A stretch of DNA of 64,000 bases, from contig CAXHJY010001576.1 of the NCBI GenBank assembly GCA_964016885.1, forward strand, positions 148,613 through 212,612. Reading direction: 5' to 3'. The translations under genes were made by a program, and so were the position numbers. Source of the stretch: Eledone cirrhosa. Its lineage: Eukaryota. How positions within the stretch are numbered: position 1 is the stretch's first letter; each line of letters begins with the position of its first letter. The notes beneath the pieces are model-generated. The model had not been told where the DNA came from and did not search any database. It saw only the letters and a program-made list of their open reading frames with translations. Shown piece after piece: positions 1-64,000 of the stretch.

Positions 1-114
1 CCAGCGTCCGCCGACGCTGTCAGACGGCATCGGTTTGCCTCTCCACGTTCCGAGTTGCAAACCGACAGACTTGTCCGGGTTCAGTTTTGCTCCTGTGAAC
101 CTTTCGTATTCCTG
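1..114 (-). mobile_element. Tx1/L1-clade LINE ORF2 reverse transcriptase fragment (5'-truncated, runs off window)
   Basis: Minus-strand translation QEYERFTGAKLNPDKSVGLQLGTWRGKPMPSDSVGGRW resembles the RT C-terminal 'Y..xSGAKIN..KS' motif of L1/Tx1 elements. It abuts a (TAGA/TAGG)n tract. Confidence 0.75.
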
Positions 115-252
115 TAGTAGATAGATAGGTAGGTATTTAGGTGAGTATGTAGTTAGATTGTTAGACAGATTACAGACAGTCAGATAGATAGATAGATGGA
201 TAGATAGATGTTTAGGTAGAGTGAGAGAAAATTAGTTAGGTAGAGTAAAGAC

Positions 253-555
253 ACGTAGCCAGTGGTTAAGGTAATTCGTAAGGTTGTGAGTTCGATTCCC
301 GGCGGAGCGTTGTGTCCTTAAGCAAAACACTTTATTCCATGTTGTTTCAGTCCACCCAGCTGGAAAAATGAGTTGTACCTGTAATTCGAAGGACCAGGTT
401 TGTCACATTTTGTGTCATGCTGAATCTCCCTGAGAACAACGTTATGGGTAAACGTTAAAGAAGGCTTACTAATTTGTACGTTAAATTCACGAGCAGGCTG
501 TTCCGATGATCGAAACAACTGGAATATTCCTCGTCGCAACCAACGGAGTGTCAGC
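253..555 (+). mobile_element. tRNA-derived CORE-like SINE, tail type 1
   Basis: A-box-like GTAGCCAGTGGT, B box GAGTTCGATTCC, then TTGTGTCCTTAAGCAAAACACTT (CORE-like). The tail recurs at ~15370-15495, 28030-28175 (-) and 50700-50825. Confidence 0.7.
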
Positions 556-1400
556 TTGGGTCGGTATCTAAGCAGTCGGTAGGTAAGTAGGTACGTGTAT
601 AGTCGTAGGTAGGTAAGTAGGTACGTGTATAGGCTGGAAGGTAGGTAAGTGAATACTAGGTAGGTAGATAGTGATGTAGAATTCGAAGAAAGCAAAGAAA
701 GAAAGAAAGAAGAGGGGAGCGGGAGGGGGAGAGAAAAGGGGGAAGCAAGATCTTATGTAGAGAAGTGAGTAGATGACAGGCTGGCGTGTATTAGGTTGTT
801 TGTAATACGATAGGTTACATACAGATAGATAGAGATAGATAGATAAATAGATAGATAGCTATAGAGAGATGTGGAGAGAAGACAGGGGGAGAGAGAGAGA
901 GTGAGAGGGGGGGGGGAGGCTTTCAAAGCGGAGTTAATGAAGATTGTGTATTAAAGAAATTAATGTAGAAGAAAGGAAAGAACGTTCAGAGAGAAAGAAC
1001 AGAAGGAAGGAAGTAAGAAAGGAAAGAAAGAAGAGAAAAAGAAAGGAAAAGAAGAAACAAAAAAATCTAGAAAGGGGAAAAAACGGTGAGGCCGAGGTTA
1101 GAAACAAAAGACTTGAGATAGAAAGAGGTGTGTAGGGGGGGGGGGGGGGTACACATATCAGTGTAGGAAGAGGGAAAGGATGAGGAGGATTAACGAAGGG
1201 GAATAGATTATAGTTAAGTTAGTGGTGTATTTATTGTTTATTTTAGTTGTTGTTGTCTTTGTTGTTGTTATGGTTGTTTATAGGATAAATAAACAAATAA
1301 ACAACCATAGAAGAGTAAAAATATGAATAAAAAATAACATTCCAGAATATTCGGAGCCATTTTAAACAAAACAGTTTTCAATGAATGTATTTCGTAGTTT

Positions 1401-1446
<46 letters not shown>

Positions 1447-3598
1447 ATAGGAGAAGGGGTTTAATGGTGGTGGTGGTGGTGTCAGAGATGCGGCTGCTGG
1501 AATCGAGCTGTTGTAGAGATAGGTGATGGGGTGCAGGGAAATGCCGGGGTTAGATAGAAAGGGGCTGGTATAGTTGGCAGCAGAAAACTATCGATTTTCT
1601 AACTTTGACAATTCAATTCTTTGTAGAATCCCCGTTTCAGTAATATTCTGTACATTATATATTTTTACAGTTGGTTCCCAATGCTGAACTTATTCAATAG
1701 TCACTCACTTTGTGGCTGGCTCCACAGCGTCAATAATCTAATAACTTAATTCCACTTTATGCCTAACTTTAAAGTGGGAATCAAATCTTTTTGAGGAATG
1801 GGATGGACCTCAGTCGGTTTCGATGGTGCGTTTGTAAAATGGGATTACCTAAATCAGAATATGTCTACAACATCAAAAACTTGTATATTGCCCCTTTAAA
1901 CCCTTTAAATAGTCTTTTTTCGTTTTGCTTTTTTTTTTATTGGCTTTATCATTGGAAGAAAAGCCATCACCCTTTTTCAGTGGCTCAGAGACTGGTTGCG
2001 AGAGAAAAAGAAAACCCCGGAGACCTGTGTCTAAATGTCTGCCACGATGTTGAGTTTGGTAACGGCGCTCAAGTATCAAATGATGGTGTTAAATCGGGTG
2101 ACAGATTTAGTTTACCATTCAAAGGAAGAACGGGCTCTTCAACTGGCTCTTTTATGGGCTTCTAAGCAGTTTCTGCCTACCAAATTTATCTACAGGTCTT
2201 TTGTTCCTTCGAACACGTCACATGCTAGAAAAAAATATGTAACTGCGTTTGGGTCTTTTAATCGACAGGGTGCTGTATATCACAGAGAAGAATAATTAGC
2301 ATGGGATGGGGGTCTCTTGTTTTTGCCAGAATATTTGAAGATGAGTGAAATAGAATGTCTTGAGCCGAGATTCACATGAGTTTAAATATTCTTTCTCTAC
2401 AGTTCGCCACACAAGGAATTAATTTTAATTAATTGTTATACACGTGTGTTTGTCTCTCTCTGTGTGTGTTTACGCTTGTTGTGAGCCTGTGAATGTATGT
2501 GTGAGAGTGGGGATAAATGTTAGTGTGTGGGAAAGAATGTATTGGTGTTTGTGAAACATGTTTATTGTGATGTGACATATATATGAGTCTGCCTGTGTAT
2601 GTGTATGCATGTGTGTATGTGAGAGAAAGAGCAGGAGGGAGGGAGCGTATGTGTGTGGGTTTTATGTGCGTGTGTGTATGTGTGTATGCATGTGTGTGTA
2701 TGTGTGTGTATGTATGTGTGTGTGTGTATGTGTGCGTATAAGCATGTATGCGTGTCTGTTCATGTATAGTTCTTAACATACTGTCCATCCAATTACCGCC
2801 ATTATTATGTTACTAATTTACGATAATGTGAAATACGTTTACTGTGACATCCTATGAAATTAAAACTGAAGATAAATTACATCACATTATCAGATATGTC
2901 AACAGTTTTATTAATTATTTAATAATTAAGATATGAAAGAATATCACAGGAAATGAGAAGTTTTATAATGAATAGCGCAGGAAATACTGTTGGTAGTAGT
3001 GCTTTTAATATTGTTCTTTAATCCAAGATCATCTGACATATTATCAAAGGCATTCAAAATATAACTCTCATTCAAACAGTACACCAGTCCGTCAACGTCC
3101 ATCATATCATCTATTTTTTTGGCGCGAAATTTGTATCATGCTACGCAGAGGAGATGTTGCTAGGCCCTAACTTAACCCTCTAGTTTTTTTTTTTTTTACG
3201 GATAGGAAAACTTTGAGTAGACCCACACAGCCCCTCACAACACAGCTTAACTGATTCTGAGAGGGGGGAGAGTGGGGGAGATTTGCTCCTATGTAAATAA
3301 ACTGATTCTCTATTTATTACCCACCAGACAGAGATGAATACGGAGGGATTTAAACTCAGACGGCTGAAGACGAGAATAAATACTGCAAGGAAACAAATGC
3401 TAATCAGTAATGTTTTTCGCTGCCTTGCTTATGAATCTATCATATTTGGCTTTTTAAAACAAACCTCTTCCCACTTTATGTCTGTTATTTACCGATTATT
3501 GTCTGCTTTACCTGGCATTTTGGGACATAATATTTGTTTCGTAAGGAGATTTGTGATATGTGATTGCAATCTTTGTTGTTGTTCTTCTTCGCCCACGT

Positions 3599-3720
3599 AT
3601 TCCTGAAAGTGTTGTTGGGGCTGAGTCCTCAAACACTCCTTCCAGCGGGTCCTGTCAGAAGCAACCGTCTCCAGCTGATCCGGCTGGAACTCCAAGCGTG
3701 TCCAGCCATAGTTATCCAAC
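3599..3720 (-). mobile_element. RTE-clade (Expander/Rex3-like) LINE 3' fragment
   Basis: Translation GWTRLEFQPDQLETVASDRTRWKECLRT; near-identical to the copy at 18927-19172. Confidence 0.7.
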
Positions 3721-4451
3721 TATCTTGCAATATTTATTGATTTAATAAATCAATTAATTATTCTGAAAATTATTATTGATGTTTGCAAATACATTTCGTT
3801 AAATCGAAACGGGCGTAGAAATTAATAAAATGATTTGATGTTTGCCGAAATGAAATTATTAAGTTCTGTATTTTTCCATAAGAGATTAACACTTTCATGC
3901 ACTTGGTAAGGAACGAGTGTTATACCCACTCCTATTGATCTCCTATATATATATATATATATCGGGGGTTACTTCCCTTTGAGAAAACCTCGTGTCTATA
4001 GCGAAATGTATTGCTAGAACACACCCGCTGAGGCTATAGAACGCAAGACTTGTTGACGAAGTAAATCCCTTGTTCTGTCGTCAAAGGCCATTCATTAACT
4101 TGCAGACCCCTGCAAGCGGAATTAGTCGATCTCGGATTTACAGAAACCAAGCGTGGATGTTGTATGTTATATGTGATGTATATCGTATGCTATACGATAT
4201 GCGTTATGTGTTGCATTCGGTCTCCCGACGATGGTCCAGGTCAGTCAAAAATCTTTCCCTGAGTCCAGTCTTTTTCGTTGCTATGGCAATGCGGCTGGAC
4301 TGCCGATCGCTATATTTGATTTGCAAAGCTGTCTAAACGTATTGTTATAACTCTGGGACATTATTCTCCATCGAGTGCTAAAGCTACATTCCGAATCTGC
4401 ATTCGTTAGCTTAGCCGCAGCCTAAAGCTTCGTTAATGCGGTACTAACATT

Positions 4452-4509
<58 letters not shown>

Positions 4510-5010
4510 CATAAACACACACACATACACACGCACACGTATATATATATTCTAGTATGTTGTCAGTCTATGAAAAAGAAACATTACAATGATGTGCACA
4601 TATTTTTATCGTCAGGTGTTTGCCTCCCGTGAGAGAATAGTACAATCTTACCTAAAGAACTTGATGATAATACACTCGTCAGATGGTTATGGTAGTGGTG
4701 TAAAGTAGAAGAATTGATGGTGAGCCATTGTCCACTTACCTAGAGAGGAAAACAAAGAAATAGTTAGATTGATGTAGTTAACCAATGTGTAAATATAGGT
4801 AACAATCCTATGCACTGTATATGTGTTTGAATGTAAGGATAACTGCACTAGATGTACTTAACGGCAATTGTCTTGAAAGGCAAAGAGATATAAACAACAG
4901 ATCTATGTATGTATGTATGTATGTATGTATGTATGTATGTATGTATGTATGTATGTATGTATGTATGTATGTATGTATGTATGTATGTATCTATTTATCT
5001 ATCTCTCTAT

Positions 5011-5172
5011 AGGAAAAATGTTTAACCCCGACGGCAGAGTTCAAGCCGTCGAAACGGCTTGAGCTCTGCCGTCGGGATTTAAACATTTTCTTATTACCTA
5101 CTCTACTACCCTAAGCATTGAGTACTCTGGTGCGTTATGGTCCATCTGGTTCCTTACCACACCTCCTTCGTT
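5011..5172 (+). mobile_element. Penelope-like terminal remnant: ~35-bp-arm hairpin containing the 3' half of a hammerhead
   Basis: Arms 5015-5049 and 5054-5089 around loop CGAA. GAAA-CGGC-ttgagctct-GCCG-TC-GGG at 5051-5076. The tail CTCTACTACCCTAAG..GAGTACTCTGG recurs at 39900-39956 (-), 49553-49625 (-) and 55097-55140. Confidence 0.6.
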
Positions 5173-5204
5173 ATCTATCTCTCTGTATATATGCTACTGA
5201 ACTT

Positions 5205-5348
<144 letters not shown>

Positions 5349-5369
5349 TTCAGTAGCATATGTATATAG

Positions 5370-5422
<53 letters not shown>

Positions 5423-5578
5423 TAAACAGTGATCGACGATGAGTGGATAATAGCTGGAGAAAGAAATGGCTAATTCGTTAAATTGATATATAAATAAGAT
5501 AAATAGATAAATAGACAAAAGATTAATACGTGTTGGATATATACATATATACATACACACACACTCACACACATACAT

Positions 5579-5641
<63 letters not shown>

Positions 5642-6519
5642 CACACATACATATACACACAGGAAATTATACATAATGAGTGAGAAGAGGGTGAGATAAA
5701 TAAAGGTAAGAGAAGGAAAGCGTGTATGTGCATTAGAGATGAGATGGGATACGCACTCACAGGTAGATTGATAAACATATATAAATAAGGTTTTTGGGTC
5801 TACCAGCTACTAAACTGATATGAATGCCTTATCCGATGAAAACCATTACATTTATGTATGATACATCTCATTCGTAATCTACAATTTCTGTACCTAGGTT
5901 ATAAATTCTCGTTTGCACCTGTAATCATTGCTGCATATGTTTACATTGATAAGGGTTTCAACAATAACAATAATATATTACAGAGGAAGAATATATTTTT
6001 TAAGGCGTACCCTGAACATATCATCTAGAGGCAGAACTGTAAAAATACACAAGACTTCTATAAAGTTTGGCATGTAACGTTATATAGTTGTTGGATTCTA
6101 AATTCCAATGATTGAGGCATTGTTTTATAGTTAGAAACCAGCTTTTTGTTTATATGATAACTTCAAAGGATTATCAAAGAAATCACATTATCATACACAC
6201 ACAATTGCAATCATGCATACATACATACATAATTACATACATACATACAAAATTACACTCATACGTACATGCATACATACATACATAATTACATACATAC
6301 ATACAAAATTACACTCATACGTACATGCATACATACATACATACATGCATACATACATACATACATGAATACCCGTTGCTATCTCCAGCTCCTGTTGGCC
6401 CTTCTACCTTTTCAGGGCTTTATATATCAATATATCATAAGGTAGATTTCTCTAAACAGTCTGGTACGTAGACGCTGTAACTTGTTGAAATGATTAAAGA
6501 AACACAACAGAAGTCAATG

Positions 6520-6561
<42 letters not shown>

Positions 6562-6564
<3 letters not shown>

Positions 6565-7241
6565 TCGTTTGGAAGCCTCGACAATGCAAATGGGTAAATC
6601 TCCGGGTAACAAGATCCGGTGGTGGATAGAGAGAGATGTAAGTGGGTGAACGTTGAGATGCGTGGCGTGTATAAGACGTGTAGAGGAATAAAGGAAAGAG
6701 CATAAAGGATAAAAATAAAAATAACAACACGAGAGAGAGTTCCCTTGGGAGAGATTTAATTGTCCCTATATATTTCGGATTCACATCCATCAACTGGGGT
6801 TTTTTTCCGGTTGTCTGTCGGAAAGGTGCGAAACGCGTCCTCCGCTGTTCGTTGGTTTTAAATTTTGAAATTCAAATTTTGAATTTCAAAACAACGAACA
6901 GCGGAGGACGCGTTTCGCACCTTTCCGACAGACAACCTTTCCCCCACCCCGGAAAAACCCCCAGTTGATGGATGTGATCCGAAATATATAGGGACAATTA
7001 AATCTCTCCCAAGGTAACTCTCTCTCATGTTGTTATTTTTATTTTTATCCTTTACGCTCTTTCCTTCATTCCTCTACACGTCTTATACAAGCCACGCATC
7101 TCAACGTACGCCCACTTACATCTCTCTCTCCACCACCGGATCTTGTTACCCGGAGATTTACCCATTTGCATTGTTGAGGCTTCCAAACGACTTAAAGAAA
7201 TTTACCTTATCATTCCACAATGCTTCAAGCAAACTTCAATA

Positions 7242-7248
<7 letters not shown>
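6562..7248. mobile_element. ~630-bp fold-back (inverted repeat) element flanked by (TA)n, probably Penelope-like pLTR-derived
   Basis: 6562-~6870 is the near-perfect reverse complement of ~6885-7194; centre TTTTGAAATTCAAATTTTGAATTTCAAAA. A single-arm copy lies at 54570-54802. Confidence 0.85.
6958..6993 (+). ncRNA. Variant hammerhead-like motif (core CAGTTGA instead of CTGATGA)
   Basis: CCC-CAGTTGA-T-GGAT gtg ATCC-GAAA-TATAT-A-GGG. Mirrored on the minus strand at ~6763-6800. Confidence 0.4.
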
Positions 7249-7276
<28 letters not shown>

Positions 7277-7279
<3 letters not shown>

Positions 7280-7662
7280 ATCAAAAGATGGTTAAAAGAG
7301 TTCCAAGTATTTTATTATGCGCATTTCAAAAACAAATCTCATCATGATATAGTGAAGTTTTAAATCAATATATGAAAAATAATTTGAGATTGATGTATGA
7401 TATTGGGAAAAAGTGAGGGTGGGGGGGTGGGGGGGGGGGGGAAAGGGTAAGAAAGAGGAGTTTTCCCAATATCATACATCAATCTTAAATTATTTTTCAT
7501 ATGTTGATTTAAAACTTCACTATTCACAATTGTTTTTTAACCTTCATATCATGTATCCCTATTTTATCTGATGAAAACGCAGATATCATCTCATGATGAT
7601 ATTTGTTTTTGAAATGCGCATAATAAAATACTTGGAACTCTTTTAACCATCTTTTGATCTTA
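7277..7662. mobile_element. Fold-back Penelope-like terminal remnant carrying a hammerhead
   Basis: 7277-7410 is the reverse complement of 7461-7662 with an internal deletion. G-rich spacer, TA flanks. A second copy lies at 62885-63200. Confidence 0.8.
7561..7629 (+). ncRNA. Type I hammerhead ribozyme
   Basis: ATTTTAT-CTGATGA-[AAACGCAGATATCATC tcat GATGATATTTGTTTTT]-GAAA-TGCGCA-TA-ATAAAAT: 7-bp stem I, intact core, palindromic stem III, AUA site. Confidence 0.88.
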
Positions 7663-7882
7663 TATATTATGTATACTCCAGTCCTACAAACTGTAGAGTG
7701 GTTCTTATCCGATATTTGCATTGCTTTATTGTACTACAATAAAACTCACCTCCTACATTATATATATATATATATATAAGTAGAAGGGATATTTAATTTG
7801 TTGGAAATTCAACAATATTCAAAAATATAAATGTTTATAACTGATTCAGAGCACTCGACAGCTTTCTGGAGTAAATATTCAA

Positions 7883-7935
<53 letters not shown>

Positions 7936-8088
7936 TATATATATATACATCAAACATACATACACGTATTTTGTGTGTGTGTACATATGTGATGTATATA
8001 TACGAATATATGTGAGTATATATCTATATCTTCATACATACACACGCACACACACTCACTCACACTCACACGCACAGACACACACACA

Positions 8089-8162
<74 letters not shown>

Positions 8163-8345
8163 AATCTAATTGTGAAGCTTTTCCAGTGATTCAATAGCTA
8201 GAAGCTTCGTACCCAAATACACTTATGGATTTGGTAATGCTAGCGACTACGCTCTTTTCCATTCAGAGGGTTTTTTTTAAAACCCCAACTAACAGACTAA
8301 TTCTATTTAGTCAAATACGGCGTAGCACATGTTACTACCTAATTA

Positions 8346-8466
<121 letters not shown>

Positions 8467-9232
8467 TGTGTGTGAATGTCTGTGTGTATGTATGTAACGC
8501 TCTTGACACAATTATATGCGGTCATTTTGGCAGTTCAGGGTGAATGAAAAAAATGATGAAAGACTGTGGATTAAATTGATTAAACAATCTCATGTTTGGA
8601 TGATGAGTTTATGTTAAGCCCCTGAATATTCACAGACATGATCAAGTTAGCGGCTATACCCTGTAGGTAACATGCCCTGACGTCGATGCTAGAATGGACG
8701 GGAACTAGTACAAACAAGTACACAACCGGGATCATGACAACTACCAGGCCACAATCATCTATATCATGTCTATCTAAACCAGAGGTTGTCAAAGTGCCCC
8801 CCCCCCTTCCCCTAGGGTTCGTTGAGAAGGTCCCATGGTCCGTTGGGGAGATGATATAATAGTATATTAAATATTGAATGATACATATTATACATAAATA
8901 TAGTAAAATGAAAAATATATATTTATTTATACATAGTAATTATTGAGTACATGTGTGAGTGTGCGCATATGTGAGCAAAAGATCACACGTTTATATGTGT
9001 GTGTTGATATTTCCATGTAGACGCACATACACTTATGTGAGAATATATACGTTTACGTACTATTACGTATAAGCGTGTGTTTGAGTGTGTGTAAGTTTAT
9101 GTTCTGGATATTTATTTATATATATTTTTTCCCCTCAATTTTTGCCCGTTATTTGATTTCAGCTTCACTTTCATATTTCCTAAATTTTGTTTTCAAATCC
9201 ATATTTAATAAACATTCTTTCTGTTATATGTT

Positions 9233-9296
9233 ATTCTTTCTGACGACTGAAGACAGATATAAATATCTGTCTTCAAGAAACCACTGGTAAATGAAT
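9233..9296 (+). ncRNA. Type I hammerhead ribozyme
   Basis: ATTCTTT-CTGACGA-C-TGAAGACAGATAT aa ATATCTGTCTTCA-A-GAAA-CCACTGG-TA-AATGAAT: perfect 13-bp stem II, GUA site, stem I with one mismatch. Confidence 0.82.
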
Positions 9297-9461
9297 TAAT
9301 TATCTTTTGTTGTTTATTACATAACTATATATATATATAATTATATATTCGTGTACAGATATTTTGGCATACACAATAACAAAATATAAACAAACGTATT
9401 TATTCAACGAGGCTCGATAAGGATACATATATATTAAATATATAAGAACCCTAGAGCAAAT

Positions 9462-9489
9462 CCCGAGCAACGCCGGGCCATTCTGCTAG
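9462..9489 (+). mobile_element. Helitron 3' terminus (hairpin + CTAG)
   Basis: CCCGAGCAACGCCGGG...TGCTAG|T, the same terminus as the elements at 52483-54015. Confidence 0.7.
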
Positions 9490-10034
9490 TTATAGATAAA
9501 TTAACGATTTTATTTATTATATATTATTTACAATTTGCATGTAGACAGGTCGCTCTTGAAATAGGCTTGGGGGCGCTGAAGGTATTACGTGGTCAAAATC
9601 AAAATAATTAGTATGAGGAACATAATGGTAAAATCCCTTGTTAATTATAATTAGGGCTGTACCTATGATACATAAAACTATGAAAAAATAAAAAAAAAAC
9701 ATACAGGCTGTAGCAGGGTTCACAACGCTACGCAGCAAAACAAAATCTAATATGCACAGAGAAAAACATTATCAAGCTAATAGCTCAAAATAAACAGTAA
9801 AATCTTCATACACCACGCATGCCACATCTAATAAGCACCTAATAAAATAACACAACCTGTGCAATATACACTCTACAAGATCAACACAATAAAATAACAC
9901 AAGTCACATACTATACTCAGCAGAAGAAATATTAAATATCACAGTCAGCAGGCTAGAGCCCCAAACAAAGTAAAACTCAAATAGCACACTAACACACATG
10001 GCTATACCCGAGCACACACTTCCATTGACAACCA

Positions 10035-10082
<48 letters not shown>

Positions 10083-10092
10083 CACCACCACC

Positions 10093-10123
<31 letters not shown>

Positions 10124-10135
10124 ATAATAATAATG

Positions 10136-10821
10136 ATTTCATTTATTGGCCACAAGGGCCGACATATAGGGGACAATACAAAAGACTGGGACAGGAGGGT
10201 TTTACAGAAAAATCGAGTAAACAATATGAATAACAATAACAAACTAACAATAACAAAGTAACAATAAAGTAACAATAAAATTACAAGAAAAAATTCCCCA
10301 ATAGGCGTGATGGCCACCTAGGGTCGCTCAGGTACCCCACCAGTCCTGAACGACCCGACGCTTCGAGAGCACCCTGGAAGGGCACCCCTCTCCCCTTCAA
10401 ATTTACCTACCTACAGCCGCATGGACAGAGTAAGCCCACTCACACGGGCCATTCTCGCCACATTCACCCACCTTTCAGCAAATGTACTGAGAGGCAGCAC
10501 TTCTCTCTCCACCCTCAGCTTCCTTTCCAAGTGAAACTTGAAAAAGTTGATGAGGGATTGGCCGAAGAGAAAAGTGTCTGTCTTCAGTCCTTTCAACCTC
10601 GTCCACCATACAACCTCTTTCGCTACTGCCACCAGAAGGCGGCGTGTCGATCTTCACTATGGACTCGGCTGATAGCCGGATCCGTTCTACACGCGACAAC
10701 AGCTGTTCGACACAACTCCACAAGTCAGTAACGCACGGACACTGGACGAGTGCGTGCAGAACGGTTTCGTCGCTCTGCGCGCATCTCGGGCTGGTCCGTC
10801 TGACAGCACTTCCGTCTCCTG
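10136..10821 (-). mobile_element. 5'-truncated Tx1/L1-clade LINE: ORF2 zinc-knuckle C-terminus plus 3' UTR
   Basis: RCAQSDETVLHALVQCPCVTDLW (CCHC, zf-RVT-like), frameshifting to AKEVVWWTRLKG...FAERWVNVARMARVSGLTLSMRL*. 3' end CCCTTGTGGCCAATAAATGAAA. Both flanks read TACTACTACTAATAATAATAAT (TSD-like). Confidence 0.88.
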
Positions 10822-10844
10822 TACTACTACTAATAATAATAATA

Positions 10845-12912
10845 ATTGTTTCTACTTTTGGCACAAGGCCAGCAATTAACTCAGTGCATTACTGGTACTT
10901 TATTTTATCGACCCCGTAAGGATGAAAGGCAAAGTTAGCCTCGGCGGGATTTGAACTCAGACCATAAAGGGCCGTAACTCTTTGCTGAAAAGCATAGCGT
11001 CCTACCCTCTACCGATACTGCCAAAATAATAATAATAATAATAATGGTTTCTTATATAGGCACAAGGACAGCAATTTTGGGGGTAGGGAAAGTCGATTAA
11101 ATCGACCACAGTGTGTGACTGGTACTTTATTTTATCGACCCCGTAAGGATGAAAGGCAAAGCTAATCTTGACGAGATTTAAACTCAGGACGTAAAGCATG
11201 GTGCAAAGCAGGGTGTCCGACGCTCTACCGATACTGCCAATCTCCCGCCCTCTTATAGTAATAAACCGATTACACAAAACATACAGAAGATATTCACCAC
11301 CCAACAAAATAACACCATTACCCATACATAAGAGAACACTAAAATAACACGAGAAACAGCAAGCTAAACCTCTTAACACAACAAATCAAGACTGGTGCAG
11401 TACATTGACAAACGTCTAGCCCCTCGCCCCAAATAAGCACTTACAATATCATACACACCCCAGGAAGTGCATGTAGCAATGAAGAAATAGAAGCTTGTTT
11501 ACAACTGTCAACTCTCAAAATAATTGTTTCTACTTTAGGCACAAGGGCAGCAATTTGAAGGGTAGTGTACTAATGGTGCTTTATTTTACCGACCCCATAT
11601 GGATGAAAGGCAAAGGTAACCTCGGTGGGATTTGAACTCAGAATGTAAAGGGCCGTAACTATATGCCGCAAAGTATAATGTCCAACGCTCTAACGATACT
11701 GCCAATCCACTGCCCTTTGAAAAGGATTTGGAACTGTCATGAGATCAAAGTCCTCCTTATAGGTACTATTTCGAAGAACCCCTGTCCCCTTTTCTGGAAC
11801 AGCCCAGAAGACATGGAATCAAGAAGGACCCTCCGTTAGGGCTGATAAGCACAGTTAACTTTACATATGTAATTATACACCCGTAGATTATGTTAGAAAA
11901 ACCAGGCAACTGTGACTACAGTACAAATATATACGTATATATATATATATATATATATATGTGTACACACACAGCCGTCGGGGTTTCGATTCTAGCTGTC
12001 GAAACGGCCGGAGCTTAGCCGTCGGGGTCCTAACTCTTTTCCTATATATATATATATATATATAACCCGTCGAGGTTAAACATTTTCCTATATATATAAA
12101 TATATATATAACTTTCTTTATTAGCTACACAGGGCTTACATTAAGAAGACAATAATTGTTTCTACTATTGGCACAAGGCCAGCAATTACCCAGTAGATTA
12201 CTGGTACTTTATTTTATCGACCCCGTAAGGATGAAAGGCAAAGCTAACCTCGACAGGATTTGAACTCAGACCGTAAAGGGCCGTAACTCTATGCTAGTAA
12301 GCATGGTGTCCGACGCTCTACCGATTCGGTCAATCCACCGCCCTAGTAATAATAATAATAAAAATTTCTACTAAAGGCACAAGGCCAGCACATTTGGAGG
12401 AGGGGAAAAATCGATTAAATTGACCCCAGTGCATTACTGGTGCTTTATTTTATCGACCCCGTCAGGATGAAAGACAAAGCTAAACTCGGTGGGATTTGAA
12501 CTCAGAACGTAAAAGCCATAACTCTATGTTGCAAAACATGTTGTCTGACGCTCTACCGATACAACCAATCCACCGTAGTAGCAATAACAGCCCCCTTAAT
12601 AATATTGTTTCAACTTTTGGCATAAGGTCGGCAACAACCCCAAGTGTATTACTGATACTTTATTTTATCGACCCCGTAAGGCAAAGTTAACCTTAATATT
12701 AATATTGTTGACGATGAGAGGTAGGGCGGTGGATTGGCAGTATCGGTAGAGGGTCGGACGCCATGCTTTCCAGCATAGTTATGTCCCTTTACGATCTGAG
12801 TTCAAATCCCGCCGAGGTTGACTTTGCCTTTCATCCTTACGGGGTCGATAAAATAAAGTACCAGTAATGCACTGGGTAATTGCTGGCCTTGTGCCAAATG
12901 TAGAAACAATTA
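10845..12912. mobile_element. Cluster of seven copies of the dominant tRNA-derived SINE (minus: ~10845-11025, 11044-11250, 11521-11716, 12152-12345, 12363-12575, 12603-12692; plus: 12723-12912)
   Basis: Consensus GGCGGTGGATTGGCAGTATCGGTAGAG (A box)...GAGTTCAAATCCCGCCGAGG (B box)...GCCTTTCATCCTTACGGGGTCGATAAAATAAAGTACCAG (resembles the MetaSINE central domain)...GGCCTTGTGCCAAAAGTAGAAAC(AAT)n. Confidence 0.93.
12113..12152 (-). mobile_element. Extreme 3' end of a Tx1-like LINE
   Basis: Minus strand ATTGTCTTCTTAATGTAAGCCCTGTGTAGCTAATAAAGAAA followed by (TA)n; matches the shared 3'-end motif. Confidence 0.5.
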
Positions 12913-13300
12913 ATATTGTTGATGATGAGAAGAGTGATTTATTTATATAGCAACTTCGCAATCAAAATGATTAATGGCGGAGAAAAACATTGTTATCTTG
13001 ACTATTTATTAGAGGTGGCCTTTTACAGAACATTGTTGGCACCTGGCAGTGTTTGCCCTTCCTGTCAGTGCTATAACCTACGGTTTACTCAAGCTAGAAT
13101 ACACCTGCAGTTTTACATACCATTCATACAGTCCTGTAGTGTAAGAATGGTTCACATAGCTTATTACAAATAACTATTTTGGAAGTCTACACTCAAATAT
13201 TCACACTACAATATATGTACACGCATGCTCACAGTCACTCGTTCACTCTCTCATGAACGTACATCCATACATACACACATACACGCACACAGATAACCAC

Positions 13301-13359
<59 letters not shown>

Positions 13360-13516
13360 TGCTGGTTATGAGATATATATATATAGTTATGAGATATATA
13401 TTGCTGGTTATGAGACTGCCTTTCCGAAAAAGATGTAGAATATGTGCAGGCTTAAAAAATATTCCTTTTTCAGTAATTTTTAGAAATTTTATCTTCTATG
13501 TCTTCATACACACACA

Positions 13517-13547
<31 letters not shown>

Positions 13548-13548
13548 T

Positions 13549-13616
<68 letters not shown>

Positions 13617-13624
13617 ACGTGTGT

Positions 13625-13672
<48 letters not shown>

Positions 13673-13699
13673 ATAGAGTGGGGTGGATAAACCCGACGG

Positions 13700-14150
13700 A
13701 GATTTTAGTTCTGAAGTTGGGCTTGCCCTTAAGTGTAACCAGTCATGGCAGGACTTCAAGGATGTTAGAGTCAAATTTCATGTATCTGTTGGTGAGAGCA
13801 CTGGATGCAATGGGTTGGTATGTATGTAGAAGTATTGATCTTTTACAAGTTTTTGTTTCGTCCTTAGTGTTCATCCTCCTGAATTTCAATTTATTGATTA
13901 AAAAGAAAATGGTCGTTCTCGAAATGCTTGAATAGTTTGATGGTGGGTAGTGTACTGTTGGATTTAAATTCAAACGTTTCGGTATCTGTGATTACTACAC
14001 CGAGGTGGTCGAGAAGAAATTTCTCCACCACATTTGCTTGAGGAAATAATAAGCTCGCTTGGAAGATTTTGGCATGTCTTTCATGGATACGTTCGTGTGA
14101 CCTTTGGTCAGTATCATATATTCGTAGTCAGTAAGGGCTCAGCCAAGGAG
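13700..14150 (-). pseudogene. Degenerate Penelope-like element ORF, N-terminal region
   Basis: Frameshifted translation LTDYEYMILTKG...RAYYFLKQMWWRNFF...FKSNSTLPTIKLFKHFENDHF..LINKLKFRR resembles PLE N-terminal motifs (L+..E..+L.KG; R+RW+.FF; FKS...PP.+KEL..FENDL..LI..+KFR). Confidence 0.6.
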
Positions 14151-14440
14151 TTAAATGAAATAGGATTGTTTTTCGTTGATCAAAGGAAGATCACAGTTAA
14201 ATAAGGTACTCATTACAAGACTAGTGCTATTCTGGTGAGTTCGAACAACACAATTCCTGCAGAAGACACAGCATCGCATGCCGTTACAAGTGCTATATAA
14301 ATTTTCATTTTCACACACACTCACACACACACACACACATACATAATGAACTAAAGAATAGAATAAAGAAAACAACAAGACGGGATATTTGTATACAAAT
14401 GGAGAATCTTAGCTTAATGTTATTGAGAATTAAGAAGTGT

Positions 14441-14479
14441 TAAATAAACCGATTCGGGCTAAACCCTTCTTCAGAATTA
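14441..14479 (-). ncRNA. Degenerate minimal hammerhead upstream of the PLE ORF
   Basis: Minus strand AATT-CTGAAGA-A-GGG tttag CCC-GAAT-CGGTT (GAAA mutated to GAAT). Confidence 0.5.
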
Positions 14480-14644
14480 TGAGAATGAACTGAGAAAAGA
14501 TACGGGAAAATTAGAAAAATTGTTAGGGTTGATACGTACAGTTAACTTTACATATATAATTATACACTCGGAGATGCATGTTGGAATCACCAGGAAACTG
14601 TAAGTACTGTACAAATATATATATGTACCCCCCCCCCCCCCCCC

Positions 14645-14676
<32 letters not shown>

Positions 14677-16274
14677 AATATATAGCTGGTGAAAGATGTT
14701 TGTCAAACAAGTCGGTCCTAGATACGTTGCACAATTTTCATTAATTTCCACACAGTGAAATTCATTACGAAACTCAACACATACCACCTACACACGTAAA
14801 CACACACACAAATGCACACTCATATTTATATATGGATGCAAACAGGAGAAGTCAATGTGTATAAGTGTAAATTTACAAGGAATGTCCTTTATCAACTTTC
14901 AAGCAATATCGCTTTTAAACAGACTATTGATTTATTTAAAGGAAACAAAGGCATAGACAAATTAACAAGTTATACAATAATACTGCACCCTTCCCTCAGC
15001 TTATGTCATGTAATTGAGGAATGGTTTCCTGGTGATGTTAGAATATGTCTTAAAGTGTTTACATTGACTGGACTCTTGTTGTAAGACGAACAGATATAGG
15101 CATTCGTACCTTGTAACGTATGTTTCACAATCATGAGGCTCCAGATTAAATCCAACTGCATGGATTCTTGGGTAAGTGGCTTTTGCCATAGGCTCGAGTG
15201 GTTATTGATCCTACTCATGCTAAATGAAGGCGGATATGAGGAAAAATAATAATAATAATAACCCAAACCTTGTGTGTGAAATTGAGTAGGGAGTAACTAT
15301 TTGAAACCCGGACAGATTGACTGTATCTATCATTTAAAATTTCAGCTTTGTTACAAACTGTATTCTGCAGAACCCAACTCGTTAAGGGTGCTCATGTCTG
15401 TGGAATACTCAACCACCTACATTATGATTTAACGAAGATGCTGTTCCGTTGATCGAACCACTGGAACACTCACGTCGAAATCGATGGATGTCTACATTCA
15501 TTAAACCATTCTAAAGTCTGTTATTGATATCACAGCCAACATTGACAAGCTTCATGTCTTTCTTTTATTACCTCCATTTCTATACAATATATAATGCTTG
15601 ATGCTACCTGAAATCGATCTTGAATTCCATCCCTACCTCTTCCATCATCGAAATGTTATTGGAATTTTTTTTTAATTGAAAATACAAAAAAAAAAGGAGA
15701 AATTAAATGAGGTCCTAATCTAATCAATAATCCATCAATTGTATCGGAAAGAACATTTACTAGTCTACACCTACAGAAATCTTGCTATTAACAGATATTT
15801 GTGAAGCATTAATTTACATTTAGTGCAACAGTTGTCGTTTTCTTGAGTTCCTTTGTTAACATTGCAGCGTTGACTGTTTTACAGAAGCAACAGTCTCATC
15901 ACTTAACACACTCTTAATACTCTAGCTATCTCTTCCCTGATCTTCTCCTTTCAGTAATATTTTGTATTATTGCTCACCAAACAAATCTATTTTGATTTAA
16001 ACAATCATTGCTGCTGAGCCAACCAAATTAAGCTGGTTGTGCACTTACTGATGATATTATTGTATTATTTGTTATTGTTGTTGTAATGTTATTTTAAGAA
16101 AATAAAATAACAGCATCAAATAACAACAGCAACAACAATACCATCAATTACGAAAGTTGAACAAGAATAACGAAACAAAAAATAAAAATAATAATAACAA
16201 TGATATCAAGAATGAATCAAAGAAAATGGCGACTTAAACGTTTAATAACAATGGTAGTGAGACGGTAGTTGTTC

Positions 16275-16751
<477 letters not shown>

Positions 16752-17509
16752 TAGAACAGCAACTACAGCAAAACGAAACAAAAATAATGCATATAAAGAA
16801 CATATGAAAGAAAGAACACGAAACACGCGACGAAGAACTAAAACGAAGGTAAAGAGGTCTGCCATGTAAATCAGCAGGTTTTCTCAATAGCTGCTTCAGG
16901 TTTGTTTCACAGTGTACTTCCTGCCACAACCCTTACCACTCTCTCTTATTATCATCAAATTTTCTCTACACCTTATAACAGTTATCGGTGTGTCTGCGTA
17001 TGTATGTGTGTTTTATCAGCTGCCAGTTTTGCTGTTATCGTTTTAAACAAGGCTTTTATCGTTTATAATGGCCTCAGTCCCTGCCACAGCTTCCGCTAAA
17101 TGCTGTGTTTAAACAGCAAGCAAGTTATAAGGCAGATTTCTCTAAATTCTTCATAGCTAACCCTACTTATAAAATTTGGGGCTCTTATTGTCATTATTGT
17201 TATAGTTGTTGGTGGTGATGATCATGATCATGGCGAACGAAGAAGTTTGTTCTTGTTTTTGTTGTGGTTTTATTTTGTTATTGCTCTTATATTTGTTGGT
17301 GTTTGTTTATTACTATTGTTGTTATAGCTGTTGTTATTGATGATGATTATGCTGATGTTGTTGATGTTGATATTTTTTGTTGTTGTTCCTCGTTCTATAT
17401 TTAAACTGGCAATTATCCTTCAACAACTTAGAACTAATTTATAACGATCGCCATATCCGTATCAGCACTAACGTATCTACTGACAACAACAACAACAACA
17501 ACAACAAGG

Positions 17510-17720
17510 AAACGAGCGATGGTTAGCTCGACCTGCTAGAAATAACAGCGAAATCTTCCTGATATTACTCTCTACAATTTTTAAAACAAAGGAAGGACAT
17601 ATTAAAAGTGGAATAATAAAGAAGCATTAATGGATAGGGAGGAGGGTCATGGCTGGAGTGTTTATTGATCCTATTCATGCTCAATGAAGGCTGACACCAG
17701 GGGAAAATATCAATAGTAAT
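17510..17720 (+). mobile_element. Degenerate third SINE-like repeat (3' portion)
   Basis: GACCTGCTAGAAATAACAGC...GGTCATGGCTGGAGTG...CATGCTCAATGAAGGCTGAC. Related segments at ~15185-15245 and 43120-43250. Confidence 0.45.
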
Positions 17721-17758
17721 AACAGCGACAAACTAACTTCACATAACATTGACATTAT

Positions 17759-17942
17759 TTGGCAGTATCGGTAGAGGGTCGGACGCCATGCTTTGGCGCA
17801 TAGAGTTACGGCCCTTGCCATTCTGAGTTCAAATCCCGCCGAGGTTCACTTTGCCTTTCATCCTTACGTGGGCGATAAAAAGAAATGTACCAGTAATGCA
17901 CTGGGAAATTGCTGGCCTTGTGCCAAACGTAGAAACAATTAT
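17759..17942 (+). mobile_element. Dominant tRNA-derived SINE copy
   Basis: Matches the family consensus. Confidence 0.9.
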
Positions 17943-17949
17943 TATCACC

Positions 17950-18281
17950 TCTAACATCATCAGCATCATCAATCACTACCACCATCATCACCACGGCCAT
18001 CATATAATCACCAGCTTCCTCCTCCTCCTCCTCCTCCTCCCCCTCCTCCTCCTCCTCCTCCTTATCCTCCTCCTCCTTATCCTCCTCCTCCTCCTCCTCC
18101 TTATCCTCCTCCTCCTCCTCCTCATCATCATCATCGCTTCCTCTTCCACCACTACCACCACCCTTAACACCAACAATACCATCACTATCATGATCATTAC
18201 AATCAGTACTACCAATGTCACCATCACCACCTTCATCATTACTACCAATGTCACCAGTATTATCACCCCCACCCTCACCAC

Positions 18282-18313
<32 letters not shown>

Positions 18314-18330
18314 CGACAGCCACAACCACA
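17950..18330. repeat. Compound (CAT)n/(CCT)n/(CAC)n trinucleotide tract
   Basis: Direct reading; source of the spurious poly-E/D/L ORFs. Confidence 0.92.
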
Positions 18331-18682
18331 ATTAAATCCCATCTAATGATGTGGAAGACATTGCAAACAAATTGTTTTCAGAGTTAGACATAACAACTGG
18401 TTCTTATTTCAATAAACAGTCAGAAATATCTGGGATTTCTAAAGAAACATCAATGGTTTTGCAAGTCATATCTTTCTCAAGGACGTCAGTAAATTCAAAC
18501 AGCCATAATGGAAGCCAGATTGTGAACATGGCTGGCTGTATTATAATTATTCGTTATTCTCTTATGTACTTACTCCACGGTGCAACAGCATAGAACCTAT
18601 GTATGTCGGAAAAACTAACGCTGCCGACATTACTTCTGTATGCAGTACTATGTAAGCGGTGAGGGCCGACGTTAACCTATCG

Positions 18683-18740
<58 letters not shown>

Positions 18741-18741
18741 T

Positions 18742-18789
<48 letters not shown>

Positions 18790-18926
18790 CGCCGAAGTTA
18801 TATTTGCCTTTCATCCTTACGGGGTCGATAACATAAAGTACCAGCCACACACTGGTGTCGATTTAATCGACTTTCCTCACCCCAAAATTGCTGGCCTTGT
18901 GCCTATATAAAAAACCATTATTATCA

Positions 18927-19172
18927 TTATTCCTGAGAGGGCGGTGGGGGAAGAGTCCTCAAACACTCCTTCCAGCGGGTCCTGTCGGAAGCAACCGTCT
19001 CCAATTGTTCCGGCTGGATCCCCAAGGGAAACCAGCCAAGATCATGGATGTTATCCAACCATCTTGCTCGGGATCTACCTCTGGGTCTTCTGTTAGTTGG
19101 GTTTTCCCGTAAATTCTGTCCAGCGATTCTTTCCCAAGACATTATAACAACCTGCCCGTAATATTGGAACAT
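18927..19172 (-). mobile_element. RTE-clade (Expander/Rex3-like) LINE 3' end
   Basis: NPTNRRPRGRSRARWLDNIHDLGWFPLGIQPEQLETVASDRTRWKECLRTLPPPPSQE* matches the RTE 'RPRGRPRxRW...LG+.PE.LE.VA.DR..W...LPP' C-terminus. Confidence 0.82.
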
Positions 19173-19759
19173 TGATCTCTCAATTTGGAGGATTTATTTA
19201 TTTTTTCCTTTTTCCAATCTTCAAAAAAATTCGATTGGTTAATTTTATACGAATTATTTCCATTCTTTGTTCTTTTTAGAGTTTTAACCTTCTTTACAGT
19301 TAGTTGTTCTATACTAAATACTTTTATGATCTCAGCCGATAGCTGATTTTCAATGCACTTTATTACATATGCGATACCCTATTGTATGTTATTTTGTTTA
19401 CAGAACATTCGTCTAAAGTACTTTCCTCACCCATATTTCTGACTGATAATTTCGAGGTTACGAATGGTATTGAAACAAGTTTAAGTTCATTCTGATAAGA
19501 TTTTCGTTGTATTATGTATCCAACAATGCTCTTCGTAGAGTGATCACGTGGTTATTGTACGTTGAAATCTTCATTCTTAAAAGCATGTCAACGAGTCCAT
19601 GGCTGATTTGTTGGGAATATAGTGGTTTGAGTAACTCAGTACACCACCACTTATGTATGCATGTATGTACGTATGTATGTATATATGTATATATGTATAT
19701 ATGGATGGATGTTTGTATGTGTATATGTATTTTTGCATATATATATATATATGTATATG

Positions 19760-20176
<417 letters not shown>

Positions 20177-20225
20177 ACATGCACACCCACATTCACACAT
20201 ATATGTGTATGTGTCTGTGTGTGTA

Positions 20226-20305
<80 letters not shown>

Positions 20306-21668
20306 TTTGTATATTTCACGGCCAACGCAACGTGAGCAACACATGCCTTGGTGTAAATCTATAAATTCAACACTCATATATCGTCACACAAACTTCACTA
20401 CGTTATGTCAATTATAAAAAAGAAATAAAAAAGAAATACTTCAAAACCCGCTCTGATGAGTCATAAAGACACACTTCTTTTCACATTCTCCATTTCTGGG
20501 TTCATTCTAAAGCTCTAATTAAACCCGAATGCGTTTTACAATGTTCTCCATTGTACAATAAATCTTGAGAAGATATATCCCCCCACCCTCTCTCTCGACA
20601 AGTAGGTTTTTTTTTATTGCCATACGTTCTTCATAATAGATTAGCTATCGTTTATCGCTGACAACATTGATTATTATTAAGTTTGAACTGAAAGCTGTCA
20701 AGTTATGACACCATGTTAACAGAGACCTGAACCTATTGACCGTTTATGATCTTGTCAGTTAAATATCACGTTACACTTTACTTTTAGTAATGTAATACTA
20801 CCAGAGTTTCAGATTTTAATAATAACAGCTACATATGGACATATGCCGGAAGACACCTAACGGTGAAATGTCAGAATAGGCTCAATCTTTTACCAACCAC
20901 TGGAGATGAACGAACGATTTAGCTTCAGTAATCTAGCATCTTTTATATTCAGCCAGTTGTGACTAGATAAAACTCGATCTGTCGATTTAAATATCCTACA
21001 CAAATATCGAACAAGCAACTTCAGCACCTGTTAGTCCGGTACATTATTTCTTCAGCTATTGTCCTTAGTAAATATGTGATTATAGCTTATACATGCGTAA
21101 ATATCACCAACCTCTTATGGGTTGCCTCTCATTGCGGGGTTTCCTGTGTGTTTTAACGATAGAAACCTCAATCCTATATTGTCAGCACAATTCTGGTGAC
21201 AAGAGGTTGGATTTAAATTCAGAATTCACCGAGCCGGAAGAGATATCACAGGGCATCTTTACGCTAATCCAATTTATCAATCTCACAAGGATTAAAGGCA
21301 AAGTGGGAGTTAAATTCAAAATACAAAGAGCCGGAACAAATGGCGGAAAACATATCCTACGTTTTAACAACTCAAATCATTTTATCCTTCCTAAATCTAG
21401 GTGATATTGACTTAATCAATAATTTATATAGTCCTCAATTGGTCTATTAACTTCTTTTTATTATAATCAATCAAGCTCTATTCTCACCTGTTTAACTTCA
21501 TTAATACATTATACAATTCTATTAGATGATCCATTAATTCATTTAATCAATCATTAAACTTCTATTCCTGCCCATTGGTTTAAATCCGTCCTTTTACACT
21601 AGATACATTGATCAAGTTACACATCATGTTATACACGTCACACACACACATATATATATATACACACA

Positions 21669-21719
<51 letters not shown>

Positions 21720-21891
21720 AAATTTTCATCGCCATTTAACGTCCATTTTCCACGCAAGGATGGTTTAGACGAGCTGTCCCGTTGTGAGTCAGGTCAGGTC
21801 AGATGAACATGTTTTGCTCATAGAGAACTGTTTCAGGCTTCGTTTCTGCTGTTAGATGCGAATCACATTTACAGCGAGGACTGGGTGCCTA

Positions 21892-22014
<123 letters not shown>

Positions 22015-22651
22015 GATAGATAGATAGATAGATAGATAGATATGTAATGCTGCTAATTATCTATCAAATTAATTATATTTTCATTAACTGAAGCAAAGTA
22101 AATGAACTTCTGTTGGTTTTAACGCTGAGCGTTCGATAAACAACACCATACTCGTTAAAATAACGGCTGAGTAGCTCATATACCGTTGTACCTACTATCT
22201 TAATTCACAAAAAGATTCAGCCTCAGTGAGTGAGTCTAAGAAATGTTGCCCCTTTGAATTACAGGTAAAGTACATCAGATTCTATTGACACAGTTTCCCT
22301 CATAAGGCTTGGGTCAGCCTGAAACTTTGGTGCAAGACTCTAACCAAGAGTATTTTACCATATGTTTAGGTTGAGCCAAGTCCTTTTGAGAGGAATTGCA
22401 CTAACAGAAACCACGCGGAAGCCTGTCAGATGGTTGTACAGCCTTGTTAAACTGCGTCAAGCTGATTCTGTTTTGAAATTATTTTACATAAGTTTGTGGG
22501 ATAGACAATCACTCACATGTTAATTTAACGACTAGACAATTCAGTTGTTCAAATATGGGAAATAATCAACGTCGATATCGACGGGGATCAACCAAATTAT
22601 CCGACCAGATACACAATGCCCAATGCCCTCAATGTGATTGTCTAAAATTTC

Positions 22652-22685
<34 letters not shown>

Positions 22686-22816
22686 CCACACCCACATATA
22701 CATACACATACACATACACACGCACCCCCCCACACACACACACATACACACGCACCCGCACACACACACACACACACGCACACACACACTTATACACACA
22801 CACACATATATATATA

Positions 22817-22847
22817 CAGGGTGTATACATTTTTGGAGGACACCCCG
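22817..22847. mobile_element. 31-bp Tc1/mariner-type remnant
   Basis: TA|CAGGGTGT...ACACCCCG|TA. Confidence 0.45.
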
Positions 22848-23096
22848 TATATATAGGTGTGTTCCTGTGTGTGTGGTATGCGTGTGTTGTGGTGGTAGTG
22901 GGGGGTGGGGGCATGTAATCAAAGGGGGTAAGAGAAAGAAGCTAGAATTAGTTCCATTCTCGCTCCATCGAAAAAAATCAATCTATTGGGTTGTTAGACT
23001 GAAATAAATTAAATATTTTATATTTTATCAGCCGTCAAAACTAGCAATTATCTACGCTATCTCACAAACCTTCACACCACAAACCTCTTCTCACCG

Positions 23097-23585
23097 TTGG
23101 CAGTATCGGTAGAGGGTCGGATGCTATGCATTGCAGCATAGAGTTACGGCCCTTTACGGTCTGGGTTCAAATCCCGCCGAGGTTAACTTTGTCATTCATC
23201 CTTATGGGGTCAATAAGATAAAGTACCAGTAATGCACTGGGTTAATTGCTGGCCTTGTGCCAAAAGTAGAAAAATTATTATGCTTTGCAGCATAGAGTTA
23301 TACCCCTTTACGTTCTGAGTTCAAATCCCGCCGAGGTTAACTTTGCATTTCATCCTTACGGGGTCAATAAAATAAGCATAAGTAATGTACTGGGATAATT
23401 GCTGGCCTTGTGCCAAAAGTAGAAACAATTATTATGCTTTGCAGCATAGAGTTATATCCCTTTACGTTCTGAGTTCAAATACCGCCGAGGTTAACTTTGC
23501 ATTTCATCCTTACGGGGTCAATAAAATAAGCATCAGTAATGCACTCGGATAATTGCTGTCCTTGTGCCAAAAGTAGAAATTATTA
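23097..23585 (+). mobile_element. Tandem trimer of the dominant SINE
   Basis: One near-full copy followed by two ~153-bp 5'-truncated copies that both start at ATGCTTTGCAGCATAGAG. Confidence 0.92.
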
Positions 23586-23845
23586 TAACAGCGACCTAGC
23601 TTTATATTATCACATCTACTACCTATTTACCTAACAACCTAATTATTATTTATTTCATCTAATAACCACTTAAATACGGTAGCTATTAATATATATATCC
23701 GCACAATATAATGGCAGCTTCGAATTCTTTCTTTAATTCAATTCCTGTCCCCTCCATACAATACATTTTACGCATCAATTTTAATCTTATATTTTTTCTT
23801 TTTTCCCTAGAAAATTAAAAAAAAGCTATTTTTCATGCATGCGTT

Positions 23846-23884
<39 letters not shown>

Positions 23885-23887
23885 ATT

Positions 23888-23924
<37 letters not shown>

Positions 23925-23980
23925 ATATTAATATATGTATATTATGTTTCAAAAGCAAACCTATTTTTCATACACGCATA

Positions 23981-24022
<42 letters not shown>

Positions 24023-24138
24023 TATAGATATATATGTGTGTATTAAAAATACCTTTGCTTTTGAGAGATAAAAAAAGCCTGCATGAATGCATGTACGTAT
24101 ATATGTATATATATATATGCATGCATGTATGTATGAGT

Positions 24139-24196
<58 letters not shown>

Positions 24197-24968
24197 TCTC
24201 TCTCTCTCGTTCTCTTTCTCTGTCTCTCTCTCTCTCTTTCTCTGTCTCACTCTCTCACACACATATAGACATGCATCAGTTTAAATTGATAGTTTCCAGC
24301 AACAGTTAACACAACCGACTGTTGATTGTATTCAAATTCAATGGAAGCAAATTTAAATTTAAAATTATATAAAAAAAGAAAAATAATAATAAATAAAATC
24401 GAATACAATTTTTTAGGAAAAAAAAAAAAAAAAAAAAAAACCCTTAGAAATGAAGAAATTCAGGAAAATATATAAAAATTAAAAGAAATCAACGCTGTAT
24501 GAAGGAATGAATGAAGAAAAGCATTATTTGAATACAACAAAAACAACAATAATAATAAGTGCGAAAGAAAAGGTCGCCTTTATTTGTCAGCTGAATTAAG
24601 GCAACCTATGACATCAATGATAACATTGAAACATGTCTTCAGTATGACGAAGCTGTAGTGGTGGTGGTGGTGGTGATAATAATGGTGGGGGTGATAGTAG
24701 TTATGGTGGTGAATGGTGCTGGTGAAGCTGTTATCGTGCCAATGAAAAAAAAATGCATTATGAGCCGAAAGAATAGAAACAGGTGCGCCTGTAAATATGC
24801 GATAGTACAGCAGAGGCAGCAGCAATAGCATCAACTGCAGCAGCAGTAACGATATTGTGGGTGGGGTAGGGAACGACTGAATGAGGGGAAAATGTTTATT
24901 TATTTTTCTTTACCTGATTTAAAAAAAAAAAAATTTTAATTACTTCTTTATTTATGCTTCTTGGATTT

Positions 24969-25025
<57 letters not shown>

Positions 25026-25166
25026 CAGACACAGACACAGACACACGCACATATACACACACGCACACATACACACACACATAATACACACATACGCAGA
25101 TATATAATAGATGTATTTAAATATAAATGAGGAAATACATTTTTAAAATGAACGTGTTTTTCTGGA

Positions 25167-25205
<39 letters not shown>

Positions 25206-25244
25206 TTCTCTCTCTCTCTCTACACACACACATATATATATACG

Positions 25245-25292
<48 letters not shown>

Positions 25293-25437
25293 CATATATA
25301 TATATATACATACATATCTATATCTATATCTATATCTCTATATATATAAGCACCTATTTTTTTTATAGTAATCGACTTTCGTTCCAGTTATTTTCTGAGT
25401 TTCGTATGTGTGCATGTATGCATATGTGTGTGTGTGA

Positions 25438-25518
<81 letters not shown>

Positions 25519-26049
25519 CGTGTGTGTGAGCGTATGCTTGTGAATGTGTGTGGTTCTGTGAATGTGTACTTATAAAAAGGTTTTTGTATTTATTAATGCT
25601 TCTATTTTTGGTTGTTTGTTTTGAAAATGTTCTGTGAATGCAGTGTAACAGATTGCTTTTTGATAAAACTAAATACTGCGCAAACAACAACAATAACCGC
25701 CATAACAACAATAACGAGAGTATCAAGGGAAACTAGAACAACAACACTAGCAGAATATTTATAACGGAACAAAACAAGATACTATCTTTTATTAAAAAAT
25801 ATTTCATATGTAAAATTTATATCAGATTTAAGACTTATGTCAGGTTTAAAACACATTTGTTACGCATTTTCCATCAGAATAGTTGATATACGTCAACATC
25901 CTTTACATTATAACCATACATGCATAGCTGTGTGGTTAAGGAGTTTGCATTGGAACAACGAGGTCTTAAGAACAATCACACAGAGTGGCATTGTGAACAA
26001 GTATCTTCAGCTGTAGTCTCGGCTCGTCTGATAAATATATTTTAATAGC

Positions 26050-26118
<69 letters not shown>

Positions 26119-26201
26119 CGGCTCAGTTTTCGTACATTGAGCTAATACAATACCGTCAAAATATAACACGGTGCGTTCCTTGCTATACGTACGTAAATAA
26201 A

Positions 26202-26388
26202 TAATTGTTTCTACTTTTGGCACAAGGCCAGCAATTACCCAGTGCATTACTGGTACTTTATTTTATCGACCCCGTAAGGATGAAAGGCAAAGTTAACCTC
26301 GGCGGGATTTGAACTCAGAACGGCAAGGGCCGTAACTCTATGCGTCAAAGCATGGCGTCCGACCCTCTATCGATACTGCCAATCCACC
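26202..26388 (-). mobile_element. Dominant SINE with target-site duplication
   Basis: GTACGTAAATAAATAAT on both sides. Confidence 0.92.
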
Positions 26389-26651
26389 GTACGTAAATAA
26401 ATAATACTGCTCCCTCCGGTAGAACTAATATATATAACCCACACATCCACTGGTGTATGCTTATATAAACTTGACAGTATGCTAACCAAAGACCTTTGTC
26501 ACTTAAGAATATACCCATCCCATCTAGGAATACATATGAGAGGTTGCTCATTGCTAGTGTTAACTCTTTTGTTATCTCCCTATCTTTACCCTCTATTGTA
26601 TGCCGATTGTTCGTGTGACTAAGCTTGGTAGAGCTTATACTCAGCACTGTG

Positions 26652-26711
26652 TTTATTAAGCTCTGATGATTCCTACCCAACGGTATGGATGAAACATTGT
26701 AAGCAAATAAA
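26652..26711 (+). ncRNA. Type I hammerhead ribozyme
   Basis: TTTATTAAGCT-CTGATGA-T-TCCTACC caac GGTATGGA-T-GAAA-CATTG-TA-AGCAAATAAA, GUA site. Followed by a T-rich stretch and (TA)n. Confidence 0.82.
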
Positions 26712-27180
26712 AATTGTTTGAGTATGTAAGCGTTCTTTGGTTTCTTTTACATATATATATATATATCCAGGGAGTGTAACGTGGAGTTACTGTAGGTTCA
26801 CCCGGGTGAGCACTCGATGTTTAGGTTCACGTCAGTATCGAGGTGTAGAGCTAGACAGAGTGTAATATAATATATTCTGTTAGAACCTACAGAGGTCCGA
26901 CAAGCTTTTAATTCCAGAGTCAGGCCAGATCGATACAGATCGAACCTTGAGCTTATCAGTAGTGAAACGCGCGTCACCAACCAATAAGCGTAATGTAGGA
27001 GTAACCATTCGTCCTTGTATTATTGGATTGGCAGTATCGGTAGAGTTACGGCCCTTTATGGTGTGAGTTCAAATCCCGCCGAGGTTAACTTTGCCGTTCA
27101 TCCTTACGGAGTTGATAAAATAAAGTACCAGTAATACATTGAGATAATTGCTGGCCTTGTGTCAAAGTAGAAACAATTAT

Positions 27181-27223
<43 letters not shown>

Positions 27224-27506
27224 CGTTCAGTGGGTTTCTATGCCCTGTTATTATTTAGCGGTGGATTGCCAGTATCGGTAGAGGGTCGGACGCCATGCTT
27301 TGCAGCATAGAGTTACGGCCCTTTATGATCTGAGGGCAAATCCCGCCGAGGTTAACTTTGCCTTTCATCCTTATGGGGTCGATAAAATGAAGTACCAGTC
27401 ATGCACTGGAGTCGATTTAATCGACTTTCCCCTCCCCCCAAATTACTGGCCTTGTGCCTTTATAAGAAACCATTATTCAGCCAAAAGTTCCGGTGAAGCC
27501 TTCGAT

Positions 27507-27644
<138 letters not shown>

Positions 27645-27795
27645 AACATGGGAGAAAGAAGAAAACTACGTGGTTGCACATGGGTTACATATTATAAAAT
27701 TACTCCCTCATCAGTGATTTGCCAACCATCATTGGTATTTCATCGCATTAAAAATCATATATATATATATACACACTGTGTGTGTGCGTATGTGC

Positions 27796-27841
<46 letters not shown>

Positions 27842-28454
27842 GAGAGTGAGAGAGAGTGGGCGGGTTTAGATAGCTTGAATAATACATATATATATATATA
27901 TATATGTGTGTGAGTACTTCGTAATTTAACATAATAATTAAATGCTGTTTTGCTAAGGCTTTACTAATTACACAAACCAAGATACATATCATATGGTAGT
28001 GGTTAATTGGAAACATAATTCTCAGTAAATGGATATATCACCAGAAATATATTGTGCTGTGGTTGTATCTCCGTCGAACATTGTGGCTGTGTACTCCACA
28101 GTCACACGTACCCTTAACTGCTTGATCAGGGAGATTCAATATAACACAGTTCGGGACAAGGGTGGCCCTTTGAATCAGTTGAAATGGTTAATAGACCTTA
28201 TCTCTTTATGGAATCATATGGGGGCTCTTCTAAGACACAGCTTGTTTTGGGCGTTTTAAAATATGACCGGACCCATTCCTCTCCAGGTCGGAACATAGCC
28301 AATTCAATATAGAGAAAGAAAGAGGGAGATGGGGAGAGGAGAGGAAAGCGAGAGATAAAGAAACAATCCCAGTACTAGAAAAGTTGATCGCAACGAGATT
28401 TGAATACAGATCGCGGTGAGTCGGAATGAATACCAAATCATTTTTAATCTGACG

Positions 28455-28640
28455 TCACATCGACTCTGTCAAATCACAGCTTAAATCACTGGTACAACTC
28501 CATTTTGCTAGGTAAGTGGACTGCGGTAATGAGAAATAAAGTGTCTTGCTCAAGAACACAATGCGTCGCCAGGAATCAAACTTGTGGCTATACGACTGTA
28601 ATCTGATTACCCTAACCACTAAACTATGTGCCTTTACACG
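28455..28640 (-). mobile_element. CORE-like SINE head (tail segment at 28030-28175)
   Basis: Minus strand TAGTGGTTAGGGT...AAGTTTGATTCCTGG...TTGTGTTCTTGAGCAAGACACTTTATTT. Confidence 0.65.
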
Positions 28641-29744
28641 CGTATATATTAGCATAAATATGTCAACATCAAAGTGAATTGTACGAAGTTTGAAGCAATC
28701 ATACTTTTACACATTTTATAATTGGGTCGTCAGAGGGCGGTGCTTTGCAGTATCGGCAGAGCGTCGGACACCATGCTTTGCAGCATAGGGTTACAACGCT
28801 TTACGGTCTGAGTTCAAACCCCACCGAAGTTAACTTTGCCTTTCATCCTTACGGGGTCGATAAAATAAAGTACCAGTAACATACTAGAAATCATTATTGG
28901 GTCGTCAAGTATGAAATTTGTAGAAATTTGTAAAATAAAAAGAAATTTGAACAATAAAAAGAAATTTGAGTGGATTGGCAGTATCGGTAGAGCATCGAAC
29001 AATGGGCTTTGCGTCATTGAGTTACGGCCCTTACGTTCAGAGTTCAAACCCCTCTGAAGCTAGGTTTGCCTTTCATCCTTACATGGTCGATAAAATAAAG
29101 TACCAGTAACACACTGGAGTCGATTTAATCGCCTTCCCCGTCTCCTCAAATTGCTGGCCTATAGTAGAAATCATTTATAGTTAATATTGGTTTCTAATTT
29201 AAGCACACGGCCAGCAAATTTGGGCAAAGTTGATTAAATCTGGTGCTTTAGATTATCGACTTCGGAAGGATGATAGGCAAAGTTTATCTTGGTGGGATTT
29301 GAACTCAGAATGTAAGGAGTCGAAAGAAACACTGTAATGCTGTTTTATCTAACGTTCTACCAATTCTGCAAATAGACCATCCATTTATAGCTAATATTAA
29401 ATGCAGATTAATATTTCTGTTGTAAAATCTCGTTGGATTTGAAACAGAAATACGAGACTCATCGAATAATCTTTCGTGAAATTCCACCAGTATTTAGGAT
29501 GTAGGATATTTATGACTTGTACAAAAAGAAGTTTGAGTGATAGGGTTCTTTTTGTTTTCCAAGAAACATTATGGGCAGATAGACTGAGGGACAGACAGGC
29601 AGAGATATTGACAGTATTAACACACGTTCTTAGTATAGAATTACTTCTAAACATCACCACAAGGATATTGTCCGAATGTGGAAGATCCGAACTCTCACTG
29701 TTATCGCCTCCATCTCTCTCGCCCTCCCATCTCTCTATATTGTG

Positions 29745-30105
29745 AGCAAATGGGGTCCCATGTGCTGTCCTCCCGACAGACCCGGCGGACAGAATGGAGA
29801 AGGCGTTTCCCCGGAGGATAGTAAGGGAGATGCGTTGGTAGTGCTATTCCATCTCGCGAGGCTCACACATGCGGCTGGCCAGCTCAGCGCCTATGGTCGT
29901 GAGTAGGGAGGTAACCCTAGGGTCAAGGACACTGCCAAGAGCACGACCTGTCGGAGAGCGACCGGTACTTGGAGAGTTTGCCCTCCTCAGCCCGACGTGC
30001 TGCAGTGCAGAACCTGCGTTTGTCGCAGACTGCACCAGGTTGCAGCTGGAGAAAGTGTCGCTGCAAGTGACATCCCGGACGAGTATACGGCTTTCGTGAT
30101 CAACA
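29745..30105 (-). pseudogene. CRE-clade non-LTR retrotransposon restriction-like endonuclease (RLE) domain fragment
   Basis: ILVRDVTCSDTFS...LLTTIGAELASRMCEPREME*HYQRISLTILRGNAFSIL matches the 'WDVT..DT' and 'QR+S+.+.RGNA..+L' motifs. In-frame stop present. Confidence 0.72.
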
Positions 30106-30819
30106 AGGAATAACAAAATGAAGACGACGGTGATGATGTTGTTATCGATGACAACGATAATGATGATGAGCATAATTGTGGTGGCGATGTTGGGGGTGAT
30201 GGTAAAGATGATTGTGGAGCTGATGATGATGATAATGATGAAGATGATGCTGATAATAATAATAATGGTTTCTATTTTTGGCACAAGGCCAGCAATTACC
30301 CAGTGTATTACTGGTACTTTATTTTATCGACCCCGTAAGGATGAAAGGCAAACTTAACCTCGGTGGGATTTGAATGGTTTCTAATTTAGGCACAAGGCCA
30401 GCAATTTCAGGGGAGAGGAATCGTTTAAACCGACCCCAGTTCATTAATGGGGCTTCAATTTATCGACCCCTTAAAGATGAAAGGCAAAGCTAATCTCGGC
30501 GGGATTTGAACTCAGAACATAAAGGGCCGTAACGCTCTGCTGCAAAGCATGCTGTCCGACGCTCTACCGACTCTGCCAATCCACCGCCCAGATAATGATA
30601 ATAATAATTGTTTCTACTTTTGGCACAAGGCCAGCAATTATATCAGTGCATTACTGGTACTTTATTTCATCGACTCCGTAAGGATGAAAGGCAAAGTTTA
30701 CCTCGGCGGGATTTGAAATCAGACCGTAAAGGGATGTAACCCTATGCTGGAAAACATGGCGTCCGACCCTCAACCGATACTGCAAATCCACCCCCCTTCA
30801 TGATAATAATAATAATCAT

Positions 30820-30820
30820 A

Positions 30821-30853
<33 letters not shown>

Positions 30854-31099
30854 GTAACGTTACTGGCGGTGGTGATCAATATCCTGATGATGATCATCAT
30901 CGTTGTTGTTATCGTATTCATCATCATCATCATCTTAATCCTCATCAATATCACCATCATCATCATCATCGTCATTGTCATAAATCATCATAAATCATCA
31001 TCATCATCGTCATCATTATCATAAATCATCATAAATCATCATCATCATCATAAATCATCATAAATCATCATAAATCATCATCATCATCATCATTATCAT

Positions 31100-31133
<34 letters not shown>

Positions 31134-31143
31134 AAATCATCAT

Positions 31144-31192
<49 letters not shown>

Positions 31193-31202
31193 AAATCATC
31201 AT

Positions 31203-31251
<49 letters not shown>

Positions 31252-31300
31252 AAATCATCATAAATCATCATCATCATCATCATCATCATTATCATTGTCA
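30820..31300. repeat. (ATC)n microsatellite punctuated by ATAA (ATCATCATAA 10-mer variant)
   Basis: Direct reading of the sequence. Confidence 0.92.
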
Positions 31301-31955
31301 TGATGAAGAAAGGAAGAAATAAAATATAAATGTGAGAAAATATCTCTCCTGTGTCTTCCTGCTGTGAATAACTAGCTAGCTGCCTGTATGCCTGCGTGAG
31401 CGCCTGTCTGTCTGTCTGCCTGCCTGGAAGAATTGGTTGGAATGGAAGAAATTGTAGAGGAGAAGGAAGAGCATTAACCGAGCTAGAACTATCGATTGAC
31501 ACTGATTCTTAGAATTTTTATAAGGCTTTTTCTTTTCTAAATCTCTAAATCTTTCTTTGCTCCTTGCCACATCCCATAGTCACCCGTACACACCCACTAT
31601 CCGTCTTTCTCTCTCCCCCCTCGCTATGTTTTTCATTCACACACATACAGAGTCTCTACTTCTCTTTCTTCGATTCTCTTTTACTAAAATACACACACTT
31701 GTATAAATTACTTTTGAAATATACGTACAGCCTTCAGATATAATTAAAGTTTATCTAAGTGGCATATGGTGTTACATTATGGCGGTTTAAAAGAGCTCAA
31801 ACACAGACAATATACGTGCACAAACATATATACAGACACCACCTATATACGTACATATGTACATGCCTGTCTGCATATATGTGTATATATGTGTATATAT
31901 ATATATATATATATCAATGTGTGTATGTGTTTGTGTGTCTGTGTTTGTGTATATG

Positions 31956-32025
<70 letters not shown>

Positions 32026-32136
32026 GATTTACACAAACACAGACACACAAACACATACACACATATATAGTTCAAATTATGAAAAGTACAGAGAACAATT
32101 ACAGTCTTAATTATTTCATGCTCGTGGAAATATATA

Positions 32137-32228
<92 letters not shown>

Positions 32229-32416
32229 AATGTTAATTTACTGATTTCAATATTTAGAATGCGGTCATGCTGTATCACTGCATTCAATTATTTTGATGCA
32301 AGTATTTCCATCTGAAATTTTATCGATTGGCTAAATTACCATTCTGACACAATGGACATGTACATACAAACATACATGTACATAGACAACACACTCACAC
32401 ATATCTATCTATCTTC

Positions 32417-32493
<77 letters not shown>

Positions 32494-32496
<3 letters not shown>

Positions 32497-33159
32497 TAAA
32501 TTGCATTTGTCATAATATTTTACACGTTTTTATTGTATGTAAACTTCCCCCTTTGTATTTGTCCCCTTCTTTTGTGCCCCTGTGGCTAATAAAGAAACAT
32601 ATCTATCTATCTATCTATCTATCTGAAAGGTGGGTGAAAGTTGCGAGAATTGCCCGAGTGAATGGGCCTTCTCTCTATATCAGCCTGTAGGTTGAGGAAA
32701 AAGAGGAGTAGAGGAAGGGAGTACAAACTCTTCGTACTCCTGGAGATGAGGGTTGCACATTTTTTTTCGGGGGTATGTGTTACCCATATGAAATGTCTCC
32801 CCCTATTGGGGAAAATCAACTAATTTTTAAATTGCATTTGTGATAATATTTTACACGTTTTTATTGTATGTAAACTTCCCCCTTTGTATTTGTCCCCTTC
32901 TTTTGTGCCCCTGTGGCTAATAAAGAAATATATCTATCTATCTATCTATCTCACTGTCTGCCACCAGTCTAACAATCTCTCTACAACTAGATCCGAACTG
33001 TGTGTGAATGAAAATCTTACCGTTCGTATCTATCTCTCTATTTTATTTTATAGTTTATTGTTATTTATCTATGTAAATTATATGATTTTTATGTAAAACC
33101 CCCGCCGTCATATCTTGTCATGTCCCATTTCTAGTACGCCCTTGTGACAAATAAAGAAA
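32494..33159 (+). mobile_element. Three stacked 5'-truncated Tx1-like LINE 3' ends in a (TATC)n array (32494-32597, 32622-32928, ~32952-33159)
   Basis: Each ends CCC(C/T)TGTG..AATAAAGAAA followed by (TATC)n. The middle copy encodes SERWVKVARIARVNGPSLYISL*, homologous to the ORF2 end at 10411-10480. Confidence 0.85.
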
Positions 33160-33190
33160 GAGATCTATCTACTTATCTATCTATCTTCCA

Positions 33191-33244
<54 letters not shown>

Positions 33245-33984
33245 CGCGTGCGTGCGCGGGTGTGTGTGCGTTTAAGCATCATGTTAATGATAAGTAGTAG
33301 CAGAAGTAGGTGCTGGGGAAGATATATATATATATATATATAATAAACGAGGATAGATTAGACTGAAAGAAAGAGAGAAGTTATATTGTAGGGTGAATGA
33401 AAAGATACACTAATATGGCCACCATCACCGCCATCACCATGTACATCACCGCCATCACCATGTACATCACCATCATTCCCATAACCATCATCGTCATCAC
33501 CATCACCACCATTACTATCACCATCGCCGTCATTCTGTTACATCACTGCCGCTGTTTTATTTCCCTTGAAAGATCCCGCTCCTTTTCTGTATATCGATTC
33601 ATGCAGCAGCAAGTGCACTTCCGCCACGTCACATCCTTTCTATTCTCCTGCTACCTACTATCCTACCCCTACCACATGCTAGAAACTCCTCTCTCCCCTT
33701 TTAATGTGCGGTTTTCTAACGTAAATTCATCAATCTTATGTATAATTTCGTAATCAACCATGAATTTTAAGGGTTCTTGCTTAATTATATCTAATGGATT
33801 GTGGGAAGCGGGAGTAGGGATTTTTAATAAGGTGCAGTTTGATGCAGTATGGAGTCAGGAGATGTAGATGTATAATACATGCACTGCACCACTAAATATA
33901 TAATGTGTTGCAATAGCACAGCTAATATAGAGAAACTGTTTTCTTATAGAGTTGTATTGCATTGTTGTAATGTGGAGATGGGGT

Positions 33985-34760
33985 ATAAGACATTATGGCT
34001 GTCTTAGTATAGCATGAATAGGCTGTTATAGTAAAGAGATAATGTTAGTAAGCCCCAATAACTTGTTATAGTACACACGTAAAGATTGTATGAATATATT
34101 GTTATAGTATAGCTATTCATGTTAGTATAGACTCAATGACTATATATAATATAGATATACTCATGAATATTGCATGCATATATTGTAATATCATAGTGAT
34201 AGAGTTTAGTATAAGACTCAGTAAATACTCATAATATAGAGACAATGTTAGTATAGCCTGAATAAATCATTATAATATTGTTCTGTTAGTATAGCAGGAT
34301 GGAAGAATCGGTAGAGCGTTGGACACCATGTTGTAGCATAGAGTTATGGCCCTTTACGTTCTGAGGTCAAAACTCACCGAGGTTAACTTTGCCTTTCATC
34401 CTTGCGGGCTAGATAAAATAAAGTACCAGTAATGCACTGGGGAAATTGATGGCCTTGTGCCAAAAGTAGAAACAATTATTATAGTATATAGACAGTATCT
34501 CTTAAATATAGTTATAGTATAGAGACACGTAATAGTTTAGCTTGAATCTCATGTTATTGTACAGTGAGAGATGTTAGTACAACACGAATACATTGTTTAA
34601 TATAGTCCTGTTACTATACTCCTAAACTAGAAAGACAGATGTCAGAATATACTAAACAATTGTTATAATATTGTGACACGTGTTAGTATAATCGCAACAG
34701 CTTTCTATACTAAAGTTCTGTTAGTATATCTTCCATATAGTATAGGTAACATAGTATATC
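33985..34760. repeat. Old degenerate satellite, ~20-bp subunits (TGTTAGTATAGC / TGTTATAGTATAG)
   Basis: Recurring TGTTA(TA)GTATAG about every 20-22 bp. Remnants at 35410-35500. Interrupted by a SINE at 34295-34480. Confidence 0.6.
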
Positions 34761-35066
34761 CTCAATATAGTATACGTAAAACGGTACAGGGTTCTTTACT
34801 TGTTGTGGTGTTGTAAGGATGATATCCTGAAACACGACGTATCTCGGGCACTTTAAACATGGCAGAATCCATCCCTGTTTAGGTTGGAACGTAGTCGATT
34901 TCATCCAGAGTAAGTTGGGAGTAAGATATGTGAGAACCGATTCCAGTACTAGATAGGTATTTCATTTGTCAACCTCAATGATAGGTGAAGAGCACAGGGA
35001 ACCTGAAGAAATACTGAGGCATGTTTAATCTAGATAATGGTTCTGCAACCTTTTTGTTATTGTATA

Positions 35067-35398
35067 GTGAAGGCGCATGGCTTAGTTAGTAAATCACTGG
35101 GCTTGCAATCGGGAGGTTGTGCGTTCAATTCTCAGATCGGGTGATGTATTGTGTCCTTGAGCAAGACACTTTATTTCCCGTTGCTCCAGTTTACTCAGCT
35201 GTAGAAATGAGTTGCGACGTCACTAGTGCCAAGCTGTATCAGCCATTGCCTTCCCCTTGTAAAACGGAGAGGGGAGACTGGTATGCATGGGTGACTGCTG
35301 GTCTTCCACAGACAATCTTGCCCGGATTTGTGCCTCGGAGGTCAACTTTCTAGGTGCAAATCCCATGGTCATTTGTGACCGAAGGGGGTCTTTACCCA
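35067..35398 (+). mobile_element. CORE-like SINE, tail type 2
   Basis: GAAGGCGCATGGCTTAG...TTGTGTCCTTGAGCAAGACACTT...GGTGCAAATCCCATGGTCATT. Sister copy at 36360-36710. Confidence 0.8.
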
Positions 35399-35512
35399 TA
35401 GTGACGTATATTAGTACAGCTCTAATAAATGTGCGATGTTTTATTATAAATTGTTATAGAAAAAAACTATTAGTATAGCATGAATAAATTCTTATAGTAT
35501 AGGGGCAGATAA

Positions 35513-35822
35513 GAATTGTTTCTACTTTTGGCACAAGGTCAGCAATTATCCCAGTGTATTACTGGTACTTTATTTTATCGACCCTATAAGGATGAAAGGC
35601 AAAGTTTACCTCGGCGGGATTTGAAATCAGACCGTAAAGGGATGTAACCCTATGCTGGGAAACATGGCGTCCGACCCTCAACCGATACTGCAAATGCACC
35701 CCCCTTCATGATAATAATAATAATCATAATAGTTAACCTCGGAGGGAATTGAACTCAGAATGGCAAGGGCCGTAACTCTTTGCTGCAAACATGGCGTCAG
35801 ACCCTCTACCGATAATCCACCA
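35513..35822 (-). mobile_element. Chimeric dominant SINE with an internal insert copied from the 30690-30822 copy
   Basis: 35598-35730 shares diagnostic substitutions and non-SINE flank with 30690-30822. Confidence 0.75.
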
Positions 35823-36359
35823 ATAATGAAGACAGTACTATAGAGTACTAAATGTGTTTATTATTTAGTCAACTAAAAGCAGAATTGGTCATTATCGAAA
35901 TCAAGCGCAATCAACAAGGTATGAGGACAGATGAAAATAGGTAATATTTTTAATGAATTAGCTGCTAATTAAATTTGATGCAAATCATATTAGACTATGA
36001 AGAGAAATAACAGCAAGTCCACTCTCAGTATGTGAACGACATATATATCGCTTTCCAGCTGCTATGTCTGGTTAATCCTTGCTATTTACCCTACAAGCAT
36101 TAAAGAGATAAAATAATAGAGTGAGCAGAGCAAAAATACATTTATAATGCTTAATTTTAACAACTGAATTGATAGGTACTATAAAGCGATCATTTGATAA
36201 CCAACGGATAGAGGGTTCTCGTCCTGTTGAATATTGATGATTTAGTTTTCAAAATTACAGAACGAAATATTTTTTGGAAAAGAGAATTTGTGTAGTGCCT
36301 AGATTCGAGAGATCGTCAAGGAGACGGAAGGAAAAAAAGACAGGCTACTTAAGAGTGAT

Positions 36360-36710
36360 TACCCATGGCTTAGTGGTTAGAGCATTAGTCTTATAATCAA
36401 GAATTATAGTCAGTTCGATTCTCGGACCAGGTGATGCGTTGTCCCCTTGATCAAGATACTTTATTTCACGTTGTTCCAGCTTCACTCAGCTGCAGAAATG
36501 AGTTGCAACGTCACTGGTGCCAAGCTGTATCGGCCTATGTCTTTCCCTTGGTCAAAATCGGTGGCGCGGAGAGGGAGGACGGTATGCATGGGCTACTGCT
36601 GGTCTTCCACAAACACACACCTTGTCAGGACATGTGTCTCGGAGGGGAACTTTCTATGTGCAAATCCCATGGTCATTCGTGTCCGAGGGGGAGAGCCTTT
36701 GCTCTTTACC
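36360..36710 (+). mobile_element. CORE-like SINE, tail type 2
   Basis: Homologous to 35067-35398. Confidence 0.8.
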
Positions 36711-38728
36711 TAGAGATAATACATAATAAGCAAGGACCAGATATAGTTAATGTTAAGTGGGATAGCAGGAGTGGAAGAAGAAAACAATGTTTTATGATTC
36801 GTATATTTTTTAGAGGCTTTGATGAGGAACGATTTGTCTCTACATGTATTATGGAATAAGGTATGTAATAAATCAAAAAGATATATAATAGTTTCTACTT
36901 TTGGCACAAGACTAGCAAATTATCCAGTACATTACTGGTACTTTATTTTATCGACCCCGTAAGGATGAAAGGCAAAATTAACCTCGGCGGGATTTGAACT
37001 CATATCCTAAAGGGCCGTAACTCTGCTGCAAAGCATGGCGTCCGACCCTCTACCGATACTGGCAATCCACAGCCCCTCAAATAGATATATAATAACTTCA
37101 GTATTATATCAATAAATGGTTATAGAAACCGCGATACTATTGGTCTTTTATACTTCTAACGCAATACGATATACAGGGAAAAGCAAAGTAAAATCACACA
37201 AATTTCTAGTAGTAACGGTTTACAAGCACTGCACGTAATGATATACAACAATGTATAGTCATATATTCCAAAGATGTGTTAGTGCAGCTCATTGAATAAA
37301 TTAGTATTGTGCTACAAGAGTGTTTTAAATAATGATGCCTTCTTTATTGGTTCTTTCCTTAAGCAGTGTAATACGACAATATTTTGATAATTATAAAAAT
37401 AAATACTGTGATCACATTAAGACAGCTTGCTGTTGTGTCTTTCCTTAAGCGAAAATATTGTTTGCTTGTATTCTATTATTGTAAAGCTGTTTAACTATAA
37501 TGTCGTCTGAATTATGTCTTGTGAACTAGAAAGCTGTGGCCACCGGATATTTTGTTGCTTATTAATAATAAAAAAAAAAATCTGAAATTTGTCGCAAACT
37601 CTCCCCCAAGCAATTTATTCAGATGGATAATTAAATCTTTAGTTGAATAATGTAACCTTGTTGGCACTATATGGCAAAATTAAGACGCATTCCATTTCGT
37701 GATGCTTCAAGTAGTGAAAGCTGTTTGCTACACTAAATCCTGTCAGTTGCATTGGATCTTTCCTGTGTAAGTTCTCTACTACCTTATTAATTCCATATGT
37801 ACTTGTCACAGATTACATAGGTTCAATCACATATGTCAGATGCTGTTGAAGAGAATGCTTCGCTATGCTTTCTCACCAATTACTATGCTACAAGGTTTAA
37901 GATGTACTATTCATACTTCATACCGCCCCCAAAACCTCCGATCTGAGAGATCGCTCGCATGTTATGGCCACTACTTCTCTATAACAATAAAACCTAAAAC
38001 CCTATTTAGACTACCAGTCATCTGTTGAGCGTCTGTTGAGTTGTAGTAACTCTTATTTACTGTAAACTCGTAATCTAATAAATACTACTTTTATACTGCA
38101 CTAGTTTTAAGATTCTGCTGCATCAGTTATATGTTTCAATGAAGCCAGATTAAATTTTCAACTTATTCAACGAATGGATTTTCAACTTATTCAATGCATG
38201 GATTTCACTTCGATTTCACAAATCAGACGTATAAACGGTTTAAAATGTATTCCCAAGTGCATAAGTGAGTTTGATCTCTTAAGAATATTCAAAACATTAC
38301 TGGGTTGGGAGAAAGATATAAATTGTATCCCAAAATAAAAATGTCTATGTAGATGATGTAAGTTGTATGAATGTTGATAAGAAAATAAAGCACTGTATGT
38401 GGATAAAACCCTGTGAATTGACACCGCAAACAAGATTTGGATTTCGTTCAGAGCTCTTCCACTTACAGCGATGAATAGTCCTCTAAATCCTACCCATGAT
38501 ATTAACGAGTGAGTATTCCACTAACACGTGTATCTTTAGCGCAGTTATCCAAGATGTAGTAATGGTTAATTACTACACTGGATATGGTTGACGTACGGTA
38601 AGAGGTTACTCTACGAGTTATGGAAGAATTGTTCAAGAAACTTAGTTCCTGATCCTTCAGTATTCCGGAGTGTATATAAAGAATGAATAATAACAGGTAG
38701 ACATCATACAAAGGTAATTTATTCCGTG

Positions 38729-38840
38729 TGCTTACAAGTGTTTCCACGGTGGTACTGCAGCCTAGTTCCGCTACGTGCAAATTCACAAGTACTTGCAGAA
38801 CTCGAATATCCAATGCTGTGACCACTGTTTCCTCAGAGCA
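38729..38840 (-). ncRNA. Type I hammerhead ribozyme with 85-nt stem II insert
   Basis: TGCT-CTGAGGA-A-ACAGTGGT...ACCACCGT-G-GAAA-CACTTG-TA-AGCA. Confidence 0.75.
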
Positions 38841-39014
38841 GAATGGTAAATGTACAATGTAAAAACCCTTAAGTGGGGTTGTTGGGGAAGATAGAGTGGA
38901 ACAGGAAGAGAGAAAAGTAGGGAAGAGGGAGAGAGAAGGAAAGATATGCAGGGGTTGGAGAAGTAGGAGAGAGTGGCTTGTAGATATCTTAATCAAAATG
39001 TTATGGTAGGGGTT

Positions 39015-39126
39015 TTCTCTGAGGAAGCAGTGGTCACAGCATTGGATATTCGAGTTCTGCAAGTACTTGTGAATTTGCACGTAACGGAACTAGGCTGCAG
39101 TACCACCGTGGAAACACTTGTAAGCA
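39015..39126 (+). ncRNA. Type I hammerhead ribozyme with 85-nt stem II insert (opposite arm)
   Basis: TTCT-CTGAGGA(39019)-A-GCAGTGGT...ACCACCGT-G-GAAA(39111)-CACTTG-TA-AGCA. Confidence 0.7.
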
Positions 39127-39173
39127 CACGGAATATATTACCTTTTTATGATGTCTACCTGTTATTATTCATT

Positions 39174-39230
<57 letters not shown>

Positions 39231-39258
39231 TAGATAGATAGATAGATATACGTGATAT

Positions 39259-39625
39259 TAATATATAAGGGAACAAAGAATCAGTATTGCATCATATACA
39301 TCTTTAATTACATATTACATATGTTTCCCTGTCGATCAGCTCGAGGAACGATCTATTAATGATCGAACCTGACTCTGGAATCGGAAGTTCCTCAGATATA
39401 TTTTAACATGTAAACGCGATAAGCTTCCGATTGCAGAGTCAGATTCTATCATTAATAGATCGTTCCTCGAGATGATTGATCATGTAATATGTAATTAAAT
39501 ATGTATATGATGCAACACTGATTATTTGTTCCTTTATATATTAGTACTATTGATACTCTACTCGCCAAGAGTATTCATTTGGCATACCACCTATGGAGGC
39601 AATTAATTTGCACCTTAATACCTAT
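39259..39625. mobile_element. Fold-back Penelope-like remnant
   Basis: ~39259-39388 inverted relative to ~39422-39543, followed by a terminal segment TACTCTACTCGCCAAGAGTA. Confidence 0.75.
39310..39401 (-). ncRNA. Type I hammerhead ribozyme with 61-nt stem II insert
   Basis: ATATAT-CTGAGGA-A-CTT...CGATCattaataGATCG...AGG-GAAA-CATATG-TA-ATATGT: palindromic stem III ACATATGT, GUA site. Confidence 0.72.
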
Positions 39626-39855
39626 ATGTATATTGTATATATACATAATTGTTTCCACTTTTGGCACAAGGCCAGCAATTACCCAGTGCATTACTGGTAC
39701 TTTATTTTATCGACCCCGTAAGGATGAAAGGCAAAGTTAACCTCAGCGGGTCTTGAACTCAGACCATAAAGGGCCGTAACTCTTTGGTTCAAAGCATGGC
39801 GTCCGACCCTCTACAAATACTGCCAATTCACCGCCCTATGTATATATACATAGTG

Positions 39856-39898
<43 letters not shown>

Positions 39899-40010
39899 AA
39901 GGAATTGTGGTAAGGAACCAGATGGACCAGAGTACTCAATACTTAGGGTAGTAGAGTCCAGAAATAACCGTCGAAACGGCTTGAACTCTGCCGTCGGGGT
40001 CATACTTTTT

Positions 40011-40046
<36 letters not shown>

Positions 40047-40157
40047 GGTATAGGATTACCCAAGATGTAGTACTGGTTAATTACTACACTGGATATGGTC
40101 TACCTGTTATTATTCATTCTTTATATATATATATATATATATATAATCTATTATATA

Positions 40158-40197
<40 letters not shown>

Positions 40198-40310
40198 TAT
40201 ATAATATATATATATATAATATATATATATATATAATATATATATATATATATTATATAATATATATATATATAATATATATATATATAATATATATATA
40301 TATATAATAT

Positions 40311-40397
<87 letters not shown>

Positions 40398-40794
40398 TGG
40401 TGGTGGTAATGCTGAAGAACCGATCAGTACTTGACTGGTACTATATTAACCCTGAAAGGATGAGACGCAAAGTTGGCCTTGGCAGGATTTACTTTAAAGA
40501 TTGTGCCATTTCGATGACTAACACTGACGATGCTTAACAGGAAAAGACTGGCATCGCAACTGGCATATATAGGACAGAGAAAGATAAATAGATAGACATA
40601 TAGATAGAGATAGAGAGAGGGGGATACGCAGGAGGTAGAGAAGGGAAGTTAAGAATGGATGTATATTTATCAGAGTGAAGTCATAATTCACTGTGACACC
40701 AGACCCAATTTCCTCATTCCTCATGCACAACACATTTTATGACGGATATAGAAAACCAGGAGTTATCACGGAAAGAAGCCTTATATATAAATAA

Positions 40795-40834
<40 letters not shown>

Positions 40835-41569
40835 CGTTTCTGAATTTCTTTATCTGAAAACGTGTGTTGATATATGTGTGTTGTAATTATGAACATATAT
40901 ATACTGAAAATTTCCGCCAAACCTCTGTTTAAATAATTACATATTCTTTTACTGGTTTTAGTCATTGGAATATTGCCATGGCAGTTCACTGCCTTCAAAG
41001 TTTTAGTGTACATATCGACTCACGCTCACACACGCACACGCATTTATCCATGATTAGCACGGTTATTTTGCTTCGTGGAAAACTCTACGTACTCAGAGTG
41101 TTAATTTAAAGCATCTTTCTGTTTTCTACTAGTGGTTGTGTTAAGCTATATTCGACTCTCTAAATCTGTTCTGAAAAAAAATCTTTTCCAGAAATCCTCA
41201 TTGACATTAAATAACTGTCTATAGTAATTTCTCTATTTTGTGTATTATTTTCTCCCCAATATAGCAATATCTTCGTGCTATGTTTGGTTTTTTACTGTAG
41301 TGATAAATCATTTATACGAACATTATGTGTATCTAATCTAGTTTGTGAATATCTTATATCTACCAGAAATAAAGTTTCATTTTACTAGCCCTGGTGTTTA
41401 GAAGAATTATGTTTAGTCACTAATGTCCCATCCATAAAGACAAGTCGCCTCTTTTCAATCACAACACGTCTACCCCTTGCCTCCTTTCCTGAAATTGTAG
41501 TTTAATTTTTTTTAAATCATCTATTTTTGTCATAATTGTTTGCATTGTCGCTTCATTGATTGACAACTT

Positions 41570-41720
41570 CCCCTTATTTTTGCTTTGCTAACATCACATT
41601 GGTATCGAGTTTCATGCAACTTGTCATTGGCAAAATCATTAGAATTTGTTAGAGCTCTCTGAACCCTGGGTTGAATCATTTCTCAAGTTAACCATAAATA
41701 AAGTTAAAGAAAGACACCTG
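41570..41720 (-). pseudogene. Possible degenerate hAT transposase dimerization-domain fragment
   Basis: Frameshifted WL.LRND...RAL-QILMILPMTSC...MLAKQK resembles hAT 'AL.+L+PF.TTY.CE..FS.M..+K.K.R'. Confidence 0.3.
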
Positions 41721-43353
41721 AATGATGGCACGGGGAAATCACTTTTGTATTCCCCAGAAAAAAGTCCCATGACAACCATAAAGTGTTTATCGAGGTTCCC
41801 AGAAGTTGTTCGTCAACTTCATTGCGTAAAGAATGAAAGAAAAAGAAACGAAAACAAACCGATCATCAGAATGTACCTCGAAAATTATATTTCAATTGGT
41901 CTTTTCATTGCTGATACTATTGCCGGTCGTGACTCCTATCAGATGTGTCAGCACTTTTCCGGATTTGAACTCAGAACTTACAGAGCCAGAACAGATACTA
42001 TAAAGCATATCGTCCGACACTTTAAGAATCTGCCAATCCATTGTCTCTGGAGTGGTACTTTGTTTATCCACGCCGAAAAGGATGAATGGCTAAGTTTACC
42101 TAGATGAAAATTGAACTCAGTGCGCAGAGAACTTGGAGAACCTGGATAAATACGCAGACATTTAATCCGATGCTGTAAAGATTCTGAAAAGTCGCCAAGG
42201 AAAGAATGGAGATGATATTGTGTTAATAAAGATTAGGCATCAATTAATAAACCGTGTAAAGGTTTGCTAGGGAGACTCAAAATCAAAGTAATCAAACCAT
42301 TGAAGACTTAAGACAAAGAGTTGATACAAGATTCGAAAATGAAACTGAAGAACAAAGAGTTACACGGTAAGGAAATGAAAGATTAAGAGCTGCTGAGAGA
42401 ATACAAAATCAAACAAAAGGTGATAGAAATATCAGGGGACATCGCAAACATGAGAACATGAGGTAAGCACGCTATGGAATGATGCAATACCTAAATAACT
42501 TAATAGTTACTGAAACAAATACTGAACATTGTTCCTGCGGAGAATTTAATGTAATATGTCAGCTTTGAGGAGCAAAGCATTCTAACGACTGTTTATCTAA
42601 AATATGCTGCTTTGAAAGTAAACTTTAGACCCTATAACGACGATGGTTCCTTTTGTGCACCGTTATTTTGTACGACATATGGACACTAGCATTTTCAGAA
42701 TAGGGGGAAAATGATTGTAGAGGAACCTGTAAAACTGACAAATTTTCTATTGGAAAAATACCCTCATTAAACATATGCAGAAAGTCCCTGATAACTACGT
42801 GACAAAAGCACGATGTCAATTGTGTGTAAAATATTACAAATGTGCTAATAGGAGCAGTGGGTGTATTGTGATATGTTTGGGAAAAATTATAAACATATAA
42901 ATACACATTTGAACAAGAACACTTGAGCCTGCAATAAAAATTGCCCTAATACAACAGTGCTATCCAGTTTGTGAAACGTACATTGTACTCTGTAAACTAT
43001 AGAAAGTTATTAAATAACAATTATTGACACACATAAAACCTAATATAAACCCATTCAAAACTATTTCAAAACCACAAATGCTTATGTTTATAAGCATGAG
43101 TCAACGAGAAAGTCTCTACGTGGTTTTATTGATTTGCTAGAAATCGCTGCCGTTGTCTTTCGAACAAAAAAAAAGACATGATGGTTCTGGTCAGAATGTC
43201 TCTGAACATAGTCTGCGTGGTAGGAAGTAATCAGTAGCTAATAAACAACTACAGCAACAACAGCAACAACAAAACACTTAAGTCACCCCCAAAGCCCTGT
43301 AACTGAAAATGTATGATTCAACTGGCTCTACGCTGGATAATATAATAATAGTA

Positions 43354-43423
<70 letters not shown>

Positions 43424-43490
43424 TTCTCTAAAAACAAATTGTCCAATTCCACCCCACCCGTTCCTTCAATCTATCTAATTTCTCATTCTT

Positions 43491-43526
43491 TCTTCTGATG
43501 AAGGACTAACGCCCGAAACGTTAAGA
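43491..43526 (+). ncRNA. Minimal type I hammerhead ribozyme (dimer type)
   Basis: TCTT-CTGATGA-A-GG actaacgc CC-GAAA-CG-TT-AAGA, palindrome AACGTT. The downstream end TTGTGTTGTTATTTCTGTTTAC+(TA)n recurs at 63961-64000 (-). Confidence 0.82.
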
Positions 43527-43613
43527 CCCTCTTCCTGCTATTTCAAGCGTCAACCTAATATATTCCTTCCATATTCTGTAACAATTGTGTTGTTATTTCT
43601 GTTTACCTTTTAC

Positions 43614-43721
<108 letters not shown>

Positions 43722-44466
43722 AGAGAGAGAGAGAGAGAGAGAGAAAGAGAAAGAAAGAGAGAGGGAGAGAGAAAGTGAGAGAGTGAGAGAGAGAGAGTGA
43801 TAGAGACAGAGATAGAGAAGGAAATAGAAAGAGGGGGTGAGACAGAGAGATGTATATATAATTGTTTCTATTTTTGGCACAAGGCCAGCAATTACTCCAG
43901 TGCATTACTGGTACTTTATTTTATCGAACCCGTAAGGATGAAAGGCAAAGTTAACCTAGGCGGAATTTGAATTCAGACCGCAACGGGCCATAACTCTATG
44001 CTGAAAAAATAAGGAATTACTGATATTGGCAGGTGACCACTGATTTTCTACTGGAAGAGAAGTGTATAGTGGATTGATTCAAACAGCTACGTGATTGATA
44101 GTTGTTTATTACAGGTCAATCCTTCTGAAACAGAATTGTGATCAAAGGAATACCAGCCATCACTATCTCATCTTATTATCAGCAATATTGTGTTTAGGAA
44201 TACATCTTTCCTTTTCTCAGAGACGGAAGTTTGTAATTTCAGGAATATTTGACTGCTATTTCTTGCAGATCAAGCGACTACATTGTAGGACACATGTTGT
44301 CTGCCCTCTTGCTTCCACTCAACAAAAGAATGATGTTGCTTCTAGCATTACATTACTATAAGGCCACACACTTTGAGGGCGAAAACGAATCCATTACATC
44401 GACCCAAGTACGTAACTGGTACTTCTTGATCTTTCTTGGTAAAATGAAAAGGCAGTTAATGAAATA

Positions 44467-44635
44467 CCGTATTTCCCGGCGCCGAAGACGCTTCGTCCTC
44501 GAGGATGCACCCTAATTTTGACAACCAAAAATTTGAAAAAAAAATGTATTAAATAACCTTCGGCCTCAAGGACGCATGGTAGATTTTTAGATTTATTTTA
44601 GGAGAAAGTAGCGGCTTCGACGCCGGAAAATATAG
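44467..44635. mobile_element. pogo/Tc2-like MITE
   Basis: TA|CCGTATTTCCCGGCGCCGAAG ... CTTCGACGCCGGAAAATATAG TIRs. Confidence 0.7.
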
Positions 44636-45629
44636 AATGTTTACCGTAACAGAATTGTAACCCAGAACATAAAGGGAGATAATTAAATTCCACAAAGCCC
44701 AGTCTATAATCTTACCATTTCCTCTATCAACGGTCCTTGAGACTAAGCATCGCAAACCACATAGTCTCGCACCCAACCAGTTATGCTTCCCTCTTATGCT
44801 ATTCATGCTGAATGTTACAAACCATAAATTCTTACACTTTCACAATTCTGCAACCCACAGCCAATCAGATTATATCTCACAAAGCCGACTAATTTTGCCC
44901 TCCACTAAATACCACAAACCACAACGTCCTCCTACACACTAGCATTTTGTTATTGACGACCTTTCAGAGCTGTGCGTATGTGTGCATTGGGGGAATGCTC
45001 TAACAATAAAGCTGTTAAAAAGCAAAAGAATGATTTGTGATTTTGCCACAAGGCCAACATTTTTTTGGAAGGTAAAAGTCGATTAAACAACTCCATTGCA
45101 CTGATGGTACTAATTCTATCGACTCCGCAAGGATGAAAAGCAAAGCTAACCAAGGCAGGATTTACAGGGCCATAACCACATTACAGGGCCATAACCACAT
45201 GCCACAAAGCATTTCTCTCGACACTCTGTTGACACTACCAACCCACCAACTTACTGAAACACAAATAATAATAATCAAGCTAAACTGTTAAATAGTGAGA
45301 AATATATGGTGTTCATTAACTATATGGTTTTCATTAAGATATCTGCAGGACCAAATATGTCCTATAGCTTCGTAATTTCCAACTGGAATCTAAGAGAATT
45401 AAACACAATAGATCATAAACATTTGGAAACTATTAAAAACATACAGCACATACTAGGTCATAAATCACCCCGGTAACATTTCTAAAGCGCCACAAAATTA
45501 TTTCAGAAGAGATATTTTATTAATGTTATATATATAATTTTTACAAAATTAATAGCAAAATCTACTGCATTCCATTTTGAAATATGATTGTAAGAAAGAT
45601 AAATTATTTGAAAGTGAAATATGTTCAAG

Positions 45630-46025
45630 AATTTAGGTTACATTTAGTTAAGATAAGATATATTTAGTTAAGTTATATTTAGCTAGCTGAGTTTGGTTTA
45701 GTTAAGTTGCGTACATTTAGTTGAACTGGGTTTCATATTCGTCGGTCAGTTTAACACCACCATCTGGCCCTTGGGTTTCTCTAGCGGAGTTCACTATGTA
45801 GCATTAGGTCCTTGCCTCTGGTTTGAGAATAATTTCTTATCACTAATCTTAGATTCCTTGAAAAGGGAACTGACTTAATGGAGTTAGTTTTGAATAAGCT
45901 GAATTGGGCTATATTTAGTTAAGTTGGGTTATATATTGTTAAGTTGGGATACATTTAGTTAATCTGGTTTAGATTTAATTAAATTGAGTTAGATGTAGTT
46001 AAGCTGGGATATATTTAGTTAAGAC
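45630..46025. repeat. Degenerate 20-bp minisatellite ATATTTAGTTAAGTTGGGTT
   Basis: Recurring ATTTAGTTAAG at ~20-bp spacing in two blocks (45630-45740, 45880-46025). Confidence 0.7.
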
Positions 46026-46661
46026 TAGTCAAGAAGGGAAGGGCAGTATTTATACCTTTGGTGGGTAGAAATTTGAGAGCATTATCAAACTGGGGACCTG
46101 AATGTTTGCAAACTGAAAGTTAATCACGGGTTAGGTAGTATGTCTTTAAACTGGGCGACGGATAAAGTCTACCACCAAAGTAGGCCACAGAAGGATTTGA
46201 ACTCAGAACACAAAGAGACATAACAAATGATTCACGACATCTGGAAGGACGCTCTACGAATTCCGCTAACTCAATATTTTGAACTGATATTTCCTTTTAA
46301 CGAAACTGAAATGAAAGACAAGATTAACCTCTCTGGGATTTGAACTCAAAGTTCAGATAGTCGGAACAAATACAACAAGGTATTTTGTCATACGCCCTAA
46401 CAATTGGTATAGAACTGAAATACATTAAGCAATCGACAAGTTTCGTCATATGTTAACCAATTCCTTCATCCTAACTATTCCAAATACTACAAGAATATCG
46501 TACATTATCTCTACCTCAATACATACTATAAGGAAGGAAACACACACAACAAAGAAAAATATCTGCTGGTATACAGGCATAAGACTTCAATACATGATTT
46601 TACCAGCAACAAATACAGTAGAAACATCCGTAAGCATGCGTATTACTAATTACGTAGTGTC

Positions 46662-46850
46662 AGGGCGGTGGATTGGCAGTATCAGTAGAGGGTCGGACGC
46701 CATGCTTTCCAGCATAGTTACGTCCCTTTACGATCTGAGTTCAAATCCCGCCGAGGTTAACTTTGCCTTTCATCCTTACGGGGTCGATAAAATAAAGTAC
46801 CAGTAATGCACTGGGTAATTGCTGGCCTTGTGCCTAAAGTAGAAACAATT
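46662..46850 (+). mobile_element. Young full-length dominant SINE with 18-bp TSD
   Basis: ATTACTAATTACGTAGTG at 46642-46659 and 46848-46865. Confidence 0.95.
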
Positions 46851-47029
46851 ACTAATTACGTAGTGAGTCATGTATGATTATACATGGTACCTATTAACAG
46901 ATAAGTGGACTGACACCATTTCAGTATTTGTTGTGTGTATCATCATTATCATAATCATCATCATGATAAGGGCAATGATGATGATGATGATGACGATGGT
47001 GATTATTATTATTATTATTATTAATATTT

Positions 47030-47612
47030 GGCAGATTAGTAGCATCGATAGAGCGTCTGACACCATGCTTAACGGCATAGAGTTACGTCCCTTTACGTTC
47101 TGTGTTCAAATCCCACCGAGGTTAGCTTTGCCTATCATCCTTAGGGGGTCAATAAAATAAAGTACCAGTAATGAACTCGGGTCGATTTAGTATCGGTGGA
47201 GCGTCGGACAACATGCTTCGTGGCATAGAGTTACGGCCTTTTACGATCTGAGTTCAAATCCTACCGAGGTTAGCTTTGCCATTCATCCTTACGGGATTGA
47301 TAAAATAAAGTACCAGTAATGCACTGGAGTCCATTCAATCGACTTTACCCTCCACCAGAATTGCTGGCCTTGTGTCTAAATCACAAACCACTATTATCAT
47401 TATTATTATGGTGAATTGAGGGCGGTGGATTGGCAGTATCGGTAGAGGGTCGGACTCCATGCTTTGACGCATAGAGTTACGGCCCTTACCATTCTGAGTT
47501 CAAATCCCACCGAGGTTAACTTTGCCTTTCATCCATTCGGGGGTCGATAAAATAAAGTACCAGTAATGTACTAGTGATTTGCTGGCCTTGTGTTAAAAGT
47601 AGAAACAATTAT
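47030..47612 (+). mobile_element. Three dominant-SINE copies in tandem
   Basis: Consensus matches at ~47030-47190, 47190-47395 and 47418-47612. Confidence 0.88.
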
Positions 47613-47875
47613 TATTATGGTGATGATGATGATGATAACCACGTGACCAAGAACGATAAGTAGGATGACGTCATTAGAAGAATTATCTAATTTCTGGTGG
47701 GAGAATAGCGCTGCACTTTCCAAACGCTTCTACCTACTCCTACTGCTACACTTATATTACCTCCTACCATAACACTACGTGCTTTGTAATGATTCCTTCA
47801 CCCATTACCAAATTACATCGGAATGTAATAAAGTTATTTACACAAAACACCCGCCCAATACACTCACACACGAGC

Positions 47876-47921
<46 letters not shown>

Positions 47922-48004
47922 GTGTGTGTGTGTGTGTGTGTGTGTGTGAGTGTGTGTGTATGTGTTTGTGTGTATATGTATATATACATGTATATATATA
48001 TATG

Positions 48005-48045
<41 letters not shown>

Positions 48046-48059
48046 AATATATATGTATG

Positions 48060-48091
<32 letters not shown>

Positions 48092-48252
48092 AAGAGAGAG
48101 AGAGAGAGAGAGAGAGACAGGGAGAGAGAGAGGGGGGAGATACAGAGAGAGGGAGAGAAAGAGAGAGGGAGAGAGAGGGGGAGAGAGAGACAGAGAGAGA
48201 GAGAGAGACAGATAGAGAGCTTTAAATATATCTGTGTTCATGCATGCGTACG

Positions 48253-48297
<45 letters not shown>

Positions 48298-48334
48298 CTA
48301 TGTATATATATATCAATATCTATCTATCTCTCAC

Positions 48335-48420
<86 letters not shown>

Positions 48421-48450
48421 TATATAAATATATAAATGCATATACATCTA

Positions 48451-48500
<50 letters not shown>

Positions 48501-48598
48501 TGTACATATATATATATATACATACATATATATATATGTATATACATATATACATATACATACTGGAGTATTGCTTAAAGCTTTCTCTGTTAATGTAT

Positions 48599-48634
<36 letters not shown>

Positions 48635-48867
48635 AGAGTAAACTAGTGGAGGGGGTGAGGTGACAGGGAGATGTCAGCTTCAATAAACATCAACAGCTAT
48701 TAATGTGTTAATAAATACTATGCTAGGTCAAGTTATTTCGGTTCGAGACAACATTCAATATTAACTGGTTTGGAAAAATTACAGCGAAACCAACAAATAT
48801 GTCTCTCTTTAGGGATATCAGTAATTTGGAAAAACGTAAATTCATTCATACATATATACATATATAC

Positions 48868-49442
48868 ATGGTGGCTGCCAACTCGTTTCGAGTACGGCCA
48901 CTACTTTATATCCATGTAGGAGAACCCCTAGCGATTCGCTGAACGAGTGTGACTTTTTAGTCCAGCCAGCAACTTGAAAACTCTGGTACAAACACTACAC
49001 TTGTGACAATTATTGACACACAGTGCTGGGCCCATGGTACCATGTGACGACAAGTGCAGAGAGATCTCTAGATATAAAGCAATGCCTGTGCCGTGAAGCT
49101 TTTATAGTGAGCAAAGGCACTGCACAAAGCCAGTCCCACTCTCTTAACCAAGATGATATTTACCAAAAAGAAGAATAAGTCAACATCATTGGATACCATC
49201 AGGGTTGCAGGTGTTATATCAGAGTTTTCCTTCTCCTAGAATTGTGCCTTGACAAAGGCTAAGGGGTCATCTCTCCCGGTCATTTTGGATGGCCATTGAC
49301 TCTTAAGAGCTCCTTTGCCCTTTGACAGGTTTTCTTTTTAGTCCTGCAGGATGTCCAAAGTCACCCTCCTCACCAAGAAACCTTGGTGGGGTTGGCAGTT
49401 TAGTCGCCAACTACCCGACCATGAGACAGGTTGTACTGGGAT
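48868..49442 (-). mobile_element. Non-autonomous, probably bipartite RTE-derived element with (TATG)n-type tail
   Basis: Minus-strand CTAGGAGAAGGAAAACTCTG (RTE 5'-UTR-like) and 3' hairpin TGGCCGTACTCGAAACGAGTTGGCAGCCA. Closely similar copy at 60256-60664. Confidence 0.65.
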
Positions 49443-49647
49443 ACATATATACATAGATGCATGCATACATACATATATATCTCTCTCATGCATACATACA
49501 TTTATATCTCATACATACATATATCTATATATCTATCTATATATATATATAACGAAGGAATTCTGGTAAGGAACCAGATGGACCATAACGCACCAGAGTA
49601 CTCAATACTTAGGGTAGTAGAGTGGGTAAAAGGAAAATACTTTTTCC

Positions 49648-49691
<44 letters not shown>

Positions 49692-49777
49692 TGCATGCAT
49701 CCTCACACACACACATATATATATATATATACATACATATATACATACATATACTTACATACATATATACATGTATC

Positions 49778-49821
<44 letters not shown>

Positions 49822-50201
49822 CGTACATATATATATACATATATACATACATACATATACATACGTATGTACATACATATATATATACATACATTAATGC
49901 GTTCATACATACAAGAATATTACATCCATCCATACATACACACCAGCTCATACACACGCACATATACACAAACAAATAAACACACACACGAACGCACACA
50001 CACATACATACACACACATATATACATGTATGTTTGTGTCTGTGGAATGTTCACTGTTCCAAGACTTTGAATACCGTAAATCTGAATAGTACTCTAAACA
50101 TGTATGGTTGCAGCACCCTTCGTTTGGTTCATAGCTCCCCCCCACCCCCCCTCGGTCTCTCTCTCTTTCTCCCTCTCTCTCTGTATATGTATATATATAT
50201 A

Positions 50202-50279
50202 TTGGGTCATCAAGTATGAAATTTGTAGAAATGTGTAGAAAACAGACAAATCTCTACAAATCTCATACTTGACGAACCA

Positions 50280-50280
<1 letters not shown>
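50202..50280. mobile_element. ~80-bp mariner-like MITE
   Basis: TA|TTGGGTCATCAAGTATGAAATTTGTAGA ... TCTACAAATCTCATACTTGACGAACCAA|TA. The same TIR appears at ~28897-28928. Confidence 0.75.
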
Positions 50281-50337
<57 letters not shown>

Positions 50338-50554
50338 TGATTCTGCATGTGTGTGTTTGGGAATTCTGATGTTAATATTCATATATATGGAGCTGAACCT
50401 GCCTTGAATGCGTTACGGTAAGGCAACCCTTACAATTACTACTATAAAATCCCAGGAGGAATTGTTTATTGATTAAATCTGTGAGGTGACATGCTGTGAA
50501 ATGTTGACAATTGCTTATTGTTTAATATCATATCCACCTTTTTTAATATTGCAT

Positions 50555-50825
50555 TTGTTAGTGGTTAGAGTGTTTAGGACACTGGTTTCGATTCCTGGTG
50601 GTGTGTTTTGTCCTCGAACACGACACTTTATTTTACATTGTTCTAGTATTCTCACATGAAAAAAAAAAAAAATGAATTGTACATGCATCGCAGCGTATAT
50701 TCCTATAGTGAAGATTTAAGCGTGGCTGTGGACTCATCAGCTATTTGTACGTTGATTTCACGAGCAGGCTATTCCGGTGAAAACTCAACAAGAATATTCG
50801 TTGCTGAAACCGACGGACGTCCAAC
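50555..50825 (+). mobile_element. CORE-like SINE, tail type 1 (degenerate)
   Basis: Homologous to 253-555. Confidence 0.6.
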
Positions 50826-51121
50826 AGATTTTAAATCTTGACATAAGCAACATTTTAAAATGTATTCAGATTGTAGTAGATTTGGCTAGAGATATAGATA
50901 AATTAATGCTTCCGCATTCATACATACACAATTGGTTCAAAAGACTTGCACCAGCTCAGTCTATAGGAAATTTTATCCTTTTTTTTGCTTCTAAGGATAT
51001 AAAGTGAGTTTCGCTCTTCAAGTTGCGATGATAATTTCAATTATTCTGCCATACTCAGACTGCCAGATTCAAGTTGGCCGAATATTCAAGAATCACGCAG
51101 TGGTCTGTTTTGTCATATGAT

Positions 51122-52460
51122 ATAATTGTTTCTACTTTAGGCACAAGGCCAGCAATAACCCAGTGCATTACTGGTACTTTATTTATCGACCCCGTAAGGA
51201 TGAAAGGCAAAGTCAACCTCTGCGGGATTATAATGACTTCACGTTATAAATGCAGGGTCAAAGGAAAAGAATGTATCATGCTTGTGTATCCGATATAACA
51301 ATATCATATACAATACAAAAAAAGTAGATTAAACAGCCTAATTAATAACGCTCCTATTCTATATAGAATTCCACAAAATATCTAAATTTGCAATGGAAAC
51401 CTACATATTAATGCAGTATATATAAAATAAACTATGAAAATTACCAGGAGTTACTGGTTAAAATATTCTAAGACAGACGATGATAATTTATCAGCCAAAA
51501 AACATCTCCATGTTCCGTTGCTGTCTGCGAAAAAAAAACCGGTAAAAACGCACCACTAACAACACTTCATTCAGAAAATGAAGTCGTGAAGGTCTTGAAA
51601 CATTAGACTTAGGAAAGTTATTGTTCCAAACTAAACATGAAATTTAACATAAGGCATAAAAAAATAGAATACATTCCAAACAGTCATATTTCAAATGTAA
51701 TATAATATAATATAATATAATATAATATAATATAATTGTTTCTACATTTGGCACAAGGTCAGCAATTATTTCAGTGTATTACTGGTACTTTATTTTATCG
51801 ACCCCGTAAGGATGAAAGGCAAAGTTAACCTCGGCGGGATTTAACTCAGACCATAAAGGGACGTAACTCTTTGCTGCAAAGCATGGCCTCCGACCCTCTA
51901 CCAATACTGATAATATAATATAATATAATATAATATAATATAATATAATATAATATAATATAATTGTTTCTACTTTAGGCACAAGGCCAGCAATTACTCA
52001 GTGCATTACTGGTACTTTATTTTATCGATTCCGTAAGGATGAAAGGAAAAGTTAACCTTGGGGGGACTTCAACTCAAAACAAAAACCCATAACTCTATGG
52101 TGCAAATCATGGTGTCCGACCCTCTACCGATACTGCCAAATTTACATAATATAATATTAGTATATATAATACGTTATATGTATAATATAACACACACACA
52201 CACGCATACACACACACACACACACGCACACGCACACCCACACACACACACCCCCACACACACATATATATATATGTGTGTTTGTATGTATAATATATAT
52301 ATTAAAGTATGAATAATCTAATCTAATATAATTGTTTCTACGTTAGGCACAAGGCCAGCAATTACCCAGTGTATTACTGGTACTTTATTTTATCGACCCC
52401 GTAAGGATGAAAGGCAAAGTTAACCTCGGAGGGATTTGAACTCAGGTCGTAAAGGGACGT
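51122..52460 (-). mobile_element. Dominant-SINE copies (~51122-51230, 51733-51910, 51961-52140, 52329-52460), partly in (TAATA)n
   Basis: Consensus matches. Confidence 0.88.
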
Positions 52461-52482
52461 AATCTAATATAATGTAATACAA

Positions 52483-54015
52483 TCTATATATATAAAACTG
52501 TGGTTGTCTGTCTGTCTATCGATTTTTGGCACACATCTCCTCTTAGAATCTCTCACGGAATTGCACCGAAATTGCTAGACTTGTACATTGAGCCCTAGCG
52601 AAGACATCGGAAAAAAAAAATTTCAAATTGACCCACCCTATGTGACGAAATCGAATATAATGTATCGATTTTTGAGCGTAAGTTATCAGTTATTTCCCTT
52701 TGTTCTGTTTACATTGAGCGTCTTACGTAAAAAATTACGCTGGCTTTAACAGTTGTCGAGCCAGCAAAATATTGACCTGCAAAATTCATCAGTTCGAACA
52801 CTAAGCTTCCGTTTTGCTTCATTTCCATTTAAAAGCATTTTAAAACAATATTTTTACTTGAAAACAAGTCTATTTAAAGACTACGTAAAACAAGCAAATA
52901 TTTCGTCGTTAGGCGTGCAGACAGACAGTCGTGCAGAGAGGTGATATAGGCGTGCAGACAGACAGTCGTGCAGAGAGGTGATATAGGCGTGCAGACAGAC
53001 AGTCGCGCAGAGAGGTGATATAGGCGTGCAGACAGACAGTCGTGCAGAGAGGTGATATAGGCGTGCAGACAGACATAACTGATAATTTGGTTACGCTAAT
53101 GTTTTTCTCTGCGTTGCAGTGTTTACATTTTCGATCTTTGTTAATAAATAACCAGTGCAGTTTCTATCCCCAGCATCCTCTTTTGTTATAACATTCGGGT
53201 TATCGTTATGTTTTCTTAACTTCATAAGGCATATTGTTGGTTGAGGGAATATTAATCAAAAACACCACATGCAAGTCTGCACAGTAGACACTACAGTTTT
53301 TAAGCCAAGAAACTTAACATTGTAACTTTAACACAGCTACTGAGCGACCCCGAGCAACGCCGGGCTTTACTGCTAGTCTATATATATAAAACTGAGGTTG
53401 TCTGTCTGTCTATCGATTTTTGGCACACATCTCCTCTTAGAATCTCTCACGGAATTGCACCGAAATTGCTATACTTGTACATTGAGCCCTAGCGAAGACA
53501 TCGGAAAAAAAATATTTCAAATTGACCCGCCCTATCTGACGAAATCGAATATAATGTATCGATTTTTGAGCGTAAGTGATCAGTTATTTCCCTTTGTTCT
53601 GTTTACATTGAGCGTCTGCGTGCAAAAATTAAAAAAATTACGCTGGCTTTCTCAGCGTTTAAAATGACATTAACACAATACACGAACAGTTGTCGAGCCA
53701 GCAAAATTTTGACCTGCAAAATTCATCAGTTCGAACACTAAGCTTCCGTTTTGCTTCATTTCCATTTAAAAGCCTTTTAAAACAATATTTTTACTTGAAA
53801 ACAAGTCTATTTAAAGACTACGTAAAACAAGCAAATATTTCGTAAAAAAAAGCAAAAATTATATAAGTTTATTTAAAATATATGTATCTGTAAATTTCGT
53901 TAGGCGTGCAGATAGATAGTCGTGCAGACAGACTTTAAGCCAAAAAAGAAACTTAACATTGTAACTTTAACACAGCTACTGAGCGACCCCGAGCAACGCC
54001 GGGCTTTACTGCTAG
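52483..54015 (+). mobile_element. Head-to-tail dimer of a non-autonomous Helitron (52483-53376, 53377-54015)
   Basis: A|TC start, subterminal hairpin CCCGAGCAACGCCGGG, CTAG end, exact CTAG|TC junction, final CTAG|T, no TSD. Confidence 0.92.
52911..53075. repeat. 37-bp minisatellite (4 full + 1 partial copy) inside Helitron unit 1
   Basis: AGGCGTGCAGACAGACAGTCGTGCAGAGAGGTGATAT at 52911, 52948, 52985, 53022, 53059. Confidence 0.95.
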
Positions 54016-54569
54016 TATAATATAATATAAAACAATATATCCGCCGGACCTAAACTGGATGGCGCTGGAATGAGGGAGCGGCATATATAAATATTCACGA
54101 GTATTTCAATCGGTAATCGTAATGCAGACACAAAAGACATACGAAAGAGATAATATATAAGTAACAATTGGAATTGATCCCTTTTACTATATTGTGTGTG
54201 AATGTAACCACATTTAATTTCTGTGGGTAAAGTGTGTTCTACTTTCAGTCTAAGATTTATCTCACAAACATGTTTTCTTTACACATGCACACACATATAT
54301 AGAGAGGGCGGCGAGATAAAAAAAAGCACATACATACTTATTCACACATACACGTACGCATGCACACAAGAACAAGTATCATTTTCTCACAGGAGAAAAA
54401 GAGGAAAAATGTAAACCTTATACTTTAATGTAGATGACATCAAATTATGCGATTTTCTCACCAGATTTGGCATCATAGTACCACTGTAATAATATCTTCT
54501 GCTGCCGATACTACTATTATTACGACAAATAATGCTAATACTGCAATTGTCAAACCTTCAGTGTAACAT

Positions 54570-54912
<343 letters not shown>

Positions 54913-55182
54913 ATTTTAACGAGCCAGACAATTAGATTTTGTCAAAGACCACCTTTTATCACTCACTTCACGATCTTTTACAAAAATCATATGTTGTAAA
55001 TACGATATATAGTGGAATAAACGGAATTGTGTGCACACACACATATATATTATAAAAAGTCGGGACCCGACGGCTGAGCTCTTTATAAGATAGCCATACT
55101 CTACTACCCCAAGTATCGAGTCTTCTGTTGGAAAATGGTCTAACTAGTTTTAAACTGGTTCTATTCTGGTATATATATATAT

Positions 55183-55911
55183 AATAAATGTAATCTGAGT
55201 TTTTCGAATATTAATAATTGTTTCTACTTTAGGCACAAGGCCAGCAATTACCCAGTGCATTACTGGTACTTTATTTTATCGACCCCGTAAGGATGAAAGG
55301 CAAAGTTAAACTTTCGATTTGTTTGCAATTATGCAAACAAGCCTCAATTTTCTAGCCATGTCAGTAGAATGAACACTTCATTCTTGCTCTTATGTTCGCA
55401 TGCCCACATAAGAGCTAGAATGAAGTGTTCATTCTACTGGCATGGCTATAATATTGAGGCTTGTTTGCATAATTGCAAACATATCGAATGTTATTATTAT
55501 TGGCAGTATCGGTAGAGGGTCGGACGCCATGCTTTCCAGCATAGTTACGTCCCTTTACGATCTGAGTTCAAATCCCGCCGAGGTTGACTTTGCCTTTCAT
55601 CCTTACGGGGTCGATAAAATAAAGTACCAGTAATACACTGGGTAATTGCTGGCCTTGTGCCTAAAGTAGAAACAATTATTAATATTAGGGCGGTGGATTG
55701 GCAGTATCAGTAGAGGGTCGGACGCCATGCTTTGCAGCAAAGAGTTACGGCCCTTTATGGTCTGAGTTCAAATCCCGTTGAGGTTAACTTTGCCTTTCAT
55801 CCTTACGAGGTCGATAAAATAAAGTACCAGTAATACACTGGGATAATTGCTGGGCTTGTGCCAAAAGTAGAAACAATTATTAATATTCGAAAAACTCAGA
55901 TTACATTTATT
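55183..55911. mobile_element. Fold-back element with SINE insertions at the equivalent position in both arms
   Basis: Inner hairpin 55313-55488 (loop 55396-55405). Outer arms AATAAATGTAATCTGAGTTTTTCGAATATTAAT and its reverse complement. SINEs at 55215-55309 (-), 55500-55680 (+) and 55687-55880 (+). Confidence 0.8.
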
Positions 55912-57114
55912 GTATTCAGCCATGTAGAGCGAAATTTTCTTTTATATATATATATATATTGTTATACTTTGGGAGAGTCATACTGTCAATAAAAACACAT
56001 GCACCTGTTGATTTTCACTGCATTTATTATAATTTTCAGGCTGGTTAATTGCTTCGGTAACCAGCCAACCGGAAATTTATAATAAATTGAAGTGAAAACA
56101 ACAGGTGCGTGTGTTTTTATTGGCAGCATGACCCTCCCAAAGCATAACAATATCTGTTTCAACACAGATTTGTAAAAGAAATTCCAAAAACGAAATATAT
56201 ATATATATATATATATATACATACTGTGTCTAAGCAGTGTGTACATAGTGAGAAATTCATTATTATTATTGCTGTTAGCTGTTTTATAGCTGTAAGATCG
56301 GGCAGACTAATGCCACGTAGGCAAAAAAGTGTGAACCATAGATCCACTATCCTAGATACACCATGACAGGTTGAAGATCACACTGTATACTCCAACATAT
56401 GTCATCGAGTTTATTATAAATTTTTCACTTCATCTCCCCTCACAATCTCGGAGGCCCTCAACAGTGTACTGGGTAAACATATTTTCACACGCAGTAAGGG
56501 GGAAAAAAGTCGCAGATTATTGCAGGCAAACTGAGATAAAATATCGTTCGTTCAGTTATCCACACCTTTCGGCTTCATGGTTCATCAAAAGAGTAACCTG
56601 AAACTGATAAATGATCTAGCGATAATTGAGACCTTCTGCTACCGGGTAAGGAAAGCTAGAGACTGTTCTAAAAACTAAAAGTTGACAGATAACTGATTAA
56701 ATCATCATTACATATATATGTTAGATAAAACAATATTTTCTTATGTGTGAAGAGAAGTTCATTACTGAGATAAGATCAACTATTTCTTGCATATGAAAGA
56801 AACACAAAGTAAATATATGTTTTCGTCTTCCTGGCAGGCTCAGCTTGAATTTATCCAGGATTATGTATTTTAATGTCCCAGGCCTGATGTTTCCAAATGC
56901 ATCACCAGCTTCATACCATGGAGATTCGACTATCTGACCGTAGGCAATAACAACATTTTGGTCGTCTACAAGGTTTGTTCCATGTTCGGTCGATTTGAAT
57001 AGACACGGGCGGCACTTTGCCATCATTTGTGTCTTCGTCATTGTAATTTAATTTTTTTTTGTGTTACCTTTATGGCAACTTAAAAATATCGTAATTATCA
57101 AAATCCTTATTGCC

Positions 57115-57577
57115 ACTACTTTTGCCTTTCATCTTCCGTGATTAATAAAATAGAGTACCAGTCAAATACTGAGGTCGATTTAATTGACTTTCCCATCCCC
57201 ACAAAATCGTTGGCCTTTTGCCTAAATGAGAAACCATCATTATTATATTGGTAGTATCGGTAGAGGGTCGGACGCAATGCTTTGCAGCAAAGAGTTACGG
57301 CCCTTTACGGTCTGAGTTCAAATCCCGCCAAAGTTAACTTTGCCTTTCATCCTTACGGGGTCGATAAAATAAAGTACCAGTAATGAACTGAGATAATTGC
57401 TGGCCTTGTGCCAAAAGTAGAAACAATTATTATTATCGTCATCATTAGGGCGGTGAATTGGCAGTATCGGTAGAGGGTCGGACGCCATGCTTTGACGCAT
57501 AGAGTTACGGCCCTTTCCATTCTGAGTTCAAATCCCGCCGAGGTCAACTTTGCCTTGTGCCAAAAGTAGAAACAATT
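57115..57577 (+). mobile_element. Three dominant-SINE copies
   Basis: Consensus matches; the last is internally deleted at a GCCTT microhomology. Confidence 0.88.
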
Positions 57578-57625
57578 ATTATTGTTATCAAAATCATCAA
57601 CATCATCATCATTATTATTATCACC

Positions 57626-57678
57626 TGTACTGTCCTTAATGTCTACTTCATGTAGACCCTTGTGGTTAATAACGAAAG
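57626..57678 (+). mobile_element. Extreme 3' end of a Tx1-like LINE with TSD
   Basis: TGTACTGTCC...GACCCTTGTGGTTAATAACGAAA flanked by ATTATTATCACC on both sides. Confidence 0.55.
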
Positions 57679-58446
57679 CATTATTATCACCACCACTATC
57701 ATCATCATCCGTTATGATGGTAATCTTTGTTGTGCATCATTCAACCCCAGCAGGATAGATATCATAATGAGATGATATCTAGTCTCCTTGACTCACCGGA
57801 CCATTGCAGCCAAAACAGTGAAACATTGGTGGCAGCAATGGGAAAAAGTAATAGGAGAGGTGCTATGGAGGGATTTCGTGCTGGTTGGAATTTAGATGAT
57901 TTATATTTGAAGGTTGTGGCATGTCTGGGGCGGAGCTGGAACGTTTTCTCTGCGAAAATATTTGATAACAAAAATAGATTTCTATTTTCTGTCCGTATGG
58001 TTCAATGGCAACATTCAGCGTTGATCCACTCACTTTCCCAATTTAATAGGCGGAGAAGGATACATAAAGAAGGTTAGTTGTCGTAGCTATGGTACTTAAG
58101 GTATAATATAGAAGCGGTATGAATGCGATGTGTAAAAAATGAACGCCCTACACCCCAGATAAAGATTCATGCTAAACAATTTCAATCCTTTCAATGTCAA
58201 AACAATTTAGATAGCATGTCACTGACCGTTCTACACTTCCCCCCAACCACTACACACCAGTTATTTATTTTATTTACTTTATCTATTTAATAGATATTAA
58301 TGACTGTGGTTGTTGTTGATAGTGTTGTTGTTATTGTAGTTGTTATAGTTCGTTATCATTGCAATAAACCCTTCATTCTTAGATTCGTACTCATGTTAAC
58401 AATTATCCAGATATCATTATTGATGTTGTCATCACTCTTCTTCTTC

Positions 58447-58478
<32 letters not shown>

Positions 58479-58926
58479 CTTCTTCTTCTTCTTCTTCTTC
58501 TTCTTCTTCTTCATCTTCTTCTTCTTCTTCTCATCATTATTATCATTATTGTTATTACTATTATTATTAGTATCATTCAGAGATATCAATTACTGATGAA
58601 GCATTCCTACCCCCTACATTCTATGACTATTACTATAAATGAGATATTGTTATGAATGTCTGTGTGTCCCCTGATAGAGATCTGGCTAAGGTTTCACGCA
58701 TATGTCGTACAACCCATATCACAATAATTAACAATTTAGCAATGGTAATAGAACTAGATATTGATATTAGAGATTGATGCGTATCTTCATATGTACGAGT
58801 GTACACAAACATATATCTCTCTCAGTCTCACTCTCTCTCTTTCTCTCTTTCTTTCTCTCTCTCACTCTCTCTCCCTCTCACTCTCTCTCTGAATACACTG
58901 ACGCACATAAAGAGAAACCCCCCTCC

Positions 58927-58970
<44 letters not shown>

Positions 58971-58977
58971 AGTGAGT

Positions 58978-59014
<37 letters not shown>

Positions 59015-59172
59015 GTGAGTCGTGTTACTGAAGTTTCGCCTGCTTCTCAAAGAGTCATCGGACAAGAAGTAAAATTCAATAGCAGAGACAGCGCAAATAA
59101 GGGACGGCTCAGGCAGGGATGGGGTGGTGGTGGATTAAGTGAGGAGGGCAGATACACATACACACAAGCACA

Positions 59173-59223
<51 letters not shown>

Positions 59224-59360
59224 GTATACACACACACACACACACACACACACGTGGAAGCTTAGTAAAATCGAAGCTTTGGCTGTGGCCAAGCAAGTTC
59301 GACCTACAATAAGGAATGAGTAGCAAAGCACTCAATAAGGGTAGGTCCTTAGAGTAATAA

Positions 59361-59540
59361 CTGTTTCTATTTTAGGCACAAGGCCAGCAAATACCCAGTA
59401 CATTACTGGTACTTTATTTTATCGACCCCGTAAGGATGAAAGGCAAAGTTAACCTCGGCGGGATTTGAACTCAGATCGTAAAGGGACGTAACCATGCTGG
59501 AAAGCATGTCCGACCTTTCTACCAATACTGCCAATTCACC
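59361..59540 (-). mobile_element. Dominant SINE with TSD
   Basis: GGTCCTTAGAGTAATAAC on both sides. Confidence 0.92.
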
Positions 59541-60255
59541 GGTCCTTAGAGTAATAACATTACGTTTAAATAGCTTGACAAATTGAAAATTGCGGTAGGC
59601 AAAACCCAACCATACAATACCAAAACAACGAAAGAACTAATCAGGTTAAAACAACAGACCTGGACAGATCGAACGATATTCTGCAATACGTCCGATATGT
59701 TTCTATGAATCCGAAATTATCCATCCAACTTACGTAACACATAAGCTTGTGTTATTCCATGATCGAACAGGGGATTCACTTCATCGACGCATTTCGTTCT
59801 TTTGCCTCAAACGTGTGTGAACTTTAACTAAACGCGACCGCCACAACAGACATATATATCAATAAAAAATGTATGAAGCTAGAGAGGAGGAGTTGGAGAG
59901 CGGCATAAATTCATGTGTATACGTGGTTTTTGACGAGCTCGATGAATGCGTCAGACGCTGCACTACGTAATTGTTGTATTTTCATTTTACCCAATACTGT
60001 TAAAAAAAAAGATACTGATATCCCGAATACCCGTGATAACTAGAGAAAGACAAAGGTACAGGGATACAGCCCAGGTCAGTCATCTCGGTGGAAGCATCCA
60101 AGGTCGCCAAAGCCAGCACTTCCAAGGGAATACTCTCAGGAAATATACGGACGTCTTCGTCATGTGTATACATACATAGGTTCATACATACATACATACA
60201 TACATACATACATACATACATACATACATACATACATACATACATACATACATAC

Positions 60256-61305
60256 ATGGTGGCTGCCAACACGTTTTCGAGTACGGCCACTACTTTATAT
60301 CCATGTAGGAGAACCCCTACCAATGCGCTGAACGAGTGTGACTTTTCAGTCCAGCCAACAACTTAAAAACTCTGGTACAAACACTACACTTGTGACAATT
60401 ACTGACACATAGTGCTGGGCCAATGGTACCATGTGACGACAAGTGCAGAGAGATCTCCAGATATAAAGCAATGCCTGTGCCGTGAAGCTTTTATAGTGAG
60501 CAAAGGCACTGCACAAAGCCAGTCCCACTCTCTTAACCAAGATGATATTTACCAAAAAGAAGAACAAGTCAACATCATTGGATACCATCAGAGTTGCAGG
60601 TGTTATATCAGAGTTTTCCTTCTCCTAGAATTCTGCCTTGACAAAGGCTAAGGGGTCATCTCTCATACATACATACATACATACATACATACATACATAC
60701 ATACATACATACATGATGGCTGCCATTCGTTATCGAGTATGGCCATTGCACGATATACCGTTATTAATAATTATTAATTATCGGTAGAGGGTCGGACACC
60801 ATGCTTTCCAGCATAGTTACGTCCCTTTACAATCTGAGTTCAAATCCCGCCGAGGTTGACTTTACCTTTCATCCTTACGGGGTCGATAAAATAAAGTACC
60901 GGTAATACACTGGGTAATTGCTGGCCTTGTGCCTAAAGTAGAAACAATTAATTAATTCTATCGTGAAATGCCTGTGCTTGAACATTTTTTAAAGTGAGGA
61001 AAGACTGTGCACTGAGCCAATCCCACTCTCTGAGCGACAGTAGCTATAACCCGAAAAGAAGAAAAGATCAACATCATCGGTAACTACTGAGCCGCAGGTT
61101 TTATGTAGTAGTTATCCCAGTTTCCTGAGTGGCCTTCTCCTAGAAGAATGCCCTGACAAAGGCTAGGGGTCCTTTACACCCACTGTTTTAACCCCACGAT
61201 TGGGTATCCAGCCCGATTATTTCTATGTCCCCGCGCATATACATTCACATATATACATGTACTCGTATATACATACATACATACATACATACATACATAC
61301 ATACA

Positions 61306-61337
<32 letters not shown>

Positions 61338-61740
61338 CATACACATGTATATACATCTTTACACATATTTGAATGGCCGTTGATTTTTATGAGTTCTTCC
61401 TGCCTTTGTTAGGTTTTGTCTTTTGTCCGGCAGGGTGTCCAAAATCACCCTCCTCACCAAGTAAACTTGGTGGGGTTGCCGGTTTAGTCGCCGATGACCC
61501 GACCATGTGACAGGTTGCACTGGGTTACATGTTACCACCAGTAGCACTCAAGAGTGACCCGACATACATACATACATACATACATACATACATACATACA
61601 TACATACATACATGCATGATGGTTGCAACTCGATTTCGAGTAGTGCCATCGCTTGATACTTAAACATGAGCATCACGGACGTGGCGTTTTAGTCCTGTTA
61701 GGGACTTGCCTATGGGCAGCAATACCATGCATAGCAAAAC
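60256..61740 (-). mobile_element. Stack of three RTE-related insertions in a (CATA)n array (60256-60664; 60714-61564 interrupted by a SINE at 60780-60950; 61617-61740)
   Basis: Each begins on the + strand with CATG(G/A)TGG(C/T)TGC..TCG..TCGAGTA directly after (CATA)n. The third encodes CMVLLPIGKSLTGLKRHVRDAHV*, a degenerate C2H2-type LINE C-terminus. Confidence 0.7.
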
Positions 61741-61749
61741 GTGTCACAT

Positions 61750-62115
61750 ATCAAGCAAGTGACTGGATCTGTGGTTCTCATAAGACTCTCTGCTGCCCCA
61801 TGGCAAAGCCTTCAGTACATACATCGCAACTGATCCAATTATTTTTATTCATTCACCGGGCAATCTAATTTTTAGACGTGGTTCTCACTGTCTTTTGGTT
61901 ATTCTCTCAAATGGAGATGTCTCTATAAGGCGCTCGCTTTGATGACATCATTCGGACTGCGAAGGCGGAGTTGAAAGCGATTTCAGAAGAAGCATTCCTG
62001 ACGTGCTTCGAACAGTGGAAGGATCGGTGGAAGTAAATTAGTTTAAGTAGAAGGGCCTATTTCGAAGATGAACCCCCCATCAAGAACATGAGGTCGGATA
62101 CATTTTCGACACTAT
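61750..62115 (+). pseudogene. Degenerate mariner transposase C-terminus plus TIR remnant
   Basis: HTSQLIQLFL...DVVLTVFWLFSQMEMSL*GARFDDI..AELKAISEEAFLTCFEQWKDRWK*ISLSRRAYFE, then GGTCGGATACATTTTCGACAC. Confidence 0.82.
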
Positions 62116-62116
62116 A

Positions 62117-62181
<65 letters not shown>

Positions 62182-62605
62182 CTAACGAACGTGATAGTGA
62201 GTAAAGAAATGTGCTTCCGAAGAAATCAGTGACATAGATAGTGAAAGAGTCAGAGGGAGAAAGAGTGTGTGTATGAGAGGAGAGAGAAATGGTGTGTTAT
62301 GCCGAGTTCAATATCGATTTTCTGAACATGCCGTTTATTGTTGATATTGTAAGGGAATGTCGATTGCACATAGTAGAGACACGTGTTTTCTGCCTTATCT
62401 CACTGTTGCATTACTGAACAGATTTCTTCTTCTTCTTCTTCTTCTTCTTCTTCTTCTTCTTCTTCTTCTGTTATAGATTTTGAAGAGTAATCGATAATGT
62501 AAACATTCGCTAGACACTGACACACATATACACATCCTTCAAAACAGACTCGTGGACAGAGTCACGTAGATCTACACACACACACACACATACATGTGTG
62601 TGTAT

Positions 62606-62637
<32 letters not shown>

Positions 62638-62686
62638 GTAATAAAGCCCCTTGTACAGCCAACCATGTTATTCTTCAATCTTTCAC

Positions 62687-62739
<53 letters not shown>

Positions 62740-62751
62740 GTATATATGTAT

Positions 62752-62802
<51 letters not shown>

Positions 62803-62838
62803 TAAATGTATGTATGTATATATATATATAAATGTATG

Positions 62839-62879
<41 letters not shown>

Positions 62880-62913
62880 TATGTATCAAAAGATGGTTAA
62901 AAGAGTTCCAAGT

Positions 62914-62982
62914 ATTTTATTATGCGCATTTCAAAAACAAATATCATCATGGGATGATATCTGCGTTCTCATCAGATAAAAT
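62914..62982 (-). ncRNA. Type I hammerhead ribozyme (same family as 7561-7629)
   Basis: ATTTTAT-CTGATGA-GAACGCAGATATCATC ccat GATGATATTTGTTTTT-GAAA-TGCGCA-TA-ATAAAAT. Confidence 0.88.
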
Positions 62983-63213
62983 AGGGAGACATGATATGAA
63001 GCTTAAAAAACACTTGTGAATAGTGAAGTTTTAAATCAACATATGAAAAATAAATTAAGATTGATGTATGAGATGGGAAAAAGTGAGGGGAGGGTGGAAA
63101 AGGTAAGGAAGAGGAAGAGATGAGAGTAAAGGATGGTGGGGGGAGGAGTATAAGAAGGAAGGATGAGAGAGGAGGAGAGATGGGTGATAGAGAGAGAGAG
63201 AGATAGCCTTTAC

Positions 63214-63249
<36 letters not shown>

Positions 63250-63258
<9 letters not shown>

Positions 63259-63409
63259 TATATGCGTGTGTGTATGTGTGTGTGTATATACATATATATA
63301 CACACATACACACATATATATACACACATATATATATATATATACATATATGTGTGTGTGTGTGTGTGTGTATAAGTTCGTGTGCGTATATATATGATTA
63401 TACATACGT

Positions 63410-63448
<39 letters not shown>

Positions 63449-63597
63449 CATATATATATGCGTGTGTGTGTGTATATACATATATATACACACATACACA
63501 CATATATATACACACATATATATATATATACATATATGTGTGTGTGTGTGTGTGTGTATAAGTTCGTGTGCGTATATATATATAATTATACATACGT

Positions 63598-63620
<23 letters not shown>
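63250..63620. repeat. Tandem duplication (~186 bp) of a compound TA/CA/TG microsatellite block
   Basis: Unique anchor AAGTTCGTGTGCG at 63374 and 63560. Confidence 0.85.
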
Positions 63621-63662
<42 letters not shown>

Positions 63663-63904
63663 TATATGTATATAACAGTGCCTACGTGTGTATAGGTGTT
63701 AATGTTCTCGTTATAAGTGGAGAGAGGAACCACAATGTACACAATACATCAACTATGTTCACTTTAAAGATTAATCTTATCTACTGTAATAGTTGCCTTC
63801 AAACGAACGAAGAAACGAACTAGCTCTGAAATAGTTATTAATTTGAGAAATATATTATACATTATACACACACACACACACACACACACATACACACACA
63901 CACA

Positions 63905-63955
<51 letters not shown>

Positions 63956-64000
63956 GTGTATGTAAAAAGTAAACAGAAATAACAACACAATCGGTACAGT

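Follow-up and report, generated by a model that had tools for sequence, protein, structure and literature searches.

The question raised by this locus was which kind of element carries hammerhead-like motifs with unusually long stem II inserts, and whether the inserts are a selected structure. The window, that is, the whole stretch of 64,000 nucleotides analysed from the genome of Eledone cirrhosa (3.0 Gb, microsatellite-rich), contained three CTGAGGA cores in the range indicated by an initial annotation, at 38836-38830 (-), 39019-39025 (+) and 39395-39389 (-). The gaps reported between CTGAGGA and GAAA were confirmed, 85 nt at 38836-38741 (-) and 39019-39114 (+) (family A) and 61 nt at 39395-39324 (-) (family B), and the basal helix, the CAGC/GCTG pairing and the CGATC-attaata-GATCG hairpin described within the inserts were all present. 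The initial annotation overlooked that both motifs are terminal repeats of Hydra-clade Penelope-like elements. The features of the locus are the following:

38545..39016, minus strand: 5'-truncated 3' end of a family A element, part of the pLTR plus a tail of ~128 nt (38672-38545), with 98% identity across 472 nt to full-length elements such as locus L074
38729..38840, minus strand: intact A hammerhead (descriptor, covariation), with stem I TGCT/AGCA, core 38836-38830, 85-nt stem II 38829-38745, GAAA 38744-38741, stem III CACTTG, UA 38734-38733 and the predicted cut between 38733 and 38732
38770..38803, minus strand: conserved internal loop of A, GAGU 38803-38800 opposite AGC 38772-38770, closing a variable apical hairpin (kept in 13 of 14 A-like rows)
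38718..38723, minus strand: AATAAA, likely polyadenylation signal, 10 nt behind the predicted A cut
39017..39182, plus strand: inverted, tail-less copy of the A pLTR end, with core and GUA 39120-39122, stem I 5' strand lost and an internal loop variant, AAC
39183..39255, no strand: (TA)n/(GATA)n array recognized from the sequence, end point of both insertions
39256..39420, minus strand: inverted, tail-less copy of the B pLTR with an intact hammerhead
39310..39401, minus strand: intact B hammerhead (descriptor, covariation), with stem I ATATAT/ATATGT, core 39395-39389, 61-nt stem II 39388-39328, GAAA 39327-39324, palindromic stem III CATATG, UA 39317-39316 and the predicted cut between 39316 and 39315
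39339..39375, minus strand: conserved internal loop of B, GAGU 39375-39372 opposite AGC 39341-39339 (kept in 12 of 16 B-like rows)
39424..39622, plus strand: tail-bearing B copy, 5'-truncated inside the ribozyme, 84% identical to the minus B copy

The order of the type I core (CUGANGA, GAAA, UH) was found in the minus-strand motifs of both families, and a type I descriptor that allowed a long stem II and required 4 bp of stem I accepted the minus 85-nt and minus 61-nt copies of the window, along with two 36-nt motifs located elsewhere, and rejected the plus 85-nt copy. A single 166-nt inverted repeat (98% identity) has the two 85-nt copies as its arms, and only the minus arm has stem I (TGCT/AGCA). 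The plus arm carries GGTTTTCT, derived from the inversion joint, in place of the stem I 5' strand and failed the 4-bp test. TGCT was kept in 64 of 66 distinct A copies examined, the plus copy of the window being one of the two exceptions. The initial annotation had stems I and III closing around a GUA site; this is correct for the minus A and B copies and does not hold for the plus A copy, to which GUA 39120-39122 belongs, and the relevant sites are thus 38733/38732 and 39316/39315. The plus B copy has no CTGAGGA and its GAAA region is deleted; its tail (~39547-39622) matches other B copies by eye. Families A and B adjoin because a single (TA)n array is the end point of both insertions.

Searches of the window against Rfam gave no hammerhead at the gathering score and none at E ≤ 10, as expected from the long insert and in agreement with the proposal that such ribozymes escape standard searches. 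Folding of single copies was unremarkable (spacer z = -0.94, -0.43 and -1.92 for the window copies), so that the evidence for structure is comparative.

The family A motifs are almost certainly type I hammerheads in Hydra pLTRs. A genome search with family A retrieved 1,426 first-look candidates, the 40 of them that were scored being 97–100% identical, and the family is young. Full-length copies encode a 775-aa ORF, free of stops in 24 of the 30 best ORF matches. Its protein has the motifs RWK37, DKT115, YRDD346 and VY..YYIG 655-671 (C-terminal GIY-YIG-like), together with CNCHLPERC 635 (CxCx5C), CRLC 733 (CxxC) and CNH 761 (CxH), without CCHH, and only one cysteine between the GIY and YIG positions. 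Sequence searches of Pfam and the PDB with this protein gave no useful match; its homologue P0055 matches Pfam GIY-YIG. The motif set and the (TA)n target fit the definition of the Hydra clade given in section 11 of PMC8557442, as far as that source was available, and assign family A to the Hydra-clade Penelope-like elements. At locus L068 two hammerheads flank the ORF 3,176 nt apart, giving a unit of 3.18 kb, and 250 nt separate the first predicted cut from the ATG that follows it. Copies of family A end ~56 nt behind the cut, or ~128 nt further when the tail is present, and are followed by (TA)n; the family combines a pLTR in partial tandem, an inverted copy, a one-sided tail and insertion into (TA)n. 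A Naiad assignment was ruled out by the C-terminal position of the endonuclease. Non-LTR retrozymes are non-coding tandem monomers of a few hundred nucleotides, each with a hammerhead, and were ruled out for A, which is autonomous with a 3.18-kb unit.

In 24 of the 41 long-stem families a polyadenylation-type AWTAAA follows the predicted cut at a distance of no more than 25 nt, against 3/41 upstream of the core and 0/41 at +31 to +55; it is likely a polyadenylation signal placed right behind the ribozyme. Such hexamers (AATAAA/ATTAAA) occur in the window at 38718-38723 and 39303-39308 (-). A genomic cleavage footprint was sought in family A: none of the 100 matches listed breaks at the predicted cut, and 19 break within 61 nt upstream, as judged by eye. 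This counts against an essential role, though religated RNA would show no trace of the cut.

The family B motif is very probably a type I hammerhead in a Hydra pLTR as well, an assignment that goes by homology to its sister family B2 (63-nt spacer, 76% identity to B). In 2 of 30 loci the B2 hammerhead is preceded by a Hydra-type endonuclease (CxCx5C, CxxC, CxH); of the other 29 loci, 24 contain a portion of this UTR, whose full length exceeds the flank fetched. The genome search with family B gave 3,538 first-look candidates, and the best whole-length non-self matches (91–95%) indicate an older family. Its anatomy in the 30 loci read is like that of A, with inverted pairs, a one-sided tail and (TA)n. 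The UTR, followed ~0.8 kb upstream, reached no ORF, and the cleavage-footprint test on genomic B copies was unreadable in AT-rich repeats. The Neptune-like ORF found close to some B copies (L037, L119) is part of other insertions, and a non-LTR retrozyme was rejected for B, the copies being dispersed or inverted and none tandem in the 30 loci read. First-look candidates, which are not copy numbers, amounted to 3,538 at the hammerhead and to 144 at 15–105 nt upstream. Many B copies start 20–40 nt before the core, which may reflect a transcription start or a short non-autonomous form. A SINE-like repeat is found at a common place in the B 3' UTR, in 1–4 tandem copies (L097, L099, L100, L103, L105, L122).

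Long stem II was shown to be a genome-wide trait here and, among the elements examined, is restricted to those of this genome. Blind genome samples totalling 400 kb gave 29 descriptor matches, compared with 0–1 in each of 10 shuffles and 0–3 for each of 8 decoy cores. Their spacers measured 8–24 nt in 15 matches, 25–44 nt in 11, 45–110 nt in two and more than 110 nt in one, a composite. A pattern with spacers of 70–100 nt matched the genome 13,516 times, against 73 for the reversed control; the count for 45–69 nt (20,492 vs. 1,132) was left unused, since 32 of the 100 rows listed were, by eye, LINE-type RT coding sequence. From the fetched loci 190 distinct copies in 41 families were obtained (spacers 41–101 nt), and a Hydra-type endonuclease was located upstream of hammerheads with spacers of 49, 63, 81–83, 85, 88–93, 95–98 and 101 nt. 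No hammerhead could be linked to several other Hydra families of this genome in the loci examined. A DNA search for the sister family with an 88-nt spacer gave no match; the pattern search located it. In metagenomic Hydra-like loci a sense hammerhead was present in 56 of 79, all with spacers of 10–29 nt, and the other 23 gave no match. Across the families of this genome spacer lengths grade continuously from 11 to 104 nt, which makes the "grafted" domain of the initial annotation doubtful.

Some variants were recorded in the same material. In a 93–96-nt family (L261, L260, L288, L358) the predicted stem II is a three-way junction with two hairpins in place of one long hairpin. A Hydra-like metagenomic locus (L366:2400) has a U3-A8 variant of the core (TTGAAAA) and an 11-nt stem II; this variant occurs with 75 nt at locus L182 of this genome, as one copy only. 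A hammerhead with an 18-nt spacer follows the end of a Neptune-like GIY-YIG ORF (L037:946, L146, L169, L172, L175), so that a short stem II is retained in this genome by at least one family outside the Hydra clade.

Comparison of genomic copies, proposed in the initial annotation as a check, supports a selected, paired extension. The descriptor used for the families placed no constraint on stem II, and nevertheless positions 2–7 from the core were paired in 188 of 246 cells over the 41 families (controls: 106 ± 7 with arms permuted, maximum 129 in 5000; 63–96 with arms slid). Spacers folded better than their own shuffles in 38 of 41 families (mean z -2.2). In MAFFT alignments 15 of 30 pairs changed on both sides in the A-like group (14 rows; score 0.338 vs. 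0.178) and 17 of 30 in the B-like group (16 rows; 0.329 vs. 0.175), helices deep in the extension included, and both scores lay above all 500 shuffles and all slid registers; the structures were taken from the window copies and relatedness was not corrected, so these figures are not probabilities. The model-fitted set of 38 B-like rows gave 23 of 30 pairs changing on both sides. Covariation thus supports stems I, II and III, the exceptions being the plus A copy (stem I) and the plus B copy (no core). By position, pairing over the 41 families was found in 17 at the first, 38 and 36 at positions 2 and 3, and 22 at the fourth (C.C in seven).

Column identity in the core was 0.99–1.0, partly owing to the selection of rows; in the A-like group the mean was 0.61 in the spacer and 0.62 in the flanks. 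RNAalifold recovered only the basal helix from the A-like rows, and an alternative helix that pairs with the core from the B-like rows. The hammerhead-competent fold lies 2.9 (A) and 4.4 kcal/mol (B) above the predicted minimum. Dimerization through the insert, suggested by the initial annotation, was not borne out: the apical palindrome GTACTTGT is present as described and is not conserved (12 of 37 distinct A copies, no sister family), and the self-complementary part is stem III, whose self-duplex is a perfect 8 bp in B (-7.0 kcal/mol) and imperfect, with two mismatches, in A (-1.1 kcal/mol). In other Penelope hammerheads the palindromic stem III is taken to imply cleavage as dimers (PMC4209133, in the part available), and pairing of two copies through stem III is likely here by analogy.

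Within the extension one internal loop stood out, with 5'-GA(G/A/U)U opposite 5'-A(G/A)(C/U) common to the A-like and B-like groups. The two families, taken as unrelated in the initial annotation, thus share this loop and belong to the same clade. Its predicted pairs are G-C, A.G or A.A, a bulged base and U-A. Of the 38 B-like rows, 33–38 kept the loop positions and 34–38 those of the catalytic core, a count biased by the choice of rows with a model trained on ~16 of them. The loop lies 12–14 nt from the core in B and 26–32 nt in A, the two being separated there by an additional helix that has an invariant bulged A, and in both groups AGC stays opposite GAGU in the hairpin at any apical length. 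An automated scan, which missed several B-like rows, detected the loop in 8 of 10 A-like families, 2 of 7 B-like families and, weakly, 1 of 24 other long-stem families; it is not universal among the long-stem families. A quick endonuclease tree of A- and B2-type families and metagenomic relatives recovered the A-like families as a clade (SH-aLRT 99) and joined B2 to a 49-nt family without the loop (97); A and B were not sisters. Common origin, exchange of 3' ends or convergence may explain the loop in both. The consensus of the bulged-G motif (loop E, sarcin-ricin) is AGUA opposite GAA; membership was rejected, as AGU(C/U) is found here opposite (G/U)AG, sometimes AA, and only a resemblance is left.

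A protein-binding or regulatory module in stem II, as first suggested, is plausible in view of this conserved loop. The reading that we favour, tentatively and on comparative sequence data, is that the conserved GAGU/AGC loop of a covarying stem II binds a protein that assists a weak ribozyme. Stem II has its distal end directed away from the active site, so that it could lengthen without hindrance. No canonical geometry for a loop I–loop II contact was seen, and at 12–32 nt from the core the loop would be too far for the usual contact with a stem I of 4–6 bp, which makes a protein site its likeliest role. The protein would most likely be the element's own RT-endonuclease, which when bound would help the hammerhead to fold and cut; the energy gap between the competent fold and the predicted minimum fits a need for help. 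Tandem transcripts would carry two hammerheads 3,176 nt apart; stem III would bring these together, and their cleavage at GUA would be weak and assisted by the protein. The start sites of reverse transcription would lie downstream of the ribozyme, at the pLTR end and the tail end, on uncut or religated RNA, and insertion into (TA)n would follow, with selection keeping stem II paired and the loop in place. The available text of PMC11167929 reports for Penelope of Anolis that the hammerhead cuts only with its protein, that hammerhead mutants transpose normally in vitro and that a template beginning at +20, beyond the point where stem II starts, retains activity; the last two results indicate that the RT does not need stem II as a handle in that element and count against the favoured reading. 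A stricter version, in which the loop, kept or re-evolved in two distant subclades, binds the element's own RT and gates cutting to the ribonucleoprotein, is improbable. If true, it would be a natural protein-gated hammerhead, built like engineered stem II aptazymes, with the loop present in thousands of copies.

The same loop could be an RNA-only tertiary module that docks on stem I, the A-rich 3' flank or the partner ribozyme and takes the place of the loop I–loop II contact, for which no canonical geometry was seen here. This is rather unlikely given the different loop–core distances in A and B and the short stem I, although natural hammerheads need a contact between stems I and II for speed, according to the portion of PMC3088659 available. 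The AWTAAA kept just behind stem I in 24 of 41 families would suit docking on the flank, but it is more simply a polyadenylation signal. An internal loop with A.G/A.A interchange presumably resembles the bulged-G (loop E) family, which would also count for a tertiary module. It is no more than doubtful that the end of stem II merely tolerates insertions, with long hairpins arriving by drift, pairing alone selected to keep the core undisturbed, and the loop as inherited baggage or coincidence. The spacer continuum, the absence of the loop from most long-stem groups and a spacer identity in A-like rows equal to that of the flanks would all be explained in this way; against it, the unpaired loop positions are kept nearly like the catalytic core among families 38–78% alike, and two long-branched subclades have the same seven letters in common.

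Two further explanations have very little credibility. The conserved letters might act as DNA in an internal pLTR promoter, with the hairpin secondary: promoters do lie in Penelope pLTRs (PMC6765202). The AGAGTCA of B is one letter from an AP-1-type site, which would count for a promoter, but A-like rows lack TCA, and AGC opposite GAGU at any apical length fits an RNA motif; such a role is very improbable. Scarcely any credence is given to the insert as an off-switch pairing with the CUGA core or as a dimerization arm working through the apical palindrome. The helix found by RNAalifold in the B-like rows pairs UCAGG with the core, and the A copy of the window is predicted to misfold similarly. 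Core–spacer duplexes, however, were no stronger than with shuffled spacers (mean z +0.21 in 41 families, +0.32 in 14 A-like, -0.43 in 16 B-like rows), which leaves the off-switch unsupported, and the restriction of the palindrome to some A copies speaks against a dimer arm.

The elements were compared with known systems from the available parts of the cited reports. They share with the Hydra clade of PMC8557442, whose set includes Hydra-1_Obim, the protein motifs, the (TA)n target, a type I hammerhead near the 3' end, tandem and inverted 5'-truncated copies, a one-sided tail and a short, near-palindromic stem III. In contrast, published Hydra spacers measure ~12–26 nt (File S2 of PMC8557442) against 61 and 85 nt with a conserved loop here, the A unit is 3.18 kb where published Hydra elements are generally under 3 kb, and the tails measure ~75–128 nt, compared with 30–40 in other PLEs (PMC8557442). 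Minimal metazoan PLE hammerheads (PMC4209133) are alike in their pLTR location, short helix I, palindromic helix III, opposite-strand pairs 100–700 bp apart and low expected activity; the helix II called "larger than usual" there is 6–8 bp, and here it is an irregular hairpin of 20–30 bp. Precedents for a long stem II are the spike-moss PLE-X1_sMoe and PLE-X1_sTam, with a spacer of ~50 nt flagged as deviating (PMC8557442). These are single examples from a distant, EN-minus plant group, and the table in File S2 gives for them no covariation, family series or conserved loop. PAc Poseidon of Anolis (PMC11167929) resembles the favoured reading in its protein-assisted hammerhead, and the elements in its internal RT start sites, which define the pLTR end and the tail, and in its AT-rich targets. 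It differs in its clade, in an ORF that starts in stem II, whereas the ATG of A lies 250 nt behind the cut, and in a hammerhead dispensable for insertion in vitro. The discontinuous Clec2 hammerhead (PMC6155905) also has a very large insertion in one helix; it is of type III, with the insertion in helix I, and belongs to a domesticated mRNA and not to a retroelement repeat.

Hydra-clade Penelope hammerheads are thus known, and what is new, as judged from the sequences compared, is a lineage-wide long stem II with an undescribed conserved loop. No paper on a stem II of 60–100 nt in Penelope hammerheads was found in the literature covered, most subscription papers being outside its scope. The role of the hammerhead in Penelope elements is treated as an open question in the available text of PMC8557442 and PMC11167929. 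Family A, young, with many intact ORFs and a large, mutable RNA module on its ribozyme, makes protein-assisted cleavage directly testable. Spacers of at least 25 nt were found in 14 of the 29 hammerhead-like matches of the blind samples, and descriptor and Rfam searches miss this class, so that hammerhead counts in such genomes are underestimates; elements called hammerhead-less may merit a second search. In addition, the stem II extensions, natural, covarying and present in dozens, provide a library of insertions tolerated at the site used for engineered switches.

Other hammerhead-related features were observed in the window. A third, decayed B-like hammerhead lies at 26882-26990 (+), with the core CCGACAA and stem III CGCGCG (72 bits with model R1); a SINE-like repeat and (TA)n come after it. 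At 40013-40127, within (TA)n, there is a short inverted pair of A ends without ribozyme, with a tail end at 40013-40099 and a 30-nt pLTR end at 40098-40127. Two hammerheads of a family with 36-nt spacers, common in this genome, occur at 7568 (+) and 62975 (-), with stem III TGCGCA and an 8-bp stem I.
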